Part shown: piece after piece, positions 1 to 27,996 of the stretch
How positions within the stretch are numbered: position 1 is the first letter of the stretch
Layout of the letters: the number at the start of each line of letters is the position of its first letter
Source of the DNA: Gammaproteobacteria bacterium
GTDB lineage: Bacteria; Pseudomonadota; Gammaproteobacteria; PS1; Pseudothioglobaceae
Length of the DNA: 27,996 nucleotides
Assembly: GCA_015658965.1 (NCBI GenBank)
Contig: DQNX01000088.1
Span: forward strand, 1 to 27,996
Reading direction: 5' to 3'
The notes under the pieces: generated by a model
The model's database searches: none
Told to the model about the DNA's origin: nothing
The model's input: the letters and a program-made list of their open reading frames with translations, nothing else
Translations under genes and position numbers: made by a program

Positions 1-221
1 GGATAGATGGTGCGATTCATAAGGCCTGCCATCTAGATGATAAAAGTCGTTACGAGGCTTTAAGTGAATTTTTGTTTGATTTGGAACATCCAAATTCAAC
101 ATTTTTAGTAACAGTGCAAACTGCTGAAAAGCCCGAGTTTACACTTAAGAAATATAAAGTATTAGTCGCAGTGTCTTTTGCAATTAATATATTATTATTA
201 TTGTTATTGATAGTACGTTAG
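1..221 (+). CDS. 3' end (partial) of a probable bifunctional Ser/Thr protein kinase/phosphatase with a C-terminal transmembrane helix
   Basis: Not in the ORF track. Frame 3 is open from base 3 to TAG at 219-221: IDGAIHKACHLDDKSRYEALSEFLFDLEHPN...KYKVLVAVSFAINILLLLLLIVR*. The D-x-A-x-x-K-A...RY-x-x-x-SEF-x-x-DL-x-x-PN pattern resembles the end of a Hanks-type kinase domain (invariant Arg of subdomain XI) in the PP2C-kinase fusions I recall from proteobacterial nitrate-assimilation clusters. The stop overlaps the nirB RBS. Confidence 0.65.
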   Translation, partial: IDGAIHKACHLDDKSRYEALSEFLFDLEHPNSTFLVTVQTAEKPEFTLKKYKVLVAVSFAINILLLLLLIVR

Positions 222-229
222 GAGTAGAT

Positions 230-2659
230 ATGAAAAAAATAGTATTAATCGGAAATGGCATGGCAGGTGTAAGAACCTTAGAAGAGCTATTTAAAATTAC
301 CGAAGAAAAATTTGATATTACCGTATTTGGTAGTGAGCCATATGGCAATTACAACCGTATCATGTTATCTCCAGTATTGGCAGATGAAAAAACCATTGAT
401 GAGATCATGATTAATGATCTAGATTGGTATAAAGACAATGGCATTACCTTGCATACTGATAGCACGATTACCAGTATTAATCGTAGTAGCAAAACCGTGA
501 TGGATGATAAAGGCAATAGTTATGATTATGATAAGTTATTAATTGCAACAGGTTCTAACCCATTTATCCTGCCAATTGAAGGCCATGATTTAGATGGTGT
601 GATTGGTTTTAGAGATATTTCTGACGTTGATCAAATGATTGATGCCGCCAAGAGTCACAAAAATGCGATCGTGATTGGTGGTGGTTTATTAGGGCTAGAA
701 GCGGCTAACGGCTTAATGAAGCAAGGCATGAATGTTACTGTTGTGCATTTACTTGCAGACCTTATGGAAATGCAACTTGATTCCACTGCTTCACAAATGT
801 TATTAACATCACTTATAGAGCGAGGCATGAGCTTCAAGATGGAATCTCAAACGCAAAAACTAATCGCTAATGATAGTGGCCGAGTAAAACAAATTGAGTT
901 TGCAGATGGATCTGCCATGGATACAGATTTAGTGGTCATGGCGGTCGGCATCCGACCAAACTTTGTATTAGCGCAAGAATCTGGTATTTATTGTGAGCGC
1001 GGTATTGTAGTAGACGATACTATGATGACTTATGATCCAAGCATTTATGCAGTTGGCGAATGTATTCAGCATCGTCATCTGTGTTATGGATTAGTTGCGC
1101 CATTATTTGAACAGGCCAAAGTTTGTGCTAATCATTTGGCAGGATACGGTATTGGCATATATGAAGGATCAATCACTTCTACTAAGTTAAAGGTGACTGG
1201 CATCGATCTTTTTTCTGCTGGTAATTTTAAGGGTACAGAAAATAGTGAAGATTTAGTTTTTCAAGATGCTGCCAGAGGCGTGTATAAAAAAATTGTGATT
1301 GAAAATGACACGATTATTGGCTCAGTAATGTATGGTGATACTATTGATGGATCATGGTATTTTCAATTAATGAAAGATGAAAACAATATTGCCGACATGC
1401 GTGATCGTTTATTATTTGGTCAGGCGCACGTAGGTGACTCCGGACATGGCCCGTTAGACATGGTTGCATCCATGGATGATTCGGCAGAGATTTGTGGTTG
1501 TAATGGCATCAGCAAGGGTGATATTACTAATGCTATTAATGAACAAAATTTATTCACTTTAGAAGATGTGCGTGCACACACTAAGGCTTCCAGTTCTTGT
1601 GGTTCTTGTACAGGTCTGGTAGAGCAATTAATCGCTTCGACATTGGGTGGAGAATATTCAGAATCACCTAAGAAAAAACCGATTTGTGGCTGTACAGATC
1701 ACACCAAACAAGAGGTTCATGATTTTATCTTCGACAATAATTTTGAAACGGTATTTGAAGTATTTGCCAGAATGGGCTGGGAAAATGTTGATGGTTGTCA
1801 TGTTTGTCGACCTGAGGTTAATTACTACTTATTAGCCGCCAATCCTGATTACGTAGACGATGCACAATCAAGATTTATTAATGAGCGCTCTCATGGTAAT
1901 ATCCAAAAAGATGGTACTTATTCTGTGGTACCAAGAATGTGGGGTGGTGTTACCACACCACTTGAACTTAGAACCATTGCAGATGTGGTGGATAAGTTCA
2001 ACATACCAACCATGAAAGTGACGGGTGGACAGCGTATTGATTTATTCGGTGTAACTAAAGAAGACCTGCCTAAAGTATGGAAAGATCTCAATGCAGGCGG
2101 GTTGGTTTCTGGCCATGCTTACGGTAAGTCTTTGAGAACAGTTAAGACTTGTGCAGGTGATACCTGGTGTCGATTTGGTACTAAAGACTCTATGGCAATG
2201 GGCATTAAGTTAGAAAAAATAGCCTGGGGATCGTGGATGCCACACAAGTTTAAACTGGCTGTATCAGGCTGCCCTAGAAACTGTGCTGAAGCAACTATTA
2301 AGGACTTTGGCTTGGTGGCAGTTCAATCAGGGTGGGAGCTCCATGTTGGTGGTAATGGCGGTATAAAGGTGAGAGTAACTGATTTATTAACCCGTGTTGA
2401 AAGTGAAGAAGAGGCGATTGAATATGTTGGCGCTTACATTCAGCTTTATCGTGAGGATGCTCTATATTTAGAGAGGACAGCGCCATGGATTGATCGTGTT
2501 GGCCTTTCATTTATTACTGAACAATTGGTCGATGATGAAGATAATAGAAAAGCGCTAAACGCTAGATTCTTAGTTTCTCAAGAAAAATCACAAGATGACC
2601 CATGGAAAGAGCGTGCAGAAGGTGCCCAAAGCCATCAGTTTGAAGTGATCACACTATAA
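230..2659 (+). CDS. nirB: NAD(P)H-dependent nitrite reductase large subunit
   Basis: FAD-binding GNGMAG, NADH-binding GGGLLGLE, two BFD-like [2Fe-2S] motifs (CGCNG...CGSC; CGC...GCHVC), siroheme/[4Fe-4S] ligands KTCAGDTWC and SGCPRNC. AGGAG RBS at 220-224. Confidence 0.97.
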   Translation: MKKIVLIGNGMAGVRTLEELFKITEEKFDITVFGSEPYGNYNRIMLSPVLADEKTIDEIMINDLDWYKDNGITLHTDSTITSINRSSKTVMDDKGNSYDYDKLLIATGSNPFILPIEGHDLDGVIGFRDISDVDQMIDAAKSHKNAIVIGGGLLGLEAANGLMKQGMNVTVVHLLADLMEMQLDSTASQMLLTSLIERGMSFKMESQTQKLIANDSGRVKQIEFADGSAMDTDLVVMAVGIRPNFVLAQESGIYCERGIVVDDTMMTYDPSIYAVGECIQHRHLCYGLVAPLFEQAKVCANHLAGYGIGIYEGSITSTKLKVTGIDLFSAGNFKGTENSEDLVFQDAARGVYKKIVIENDTIIGSVMYGDTIDGSWYFQLMKDENNIADMRDRLLFGQAHVGDSGHGPLDMVASMDDSAEICGCNGISKGDITNAINEQNLFTLEDVRAHTKASSSCGSCTGLVEQLIASTLGGEYSESPKKKPICGCTDHTKQEVHDFIFDNNFETVFEVFARMGWENVDGCHVCRPEVNYYLLAANPDYVDDAQSRFINERSHGNIQKDGTYSVVPRMWGGVTTPLELRTIADVVDKFNIPTMKVTGGQRIDLFGVTKEDLPKVWKDLNAGGLVSGHAYGKSLRTVKTCAGDTWCRFGTKDSMAMGIKLEKIAWGSWMPHKFKLAVSGCPRNCAEATIKDFGLVAVQSGWELHVGGNGGIKVRVTDLLTRVESEEEAIEYVGAYIQLYREDALYLERTAPWIDRVGLSFITEQLVDDEDNRKALNARFLVSQEKSQDDPWKERAEGAQSHQFEVITL

Positions 2660-2675
2660 TTATTAAGGAGTATTT

Positions 2676-2984
2676 ATGTCAAATTGGAAAGAAGTGGTAG
2701 CGTTAGATGGTATTCCAGTATTGGGATCACGAGTGTTTCGTACAGATGAAACGGAAATAGCCATTTTTCGCACTCGAGATGATAGCATTTTTGCTGTGCA
2801 TAACGCATGTCCGCATAAAGGCGGGGTTTTGTCTGAGGGTATTGTTCATGGCCATAAAGTAACCTGTCCGTTACACAACTGGGTTATTAATTTGGAAGAT
2901 GGGGAAGCACAAGGCGCTGATAAAGGTTCAACAGCCTGTTTTGAAACAAAAGTAGAATCAGGCATGGTTTATATTAATTTATAA
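2676..2984 (+). CDS. nirD: Nitrite reductase small subunit (Rieske-type)
   Basis: CPH...CPLH Rieske motifs, 102 aa, directly after nirB, AAGGAG RBS. Confidence 0.95.
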   Translation: MSNWKEVVALDGIPVLGSRVFRTDETEIAIFRTRDDSIFAVHNACPHKGGVLSEGIVHGHKVTCPLHNWVINLEDGEAQGADKGSTACFETKVESGMVYINL

Positions 2985-3034
2985 GCCTGACAAAGAATAA
3001 AGGTGATAAATTTTATTTATAAACAGTATGAGCT

Positions 3035-3190
3035 TTGAGCTGGTTGATTGTTGGGCTTATAATTGCATACAACAATGGTATTGCCGAACCGTATATGATG
3101 GCTATATTCTCCATTGGTAGTTTAATATTTGGCGATATGTTAAAGTTTATGATTAAATTGTATACTGACTTAAATATTCAGTACAAATAG
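3035..3190 (+). CDS. Candidate 51-aa small membrane protein (TTG start)
   Basis: Below the ORF-track cutoff. MSWLIVGLIIAYNNGIAEPYMMAIFSIGSLIFGDMLKFMIKLYTDLNIQYK* has two hydrophobic segments and fills most of the nirD-nasA gap. No clear RBS. Confidence 0.3.
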   Translation: MSWLIVGLIIAYNNGIAEPYMMAIFSIGSLIFGDMLKFMIKLYTDLNIQYK

Positions 3191-3210
3191 AAATTAACTA
3201 GGATAGATCA

Positions 3211-5415
3211 ATGTTACTCAATAGAACTCAAAAAAACCCGATCAAGATTACTGACAAAAAGATTGTCGAATGGAAATATGCCACTTGTGGTTATTGTTCT
3301 ACAGGCTGCTCTATGGAAATAGGATTTAATAAAGAGAACCATGCAGTTTCTTCCAGGGGTGTGGGTGGCGCTGATGTAAATCGTGGCAAGTTATGTCTTA
3401 AAGGAATTATGGAACATGAATTGTTTGCTTCAGCAGGACGTGGCGATAAGCCGTTGATTCGCAAGCACTGGCATGAAGAATTTGAACAGACTGACTGGGA
3501 TACAGCACTAGATGACGTGGCTGATAATATTAAAAAAGTTCAAGCTAAATATGGTCGTGACTCTGTAGCGATTATTTCTACAGGTCAAATGTTGAGTGAA
3601 GAATTTTATACTTTAGGAAAATTAAATCGTGGCTTGATTGGCACCAACAATTATGATGGCAACACCACACTTTGTATGGCATCAGCGGTATCTGGTTATA
3701 AACGCTCATTTGGCTCAGACGGCCCGCCAGGGTGTTATGAAGATTTTGAACATACAGACTGTTTAATTGCTTGGGGTTCAAACTTGCCTGAACAACACCC
3801 GATTATTTATTGGAGAATGAAAGAAGCGCAAGAAAAGCGTAATTTTCCACTCATTGTCGTTGATCCACGTGTCACCATATTTGCTCAGAGTGCAGATATA
3901 CATCTCACCGTCACTCCTGGTACAGATATTGTTTTACAAAATGCATTGATGCACGTGATTCTGAATGAAGGACTACAAGATGAAGACTACATTAAGAAAA
4001 ATACCAATGGTTATGACGAACTGAAAGCGGAGGTCGATAAGTATGACCCAACGACTGCGGCTAAAATTTGCGGTATTGACGAAGATACCATTCGTGTGGT
4101 CGCCAGACTGTTTGCTAAGGCAGGTGCAGCAATGCAAATCTGGACCATGGGTATTAATCAATCTACGCATGGATCTGATGGTGTAGTGGGTATTAACAAT
4201 CTGGCGCTTATTACCGGTAATATCGGTATACCAGGCGGTACAAGTTTGTCGATTACTGGCCAATGTAATGCGATGGGCACCCGAGAATGGTCATCATGCT
4301 CAGGCTTGCCGAATTATCGTGCGTTAGAGAATCCTCAGGATAGAGACGATATTGCTAAATTCTGGAATATTGATGTAGATTTCTTACCAACTAAGCGTGG
4401 TATGTTGCAAACAGATATCTTCCGAGCTATTGAAACCGGTGAAATTAAAGCGTTGTGGCTAATTGCCACCAATCCATTGTCTTCTTTACCTAATACAGCC
4501 AGAATTAGAAAGGCAATGGAGAGGCTAGAGTATTGTGTAGTGCAAGATTGTTACGAAGATACTGAAAGTGCACAATATGCCAATGTATTTTTACCCGCAG
4601 GTACGTGGGCAGAAAAAACTGGCGTAATGACCAATACTGAAAGACGAGTCAATATAGTACGCGGTATTATTGAGCCAAATGGTGATTCGAAGCCAGATTT
4701 TTGGATTTTCAATGAAATGTCCAAACGTTTTAATACCGAAGGAAAGGTAAACTTTCCGACAGAAACTCACGAGGTTTTTGAGGAGATGAAGGTCCTATCT
4801 AAAGGCCGTTTGTGTGATATTTCAGGCATGGATTATGACAAAATTGAAAAGAATCGTGGTATTCAGTGGCCATATACCCAAGAACAGGCAGATAATGGAG
4901 AGCAACCCCCAGCAGGAGGTAAGCGTATCTATACAGAAGACACGACATTTAGATTTGAGGATGGTAAAGCCAAACTCATACCGTTGCCATTTGTTGATAA
5001 TAACGAAGTGCCTGATGAAAGGTATCCAATTTGGTTGAATACTGGCCGTCTAGTCGAGCATTGGCATGGCCGTAGTAAAACTGGAAAAGTGGCCAACAAT
5101 AATAAATTTAGCCCGATTCCATTTATTGAAATTAACCCAGATTTGGCGATAGAAATTGGCGCTAGGGATGGTGACTATGTGCGATTAGTATCTAGACGAT
5201 CAGATGCAATTGTAATGGCCAAGTTTACTAATCGTGTAGCAAAGAATATGGTGTTTTTACCATTCCATTTTCATGATTGCGCAAATCGTTTAACGCTTGG
5301 TTTATTAGACCCTTATTCAAGACAGCCAGCATATAAACAGCAAGCAATAAGGATTGAGACCATTGAAGATCAAAAATCAGCGGCACAGTTAAGTATGGAA
5401 ATGAGAGAATATTAG
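3211..5415 (+). CDS. nasA: Mo-bisPGD oxidoreductase, NasA/NarB-type assimilatory nitrate reductase catalytic subunit
   Basis: N-terminal [4Fe-4S] motif CGYCSTGC...GKLCLKG; Mo-ligand Cys in TTLCMASAVSGY; TGQCNAMGTRE matches the NasA/NapA GQPNAMGGRE motif; C-terminal LNTGR..EHWH molybdopterin-dinucleotide domain; no twin-arginine signal; follows nirBD. Confidence 0.85.
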   Translation: MLLNRTQKNPIKITDKKIVEWKYATCGYCSTGCSMEIGFNKENHAVSSRGVGGADVNRGKLCLKGIMEHELFASAGRGDKPLIRKHWHEEFEQTDWDTALDDVADNIKKVQAKYGRDSVAIISTGQMLSEEFYTLGKLNRGLIGTNNYDGNTTLCMASAVSGYKRSFGSDGPPGCYEDFEHTDCLIAWGSNLPEQHPIIYWRMKEAQEKRNFPLIVVDPRVTIFAQSADIHLTVTPGTDIVLQNALMHVILNEGLQDEDYIKKNTNGYDELKAEVDKYDPTTAAKICGIDEDTIRVVARLFAKAGAAMQIWTMGINQSTHGSDGVVGINNLALITGNIGIPGGTSLSITGQCNAMGTREWSSCSGLPNYRALENPQDRDDIAKFWNIDVDFLPTKRGMLQTDIFRAIETGEIKALWLIATNPLSSLPNTARIRKAMERLEYCVVQDCYEDTESAQYANVFLPAGTWAEKTGVMTNTERRVNIVRGIIEPNGDSKPDFWIFNEMSKRFNTEGKVNFPTETHEVFEEMKVLSKGRLCDISGMDYDKIEKNRGIQWPYTQEQADNGEQPPAGGKRIYTEDTTFRFEDGKAKLIPLPFVDNNEVPDERYPIWLNTGRLVEHWHGRSKTGKVANNNKFSPIPFIEINPDLAIEIGARDGDYVRLVSRRSDAIVMAKFTNRVAKNMVFLPFHFHDCANRLTLGLLDPYSRQPAYKQQAIRIETIEDQKSAAQLSMEMREY

Positions 5416-5423
5416 GAACTATT

Positions 5424-7292
5424 ATGTGGAAAGTGAGAGACGACGAACCAAAAAATGCTTTTTTATGGGATAAAGAAACCAAAGAGAAGAATATCTATGG
5501 CCATTCGATAGAAAAAACCAGTGATGACAGCCCTCTGCGTAATCAGAGTCTAAATATTAATGGCGATAGTAGTGTCGGAGATAATCCAAATCGTTACAAG
5601 CAACATGGCTTTTACTTTAATGCAGATAATTGTATTGGTTGTCATGCTTGTGAATCAGCTTGTAGTGAAAAAAATGACGTTCCTGATCATATAGCATTCC
5701 GTTCAGTTGGCTTTGTTGAAGGCGGATCTTATCCTAATTATCAACGTCTTAATCTTTCTATGGCTTGTAATCATTGTGATGACCCAGTATGTTTGAAGGG
5801 TTGTCCAACACGAGCGTATACTAAATTTGCAGAATACGGCGCTGTATTACAAGATCCAGATATTTGCTTTGGTTGTGGTTATTGCACATGGGTCTGTCCC
5901 TACAATGCACCACAACTAGACCCTGTAAAAGGTCAAGTGAGTAAGTGTAATATGTGTGTGGATCGTCTTGAAGTAGGTCTTCAGCCTGCTTGTGTTGCTG
6001 CTTGTTTGGGGAATGCATTAGATTTTGGTGTGATTGAAAATCTACCTAAGGACAGGGAACAAGCAAAAGTTTCGATTCCAGGTTTTCCAGATCCTAAAAT
6101 TACCCAACCTAATATCCGTTTCCAACAAACTAAAGATACACAGCGAGATATGACCAGACCTGACGGTATGCCAATTAAATATCACAAACAAGATAATGGT
6201 GAATTTAAATCTGTTGTCGATATTGATAAGCATTCATCTAAGAAATATTGGGGTATGCAAAAATTATTGCATTCTCATGAGAATGCACACGCTATCTTTA
6301 CCTTGTGTAGTCAAGCAGCGATGGGTGCAACATTGTGGGTTATTGCATCTCAATTATTAAATTTAGGAGCAGTAAAATCAACCAGCGGTAATGGCATGAT
6401 TCCAATGATTGCAATATTATTAATTCTATTAACCTATGGTTTGATTAAGCTTAATTTACACTTAGGTAAACCACAATTCTTCTATCGTGGTTATTACAAT
6501 CTACGATGGTCTCCAGTTAGTAGAGAAATTGCAGGTGTGACTTTGTTTGTCATTGGTTTGATGATGATGCTATTTGTAGAAATCACAGGATTGAAAATAT
6601 TTGAATATTTTGCTTATGCTGTTACAATTATCGGCTTTGCGTTAGGCTCTTACTATATGTATAAGCTTTACCGTATACCAGCTAGACCATTTTGGGATCA
6701 TTGGCAAACAGGCAGTGCTTTTTACGGCACAGCGCTCAGTCTTGGAAGTTTGGTATTTGGTTTATTGCTAATGCCATTTGGATTGAGCGATGCGGGCATT
6801 ATGCAAATTGCTTCGATTGCTATGTTAGGGTTGGTCTTAGAAAGCATTGGACATATTGTTCATCGCCAAGATGTGAAAAAATTTGGTGAAAGTCAAGCCT
6901 CTTATTTTGAGCAGGTAACGACATTTGGTAAAACTTACCAGATGCGCAATACGCTGTTAGGTGTTAATATGGCTATCATGGTATGGTTAATAATGGAGCC
7001 AAGTGCTTTATTGCTTGCTATGAGTTTTGTATCTGTCTTAGTTTCAGCATATTTGGGTAGGATTTTATTCTATGCCTTGGTGATTCCAACGACGATGCCA
7101 GGTGGTTTTTTCTGGAAGAATGATAAGTTCAAAGAACATGCAATTGAGACGGGATTAGCTGATATGCCACAAATGGGTGTCATGGCAGACCGTCATCATA
7201 AGTTTGACGTTAAAGCGTTGATTGCTGTGATTAAACAGACGACTTTTAAAGAGGCATTTACCCAGATAAAGTCAATCGTTAGAGGTGGCTAG
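5424..7292 (+). CDS. Fusion of DmsB-like 4x[4Fe-4S] ferredoxin and DmsC/NrfD-like membrane anchor
   Basis: Four Cys groups ([11 protein letters not shown]; [14 protein letters not shown]; [12 protein letters not shown]; CNMC...PACVAAC), then about 8 hydrophobic helices with HLGKP and SREI motifs typical of DmsC/YnfH anchors. Confidence 0.88.
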
Positions 7293-8332
7293 ATTGACAC
7301 AATTGGCAGCGTAATGCGACTGTCAAAGTGTGGCCATTCATAACGAATTGGGTAGTTTCTACGGTAAATTTCAAAATTTTCAATATTTTTTATTGCGACT
7401 GTGTCTTGTTTAAAATTGTAAATTTCATTGATAGAATCAAGTAAATTATCACTATTTAGCACTAAAACACCCGGATTTATTAAATTTTTGATGCTATTTC
7501 GTTGTTTTTGGTCAGTAAAGCTGCATAAATCTTCATAAACCATGAAACTACCCATAAACTTAGCATCAACTGAGTGTCCAGCGATATGAGGAGAGGCTAA
7601 ATAGGCCGTTTTTTGTAGATTTTGGTTAATATTTGGCTCGTTTTCCCAGCAATCAATGATATTTTCCAGCGTTTGGGTTTTTTCCCAAATTTCTTCATCG
7701 ATAACACCACCTCTTGCGGCGTTAAAAAGGATGGTTTTGTCACTAATATGATGAAAATTAGCCTGATTTAGCAACTTGAAGCTCGGATATTCGCCGTCAA
7801 AGGTCAGCGGCGTGTGAAAAGTAACCATATCAGCACTTAACGCGGTATCAAGATCAACAAAATTTGGCAAATTTTCATTATCCTGACGAATAGGATCGTT
7901 AAGCAGGGTTTTGACACCTAAAAGCTTGGCTTTTGCCGCTAAGCGCGAGCCAACATTACCCACACCAATAATCCCTAAGGTTTTTTCTCGATAATTAAAG
8001 TTATGCTTGTTAGCTAGATTGATAATCGTGCTAATCACAAATTCAGCCACTGCCATCGAGTTGCAACCTTGTGCTGAGAAAAATCGAATATTGTTATCCT
8101 TAAGGTATTGCTGGTCAACATGATCAAGCCCAGCGACTGTAGAGCCTACAAATTTAATACAGCTACCCTCGAGTAGTGCTTGATCAACTTTGGTACGTGA
8201 GCGTACAATTAAAACGTCAGAATCTTTAACGGATTTAGCGTTAATATCGCGCCCAGCCATAGCAGTAATTTCACCAAATTGAGAAAAAATTTCATTATAG
8301 GCATAGCAAGTATCGTCAATAATTAGTTTCAT
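7289..8332 (-). CDS. pdxB: Erythronate-4-phosphate dehydrogenase
   Basis: [46 protein letters not shown] motifs of PdxB. Confidence 0.92.
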
Positions 8333-8334
8333 GG

Positions 8335-8988
8335 TTACCAGTTAATGGGGTGTAGATTATGCATTTTAAGGTACTCGTTAGTTTGAGAAAAATGTTTGCA
8401 ACCAAAAAAACCTTTATGTGCAGAAAAGGGTGAAGGGTGTGCAGCCGTTAAAACTAAGTGTTTATTCAGATCAATCTGCTCTATTTTTTGTTGAGCATAT
8501 GCGCCCCATAATATAAATACCAAGTTTTGTTTCTTTTCATTGAGTATATCAATCACTGTGTCAGTAAAGTTAACCCAGCCGGATTTAGCATGCGATGCTG
8601 GCGAGTTTTTTTCAACCGTGAGTACGCTGTTGAGTAGCAGTATGCCTTGTGATGCCCAATGGGTTAAATTTCCATTTTTGCTGGGTTTGATATTAAGATC
8701 TAATTCCAGTTCTTGATAAATATTTTTCAATGATGGTGGAATGGTAATGCCATCAGGCACTGAAAAGCTTAAACCATGCGCTTGCCCTTCATTATGATAA
8801 GGGTCTTGCCCGAGAATAACGACCTTAGTATTGTCAAAACTACTTAAATTAAAGGCATTAAAAATTTCATCTTTAGGCGGATAGATAATTTTATTGTGGG
8901 TGGATTCGTATTCTAGAAATTCAAGCAGCTGTTGATAGTAATCCTGCTCAAAAATAAAATCTAACTCCCTAGACCAGTCATCTGTCAA
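8335..8988 (-). CDS. ung: Uracil-DNA glycosylase
   Basis: [36 protein letters not shown] family-1 UDG motifs. The ORF extends to a GTG at 9003; the TTG at 8988 overlapping the upstream stop (TTGA) is my preferred start. Confidence 0.96.
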
Positions 8989-9485
8989 AGTCCAGCCCAC
9001 CACAACCTTAGTCGGTAACCCAGTGTTGTGGTGTAGCCCACTTCAACAAATTGTATGCGACCTTGGGTGTTAATAAAGAAACTACTGGGCGTACCTTTAA
9101 CACCAAACAGTCTGGATAAAGAGCCAGAACGGTCATTGATGATATTGTCCAGTTTAAGTTTGTTTTCTTCAGCGTATTTTATAATGTCTTCATTAGTACC
9201 TGATTGAATCGCAATATTAAGTACTTTATAGTCTTTAGATAAAGCCTGAATGTTGTCATTTTCTACTTCGCAAACCGGACACCAAGTTGCCCAAAAATGA
9301 ATCAAAATAGCTTGGTCAGGCAGAGGATTGGAATTCATAACTTCGCCGGTTAGTGTTTTAGAGCTAAAACCAGGGGTCATGCCTTGGGTAAGATCTTGTT
9401 GTTGCCATGCACGGATGACAAAAATAGCTAAAATAACCATCATAAATTTCATAACGGTCTTACGGTTTGGTCGTTTGATTTGCAT
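8985..9485 (-). CDS. TlpA/ResA-like thioredoxin-fold protein disulfide oxidoreductase, N-terminally membrane-anchored
   Basis: HFWATWCPVC active site, GTPSSFFI cis-Pro loop, hydrophobic N-terminus. Alternative start ATG 9452. Confidence 0.85.
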   Translation of the reverse strand: MQIKRPNRKTVMKFMMVILAIFVIRAWQQQDLTQGMTPGFSSKTLTGEVMNSNPLPDQAILIHFWATWCPVCEVENDNIQALSKDYKVLNIAIQSGTNEDIIKYAEENKLKLDNIINDRSGSLSRLFGVKGTPSSFFINTQGRIQFVEVGYTTTLGYRLRLWWAGL

Positions 9486-9492
9486 GTTGCCT

Positions 9493-9498
9493 ATTATA
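9493..9498 (-). promoter_or_regulatory. Candidate sigma70 -10 box for the redoxin-ung-pdxB unit
   Basis: Perfect TATAAT on the minus strand just upstream of the redoxin gene; no convincing -35. Confidence 0.3.
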
Positions 9499-9513
9499 AC
9501 TTAAGGATTGAGG

Positions 9514-10170
9514 ATGACTGACTGGATACAACGCTGGAAAGAGGGGAAAATTGGCTGGCACCGAGAGCAAGTAAATACTAAATTAATTGAATTTATTGAT
9601 TGTTTACAGTTAAAGTCTGGCGACACGGTATTTGTACCTTTATGCGGTAAGAGTGGTGATATGCTTTATTTACTTGAACAAGGTTTTAAGGTGATTGGCG
9701 TTGAGTTGAGCCAATTGGCCATTGAACAGTTTTTTGATGAGAATAATAGGACTTATACAATCAATCAAACTGAGAAATTTCAAGTGTATCAAGGCGAAAA
9801 TATTACGCTATATTGTGGTGATTATTTTTCTTTGGAAGCGTCGATGCTAACCTTAGTTTCAGCGGTCTATGATCGCGCTGCGTTAGTCGCTTTAACAGTT
9901 GATTTAAGAGAAAAATATGCGGCGCATTTATACTCTATAATATCAACAGATTGTCGGTTGTTGTTATTAACCTTAAATTATCCGCAATCACAAATAAGTG
10001 GGCCACCTTTTGCCGTTAATGAGGCGGAAGTGGCTTCACTTTTTAGTCAAGGGTTCGAATGTCAGAAATTACAGTGTTTTAATGACATTGAAAATGAGCC
10101 TAAGTTTCTACGCGCTGGCGTAGATTTTATTGAAAAAGCAACTTATTGTTTGCACAAGACCGGAGAGTAA
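9514..10170 (+). CDS. tpm: Thiopurine S-methyltransferase (SAM-dependent)
   Basis: W...W..G..GWH, VFVPLCGKSGDM, GVELSQLAIEQFF, YDRAALVAL, GPPF motifs. ATG at 9514 follows GAGG (ORF track uses TTG 9508). Confidence 0.93.
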   Translation: MTDWIQRWKEGKIGWHREQVNTKLIEFIDCLQLKSGDTVFVPLCGKSGDMLYLLEQGFKVIGVELSQLAIEQFFDENNRTYTINQTEKFQVYQGENITLYCGDYFSLEASMLTLVSAVYDRAALVALTVDLREKYAAHLYSIISTDCRLLLLTLNYPQSQISGPPFAVNEAEVASLFSQGFECQKLQCFNDIENEPKFLRAGVDFIEKATYCLHKTGE

Positions 10171-10174
10171 AAAA

Positions 10175-10507
10175 ATGGCAAAAAAAGTAAAAGGCGTAGT
10201 CGCCCAGTTTGGCACCAAAGGATATGGATTTATTACGGGTGATGATGATGAAAAATATTTTGTTCATCAGAAAAATATTTTTAATAAGTCACGTTTAAAG
10301 GCAAATACACGTGTTATTTTCATTGCAGAAGAATCTGAAAAGGGCTTGGTGGCAACTAACGTTGAGCTAGAGGGTGGTTCTGAAGTGGCTAGCCCGTCAG
10401 AATCAACTTCCACCACCACCACCGCTGTAAAACTTGCATTAAGCCTCTTGTTTATCGCACAAGCTGTGGTTATTTATAAGGTATTTTTTGTAACCGCTGT
10501 AGGCTAG
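10175..10507 (+). CDS. Cold-shock-domain protein with Ser/Thr-rich linker and C-terminal transmembrane helix
   Basis: RNP1 KGYGFI and RNP2 YFVH; hydrophobic tail LALSLLFIAQAVVIYKVFFV. ATG 10175 follows GGAGAG (ORF track start 10130 lies inside tpm). Confidence 0.85.
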   Translation: MAKKVKGVVAQFGTKGYGFITGDDDEKYFVHQKNIFNKSRLKANTRVIFIAEESEKGLVATNVELEGGSEVASPSESTSTTTTAVKLALSLLFIAQAVVIYKVFFVTAVG

Positions 10508-11112
10508 TGAAAAAATTCTTTAGTCTGTTTTTATTACCACTGTTATTGAGCGGCTGTTTTTCAACACCTGCAGTTACAGTGAATAATATTTGTACGCTGA
10601 TGGATGAAGAAGTCAGTTGGTATCGAGCGGTTAAAGCGGCTGAGAAAAAACACGGTGCACCTGCGCATGTCTCGCTCGCGATGATGTATCAAGAGTCAAA
10701 TTTTGCTTCTGATGCCGAACCACCCAGAGAAAAACTGTTTGGTGTTGTGCCTTGGTTCCGGCCGACAAGTGCTTATGGTTTCGCGCAAGCAGTCGATAGT
10801 ACTTGGGAATGGTACCAATTAAAGACCGGAAATTACACCGCAGATCGCGACGATTTTGAAGATGCAGCTGATTTTATTGCCTGGTATATTGATCAATCTT
10901 CAAAGCGCTCAGGCATTGCTAAGTCTGATGCTTATCATCAATATTTGGCTTATCATGAAGGTCATGGTGGCTTTAATAAAAAATCATACAAGAAAAAACC
11001 TTGGTTGATGGAAGTCGCCAAAAAAGTAGAAAAGAATGCCAAGCGCTATCAGCAACAATTAAATCAATGTTCATCAGCCCTTGATAGTAATAGTATCTGG
11101 AGGATTTTTTAA
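10507..11112 (+). CDS. Lipoprotein with SLT-like lytic transglycosylase domain
   Basis: Lipobox LLLSGC after MKK plus hydrophobic stretch; MYQESNF catalytic Glu motif; SAYGFAQA; YLAYHEG. Confidence 0.8.
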   Translation: MKKFFSLFLLPLLLSGCFSTPAVTVNNICTLMDEEVSWYRAVKAAEKKHGAPAHVSLAMMYQESNFASDAEPPREKLFGVVPWFRPTSAYGFAQAVDSTWEWYQLKTGNYTADRDDFEDAADFIAWYIDQSSKRSGIAKSDAYHQYLAYHEGHGGFNKKSYKKKPWLMEVAKKVEKNAKRYQQQLNQCSSALDSNSIWRIF

Positions 11113-11414
11113 TGCCTTCTTGGATAAAGGTTTTGGATCAAGCGCCTAAAGAAGGCACAATGGTAGAAATCACAGTAGCAGGCAAAGATTTGTTTGTAAC
11201 CCTGAATAATGGGCATTTGTATTGTGCAGAAAATCGTTGCCCACATGAGGACATCAAACTTACATTGGGCTGTTTAAAGGGCGATCGAGTTAAGTGTTCA
11301 TTACACGGCTATAGTTTTGACTTGGAAACAGGCGATTCGTCAGAGGTTGATGTCGAGAATATGCAGACCTATCCAGTTAAACAAGAAAACAAACAAATTT
11401 ATATCGAGATTTAA
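11112..11414 (+). CDS. Rieske [2Fe-2S] ferredoxin
   Basis: CPHED...CSLHGYSFDLETG motif pair, 100 aa, soluble. Confidence 0.9.
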   Translation: MPSWIKVLDQAPKEGTMVEITVAGKDLFVTLNNGHLYCAENRCPHEDIKLTLGCLKGDRVKCSLHGYSFDLETGDSSEVDVENMQTYPVKQENKQIYIEI

Positions 11415-11416
11415 TT

Positions 11417-12487
11417 ATGAGTACAGATTCTAAAGCATTAATGAAATCCATTATCCAGCGTATTGCCACCGGCCCTGATTTGAGTAAGAATATTGATTTT
11501 GAAGAAGCCAAAGGCGGCATGCAAGCGGTGCTTCGTGGCGAGATTGATGATGTTCAATCGGCTATTTTCTTAATTGCTTTACGTATGAAGCGCGAAACCA
11601 TGGAAGAAAATGAAGGTATCTTGGCGGCTATTTTAGCTGAGAGTGATAAGCAAACTGTAAATGTCGAGCATTTGGTAGATTTAGGTGATCCATACAGTGG
11701 ATATAATCGATCCATTCCCATTTCGTCTTTTTTACCACCGTTATTAGCTGAACTTGGCTTGCCTACGGTTATTCATGGGCTAGACAGTGTTTCACCTAAG
11801 TTTGGCTTAACCCACCGCCATATTAGTGAGGCGTTAGGCTTGAGTGTTGATCATTCGACGGCCGAGGCGAAAGCAAGAATAGAAAACCCTGATATTGGCT
11901 GGTCATATATAGATCAAGCCAGTTATTGTAAGGGCTTGCATAACATTGTCTCTTTGCGTAATCGTGTGATTAAGCGCACCGTTGTTAATACAGTAGAGAC
12001 ATTGATTGCGCCATTACGCGGCAAAACCACGCACGCTATTTTGGGTTATGTGCATAAACCTTACCCACCAATTTACGCAAACTTGGTTAAAGCGTCGGGT
12101 GTCGATAGTGCTTTATTAATTCGCGGCGTTGAGGGTGGGGTGATCCCGTCACTACGCCAAAAAGGATTAATGATTTCTTATAAAGGCACGGATGAGCAGG
12201 ATCGTGTGGATATTGATCCGGCATCATTGGGGATTGAGCGAGACATGCGCGCCATCTCATTTCCAGGCGAGCTAGATGTGCATCAAAATATTACCGAGTT
12301 GGCGGACTATACAGTTAAGCTGGGTAAATCCGCACTTTCTGGTGAACAAGGTATGTTTTATGACGGTCTAGTTTTATCAGCCAGCTTGGTACTTTGGCAT
12401 ACTAAAAAAGCCGAATCATTAGTGGATGCATCACAGATGGCCAGAGAAGTTCTAGATTCTGGCAAAGCGTTATCACGTCTAACATAG
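11417..12487 (+). CDS. Anthranilate phosphoribosyltransferase-fold protein (TrpD2/YbiB-like), probably non-canonical
   Basis: Helical N-terminal domain (AIFLIALRMKRET) and GT-3/PRT-like layout, but the TrpD GTGGD and KHGNR motifs appear replaced by DPYSGYN and IHGLD. Confidence 0.7.
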   Translation: MSTDSKALMKSIIQRIATGPDLSKNIDFEEAKGGMQAVLRGEIDDVQSAIFLIALRMKRETMEENEGILAAILAESDKQTVNVEHLVDLGDPYSGYNRSIPISSFLPPLLAELGLPTVIHGLDSVSPKFGLTHRHISEALGLSVDHSTAEAKARIENPDIGWSYIDQASYCKGLHNIVSLRNRVIKRTVVNTVETLIAPLRGKTTHAILGYVHKPYPPIYANLVKASGVDSALLIRGVEGGVIPSLRQKGLMISYKGTDEQDRVDIDPASLGIERDMRAISFPGELDVHQNITELADYTVKLGKSALSGEQGMFYDGLVLSASLVLWHTKKAESLVDASQMAREVLDSGKALSRLT

Positions 12488-12541
12488 CTCACTTGTAAAA
12501 AATATGGTATCCTAGCCTCAAACAATACTTTTGGGGTATTA

Positions 12542-14179
12542 ATGAAGGCATCTGATCTATTTGTAAAAGCACTAGAAAACGAAGGTGTTGAATATATTTT
12601 TGGCATCCCTGGTGAAGAAAATCTTGACCTTCTTGATTCACTTAGAAATTCATCCATTAGATTTATTCTTACTCGGCACGAGCAGGCCGCCGCCTTTATG
12701 GCGGCGACTTATGGTCGTTTAACGGGCAGGTCGGGTGTGTGTTTGGCAACGCTCGGGCCAGGAGCAACTAATTTAGTGACCGCCATTGCTTATGCGCAAC
12801 TTGGCGCGATGCCACTGGTGATGATTACTGGGCAGAAGCCGATTAAAGACGGCTTACAAGGTAAATTTCAAATGTTAGACATTGTCAGAATGATGGAGCC
12901 TTTGGTTAAAGATTCTGACCAAATATCTTACGGCGGACAGATTCCATCTTTGGTGCGTGGTGCGTTTAGGATTTCCGAAGAAGAGCGCCCAGGTGCGGTG
13001 CATTTAGAATTGCCTGAAGACGTTGCCAGAGAAGAGGTTGACAATCCGCATGTTTTTTCAAAACAAACCATTCATCGAGTATTTGCCACAGATCAGGCGA
13101 TTTCGAAAGCAACCAAGGTTATTAAATCTGCAAAACGACCGTTATTACTAGTGGGTGCTGGCGCTAATAGAAAGCACATTAGACAACCATTGTCTAATTT
13201 TATTAAAAAAACTGGTATCTTATTTTTTAATACGCAAATGGGCAAAGGTGTTCTGAGTGGTTCTAATGATAACTTTATAGGTACGGCCGCATTTTCATCC
13301 AAAGATTATGTGCATGAAGCCATTAAAAAAGCAGACTTAATTATTAACGTGGGTCATGATATTGTTGAAAAGCCCCCTTTTATTATGAAGGGGGACGAGC
13401 AGCAAGTCATTCATATTAATTTCCACTCTGCCGAGATTAAAGATATTTATTATCCGCAAGTAGAGGTGATTGGTGATATTGGTAATTCAGTGATTAGACT
13501 GGGTGAGAATCTCGATACTTGTTATGCCTGTAATACGCAATGGGTGGATAAAATTCGTCAACGAACTAAGGTTGCTATTCACTCTTTGGATGATGATGAT
13601 TCGTTCCCAATGTTGCCACAACGAGTGGTATCTGATGTGCGCAAGGTGATAAATGATGACGGCATTGTATCACTTGATAACGGCATGTTTAAGCTCTGGT
13701 TTGCAAGACATTATCACGCCCATCAGCCTAATACTTTATTACTCGACAATGCTTTAGCAACGATGGGTGCTGGCTTACCATCAGCTATTGCATGTAGTTT
13801 AATGTATCCAGACAAGCAAGTATTGGCGGTGTGTGGTGATGGTGGTTTTATGATGAATTCACAAGAGCTAGAGACTGCAACACGATTAAAGCTTAATCTG
13901 GTTGTTTTGATTATCAATGATAATGGCTATGGCATGATTAAGTGGAAGCAAGCCGCTCTAGAATTGGATAATTTTGGTTTGGACTTTAACAATCCAGATT
14001 TTGTCAAATATGCTGAGAGTTATGGTGCGATTGGGCACAGAATAGAACAATGTGAGCAGTTAATTCCGACAATGGAAAAAGCGTTTAATACGGGTGGTGT
14101 GCATGTGATTGATTTACCGATTGATTACTCACAAAATACCAAAACACTACTGAATGACTTAAAACAATTTGATTACTAG
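12542..14179 (+). CDS. ThDP-dependent enzyme, acetolactate synthase-like large subunit; candidate 2-oxoglutarate decarboxylase
   Basis: LENEGVEYIFGIPGEENL, RHEQAAAFMA catalytic Glu, TLGPGATN, GDGGFMMN...NDNGYG ThDP/Mg motif; no ilvH-type small subunit adjacent. Confidence 0.85.
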   Translation: MKASDLFVKALENEGVEYIFGIPGEENLDLLDSLRNSSIRFILTRHEQAAAFMAATYGRLTGRSGVCLATLGPGATNLVTAIAYAQLGAMPLVMITGQKPIKDGLQGKFQMLDIVRMMEPLVKDSDQISYGGQIPSLVRGAFRISEEERPGAVHLELPEDVAREEVDNPHVFSKQTIHRVFATDQAISKATKVIKSAKRPLLLVGAGANRKHIRQPLSNFIKKTGILFFNTQMGKGVLSGSNDNFIGTAAFSSKDYVHEAIKKADLIINVGHDIVEKPPFIMKGDEQQVIHINFHSAEIKDIYYPQVEVIGDIGNSVIRLGENLDTCYACNTQWVDKIRQRTKVAIHSLDDDDSFPMLPQRVVSDVRKVINDDGIVSLDNGMFKLWFARHYHAHQPNTLLLDNALATMGAGLPSAIACSLMYPDKQVLAVCGDGGFMMNSQELETATRLKLNLVVLIINDNGYGMIKWKQAALELDNFGLDFNNPDFVKYAESYGAIGHRIEQCEQLIPTMEKAFNTGGVHVIDLPIDYSQNTKTLLNDLKQFDY

Positions 14180-14188
14180 GGTAGACGC

Positions 14189-15571
14189 ATGGCAGTAGAA
14201 AAACTAATTGTTAATCAAGTTTATACTGGTGCAGTATTAGCCGAGTTAGAAATGCATGACAGCACACAGGTGGATAACCTACTATCTACAGCGCTAGCAC
14301 TTCATCAATCAGGTTGCTTGGCAGTATATGAGCGCATCCAAATATTGCAAAAATTGGCTGAATTGGTTGATGCTGAACATGAAGATTTTTCTCGTTTAAT
14401 TGCTAATGAGGGAGGTAAGCCAATTCGGGATGCACGTGTTGAGGTAACGCGTGCAGTAAACGGTATACACATCGCTATTACTGAAATTGAAAATAGCAAA
14501 GGTGTTGAAATACCTATGGATTTAAGCGCTGCAGGCGCTGGCCATAAGGCATTTACTATTTTGGAGCCGATTGGCGTTGTGGTCGCAGTCAGTGCTTTTA
14601 ATCACCCGCTTAATTTAAGCATTCATCAAGTTATTCCAGCCATTGCTACAGGTTGCCCAATAATTATTAAACCCGCATCTGTTACGCCATTGTGCTGTTT
14701 ACGTTTGGCTGAATTAATAGAGCAAGCGGGCCTGCCAAAAGGCTGGGTGCAGGTAGCATTAACCAATCTTGAAAATTCAGAAAAACTCGTTACTGATTCG
14801 CGTGTTGCATTTTTTAGTTTTATTGGCTCAGCAAAAGTTGGCTGGTATTTAAAGTCTAAGTTAGCACCGGGTACGCGCTGCGCCCTAGAGCACGGTGGTG
14901 TAGCGCCACTTATTTTTGCTGAATATGCTGATGAGGATGGATTTATTAATGGTGTGGTAAAAGCCAGTATGTACCATTCAGGTCAGGTTTGTGTCTCCGT
15001 ACAGCGTGTGTACGTACCTCAAGACAGAGCGCAAGCGTTGGCGCAAAAAATTGCCAATGTTGCCGCCAAGCAGGTGGTGGGTGATGCCATTAATGAAGAC
15101 AGTGATTTAGGCCCGTTAATCCTACCGAAAGAAACGGATCGAATTGAGGCCTGGGTGGATGAAGCCATTAAAGAAGGTGCAACACTTATTACAGGAGGAA
15201 AACGCATTAATGCCGTGAGCTTTGAACCAACAGTTTTGCTCAACCCATCTAAAATTTCGAAAGTATCAACGCATGAGATTTTTGGCCCGGTTGTTTGTGT
15301 GTACGCTTATCAAAGCATAGATGATGCGATTAAAGATGCGAATAGTTTAGATGTATCGTTCCAGTCTTCTGTGTTTAGTGATGACGTCGAAGTGGCGATG
15401 GATGTGGCAAAAAAACTCGAAGCCAGTGCGGTGATGATTAATGATTACACCACCTTTAGAGTCGATTGGATGCCGTTTGCTGGGCGCAAACATTCAGGTT
15501 ATGGCATTGGTGGTATTGGCTACACCATGAAAGACATGCTTGAACATAAAATGATCGTAACCAAGGCCTAA
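14189..15571 (+). CDS. NAD(P)+-dependent aldehyde dehydrogenase (ALDH21/RL0313-like); candidate succinic semialdehyde dehydrogenase
   Basis: AFNHP, IIKPAS, FIGSAKVG, LEHGG (Glu), GQVCVS (catalytic Cys), EIFGPV, FRVDWMPF. Confidence 0.88.
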   Translation: MAVEKLIVNQVYTGAVLAELEMHDSTQVDNLLSTALALHQSGCLAVYERIQILQKLAELVDAEHEDFSRLIANEGGKPIRDARVEVTRAVNGIHIAITEIENSKGVEIPMDLSAAGAGHKAFTILEPIGVVVAVSAFNHPLNLSIHQVIPAIATGCPIIIKPASVTPLCCLRLAELIEQAGLPKGWVQVALTNLENSEKLVTDSRVAFFSFIGSAKVGWYLKSKLAPGTRCALEHGGVAPLIFAEYADEDGFINGVVKASMYHSGQVCVSVQRVYVPQDRAQALAQKIANVAAKQVVGDAINEDSDLGPLILPKETDRIEAWVDEAIKEGATLITGGKRINAVSFEPTVLLNPSKISKVSTHEIFGPVVCVYAYQSIDDAIKDANSLDVSFQSSVFSDDVEVAMDVAKKLEASAVMINDYTTFRVDWMPFAGRKHSGYGIGGIGYTMKDMLEHKMIVTKA

Positions 15572-15598
15572 AAGTACAAAGTCTGCCTCGTACTTTTA
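15569..15598. terminator. Possible bidirectional terminator between convergent aldh and msbA
   Basis: Perfect 9-bp inverted repeat TAAAAGTAC-N12-GTACTTTTA covering the 31-nt gap; AT-rich stem, so weak. Confidence 0.45.
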
Positions 15599-15602
15599 AT
15601 CA

Positions 15603-17330
15603 CTAATCTTTGAATTGGTGATTGTAGAGACTGGCGTATTCGCCATTGGCACTTAGCAATTCTTGGTGTGAGCCTTGCTCAATAATCTCACCACGACGTA
15701 ATACTACAATTCTATCGGCTTTTTGAACGGTGCTAAGACGGTGTGCAATAATAATCGTGGTTCGGTCTTTTTGCATTTCATCAATGGCAGCTTGCACTTG
15801 TTTTTCAGTAGCTGAATCGAGCGCTGAAGTGGCCTCATCTAAAATCAAAATTGGGCTGTCCTTGGCAATCGCGCGAGCAATCGCCAAGCGTTGGCGCTGC
15901 CCACCGGAAAGCTTGGCGCCATCTTCGCCAATTTGGGTATCGAATTGACCACTCAGTTCTTGAATAAATTCATGTGCATTAGAAACCTTTGCAGCATGTT
16001 GAATTTGTTCCTCGCTCATTGTATCGATTTGACCGAGTGCAATATTACCTTTAACCGTGTCATTAAATAAGCGTACATTTTGATCAACAAAGGCAATTTG
16101 AGAGCGTAATGAGTCAACTTCAAATTTTCTAATATCAGTGCCATCAATGCTAATAACACCAGAGTCAGGTGAGTAAAATTTAGCCAAAAGCTGAATAATC
16201 GTAGTTTTACCACTGCCCGTGGAGCCAACTAAGGCAACAGTTTCACCCGGTTTAATGTCTAAATTAATTTTATTTAAAACGGTGACATCATCGGCATAAC
16301 TAAAGGATACATCTTTAAATTTAATCGCACCTTTTGAGCTTGTGAGTTGCTGAGTGCCGTCGTTATGCTCTTCGTCTTCATCAATCAGCCCAAACACACT
16401 TTCACCGGCAGCCATGGCGGTTTGTAGTGGTTTGTTAATATTAACCAAACTTTTAGCAGGCTTGACCAGCATGCCCATGGCTGTAAAGAACGACAGAAAC
16501 TCACCTGCACTCATATTTAGCAGGGTAGATGAAAAATACACCACACTGCCTAAAGACAAGCCAATTAAGATATTGACAAATCCCGTATTAAACGCGCCCG
16601 TCATGTCGACTTTAAAGCGTTGCTGACGAATGTTTTTAATCAGATCGTTAAACTTAGTGCTTTCTTGCTTTTGTGCATGATAGATTTTTACCAACGAGCT
16701 ACCTGAAATATTTTCATCTAACAAGTGTGTCATTTGACCCATGGAATTTTGTACTTTTTTCGAGGAGCTGCGCATGCGATTTGATGAAAGTTTAACAGCC
16801 AGATATACCAACGGTAATAAGATAAGCAGCGTTAAACTCAGTTGCCAATTTTTATAAAATAAATAACCAACCAAGATGATAACACTCATGGATGATTTAA
16901 TAAAATCTAGCCAAATACTTGAGGCGGCCGCTGCAATTTGTTCAACATCATAAGTAAGTTTAGACAAGGTTTTGCCAGTAGGATGTTGGTCAAAATAAGA
17001 TTTAGGTAATCTTAATAATTTGGCAAACATGTCCACACGTAAGTCCATAATAACTTTGTTAGAGACCCAAGAACTGGCAGCGGTAGAGGTCATGGCAAAA
17101 ATGGAGCTTAAAACAATAACACTAAATAAAGCCAAAGCATAGATTAAAGCTGTTTGTTGATCGCGCTGCGCAACAAATAATTCATCAACAATACGACCAG
17201 TGATTTCAGGAATGGTGCTTTCTAATGCGGTTGCAAACATCATCATTACCGAGGTAAAGACAAGCTTGCCAATGTGCGCTTTTAAGTAGAAAAATAAGCG
17301 AGAAAAAAACTGTTTATATTGCATTTTCAA
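15603..17330 (-). CDS. msbA: Lipid A/lipopolysaccharide ABC exporter MsbA
   Basis: N-terminal multi-TM domain, Walker A GSTGSGKT, signature LSGGQRQR, Walker B ILILDEATSALD, AHRLST; MsbA-like LTYDVEQ..A motif. Alternative start 17324. Confidence 0.88.
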   Translation of the reverse strand: MKMQYKQFFSRLFFYLKAHIGKLVFTSVMMMFATALESTIPEITGRIVDELFVAQRDQQTALIYALALFSVIVLSSIFAMTSTAASSWVSNKVIMDLRVDMFAKLLRLPKSYFDQHPTGKTLSKLTYDVEQIAAAASSIWLDFIKSSMSVIILVGYLFYKNWQLSLTLLILLPLVYLAVKLSSNRMRSSSKKVQNSMGQMTHLLDENISGSSLVKIYHAQKQESTKFNDLIKNIRQQRFKVDMTGAFNTGFVNILIGLSLGSVVYFSSTLLNMSAGEFLSFFTAMGMLVKPAKSLVNINKPLQTAMAAGESVFGLIDEDEEHNDGTQQLTSSKGAIKFKDVSFSYADDVTVLNKINLDIKPGETVALVGSTGSGKTTIIQLLAKFYSPDSGVISIDGTDIRKFEVDSLRSQIAFVDQNVRLFNDTVKGNIALGQIDTMSEEQIQHAAKVSNAHEFIQELSGQFDTQIGEDGAKLSGGQRQRLAIARAIAKDSPILILDEATSALDSATEKQVQAAIDEMQKDRTTIIIAHRLSTVQKADRIVVLRRGEIIEQGSHQELLSANGEYASLYNHQFKD

Positions 17331-17347
17331 TTATGTTTTATTTTGAT

Positions 17348-17377
17348 TGTCTGTATTATAACGCCTTAGGGTATCAT
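17348..17377. promoter_or_regulatory. Overlapping divergent sigma70-like promoters for msbA and pyrG
   Basis: Plus strand TTGTCT(17348)-N18-TATCAT(17372); minus strand TATAAT at 17355-17360. Both lie in the 73-nt gap. Confidence 0.35.
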
Positions 17378-17379
17378 AA

Positions 17380-19044
<1,665 letters not shown>

Positions 19045-19056
19045 AGACCCCTCTTA

Positions 19057-19404
19057 GTGTTTAAAACTGCTTTAAAACATTGGGGGAAGGATGGTTTTAC
19101 CCAGCACTTTAGAACGGCTATTAAAGCGCTTGATCTTGACTTACTACCCTTAGAAAAATGCTGTAATCACAGCAAAACCATAGACAAAGATTCTATCGAT
19201 GTCATGATTTTATCTAGCTCAGCCAATGATAAAACCATTCATCTAAAAATCGGTGTTTTCTTTTGTGAGGTGCTAACGGGTTGTGCTTGTAGTGATGATG
19301 CGTCTGCCACTGAGATTCGTGAAAATTCGTATTGCGAATTATTAGCGCAGATTGATCGAACCAGTGCACAGATAGAATTTACTTACGTTTCTTACGCTTC
19401 TTAA
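19057..19404 (+). CDS. Cys-rich hypothetical protein (115 aa)
   Basis: GTG start; six Cys (C35, C36, C70, C76, C78, C93) including GCACSDD and YCE; 3' end overlaps der by 26 nt. Confidence 0.65.
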   Translation: MFKTALKHWGKDGFTQHFRTAIKALDLDLLPLEKCCNHSKTIDKDSIDVMILSSSANDKTIHLKIGVFFCEVLTGCACSDDASATEIRENSYCELLAQIDRTSAQIEFTYVSYAS

Positions 19405-20788
19405 TAAACTGCATTAGACGACGTTTTTTAGTCACTTGACGGGCGCTAAGTTCGTTTTTGTTGTCTTTAAAAGGATTTTCTCCACTCTTATATTCGATTC
19501 TAAGCGGTGTATTGGTGAGTTTAAGTGCATTGATAAAGAAATTCTTTAAATAGCGGTCATAAGCATTTGGCACGTTTTGCAGGTGGTTGCCATGGAAAGT
19601 CAGCGTGGGTGGAAATATATCGGTTTGATTGACGTATTTAATCTTTAAACGTCTGCCTTTGACCGGTGGTGGCTGGTGACCGGTATTCGCCCTTTCTAAA
19701 ATTTTGTTTAAGGTTGAAGTGGAGTGCTTTGTACTGGCATTAATATAAGATTTGATAATGGGTGCAAACAGCTTACCCACACCCGAGCCATGCAGGGCTG
19801 AAATATAATGCACGCTGGCGTAGTTTACAAATGATAATTTAACGTCCAGTTTACGTTTAACTTCTGTTTTTTGATATTCGTCCAATCCATCCCATTTATT
19901 GATCGCAATCAGCAGGGCGCGACCTTTGTCAGAAATCATGCCAAGTAGGGTGGCATCTTGCTCGGTAACACCTTCGCGAGCATCAAGTACCAAAATAACC
20001 ACGTGCGAGCGATCCAGTGCATCGATGGCCTTAATGATGGAAAAAATCTCAACTTTTTCATGGGTTGAGCGCTTGCGGCGGATGCCAGCGGTGTCGATTA
20101 GGGTGTATTTTTGATTCTCCCGCTCAAACGGAATATAAATACTGTCCCGTGTTGTGCCTGGCATGTCAATCGCAAGCACGCGTTCTTCACCCAAAATTCG
20201 GTTAATAAGAGTTGATTTACCCACATTGGGTCTGCCCAGTACGGCAACTGCAATGCCTTCAACTTTCTCTTCTTCCTCCAAAGTTGCTTGCGGCAGTAAA
20301 GGCAAGGTGTGATCAATTAAATCATCAATGCCTTGGCCGTGTTCTGCTGAAATTAGAATGGGCTCACCCAGACCTAATTCGTAAAACTCAGCCGCCATGA
20401 CTTCTTTAAGACCTTCAGATTTATTACACACCAGGACAATCTCTTTTTTTAGTCGTCTGAGTCTTGAGGCAATTTCCAGATCAAGACCAATCACACCATC
20501 GCGACTGCTAACAATGAAATAAATAACATCAGACTCTTCCAAGGCATTTAGTACTTGACCTTGTATACCACTATCAATGATGTTGTCATCACCGGTTAGA
20601 CCTCCAGTATCAATAATGGTAACAAAGGTTTCACTGTCGTCATCTAACAAAATTTCAGTGTATTGGCGATCGCGGGTTAAGCCTTCAAAGTCAGACACCA
20701 AAGCTTGGCGCGACTTACTTAAGCGATTAAAGAGTGTGGACTTGCCAACATTTGGTCGTCCAACAAGGGAAATAATAGGTAATCCCAC
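19379..20788 (-). CDS. der: Ribosome biogenesis GTPase Der (EngA)
   Basis: Two G domains (GRPNVGKS twice, DTGG/DTAG, NKSE/NKWD) and a C-terminal KH-like domain with basic tail. Confidence 0.98.
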   Translation of the reverse strand: MGLPIISLVGRPNVGKSTLFNRLSKSRQALVSDFEGLTRDRQYTEILLDDDSETFVTIIDTGGLTGDDNIIDSGIQGQVLNALEESDVIYFIVSSRDGVIGLDLEIASRLRRLKKEIVLVCNKSEGLKEVMAAEFYELGLGEPILISAEHGQGIDDLIDHTLPLLPQATLEEEEKVEGIAVAVLGRPNVGKSTLINRILGEERVLAIDMPGTTRDSIYIPFERENQKYTLIDTAGIRRKRSTHEKVEIFSIIKAIDALDRSHVVILVLDAREGVTEQDATLLGMISDKGRALLIAINKWDGLDEYQKTEVKRKLDVKLSFVNYASVHYISALHGSGVGKLFAPIIKSYINASTKHSTSTLNKILERANTGHQPPPVKGRRLKIKYVNQTDIFPPTLTFHGNHLQNVPNAYDRYLKNFFINALKLTNTPLRIEYKSGENPFKDNKNELSARQVTKKRRLMQFIKKRKKRK

Positions 20789-20800
20789 AATCTGTAAGGG

Positions 20801-21415
20801 TTAGTTAAGGTCGTTGAGTTTAATTTGAATTAAACCTCGCAACTCTGAATCAGTTGATAATTGATTTAACGCTAGTTGGTAGTCCTTTTTAGCAGAGTCG
20901 ATGTTGCCTTGTGCTAAATAGATATCACCTTTAGTGTGATTAAACAAGCCACTAAAAGCTGAATTTTCATCTGGACTAAGGACTGATAAGGCTTGCTCAT
21001 AATTATTCATTTCTAGATAAATGCTGGATAATCTAAGTTTCGCCGTATGTGCGATAAATTCATTTTTAGTATTTAACAAGGGCGATAAATACCCAATTGC
21101 TTGTTGATAATTGCCTTGGTTTACTGCATGTTTTGCCATCATCAATACGGCCTGTTGTGTGTAGCCACTGTCTGCATGATCGCTTTTCAAGTTGGTTAGT
21201 GCTTGTAAATTTGGACTTGAAACGACAGATAAGTAAGCAGAGCGTGCATTAACAGATTGTGTGTGTTGGTAGTTATTATAGTAATCAAAACCCCAGATAG
21301 AGCTTAAGCCTATCACTACACCGGCAACGATTTGAGGGCCATTTTCTTTAAGCCATTTTTTAACTTGTTCAGCTTGTTCGTCTTCGGTTTTGATGACGTC
21401 AATAAAATTCTTCAT
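20801..21415 (-). CDS. yfgM: YfgM-family TPR membrane protein (ancillary SecYEG subunit)
   Basis: EDEQAEQVKKWLKENG N-terminus, single TM, TPR helices ending KGDIYLAQG...IKLNDL; conserved position after hisS. Confidence 0.9.
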   Translation of the reverse strand: MKNFIDVIKTEDEQAEQVKKWLKENGPQIVAGVVIGLSSIWGFDYYNNYQHTQSVNARSAYLSVVSSPNLQALTNLKSDHADSGYTQQAVLMMAKHAVNQGNYQQAIGYLSPLLNTKNEFIAHTAKLRLSSIYLEMNNYEQALSVLSPDENSAFSGLFNHTKGDIYLAQGNIDSAKKDYQLALNQLSTDSELRGLIQIKLNDLN

Positions 21416-21424
21416 ACTTTTCTC

Positions 21425-22687
21425 TTAATTTTTAAAATATTGTATCGCCTCTTCTAGGCTCATGGTTTGTTGTTCGCCTTGACCTTTGAGTGGTTTAATA
21501 GCGATTTGATTGTTTTGTACTTCTTCTTCACCTAGAATTAAAGCGTAGTCAGCGTTGGCTTTATCTGCTTTTTTAAATTGTGCTTTAAAACTACCCAAAG
21601 TCAGGTCATTATAAAGTATTGCTTTTGGTAATGCACGGTGCAGTTTATCAGAAATTTGCATAGATTTAAGCTGAGAATTATCGCCTAATGCAACTAAATA
21701 GATTGACAAAGCTGGCCCTCCCAGTGTAATTTCTTGTGCTTCTAATAATAAAATTAAACGTTCTAATCCTAGGGCAAAACCAACGGCGGGGGTTTGCTTG
21801 CCACCCATTTTTTCAACCAAGCCATCATAGCGACCACCTGCACAGATTGTACCTTGTGAGCCTAAATCGGTTGTTGTCCATTCAAACACGGTTCGGTTGT
21901 AATAATCTAACCCCCTAACCAGGCGTGTATTGATGATGTAGGGAATATTTAAGCATTCTAGGTACGCTTTAAACTCATCAAAGTGTTGGGCTGATTCGTC
22001 ATCTAAATAATCCATCAGTTTGGGTGCGGCGTCAATCAAAGACTGCATGTCTTTATTTTTACTATCCAGAATTCGTAAAGGATTGGTTGACAAGCGTCTT
22101 GTTGAGTCCTCATCAAGTTGGTCTTTGTACTGGCTAAAATAATCAACCAATACAGATCTATAGTTGGCTCTTGCTTCGGATGAGCCCAAAGTATTGATTT
22201 CTAAAGTTAGGTTTTTTAAGCCCAGAGATTGCCATAACGAATGGGTCATGGCCATTAATTCTGCATCTATTTTGGCATTGTCAGCACCAAACACTTCAAC
22301 GCCAATTTGGTGAAATTGACGGTATCGGCCTTTTTGTGGTCGCTCGTGTCTAAACATGGCGCCCTGATAAAAAACTTTTTGAATACCTTCTCTGGGTAAG
22401 TTGTGTTCAATCATGGCGCGTACACAGCCGGCAGTACCTTCAGGTCTAAGGCTTAAGCTGTCACCATTTGATTCTTTCCATGAGTACATTTCTTTTTCAA
22501 CAATATCCGTTGCTTCGCCAATGGCACGACAAAAAGTATCAGTTTTTTCAACGATAGGTGTGCGAATATTTTTAAAACCATACGAGATAAACAAATTAAA
22601 AATTGTTTTTTCTAACGACAACCAAAGTTCAGAATCTTTTGGCAGTAAGTCGTTCATTCCTCGAATGGCTTGAATCTTATTAGACAT
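21425..22687 (-). CDS. hisS: Histidine--tRNA ligase
   Basis: RGMND, LRPEGTA, FRHERPQKGRYRQF, LVRGLDYY, GGRYDGL motifs. Confidence 0.99.
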   Translation of the reverse strand: MSNKIQAIRGMNDLLPKDSELWLSLEKTIFNLFISYGFKNIRTPIVEKTDTFCRAIGEATDIVEKEMYSWKESNGDSLSLRPEGTAGCVRAMIEHNLPREGIQKVFYQGAMFRHERPQKGRYRQFHQIGVEVFGADNAKIDAELMAMTHSLWQSLGLKNLTLEINTLGSSEARANYRSVLVDYFSQYKDQLDEDSTRRLSTNPLRILDSKNKDMQSLIDAAPKLMDYLDDESAQHFDEFKAYLECLNIPYIINTRLVRGLDYYNRTVFEWTTTDLGSQGTICAGGRYDGLVEKMGGKQTPAVGFALGLERLILLLEAQEITLGGPALSIYLVALGDNSQLKSMQISDKLHRALPKAILYNDLTLGSFKAQFKKADKANADYALILGEEEVQNNQIAIKPLKGQGEQQTMSLEEAIQYFKN

Positions 22688-22804
22688 AGACTTATTTGAT
22701 GGAATAGTTAAGTTATTTTACCCATGAATAAGCGTGGATTTAATTCGATTTATTCCTAGATATTTTTAGACCCAAGCCCAGCTTAGATCTAAAATAATAT
22801 TAAT

Positions 22805-23707
22805 TTATTCGTTGGTAATACCACTAGGAACATGTCCGGTTGGTACGTATTGAGAGGCTGATTGACAATGCTTATGCTGGTCGTCAAAGAAAATATCAGC
22901 GCCAAATTCTTTTAAGAAGATGCCCTTATCAAGCCCGCCTAAAAAGAACGACTCGTCAATACGAATACCCCATTTGCGCATCGTATGAATAACACGCTTG
23001 TGCGAAGGGGCAGAACGCGCGGTAACTAAGGCGGTTCGGATTGGATTATTTTCTATTGGAAAATCAGATTGAATTTTATGTAATGATTTTAAAAAACATT
23101 TAAAAGGTCCTGCTTTGAGCTCGATATTAGCTGAATTACGCTCATTTTCTTCAAAGGCTTCTATGCCTTTTTCTTGATATATTTTTTCAGCCTCATCTGA
23201 AAATATAACGGCATCTCCATCAAAAGCAATGCGTAATTGCGCGTCATCAGAGTTGTTTGAGCTAGAACCAACAATAGAGGCGGCTGCAAAACCTGACTCC
23301 AGTGCTTTTTGCACATCCTGATAATTGCTGGATAAGAATAAGTCAGCTTCAAAAGCGCCTACCAAGTTGTGCGTACTTTCTCCTCTAGTGAAGGCAGCAC
23401 GCGAGATATTAAGGCCGTAATGTTCGATCGAATTAAAAATACGCAAACCCGTGTCTGCGCTATTTCTAGATAACAAGATAACATCAATGGGATTTTTTTT
23501 GGTATTTAGCGCCAGTAGTTTTTTAACCAATGAAAAGCCAACACCTGGTTTTAAAATAATTTCCTCATTTTCTTCTTGGTGTTGGGCATACGCCTCAACG
23601 CCATGTTCTTTAAAAATCTGATGCGATTCATCAAGATCAAATAAAGCCCTTGATGAAATTGCAATGACTAATTTTCCCTTAGCCTTGGGATCTACAGCAT
23701 CTGCCAT
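22805..23707 (-). CDS. 5'-nucleotidase (cN-I-like family)
   Basis: IAISSRALFDL, LRIAFDGDAVIFSDE, LVTARSAP, IFFDDQ motifs. Confidence 0.9.
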   Translation of the reverse strand: MADAVDPKAKGKLVIAISSRALFDLDESHQIFKEHGVEAYAQHQEENEEIILKPGVGFSLVKKLLALNTKKNPIDVILLSRNSADTGLRIFNSIEHYGLNISRAAFTRGESTHNLVGAFEADLFLSSNYQDVQKALESGFAAASIVGSSSNNSDDAQLRIAFDGDAVIFSDEAEKIYQEKGIEAFEENERNSANIELKAGPFKCFLKSLHKIQSDFPIENNPIRTALVTARSAPSHKRVIHTMRKWGIRIDESFFLGGLDKGIFLKEFGADIFFDDQHKHCQSASQYVPTGHVPSGITNE

Positions 23708-24156
23708 GATTTTCCTTGATATTTACCCAAACAGTAGTCCAGCCAATTTTCGATAAAAGTGTTTAATTCCCATTGTATATTCATATCACTGCATTGTGCT
23801 AGATAGGGGTGAGAACTGTTGAGTATAGTCTCATTACAGACTGAAATCACTTCCAAAAGTTTTGCATCAAAATAAATTTTAAATTTGATATCAGGTCGAT
23901 TGATTAAACCAGAAGGGGCATCGAGTTGATGAGTGAGGATATAGGTGCCTGTATAAGGCGTTGTTTCTTCAACAAATAGGTAAAGATCATTTTCACTATC
24001 ATGTTTAATCATACTGCTATAAGTTGTTTGTTTTAATAGCGGGATGAGTTTTAGTATCTTTTGATAATTCAGCTCAAACAATTGCGATACCTCGGAGTAG
24101 GTTTTCGGATTTTGTTGATTGTATAAAGATCTAAGAAAATTGTCTTCTATAGCCAT
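23692..24156 (-). CDS. yqiB: DUF1249 / YqiB-family protein
   Basis: E.NY..I.KLIP, EETTPYT, IYFDAKLLEV and LNTFIENWLDYCL match the pattern I recall for YqiB; adjacent to cpdA as in enterobacteria. Confidence 0.75.
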   Translation of the reverse strand: MAIEDNFLRSLYNQQNPKTYSEVSQLFELNYQKILKLIPLLKQTTYSSMIKHDSENDLYLFVEETTPYTGTYILTHQLDAPSGLINRPDIKFKIYFDAKLLEVISVCNETILNSSHPYLAQCSDMNIQWELNTFIENWLDYCLGKYQGKSWQML

Positions 24157-24845
24157 TGTGTGTCGTAGTCTAGTTGACCATTGTCATGTAGGGTGTAATG
24201 GTTAAAGCCAATTCTGCTTTCATTATTAAACTGCAATGCAGTTGATGGGCATGAAATAATTCTTATATTGTCTTGACTAAATTCAGCCGCTTCATGTGCA
24301 TGGCCAAATAATACAGCTTGTATTTTAGGGTATTTAACCAGCACTTCAAAGAGATCTTTTGGATTTTCTAAAGAGAGTGAGTCATCCCAATTACTGTTCA
24401 TGGGTACGATGGGGTGATGCAAAACCACTAAGTTGTATTTAGCATTAGAATTTTTAAGGCGTTTATCCAGCTCAATTAATGCTTGGCGAGTTAAGTAACC
24501 ACTGGTTTTATCCACTTGTACTGAATCAACGCTTATGACTTCCCAAACCCCTAAGCTAAACTGATTAAATAAATTTTTATTAAAGACAGTGCTCAGGTTG
24601 TTAGCATCATCATGGTTGCCCGAAAGGATAAAAATATCTGACTGAATGGGCGTAAGAATGTGTTTTAATATTTCATACGATTTTACTGTGCCATTGTGTG
24701 CCAAATCGCCACTAATGAGTAGAGCATCAGACTTAACAGTCGATATTTGTTTGATAATGTTTGTTAGATTCTGATGGCTATTAACCCCCATTGACAGTTC
24801 ACTGTCGCCAATATGACAATCACTAATTTGAATAAGGTGATTCAT
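24147..24845 (-). CDS. cpdA: CpdA/Icc-like metallophosphoesterase (cyclic nucleotide phosphodiesterase)
   Basis: All five calcineurin-like motifs present: SDCH, GDLAH, GNHDD, LHHP, FGHAH. Confidence 0.82.
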   Translation of the reverse strand: MNHLIQISDCHIGDSELSMGVNSHQNLTNIIKQISTVKSDALLISGDLAHNGTVKSYEILKHILTPIQSDIFILSGNHDDANNLSTVFNKNLFNQFSLGVWEVISVDSVQVDKTSGYLTRQALIELDKRLKNSNAKYNLVVLHHPIVPMNSNWDDSLSLENPKDLFEVLVKYPKIQAVLFGHAHEAAEFSQDNIRIISCPSTALQFNNESRIGFNHYTLHDNGQLDYDTQWL

Positions 24846-25891
24846 GTGGCGCTAATAAATTTCACACGATTGCTCACATTGGTTAATAACTCATAGCTGA
24901 TTGTATCACTGTATTTTGCCACTGTTTCAACACGAAGTTTTTTATCGCCCCATAATATGGCATTGTCCCCAACGCTAACTTGTGTGTCTCCAATGTCGAC
25001 GCAGATCATATCCATCGATACACGACCGACTAACGCACACAAGCTGTTGTTAATCAGTACGGGTGTTCCATTTTTAGCGTGCCTAGGATAGCCATCACCA
25101 TAGCCAATACCAATAATGGCTATGCTGGTTTTTTGATCGGCCACCCAAGTTGCCCCATAACCCACCGACTCGCCGGCATGGATGATTTTGACCGACATCA
25201 CGGGTGCAGATAATTGCATCACCGGCTTAAGGCCGGCCTTGTTTTTTTCAAACGGTGAGGCACCATACAGCATTATGCCAGGACGTACAAAATCAAAAAT
25301 CGCTTGTGTTTGAGTGAGAATGGCTGCAGAATTTGCCATAGAGCGCTTTGTTGTCGAGCTTGTTAGTTCGTTAAAGTGGTTGAGTTGCGTTGTATTCATG
25401 GGGTGATTGACTTCATCAGCACAAGCAAAATGACTCATGACACATTCAATGTTAATCAATGGATTGGCTTGTAAGTTTGAAAGGCAATCCGCGTATTCTT
25501 GGCTAGACAATCCTAGTCGGTGCATGCCAGTATCAATTTTTAACCAAATATTAACGGCTTGCTGAGTATGGTTAATAAATGCTATTTGTGTTGCATGATG
25601 CACAACAATAGAACAATTTAAATCAATCGCACACTGTAATTCATCTTCTGAATAAATACCAGATAAAAGCAAAATTGGTTTATCGGTTTTTGTTCTTAAT
25701 TTGAGTACTTCTGACAACTCACTTACTGCCAATAGGTCGGACCCATCGATTAAGGGCTGTATTAACTCAAGCTGATGCCCGTAGGCATTGGCCTTGACCA
25801 TCGAGACAACGTTTGCTTTTGGCGCAAAACTGTTAACGATTGATAAGTTATGGGCAAGTGCGGATTGTGAAATTGAGGCGCTGGCGTACAT
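24842..25891 (-). CDS. alr: Alanine racemase
   Basis: VKANAYGH PLP lysine, KIDTGMHRLG, SHFACAD, VRPGIMLYG, VGYGATW, GRVSMD. Confidence 0.97.
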   Translation of the reverse strand: MYASASISQSALAHNLSIVNSFAPKANVVSMVKANAYGHQLELIQPLIDGSDLLAVSELSEVLKLRTKTDKPILLLSGIYSEDELQCAIDLNCSIVVHHATQIAFINHTQQAVNIWLKIDTGMHRLGLSSQEYADCLSNLQANPLINIECVMSHFACADEVNHPMNTTQLNHFNELTSSTTKRSMANSAAILTQTQAIFDFVRPGIMLYGASPFEKNKAGLKPVMQLSAPVMSVKIIHAGESVGYGATWVADQKTSIAIIGIGYGDGYPRHAKNGTPVLINNSLCALVGRVSMDMICVDIGDTQVSVGDNAILWGDKKLRVETVAKYSDTISYELLTNVSNRVKFISAT

Positions 25892-25912
25892 GGTTATGCC
25901 CGAGTCAATAAG

Positions 25913-27358
25913 TTAGAAGGGCTCTTTGTCAAAATTGGCCATATTATTCAGATAGGCGGCATCCATTTGTTCATCAGGCATGCCTTGGAATTGATTTTCA
26001 TTGGCCAAATCTTCAAAGCGCGTGTATTGACCAATCCATGCAAGTTTGATACCGCCCGTTTCACCGTTTCTGTGCTTGACTATTTTTAAATCTGCCTTGC
26101 CCACTTCTTCAGGGTTGGAATAGGTTTCATCATGATATTGCTCGTCTCGATAAACAAAACCAATAATATCCGCATCTTGCTCAATAGAGCCAGATTCACG
26201 CAGATCAGACATTTGTGGCATGCGTCCTTTATTCGCTTTAGGGCGGGATTCTACACCACGATTTAGCTGAGATAATGCAATAACAGGCACGCTAATTTCT
26301 TTAGCCAGTGCTTTGAGTGAGCGAGAAATTTCCGATATTTCTTGCACTCTGTTTTCACTCTTACCATGGACGGTCATCAACTGTAAATAATCCACCATAA
26401 TTAACGATAAATCAGGATATTGTCTTTTAATACGGCGCGCTTTGGCGCGTATTTCAGTTGGGGTGATTGAAGGTGTTTCATCAATGAGAATGTTGTTTTG
26501 TTCCATCGCTCTGACCGCATGATTAAAACTATTCCAGTCAGTTTCTGTCATTTCTCCCGCACGAATTTTTTTGCTATCAATGTGTCCAAATGAAGAAATC
26601 ATTCGCAATATTAGGGCTTCAGTAGGCATTTCTAAAGAGAAAACTAATACAGGCTTGTTTTGCTCTATGGCAACATTGCCAACAATATTCATGGCAAGCG
26701 CGGTTTTCCCCATGGAAGGACGCCCTGCAATAATAATTAAATCACCATTTTGTAAACCGGAGGTGAGTTTGTCGAATTCTCTAAAGCCTGTTTCTAAGCC
26801 TGTTAGTGAGCCCTTACTGTCTGCCCATTCTTGAACTAGGTTAGTCACATTTTTAGTGATATCTTTAACGTTGACGACGTCTTGTTTTCCACGCGTAATT
26901 TGTTCGGCGATTTGAAATATTTTTCTCTCAGACAGGTCAATTAACTCTTGCACTTTAATATCTTTTGGTCGGTAAGCAGAGTCAGCAATTTCATGGCTAA
27001 CTACAATAAGTTGCCGATAGACAGAAAGCTCACGGATGTGTTTTGCATAAGCGCCAATATTTGAAATACTCGGTGTGTTTTCAGCAATTTGTGTTAAATA
27101 GGTAAAGCCACCAACCGCTTCTTCTTCGCCGGTTTTTTTTAGTTGCTCTTTGACGGTTAAAACATCAGCGGGCTGATCGTGCTCTAAAAGTAGGGCGATC
27201 GCATTAAAAATAAGCCGATGAGAGGCGTTATAAAAATCGTTAGTCGTTAGTGCGTCAGCCACTTGCTCCCAAGCCTCATTATGCAGTAACAATCCGCCCA
27301 GTACAGATTGCTCTGATTCAAGTGAATTTGGCGGTATATTGGCGTTTTCGATGTTCAT
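25913..27358 (-). CDS. dnaB: Replicative DNA helicase
   Basis: PPNSLESEQSVLG, AGRPSMGKT, VDYLQLM, LSQLNR, SDLRESGSIEQDAD; 481 aa, no intein. Confidence 0.99.
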   Translation of the reverse strand: MNIENANIPPNSLESEQSVLGGLLLHNEAWEQVADALTTNDFYNASHRLIFNAIALLLEHDQPADVLTVKEQLKKTGEEEAVGGFTYLTQIAENTPSISNIGAYAKHIRELSVYRQLIVVSHEIADSAYRPKDIKVQELIDLSERKIFQIAEQITRGKQDVVNVKDITKNVTNLVQEWADSKGSLTGLETGFREFDKLTSGLQNGDLIIIAGRPSMGKTALAMNIVGNVAIEQNKPVLVFSLEMPTEALILRMISSFGHIDSKKIRAGEMTETDWNSFNHAVRAMEQNNILIDETPSITPTEIRAKARRIKRQYPDLSLIMVDYLQLMTVHGKSENRVQEISEISRSLKALAKEISVPVIALSQLNRGVESRPKANKGRMPQMSDLRESGSIEQDADIIGFVYRDEQYHDETYSNPEEVGKADLKIVKHRNGETGGIKLAWIGQYTRFEDLANENQFQGMPDEQMDAAYLNNMANFDKEPF

Positions 27359-27376
27359 ATGCGTTGTTCAGATAAT

Positions 27377-27401
27377 AAAAAAACCCTCTTTCGAGGGTTT
27401 T
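27377..27401 (-). terminator. Rho-independent terminator after rplI
   Basis: Minus strand AAAACCCTC-GAAA-GAGGGTTTT then TTTATT: perfect 9-bp stem, GNRA loop, U tract. Confidence 0.88.
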
Positions 27402-27434
27402 AATTTTAACGCAGTTTTTAAGTTAAAAGGTTAA

Positions 27435-27890
27435 TTATTCTTCATCTTCTGAAGCTTCAACCACCACTTTAACAGCAACGTTAATATCGGTGTGTAAACT
27501 CACACTAATATCGTATTCGCCAATATGGCGAATTGCCTCTGGCATGTTAACATCGCGCTTTTCAACATCATAACCGCTAGCGGCCAAATTAGCAACAATA
27601 TCGGCTGTGCCAATAGAGCCAAACAGTTTGCCTTCATCGCCAGCGTTTGCTGTAATAGTACAAACAACACCTGACATTGTCTCTGCCTTGGCTTGTGCAT
27701 CTTTCAATGCTAATGCTTCTTTGGCTTGCAAATCAGCTTTTATGACTTCAAACTCAGCTAGGTTAGCCGTTGTTGCTGGTTTAGCCTTGCCTTGTGGGAT
27801 TAAAAAATTACGAGCATAGCCTGATTTAACGTTAGCTAAATCACCTAAGCCACCTAATTTACCAATTTTTTCTAATAAAATTACTTGCAT
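27435..27890 (-). CDS. rplI: 50S ribosomal protein L9
   Basis: MQVILLEKI.KLG.LGD...VK.GYARNFLIPQGKA, GKLFGSI; AGGAG RBS. Confidence 0.99.
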   Translation of the reverse strand: MQVILLEKIGKLGGLGDLANVKSGYARNFLIPQGKAKPATTANLAEFEVIKADLQAKEALALKDAQAKAETMSGVVCTITANAGDEGKLFGSIGTADIVANLAASGYDVEKRDVNMPEAIRHIGEYDISVSLHTDINVAVKVVVEASEDEE

Positions 27891-27899
27891 GATTAGCTC

Positions 27900-27996
27900 C
27901 TATTTCTTGTGCTTGTCAGTGTAAGGAATCAATGCTAAAAATCTAGCTCTTTTGATTGCAGTGGTTAGTTGACGCTGGAACTTAGCACTGGTGCCA
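27900..27996 (-). CDS. rpsR: 30S ribosomal protein S18, 3' end (partial)
   Basis: Not in the ORF track. Minus strand translates [31 protein letters not shown], directly upstream of rplI. Confidence 0.96.

Follow-up and report, generated by a model that had tools for sequence, protein, structure and literature searches.

How is a nitrate reductase supplied with electrons when the gene next to it encodes a membrane anchor? The question is raised by a window of 27,996 nucleotides, the whole stretch of DNA analysed here, from an uncultured marine sulfur-oxidising bacterium of the SUP05/Thioglobus group whose MAG is 89.6% complete. Classical assimilatory nitrate reductases are soluble enzymes whose electron donor is NADH, ferredoxin or flavodoxin. 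Because a fusion of an Fe-S wire and a quinol-binding anchor is encoded alongside it, the nitrate reductase of this window is probably fed by membrane quinol and not by NADH or ferredoxin. The reading that we favour, and hold to be moderately probable, is that the gene pair specifies a quinol:nitrate oxidoreductase of two polypeptides and three modules, bound to the cytoplasmic face of the inner membrane and serving nitrogen assimilation.

The locus and its RNA coverage

Open reading frames and Pfam/NCBIfam searches give the gene order nirB, nirD, a 734-aa molybdoenzyme of Nas/Nap type and a 622-aa fusion protein, with the following features.

230..2659, + strand: nirB, NADH-dependent assimilatory nitrite reductase large subunit, 809 aa (TIGR02374, 935.8 bits against a cut-off of 578; Pfam Pyr_redox_2, two BFD, NIR_SIR)
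2676..2984, + strand: nirD, nitrite reductase small (Rieske-like) subunit, 102 aa (TIGR02378, 102.4 bits against a cut-off of 74.65)
2985..3210, + strand: 226-nt spacer from nirD to the nitrate reductase gene, variable in an alignment of relatives
3211..5415, + strand: catalytic subunit (P0001), 734 aa, Mo-bisPGD, of a Nas-like clade with an anchor partner (Pfam; tree)
3286..3396, + strand: FS0 [4Fe-4S] motif, Cys26/29/33/62, by Cys positions aligned with FS0 of NapA, FdhF and classical NasA
3670..3687, + strand: LCMASA, predicted Mo-ligand Cys155 followed by Met, aligned with LCMASA of D. desulfuricans NapA
4255..4287, + strand: active-site segment TGQCNAMG-TRE, Thr349 to Glu359, with the Nas/Nap pattern TGQ...RE
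5416..5423, + strand: 8-nt intergenic spacer (TAG, 8 bases, ATG)
5424..7292, + strand: fused Fe-S/membrane-anchor subunit (P0002), 622 aa (Pfam Fer4_11 and DmsC)
5424..5600, + strand: family-specific N-terminal extension, residues 1-59, with no RR motif or hydrophobic stretch and hence no signal peptide
5631..6005, + strand: 16 Cys in four groups, residues 70-194, a pattern for four [4Fe-4S] clusters
6276..7097, + strand: DmsC-like anchor of 8 transmembrane helices, residues 285-558 (hhalign; AlphaFold)
6459..6527, + strand: predicted quinol site in the cytoplasmic TM2-TM3 loop, His346 (HLGKP), Ser363 and Glu368, aligned with DmsC His65, Ser82 and Glu87
7098..7289, + strand: family-specific, predicted cytoplasmic C-terminal tail, residues 559-622, past the end of the E. 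coli DmsC alignment (residue 558)

The gene pair lies at 3211-7292 with the catalytic-subunit length and 8-nt gap given in the original prediction, and the stop codon of the catalytic gene overlaps an AGGA Shine-Dalgarno-like motif. The spacer upstream of the pair, which found no match in Pfam or Rfam, holds a possible 51-codon hydrophobic open frame (3035-3190) of uncertain status. In alignment, its length is 47 nt in L004, a related SUP05 contig, and G405 has deletions in it; a longer open frame is present in G403, judged by eye. Contigs from RNA libraries (metatranscriptomes of two studies) cover the locus from nirB to the fusion gene, which could reflect a single transcript or DNA carry-over. 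One of them, 537 nt long and corresponding to 5248-5782, bridges the junction between the catalytic and fusion genes, and the genes at 7681-8960 beside the operon have almost no RNA-contig coverage.

A nitrate reductase-type active site in a separate clade

The catalytic subunit has the Pfam domains Molybdop_Fe4S4, Molybdopterin and Molydop_binding, and no BFD domain was found in it by Pfam. Its N-terminus has neither a twin-arginine motif nor a hydrophobic stretch, both of which were seen in the positive controls, E. coli NapA and DmsA; the claimed lack of a Tat signal and of a C-terminal BFD module is thus borne out. The FS0, LCM(A/S)SA and TGQ...RE columns are common to this subunit, 11 classical NasA-like sequences and E. 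coli NapA, and LCMASA is invariant in all nine partnered homologues. At the corresponding alignment positions, formate dehydrogenases carry Cys/Sec-His and RGQNNVQG. By these motifs the active site is of the nitrate reductase type and not of the formate dehydrogenase type. The closest solved relative is D. desulfuricans NapA (PDB 2NAP; 422 bits over residues 16-715), a monomeric enzyme which has the same LCMASA and TGQ...R motifs. That NapA is Tat-exported, periplasmic and cytochrome-fed, unlike the protein described here, which has no signal peptide and comes with an Fe-S/anchor partner.

Assignment to a named family was less straightforward, since the subunit scores under every NCBIfam cut-off. 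The top score is that of Fdh-alpha TIGR01591 (565.1 against 666.25), and formate dehydrogenase identity was rejected on this score and on the presence of Cys-Met and TGQ where FdhF and a sequence from G413 have C/U-His and RGQ. A DmsA-type subunit (TIGR02166, 153.3 bits against 777.7) and a NarG-type subunit (TIGR01580, 45.5 bits against 1084) were rejected as well. Scores against NF047855 NasC (498.7 bits, cut-off 1100) and NF041323 NasA_Halo (478.8 bits, cut-off 1000) also fell short. In a quick tree, the partnered catalytic subunits form one clade (SH-aLRT 100) with a long stem outside classical NasA, while classical NasA groups with NapA (SH-aLRT 83); the deeper branch order is ambiguous, with E. 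coli DmsA as the row farthest away. The partnered subunits share 30-40% identity with classical NasA and never more than 40%, most classical matches are open frames of about 900 aa against 734 aa here, and a conserved 25-residue N-terminal peptide is confined to the partnered clade. The NasA/NarB-type identity originally proposed therefore holds for the nitrate reductase-like active site but not for ancestry: the expected grouping with classical NasA did not appear, and we reject an ordinary NasA/NarB on the separate clade, the identity ceiling and the missed NasC/NasA cut-offs.

The classical enzymes (NasA/NasC of Klebsiella and Paracoccus with a C-terminal [2Fe-2S], B. subtilis NasC, cyanobacterial NarB) nevertheless share much with this subunit: a cytoplasmic location with no Tat signal, FS0, the Mo-bisPGD Cys in LCM(A/S)SA, TGQ...RE, and genes beside nirBD and nitrate transporters. 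They differ in that the BFD domain is absent here and a membrane Fe-S/anchor protein always accompanies the enzyme. The motifs, together with the gene context in all loci examined, suggest that the catalytic subunit reduces nitrate to nitrite for assimilation.

The fused anchor, its predicted orientation and the proposed electron donor

None of the 16 cysteines of the fusion protein varies among 30 members of the family at 30-80% identity. The alignment of the Fe-S domain with E. coli DmsB spans all of DmsB at 38% identity; the TIGR02951 score of the domain (164.9 bits) is below the cut-off of 214. Residues 285-552 match Pfam DmsC (PF04976) with 73.2 bits against a cut-off of 22.3, and hhalign aligns the anchor with E. 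coli DmsC residues 6-283 at a probability of 99.3%. An AlphaFold model (pLDDT 78.5, pTM 0.78) has 8 transmembrane helices, and its best Foldseek matches are PsrB (2vpw_B) and PsrC (2vpw_C). A four-cluster ferredoxin fused to an 8-helix DmsC-like anchor, as had been predicted, fits these results. At its ends the protein is more particular to the family: the N-terminal extension is kept in gammaproteobacterial members and shorter in more distant ones, and in the C-terminal tail P559, F563 and N566 are nearly invariant, with low model confidence there.

The histidine of HLGKP (residues 346-350), previously proposed as the quinone-site residue, is the sole invariant His of the membrane domain in the 30-member alignment, and Ser363 and Glu368 are likewise invariant. 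DmsC His65 and Glu87 are linked to quinol oxidation and binding (PMC8076601; title of Geijer & Weiner 2004 in PMC6303296). The SoeC site residues are given as His65, Ser82 and Glu87, with the same numbers as in DmsC (PMC8076601).

Anchor loops carry on average 7.7 K+R on the N-terminal (Fe-S) side and 0.6 on the opposite side (mean of 30 sequences), and neither a Tat motif nor a hydrophobic N-terminal stretch was found in any of the 30 fusions or nine catalytic subunits. By the positive-inside rule and the missing export signals, the Fe-S domain, the quinol-site loop and the C-terminal tail are predicted to lie in the cytoplasm, in line with the orientation first suggested. DmsAB is Tat-exported, and published topology work places the DmsC termini in the periplasm; the anchor is thus predicted to be inverted relative to E. 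coli DmsC, in which the loop charge bias is opposite and weaker by a rough hand count on hhalign rows. The likeness to DmsABC is otherwise close, with a four-cluster DmsB-like domain and an anchor that aligns end to end with DmsC including His65 and Glu87, whereas here the subunits are fused, there is no export signal and the charge bias puts the Fe-S side in the cytoplasm.

SoeABC of Allochromatium vinosum and Aquifex aeolicus offers a parallel for this arrangement: in both systems the Mo-bisPGD enzyme is predicted to face the cytoplasm, and its haem-less anchor to be inverted and to have the quinone site at the N-side. Its SoeB and SoeC are, however, separate proteins and not one polypeptide. 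Soe oxidises sulfite and reduces quinone, whereas quinol oxidation and nitrate reduction are proposed here; a SoeA-type, sulfite-oxidising catalytic subunit was rejected on the Nas/Nap motifs and the nitrate-assimilation context. NarGHI shares the proposed quinol:nitrate oxidoreductase activity, the cytoplasmic active site and a four-cluster Fe-S subunit, but the anchor here is haem-less and DmsC-like. In NarGHI the anchor is NarI, a dihaem cytochrome b that binds quinol on the periplasmic side, making that enzyme electrogenic (PMC6303296).

In the proposed mechanism, ubiquinol would be oxidised at the His346/Ser363/Glu368 site in the cytoplasmic TM2-TM3 loop, and electrons would pass through the four [4Fe-4S] clusters in the DmsB-like part of the fusion to FS0 (Cys26/29/33/62) of the catalytic subunit and on to Mo-bisPGD (Cys155), where nitrate would be reduced to nitrite. 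NirBD, encoded upstream, would then reduce nitrite to ammonium with NADH. Since haem ligands are absent from the anchor and its predicted quinol site is on the Fe-S side, the quinol:nitrate reaction would most likely be electroneutral, with protons released and consumed in the cytoplasm. We infer that the two polypeptides form a complex, that quinol is the donor and nitrate the substrate, that the reaction is electroneutral and that the activity is located at the membrane.

Another possibility, which we consider unlikely, is that the fusion does no more than tether the enzyme or conduct electrons, with its DmsC-like domain serving localisation or regulation, and that the electrons are supplied by a soluble ferredoxin or, as with Paracoccus NasBGC, by NADH via NirB/NirD. 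Such an NADH route is conceivable because the NirB of the operon has an NADH/FAD/[2Fe-2S] module with two BFD domains and is encoded, with the Rieske protein NirD, immediately upstream; in Paracoccus, a NirB-like protein and a Rieske protein reportedly feed the nitrate reductase. The original statement that no NasC/NasB diaphorase is present is correct for a separate protein, which was found neither in the window nor in the MAG, but must be amended for this NirB module. Ferredoxin genes are present in the MAG (four plant-type matches), and in one genome (G450) the pair is unlinked. A passive tether is nevertheless hard to reconcile with quinol-site His, Ser and Glu residues that are invariant down to 30% identity. 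The absence of classical NasA's BFD domain from the shorter partnered clade, the occurrence of some loci in which the nitrite reductase is of NirA type and the visible stretch holds no NirB, and the strict co-occurrence of the catalytic and fusion genes also argue against this reading. Apart from the two of NirB, the only BFD domain found in the MAG is in an open frame of 124 aa on a different contig; flavodoxin, NarG and a separate BFD-diaphorase were not found in it, and the one other molybdopterin-family match is a fragment that is NuoG-like by its neighbours. Such absences are weak evidence because the MAG is only 89.6% complete.

Distribution and proposed role in nitrate assimilation

The gene pair was expected to exist in other genomes, and it does. 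In a sample of about 460 (400 Pseudomonadota and 60 relatives), the fusion is present in four of the Pseudomonadota and ten of the relatives, and all 14 genomes also have the short catalytic subunit at 65-96% identity. The two genes are adjacent and co-oriented in 12 of these, on separate contigs in G450 and fragments at contig ends in G419; sampled genomes with no fusion have no catalytic-subunit match above 40% identity. In ten loci of other bacteria, of which some are labelled Nitrospirota, the fusion always lies inside nitrate-assimilation clusters, and related loci also hold a NarK-type MFS transporter, NrtABC, NasT/ANTAR, P-II, AmtB and Moco genes. By source names the module occurs in sulfur oxidisers, methanotrophs and Nitrospirota, to which automatic Atlas taxa add Acidobacteriota. 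This design of a nirBD-linked nitrate reductase with a fused Fe-S/anchor protein is widespread. A database cluster of relatives is titled "Nitrate reductase (Quinol-dependent), transmembrane subunit". A literature search found no paper describing a membrane-anchored quinol-type assimilatory nitrate reductase or this gene pair, in agreement with the earlier statement that no characterisation was known.

The same membrane complex could instead be mainly dissimilatory, either as a redox sink for excess quinol electrons, an idea already raised in the original prediction, or as a NarGHI-like electrogenic enzyme using an NrfD-type proton path to the periplasm. SUP05 bacteria are nitrate reducers, though NarG was not found in this MAG at 89.6% completeness, a point in favour of this reading. 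Proton paths have been proposed across haem-less NrfD-like anchors, Qrc and others (PMC6303296, PMC8076601), but in DmsC and SoeC the half-channels are not well defined (PMC8076601). The pair lies beside assimilatory genes (nirBD or NirA, NrtABC, NasT, glnB/amtB) in every locus examined, and the module is present in just 4 of 11 other species of the host genus, which fits an accessory nitrogen-source trait. We therefore regard a mainly dissimilatory role as improbable. A different substrate, such as formate, chlorate, selenate or some other oxyanion, with an incidental nirBD neighbourhood is very improbable: the missed nitrate reductase cut-offs, the Fdh-alpha top score and the clade apart from classical NasA and NapA would allow it, but the Cys-Met and TGQ...RE motifs match Nas/Nap, the Fdh signature is missing and nitrite reductase and nitrate transporter genes are linked in every locus examined, Nitrospirota-labelled ones included.

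Returning to the assimilatory quinol-fed enzyme, we see a slightly better than even chance that assimilatory nitrate reductases include a third, widespread class to which the partnered sequences belong: quinol-dependent enzymes bound to the membrane and facing the cytoplasm, each with a fused DmsB-DmsC-type partner and together forming a catalytic clade of their own. Electrogenic turnover would even be conceivable, provided that protons are conducted outward through the anchor. In a sulfur-oxidising autotroph, where NADH costs reverse electron flow, the proposed reaction would spare one of the four NADH needed per nitrate. If true, this would change how much energy nitrate assimilation costs wherever NADH is expensive.

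Gene layout, transcripts and genomic setting

The window is the complete 27,996-bp contig C138 of a metagenome-assembled genome (MAG) of 1.13 Mb that is 89.6% complete. Since its near homologues bear the names of Candidatus Thioglobus autotrophicus and of Bathymodiolus or scallop gill symbionts, the host can be assigned to the SUP05-clade sulfur oxidisers. The original prediction described a NasA/NarB-type molybdoenzyme (Mo enzyme) gene followed by a gene fusing a DmsB-like Fe-S domain to a DmsC-like anchor, and every particular of that description (ORF coordinates, domains, 8-nt gap) was right.

Features of the nitrate assimilation region (window positions)
230-2659, nirB, at the left end of the window
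2676-2984, nirD, after nirB
2985-3210, nirD-nasA spacer of 226 nt
3211-5415 (+), molybdoenzyme (nasA), 734 aa
5424-7292 (+), fusion protein, 622 aa, starting 8 nt past the molybdoenzyme gene
Downstream of the fusion gene, pdxB (convergent), then housekeeping genes

Contigs assembled from metatranscriptomes of two independent studies (seawater and a hydrothermal vent) match all four genes from nirB to the fusion at 92-100% identity, and one 537-nt contig, corresponding to 5248-5782, bridges the 8-nt junction. The neighbouring genes at 7681-8960 were nearly without coverage in the same runs, uncovered bins not being evidence of silence. These results fit transcription of the nitrate reductase genes in situ, though DNA may occur in RNA libraries; they document presence and junction bridging only, and neither rank expression nor prove a single transcript.

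The spacer at 2985-3210 varies among relatives: it measures 226 nt in the window but 47 nt in L004, a related SUP05 contig, and lacks 81 nt in the genome G405. In G403, the spacer holds an open frame of about 58 codons, read by eye as encoding a hydrophobic peptide. A possible ORF at 3035-3190 (+) in the window is a 51-codon version of it with a TTG start, and could encode a small membrane protein or be what is left of such a gene. Pfam and Rfam gave no match in this region, and Rfam gave zero matches over the full window. Promoter and terminator counts across 1-7600 were not above those of shuffled sequence, and the single promoter-like site in the spacer (10/12) was given no weight. Elsewhere in the window, at 11112-12487, a gene for a 100-aa Rieske [2Fe-2S] ferredoxin lies directly 5' of a family-3 glycosyl/phosphoribosyl-transferase-like gene, a pair that is kept in L004.

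The catalytic subunit and its pairing with the fusion protein

The catalytic subunit consists of three Mo-bisPGD enzyme domains only, without a BFD domain in Pfam. The N-terminus contains a single Arg and lacks a hydrophobic stretch, while the controls E. coli NapA and DmsA show a twin-arginine motif and a hydrophobic region. Neither protein of the pair attains any NCBIfam equivalog cut-off; the catalytic subunit scored 565 bits against a cut-off of 666 for Fdh-alpha, 499 of 1100 for NasC, 479 of 1000 for haloarchaeal NasA and 427 of 904 for NapA. Among solved structures, its best relatives are the monomeric D. desulfuricans NapA (422 bits) and, at about 410 bits, formate dehydrogenases of the FdhF type. 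These two options were told apart by residue-level alignment of the active-site motifs. The Mo-ligand Cys155 lies within LCMASA, the NapA form of a site that reads Cys/Sec-His in formate dehydrogenases, and the downstream segment follows the Nas/Nap pattern TGQ...RE, where formate dehydrogenases have RGQNNVQG. The formate dehydrogenase reading was therefore dropped in spite of its top NCBIfam score.

A quick maximum-likelihood tree (IQ-TREE) placed nine catalytic subunits from genomes with the fusion, here called partnered, in one clade on a long stem (SH-aLRT 100). Classical NasA formed a separate clade (99), grouping with E. coli NapA, and FdhF likewise stood apart; the branching order of the three lineages received no resolution in this tree. 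All nine partnered homologues begin with a conserved peptide some 25 residues long (MLFGR..KNP..., 3211-3285) that is missing from classical NasA.

Two samples were searched, one of 400 evenly drawn Pseudomonadota genomes and one of 60 relatives. Four of the 400 carry a full-length fusion, and in all four the gene just upstream of it, in the same orientation, encodes a catalytic homologue of 725-741 aa with 65-70% identity. Best matches in the other 221 genomes matching at E ≤ 1e-60 reach 40% identity or less and are mostly open frames of about 900 aa, which fits classical NasA with a C-terminal extension. Among the relatives, the fusion occurs in 10 of 60 and the high-identity catalytic subunit in the same ten, adjacent in eight, on different contigs in G450 and as fragments at contig ends only in G419. 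G450, a high-GC gammaproteobacterial genome, has a partnered-type catalytic gene beside nirB (locus L013, 4163-6400) and the fusion gene on another contig (L014, 3901-5739), the only unlinked case among the genomes examined. Within the genus of the MAG, the pair was found in 4 of 11 other species, suggesting an accessory trait. Cultivated carriers include Methylococcales methanotrophs, Cycloclasticus and Thiothrix, whose homologues are about 60% identical.

At loci outside the sampled genomes, the fusion lay within a nitrate-assimilation cluster in ten of ten cases. The order in the related SUP05 contig is mobA-like, moaE, NarK-type MFS transporter, PP2C/protein-kinase fusion, nirB, nirD, Mo enzyme, fusion. 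L006 (Methylococcales), L007 and L008 show the same core plus an inserted PhzF-family gene, and the latter two also have NrtABC and an ANTAR (NasT-like) regulator. Nitrospirota-labelled members (42-46% identity) are flanked by P-II genes, MFS, nirBD, Moco genes and NrtABC. Members at 35-40% identity, sometimes with reversed gene order, adjoin NirA-type or NirBD nitrite reductases, sirohaem synthase, Moco genes, amtB and glnB.

Two accessory genes of these clusters deserve mention. In the Methylococcales-type loci, the PhzF-family gene (about 303 aa; L006 6772-7683, L007 6840-7754) separates nirD from the nitrate reductase gene; the SUP05 loci do not have it. The PP2C-phosphatase/Ser-Thr-kinase fusion (about 570 aa; L004 1803-4976, also L006, L007 and L041) lies near the NarK-type transporter and nirB in clusters of SUP05, Methylococcales and one Nitrospirota-labelled contig, and might regulate nitrate uptake or assimilation at the post-translational level. 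In the MAG its place would be just upstream of the start of the window, and contig C91 carries at its edge the terminal part of a NarK-like gene.

Membrane anchor, orientation and proposed electron path

Residues 60-253 of the fusion are 38% identical to the entire E. coli DmsB, and the 16 Cys of this Fe-S domain, in four groups, are all invariant in a 30-member alignment. Residues 285-558 match E. coli DmsC end to end (hhalign, 99.3% probability). An AlphaFold model (pLDDT 78.5, pTM 0.78) has eight transmembrane helices. In Foldseek, its halves matched the polysulfide reductase subunits PsrB and PsrC, as well as ActC. His346 (in HLGKP), Ser363 and Glu368 correspond to DmsC His65, Ser82 and Glu87 and are invariant across the same 30 members. 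Substitution of His65 in E. coli DmsC stopped quinol oxidation, and Ser82 is a proposed conserved quinone-site residue among NrfD-like anchors (PMC8076601). An N-terminal extension of 59 residues (5424-5600) and a C-terminal tail of 64 residues (7098-7289) have no DmsB or DmsC counterpart; these two segments and the 25-residue peptide of the catalytic subunit may help the proteins of the pair to dock.

Neither a Tat motif nor a hydrophobic N-terminal region was present in any of 30 fusion proteins or nine partnered catalytic subunits, and loops of the 30 fusions average 7.7 Lys+Arg on the side of the N-terminal Fe-S domain versus 0.6 on the opposite side. From the missing export signals and this charge bias, the Fe-S domain, quinol-site loop, 4-5 and 6-7 loops and C-tail are predicted to be cytoplasmic. 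The termini of E. coli DmsC are periplasmic in its published topology, and its charge bias, in a rough hand count on hhalign rows, is weak and runs in the reverse direction, suggesting that the entire Fe-S and anchor module is inverted in the fusion. An inverted orientation has likewise been proposed for SoeC (PMC8076601). His346 is the sole invariant histidine of the membrane domain, making a haem-based transmembrane electron path unlikely.

A cytoplasm-facing quinol:nitrate oxidoreductase, as the original prediction had it, is the best-supported reading of the pair; we infer its complex formation, electron donor, substrate and energetics alike. Quinol would be oxidised at the predicted His346/Ser363/Glu368 site on the cytoplasmic face, electrons would pass through four [4Fe-4S] clusters and FS0 to Mo-bisPGD for reduction of nitrate to nitrite, and NirBD would complete the reduction of nitrite with NADH. 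The potential gap between quinol and nitrate is large, as for NarGHI, so energy input would be unneeded. Because the anchor lacks haem and its quinol site is predicted to face the cytoplasm, the quinol:nitrate reaction should be electroneutral, although protons might still be led outward along a path like those proposed for other NrfD-like anchors.

Elsewhere in the MAG, the only other molybdopterin-family match is a fragment that, with the three frames after it, was read as NuoG-H-I-J. No NarG above noise and no flavodoxin were found, and BFD domains are confined to NirB and to one open frame of 124 aa on contig C89, such absences being weak evidence at 89.6% completeness. Plant-type ferredoxins gave four matches.

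Relation to known systems and significance

The proposed enzyme shares its chemistry with NarGHI, its orientation and anchor type with SoeABC and its physiological role with NasA, yet the pair lacks at least one tested defining feature of each family. The best unfused Fe-S matches from G397, G200 and G020, taken as candidates for SoeB/SoeC, proved to belong to complexes of the DmsA family. A 2021 review cataloguing complexes on NrfD-like anchors includes none with a Nas-type catalytic subunit, and the words "assimilatory", "fused" and "fusion" are absent from it (PMC8076601). No description of the pair was found in full-text literature, which is not proof of absence as most subscription journals lay outside coverage.

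Several public records of the fusion and its homologues (P0007, P0056, P0114, P0120) say "aspartate carbamoyltransferase", also the automatic name of its nearest Atlas cluster; others label it DMSO reductase subunit B or anchor subunit. The name "Nitrate reductase (Quinol-dependent), transmembrane subunit", given automatically to an Atlas cluster of Acidobacteriota relatives, shows that one annotator or more made the same quinol inference. Neither a search for homologues of P0129 nor a look-up of the clusters of ten representatives revealed the origin of this name, although the look-up did show Nitrospirota members. With the anchor mislabelled and the catalytic subunit below curated nitrate-reductase models, metagenomic surveys may miscount nitrate assimilation and DMSO respiration.

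Bacterial assimilatory nitrate reductases are of two textbook kinds, NADH-dependent and ferredoxin/flavodoxin-dependent, both soluble. The proposed enzyme is of interest to nitrogen-cycle and bioenergetics specialists; if the proposal is true, assimilatory nitrate reduction would have a third route, bound to the membrane and fed by quinol. Its chief relevance would be to chemolithoautotrophs and methanotrophs, which pay proton-motive force for NADH: with the first two of eight electrons drawn from quinol, growth on nitrate would be cheaper. SUP05 bacteria are plentiful in oxygen-minimum zones and hydrothermal plumes, and the enzyme would thus affect how nitrate use and nitrite production are modelled in those waters.

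Follow-up and report, generated by a model that had tools for sequence, protein, structure and literature searches.

A candidate 2-oxoglutarate-to-succinate gene pair under an acetolactate synthase label in a marine Candidatus Thioglobus genome

The window, meaning the whole stretch of 27,996 nucleotides that was analysed, belongs to a metagenome-assembled genome (MAG) of Ca. Thioglobus (SUP05; 1.13 Mb, 89.6% complete), an uncultured marine sulfur-oxidising bacterium. In oxygen-minimum zones and hydrothermal plumes, SUP05/Thioglobaceae rank with the most abundant chemoautotrophs, and they also occur as thiotrophic symbionts of deep-sea bivalves. The locus consists of the following features:

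12542 to 14179, forward strand: ThDP-dependent enzyme P0001, 545 aa, a candidate 2-oxoglutarate decarboxylase with the automatic label 'acetolactate synthase large subunit' (Pfam TPP_enzyme_N, TPP_enzyme_M and TPP_enzyme_C)
14180 to 14188, forward strand: spacer of 9 nt, ggtagacgc, read directly from the sequence
14189 to 15571, forward strand: ALDH21-type aldehyde dehydrogenase (ALDH) P0002, 460 aa, a candidate NADP+-accepting succinic-semialdehyde dehydrogenase (SSADH; Pfam Aldedh, 390.8 bits)

Listing and translation of the open reading frames confirmed the two-gene unit with a 9-nt gap on one strand that had been described in the first-pass annotation, and, as stated there, the ThDP enzyme has no regulatory small subunit (ilvH/ilvN) and no ilvC within the window. 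The neighbouring genes are a TrpD-like one on the upstream side and msbA, in convergent orientation, on the downstream side. A promoter and terminator scan of the locus gave counts at the level of shuffled sequence and no terminator-like site between the two genes, which are likely co-transcribed.

P0001 was compared with family models, with named enzymes and with solved structures. On NCBIfam model NF006187 it reaches 847.5 bits over residues 1-542, above the cut-off of 509. This model (PRK08322) is named 'acetolactate synthase large subunit', and its family takes in the cyanobacterial OgdA/KGD enzymes of the OgdA/KGD plus SsaD bypass, known from Synechococcus sp. PCC 7002 (A2770/A2771), Synechocystis (Sll1981) and Microcystis (MaKGD); proteins of this cyanobacterial type, here called clade II, score 760-780 bits. 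Family membership and the 'acetolactate synthase' label, a mislabel in the cyanobacteria and probably here, are thus common to both systems. P0001 stays under the cut-offs of both AlsS models (461.6 versus 510 and 419.7 versus 551.1) and of the biosynthetic acetohydroxyacid synthase (AHAS) model TIGR00118 (382.4 versus 538.35), and in sequence identity it is closer to cyanobacterial OgdA orthologues (42-44%) than to AlsS-like proteins (31-36%) or IlvI (31%). Its N-terminus, LENEGVEYIFGIPGEENL, is the same at 16 of 18 positions as that of the cyanobacterial OgdA orthologues, LENEGVEYVFGLPGEENL. The PGEEN signature is shared by both, AlsS-like and IlvI proteins having PGAK or PGGA at this site, and so are the GDG...NDN motif for ThDP and a GYG(L/M)I.WK loop; P0001 reads DNGMFKLW where OgdA has DVGAHKMW. 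The close match to the cyanobacterial enzyme stated in the first-pass annotation therefore holds for the N-terminus and for the family, but not as close orthology: with its modest identity to OgdA, P0001 falls into a separate clade I (SH-aLRT 97-99), while the assayed cyanobacterial OgdA lies in the core of clade II (95). The IQ-TREE backbone that joins clade I, clade II and the AlsS-like clade is poorly supported (10 for clades I and II together), and the tree speaks neither for nor against a sister relationship of the two.

Members of 50%-identity clusters, considered as a source of named cyanobacterial OgdA, were nearly all metagenome proteins. Two proteins guessed to be cyanobacterial representatives from MaKGD residue numbers had to be discarded, P0200 being a Roseobacter-group protein and P0222 belonging to relatives of the Dadabacteria/Thermodesulfobacteriota. 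The P0222 guess led by way of alignment A1 to the real cyanobacterial loci, where the primer-encoded peptides of the assayed Microcystis enzyme recur at the same residue numbers and an SSADH of the Synechococcus 7002 type lies directly upstream (solved structure 4it9, 661 bits). The solved structures nearest to P0001 are 13bb (461 bits) and then AlsS (317-339 bits). 13bb was rejected as a functional guide, as its name is merely 'acetolactate synthase', the position of K384 is occupied by Met, and nothing on function could be learned from it.

The ThDP machinery, assessed as the catalytic Glu, the GDG...N(D)N motif and the Met that supports the V conformation, is kept in P0001. The cofactor residues are E47, G432-D433-G434 and N459-D460-N461, and E47, D433, D460, Y463 and M408 correspond to E50, D435, D462, Y465 and M410 of MaKGD. 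Six residues of MaKGD, an enzyme with a strong preference for 2-oxoglutarate, have been proposed to contact this substrate (Q254, V382, K386, A408, L467 and K471), on the basis of docking into an AlphaFold model and not of a structure (PMC10418658). Both lysines of this docking-based candidate set are retained in P0001, K386 as K384 and K471 as K469, at positions where AlsS-like proteins carry Tyr and Gln, and A408 is retained as A406. The remaining three of the six contacts are changed (Q254 to S252, V382 to N380 and, conservatively, L467 to M465), and MaKGD H385, which was docked against ThDP, is F383 in P0001.

The best solved relative of P0002 is ALDH21 of the moss Physcomitrium patens, an NADP+-dependent SSADH (PDB 5mz5/5mz8/5n5s), with 283 bits and an E-value of 5e-83 to 5mz5 over residues 8-458; the ALDH21 numbering used here derives from this alignment. 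In ALDH21 the carboxylate of succinic semialdehyde is bound by Arg121, Arg457 and Tyr296 (bioRxiv 10.64898/2026.01.13.699213). The two arginines expected from the first-pass annotation, in EVTR and FRVD, are R88 and R424 and do align with Arg121 and Arg457, and Y262 aligns with Tyr296. This Arg/Arg/Tyr triad is invariant in the ALDH21-type partner ALDHs examined (22/22), which include partners of both ThDP clades. The catalytic residues C268, E234 and N138 are present as in ALDH21, and both proteins have KPAS at the coenzyme-specificity site (KPAS164 in P0002), where the Ser is compatible with NADP+, the probable coenzyme. Some bacterial orthologues of P0002 carry a Glu there (KPAE), which suggests that they use NAD+. 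P0002 differs from ALDH21 in being bacterial and encoded in a putative operon with a ThDP enzyme, and its SSADH activity is a prediction. It is over the cut-off of no NCBIfam model, is below those for SSADH (TIGR01780, 257.7 versus 646; NF006916, 257.1 versus 521; NF008415, 227.9 versus 828) and, with about 27% identity to cyanobacterial SsaD, is not an SSADH of the GabD/SsaD/Sad type.

Comparison of the gene neighbourhoods shows each of the two known SSADH types as a partner of each ThDP clade. Clade II enzymes pair with SsaD-type ALDHs in cyanobacteria and with ALDH21-type ALDHs (47-53% identical to P0002) in Methylococcaceae, Gemmatimonadota, Planctomycetota and others. Clade I enzymes of Thioglobaceae pair with ALDH21-type ALDHs, and one clade I enzyme, P0148, has an SsaD-type partner (43% identical to the cyanobacterial protein) behind a glutamate dehydrogenase (GDH) gene. 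An SSADH-type ALDH thus adjoins the ThDP gene here as in the cyanobacterial bypass, though here it is of the ALDH21 type and downstream, whereas SsaD lies upstream in cyanobacteria. In P0122 and P0142 the ThDP enzyme and the ALDH are fused in one open reading frame. A gene for a GltS-like FMN protein adjoins the pair in members of both clades; characterised members of this protein's family bind 2-oxoglutarate or glutamate. The ThDP genes of several clade I members stand without an adjacent ALDH gene, and one of these sits among RraA-like, lyase and malic-enzyme genes.

Within the Thioglobaceae, 20 of the 24 relatives carry a P0001 orthologue, either whole or as a fragment at a contig end, and the ALDH adjoins the ThDP gene in 17/24. 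The orthologue in the B. thermophilus symbiont (OIR24908.1, our P0105; 64% identical) has been detected as a protein in three of three samples; in Ca. Thioglobus autotrophicus the orthologue is ALE52959.1. The question raised by the first-pass annotation of whether sucAB is present could be answered for the E1 gene: a profile search (TIGR00239) found no sucA in the 89.6% complete MAG and no match in any of the 20 relatives with a P0001 orthologue. Three relatives do have sucA, and these lack the orthologue. This complementary distribution may reflect one single event. Outside the family, the pair and sucA occur together in five genomes (G026, G029, G035, G036 and G038), and the pair is therefore not simply a replacement of 2-oxoglutarate dehydrogenase (OGDH).

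Further parts of central metabolism were searched for in the MAG, where absences are weak evidence on their own because the assembly is 89.6% complete. Genes for isocitrate lyase (aceA), 2-oxoacid:ferredoxin oxidoreductase (POR_N), glutamate decarboxylase and GabT were not found in it, and without the last two a GABA shunt was ruled out as a source of succinic semialdehyde. No SdhA/FrdA match exceeded the cut-off, the sole good match being a NadB-like open reading frame of 520 aa, and in most congeners, too, no canonical succinate dehydrogenase flavoprotein was found. NadB could yield some succinate from fumarate. A monomeric isocitrate dehydrogenase (IDH), sucC and dapD are present. Succinate released by DapE could be recycled by SucCD, and the demand for new succinate may hence be small.

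Gene structure, family membership, conserved residues, synteny, gene distributions and the protein expression of a relative's orthologue, all observed here, are in our judgement rather likely to reflect an operon that would convert 2-oxoglutarate to succinate as a variant of the OgdA/SsaD bypass. In a non-oxidative decarboxylation P0001 would split 2-oxoglutarate into CO2 and succinic semialdehyde, which P0002 would then oxidise to succinate with NADP+ as the probable coenzyme, making the overall conversion a CoA-free one in two steps. Substrate, direction and size of the flux, and physiological role are what we infer. Given that IDH, SucC and DapD are present and that OGDH, 2-oxoacid:ferredoxin oxidoreductase, isocitrate lyase, the GABA shunt and canonical SdhA are missing, the route would most likely feed the pool of succinate and succinyl-CoA and yield NADPH. 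A closed oxidative TCA cycle is not part of this proposal. Both hosts lack OGDH, but, in contrast to the cyanobacterial bypass, no canonical succinate dehydrogenase was found here, and closure of the oxidative cycle by the pair was rejected for this genome. The earlier suggestion that an autotroph with an incomplete TCA cycle gains a path from 2-oxoglutarate to succinate is hence supported by the absence of sucA as far as the route is concerned, but not as cycle closure. From the family, the lysines and the triad, a 2-oxoglutarate decarboxylase and an SSADH under an 'acetolactate synthase' label are the best reading of the pair, with the separate clade and the changes at three of the six docked residues speaking against it.

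Among the alternatives, the one that fares best, although we regard it as unlikely, is a generic 2-oxo-acid decarboxylase with an ALDH that acts on another substrate, perhaps a different 2-oxo-dicarboxylate (2-oxoadipate, for instance), hydroxypyruvate, sulfopyruvate or phosphonopyruvate, and whose product is not succinate. The distinctness of clade I from the assayed clade would fit this, but the orthogroup of P0002 also partners clade II enzymes with the cyanobacterial active-site motif. P0002 has sub-threshold matches to models of lactaldehyde, sulfoacetaldehyde and phosphonoacetaldehyde dehydrogenases (343, 272 and 270 bits, far below the cut-offs), yet its carboxylate-binding triad is exactly that of ALDH21. 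The differing docked residues of P0001, including the counterpart of His385 at ThDP, leave room for another 2-oxo acid, as does the clade I member without an ALDH among RraA-like, lyase and malic-enzyme genes, while the GltS-like and GDH genes that flank other pairs point to 2-oxoglutarate or glutamate. An autotroph with a 1.1-Mb genome makes 2-oxoglutarate through IDH, and no supply pathway for the other substrates was noticed in a non-systematic inspection.

The first-pass annotation had asked for a separate AHAS, and P0001 is not the only one of its lineage: all 11 congeners carry an IlvI-type gene plus a P0001 orthologue (11/11), one of each being found solely as fragments. No other AHAS large subunit was found in the MAG assembly. 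Its ilvH and ilvC lie on contig C126, with ilvH cut by the contig end; in a congener collinear with C126, ilvI comes next, about 330 nt beyond this point. The idea of P0001 as the sole AHAS of the genome was dismissed as an assembly artefact, with ilvI expected beyond the break. P0001 resembles the AlsS enzymes of Klebsiella (1ozf) and Bacillus (4rjj) in fold, domain order and lack of a regulatory subunit, and differs from them in its two lysines, in its sub-cut-off scores, in the absence of alsD and in its ALDH partner; with IlvI/IlvH it shares the ThDP superfamily, but neither a small-subunit gene nor ilvC adjoins it, and ilvI-ilvH-ilvC form a locus of their own in the lineage. That P0001 is a true acetolactate synthase, catabolic and AlsS-like or a second, subunit-less anabolic one, with a functionally unrelated ALDH, is very improbable in spite of the database label on every orthologue, the acetolactate synthase names of the closest structures (13bb, AlsS) and the single large subunit in the assembly, as against this stand the scores under all three cut-offs, no match to acetolactate decarboxylase (alsD, AAL_decarboxy) in the MAG, the expected ilvI, the ALDH that is adjacent in most family relatives and fused elsewhere, and the assayed cyanobacterial family members with the same label, which do not use pyruvate (PMC10418658).

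Returning to the conversion of 2-oxoglutarate to succinate, we tentatively posit that clade I is a second lineage of 2-oxoglutarate decarboxylases that, together with an SSADH of the ALDH21 type and, in certain species, a glutamate feed through the membrane GltS-like FMN protein, might make Thioglobaceae self-sufficient for succinate and succinyl-CoA. A set of OGDC and SSADH has been suggested for Thiomicrorhabdus and related autotrophic Gammaproteobacteria (cited in PMC9751133). There too a decarboxylase/SSADH pair would bridge the 'incomplete' TCA cycle of an obligate sulfur-oxidising autotroph, but in bacteria of another gammaproteobacterial order. In the open-access literature no paper was found that links a 2-oxoglutarate-to-succinate shunt to Thioglobaceae, and the supplements of PMC10999363 do not list these genes.

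The chemistry from 2-oxoglutarate through succinic semialdehyde to succinate is already known; if our reading is true, the cyanobacterial bypass would take in a new clade of enzymes that work with a non-orthologous SSADH. SUP05/Thioglobaceae have been described with a horseshoe TCA cycle (PMC13508795, 2026), a description of globally abundant ocean bacteria that would then need correction, and the pair would explain how free-living members obtain succinyl-CoA. Thiotrophic symbionts are said to be unable to make succinate, which the host must supply (PMC5270565; PMC10999363). The pair would give Thioglobaceae a succinate source of their own, including the symbionts of Bathymodiolus mussels, vesicomyid clams and the scallop Catillopecten, and a main argument for host-supplied succinate in these symbiosis models would fall.

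The ThDP enzyme labelled 'acetolactate synthase' (P0001) and the adjoining aldehyde dehydrogenase (ALDH; P0002) are predicted to be a 2-oxoglutarate decarboxylase and a succinic-semialdehyde dehydrogenase (SSADH), a reading that we consider probable.

12542..14179, + strand: P0001, ThDP enzyme, 545 aa; ORF with three ThDP-enzyme domains
14189..15571, + strand: P0002, ALDH, 460 aa; ORF of the Aldedh family

The window ORFs place both genes on the same strand with a gap of 9 nt. A TrpD-like gene precedes them, a convergent msbA follows, and neither ilvH/N nor ilvC was found in the window. ORFs, domains and neighbours all agree with the two-gene unit, lacking a nearby small subunit or ilvC, of the first-pass annotation. 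The TrpD-like glycosyltransferase-family-3 protein (11417-12487, +), directly 5' of the ThDP gene, lies far under the trpD cut-offs, its top score being to NF005635 'hypothetical' (138 bits vs 287). A TrpD-like neighbour is also found 5' of the ThDP gene in one compared genome (G018), and the proteome table of the B. thermophilus symbiont has an 'anthranilate phosphoribosyltransferase' (OIR24904.1) beside the P0001 orthologue, with a close accession number. Elsewhere in the window, ORFs are seen at 3211-7292, labelled at first reading as a NasA-type nitrate reductase with a fused ferredoxin/DmsC-like protein after it, and at 10130-10507, labelled as a cold-shock-domain protein extended at its C-terminus.

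In the NCBIfam profile search, P0001 reaches 847.5 bits against NF006187 (cut-off 509), the family of cyanobacterial OgdA/KGD, and stays under the thresholds of the two AlsS models and of the biosynthetic AHAS model. OgdA was anchored by translating mutagenesis primers from the supplement on the assayed Microcystis enzyme (MaKGD; PMC10418658) into four residue-numbered peptides, and an alignment of proteins similar to these (A1) gave 80 named loci, including Chlorogloeopsis PCC 6912, Nostoc, Microcoleus, Trichodesmium and one Merismopediaceae genome. The peptides are present exactly in those cyanobacterial proteins, the Merismopediaceae protein has all residues named in PMC10418658 at identical numbers, and the ALDH gene just 5' of the cyanobacterial ThDP genes is of the Synechococcus 7002 SSADH type (SsaD; 4it9, 661 bits). 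These are genuine ssaD-ogdA loci.

The identity of P0001 to cyanobacterial OgdA is 42-44%, compared with 31-36% for AlsS-like proteins and 31% for IlvI. Trees were built with FastTree (205 sequences) and IQ-TREE (LG+C20, SH-aLRT; 71 sequences). P0001 and other Thioglobaceae proteins form the well-supported clade I, with the active-site motif DNG(M/L)(Y/F)K.W, while clade II (DVGAHK.W) holds cyanobacterial OgdA together with many proteins of sulfur-oxidising and other Proteobacteria, Nitrospirota, Planctomycetota and Poribacteria. In the best tree, the branch parting both clades from AlsS-like proteins and IlvI has a support of just 10. The N-terminal signature proposed earlier stands, with 16 of 18 positions matching OgdA, but a close match to the cyanobacterial enzyme was overstated given the identity and the separate clade. 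Because of the NF006187 score and the separation of the clades, P0001 is placed by sequence in the same curated family as the assayed cyanobacterial enzymes, yet outside the assayed clade. Another family member from the representative library (P0138, 677 aa) has a cyclic-nucleotide-binding domain at its C-terminus, a hint of allosteric control in certain lineages. The B. thermophilus symbiont orthologue of P0001 (P0105, OIR24908.1; 64% identity) was detected as protein in 3/3 symbiont-enriched samples at 0.012-0.017 %OrgNSAF (PMC6976577, Table S4a); the same table lists an ALDH, OIR24916.1, a possible orthologue of P0002.

Docking in MaKGD placed Q254, V382, K386, A408, L467 and K471 against 2-oxoglutarate (PMC10418658). 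Aligned to these docking-based positions, P0001 retains K384, A406 and K469, replaces Leu467 by M465, and has S252 and N380 in place of Q254 and V382; MaKGD His385, docked against ThDP, corresponds to Phe383. At the positions of the two P0001 lysines, AlsS-like proteins carry Tyr and Gln. The second lysine (K469) comes next after a Trp that we take to be equivalent to the substrate-channel-lining 'QWED' Trp of plant AHAS. The full set of cofactor residues is in place.

No NCBIfam model is above its cut-off for P0002, and its top solved-structure relative is moss ALDH21, an NADP+-dependent SSADH. The carboxylate contacts of ALDH21 are Arg121, Arg457 and Tyr296 (bioRxiv 10.64898/2026.01.13.699213), with which R88, R424 and Y262 of P0002 align (numbering by an 18-residue tag offset read from the structure alignment), bearing out the ALDH21-like assignment and its two expected arginines. 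Neither the two arginines nor the catalytic residues (Cys, Glu, Asn) vary in any ALDH21-type partner examined, and the coenzyme-specificity position is Ser (KPAS) as in ALDH21.

All P0001 relatives from Candidatus Thioglobus (80-89% identity) and from Bathymodiolus, Abyssogena and Ruthia symbionts (63-78%) are labelled 'acetolactate synthase large subunit', and P0001 is the sole AHAS-like large subunit of its own assembly (a MAG of 174 contigs, 1.13 Mb, 89.6% complete). That it is the only AHAS of the genome, which the first-pass annotation had regarded as fatal to its proposal if branched-chain amino acid synthesis also needed it, was rejected. Contig C126 carries ilvC and an ilvH truncated by the contig end, and is collinear with a congener contig (79% identity) on which ilvI starts ~330 nt past the C126 end. 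In 11/11 congeners, a P0001 orthologue (~850 bits on NF006187) coexists with a distinct ~587-aa IlvI-type gene, counting one of each known as fragments only. The missing ilvI is therefore an assembly artefact. Gene absences in this MAG need congener comparison. Assembly breaks cut the following genes (G, genome; C, contig; G000, own genome):

G000:C58:286-1821 and G000:C83:2993-3640: monomeric isocitrate dehydrogenase (IDH), over two contigs
G000:C126:3725-3964: ilvH

Gene context provides evidence for both ThDP clades as candidate succinic-semialdehyde makers. Clade II has an upstream SsaD-type partner in cyanobacteria, and an ALDH21-type partner directly 3' (47-53% identical to P0002) in Methylococcaceae, Gemmatimonadota, Planctomycetota, Pseudomonadales, Porifericomitaceae and others. 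Clade I has an ALDH21-type partner in Thioglobaceae, and around P0148 the order glutamate dehydrogenase, NDH-2-like gene, ThDP enzyme, SsaD-type ALDH (43% identical to cyanobacterial SSADH); each decarboxylase clade is thus found with either type of SSADH. Some clade I genes have no ALDH neighbour. ThDP-ALDH fusions exist as well (L, locus):

L112:4001-7051: P0122, single-ORF ThDP-ALDH fusion, 1016 aa, clade I, on a 128-kb contig
L113:1849-4908 and L114:813-3872: P0142, single-ORF ThDP-ALDH fusion, 1019 aa

P0142 may be eukaryotic, since a eukaryotic RRP12-like HEAT-repeat gene adjoins it. A stand-alone GltS-like FMN protein (PF01645, Pfam Glu_synthase, ~505 aa) adjoins the pair in four clade I genomes (G017, G020, G001, G007) and, 64% identical, follows the ALDH in G036 (clade II), making a three-gene cassette in several Thioglobaceae and one unrelated gammaproteobacterium:

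L108:2230-3783: G017, Catillopecten symbiont
L104:5082-6596: G020
L100:6001-7518: G036
G001:C15:48852-50318: G001
G007:C147:1220-2701: G007
G012:C1:452054-453516: G012, Isorropodon fossajaponicum symbiont, gene in three pieces

Characterised members of this domain family bind 2-oxoglutarate/glutamate, and the protein, absent from the own genome, may be a glutamate-oxidising entry step. In the gammaproteobacterium G026 (L098, G026:C87:1-8000), sucC-sucD are followed closely by a clade II ThDP gene, with sucA on the same contig, which ties that ThDP gene physically and directly to the TCA-cycle genes of an OGDH-bearing genome.

As the first-pass annotation had asked, sucA was sought and not found in the own genome (89.6% complete), nor in any of the 20 of 24 family relatives with a P0001 orthologue (two as fragments). 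The three relatives with sucA have no orthologue, and one (88% complete) has neither. This split fits a replacement, which may have been a single event; outside the family, the pair and sucA occur together. Searches of the own genome found no isocitrate lyase, POR_N oxidoreductase, acetolactate decarboxylase, glutamate decarboxylase or GabT, and no SdhA/FrdA above cut-off, just a NadB-like ORF; monomeric IDH, sucC, dapD and an MDH/LDH-type gene are present. TCA-cycle closure is thus left unsupported, and a closed cycle via the pair is unlikely. A ~640-aa SdhA/FrdA-like flavoprotein (300-334 bits, under the model cut-off), from its sequence a possible non-canonical succinate dehydrogenase or fumarate reductase, was not found in the own genome and occurs in some Thioglobaceae, two congeners among them:

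G004:C12:6909-8723
G011:C104
G014:C57
G013:C1:1325221-1327035
G015:C19:28030-29847

We posit that succinate supply is the most likely role of the pair here: it would feed succinate, from which SucCD would make the succinyl-CoA that DapD uses, and NADPH would be formed alongside. DapE gives back succinate, so net demand may be small, and NadB is able to reduce fumarate.

The cyanobacterial bypass is established (PMC5160925, PMC10418658), and a decarboxylase/SSADH set has been proposed for Thiomicrorhabdus relatives (PMC9751133). Read in this way, the pair departs from the known bypass in its decarboxylase clade, its non-orthologous SSADH and a likely anabolic role. Our search of the open-access literature found no paper on succinic semialdehyde in this sense in Thioglobaceae; a horseshoe cycle was inferred in PMC13508795 (2026). 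The B. azoricus thiotroph has been described as lacking any known succinate route, with host supply proposed (PMC5270565), and likewise the Catillopecten symbiont (PMC10999363), although the deposited ALDH of the latter is auto-named 'succinate semialdehyde dehydrogenase'. The pair has a direct bearing on these published host-dependence claims in deep-sea symbioses.
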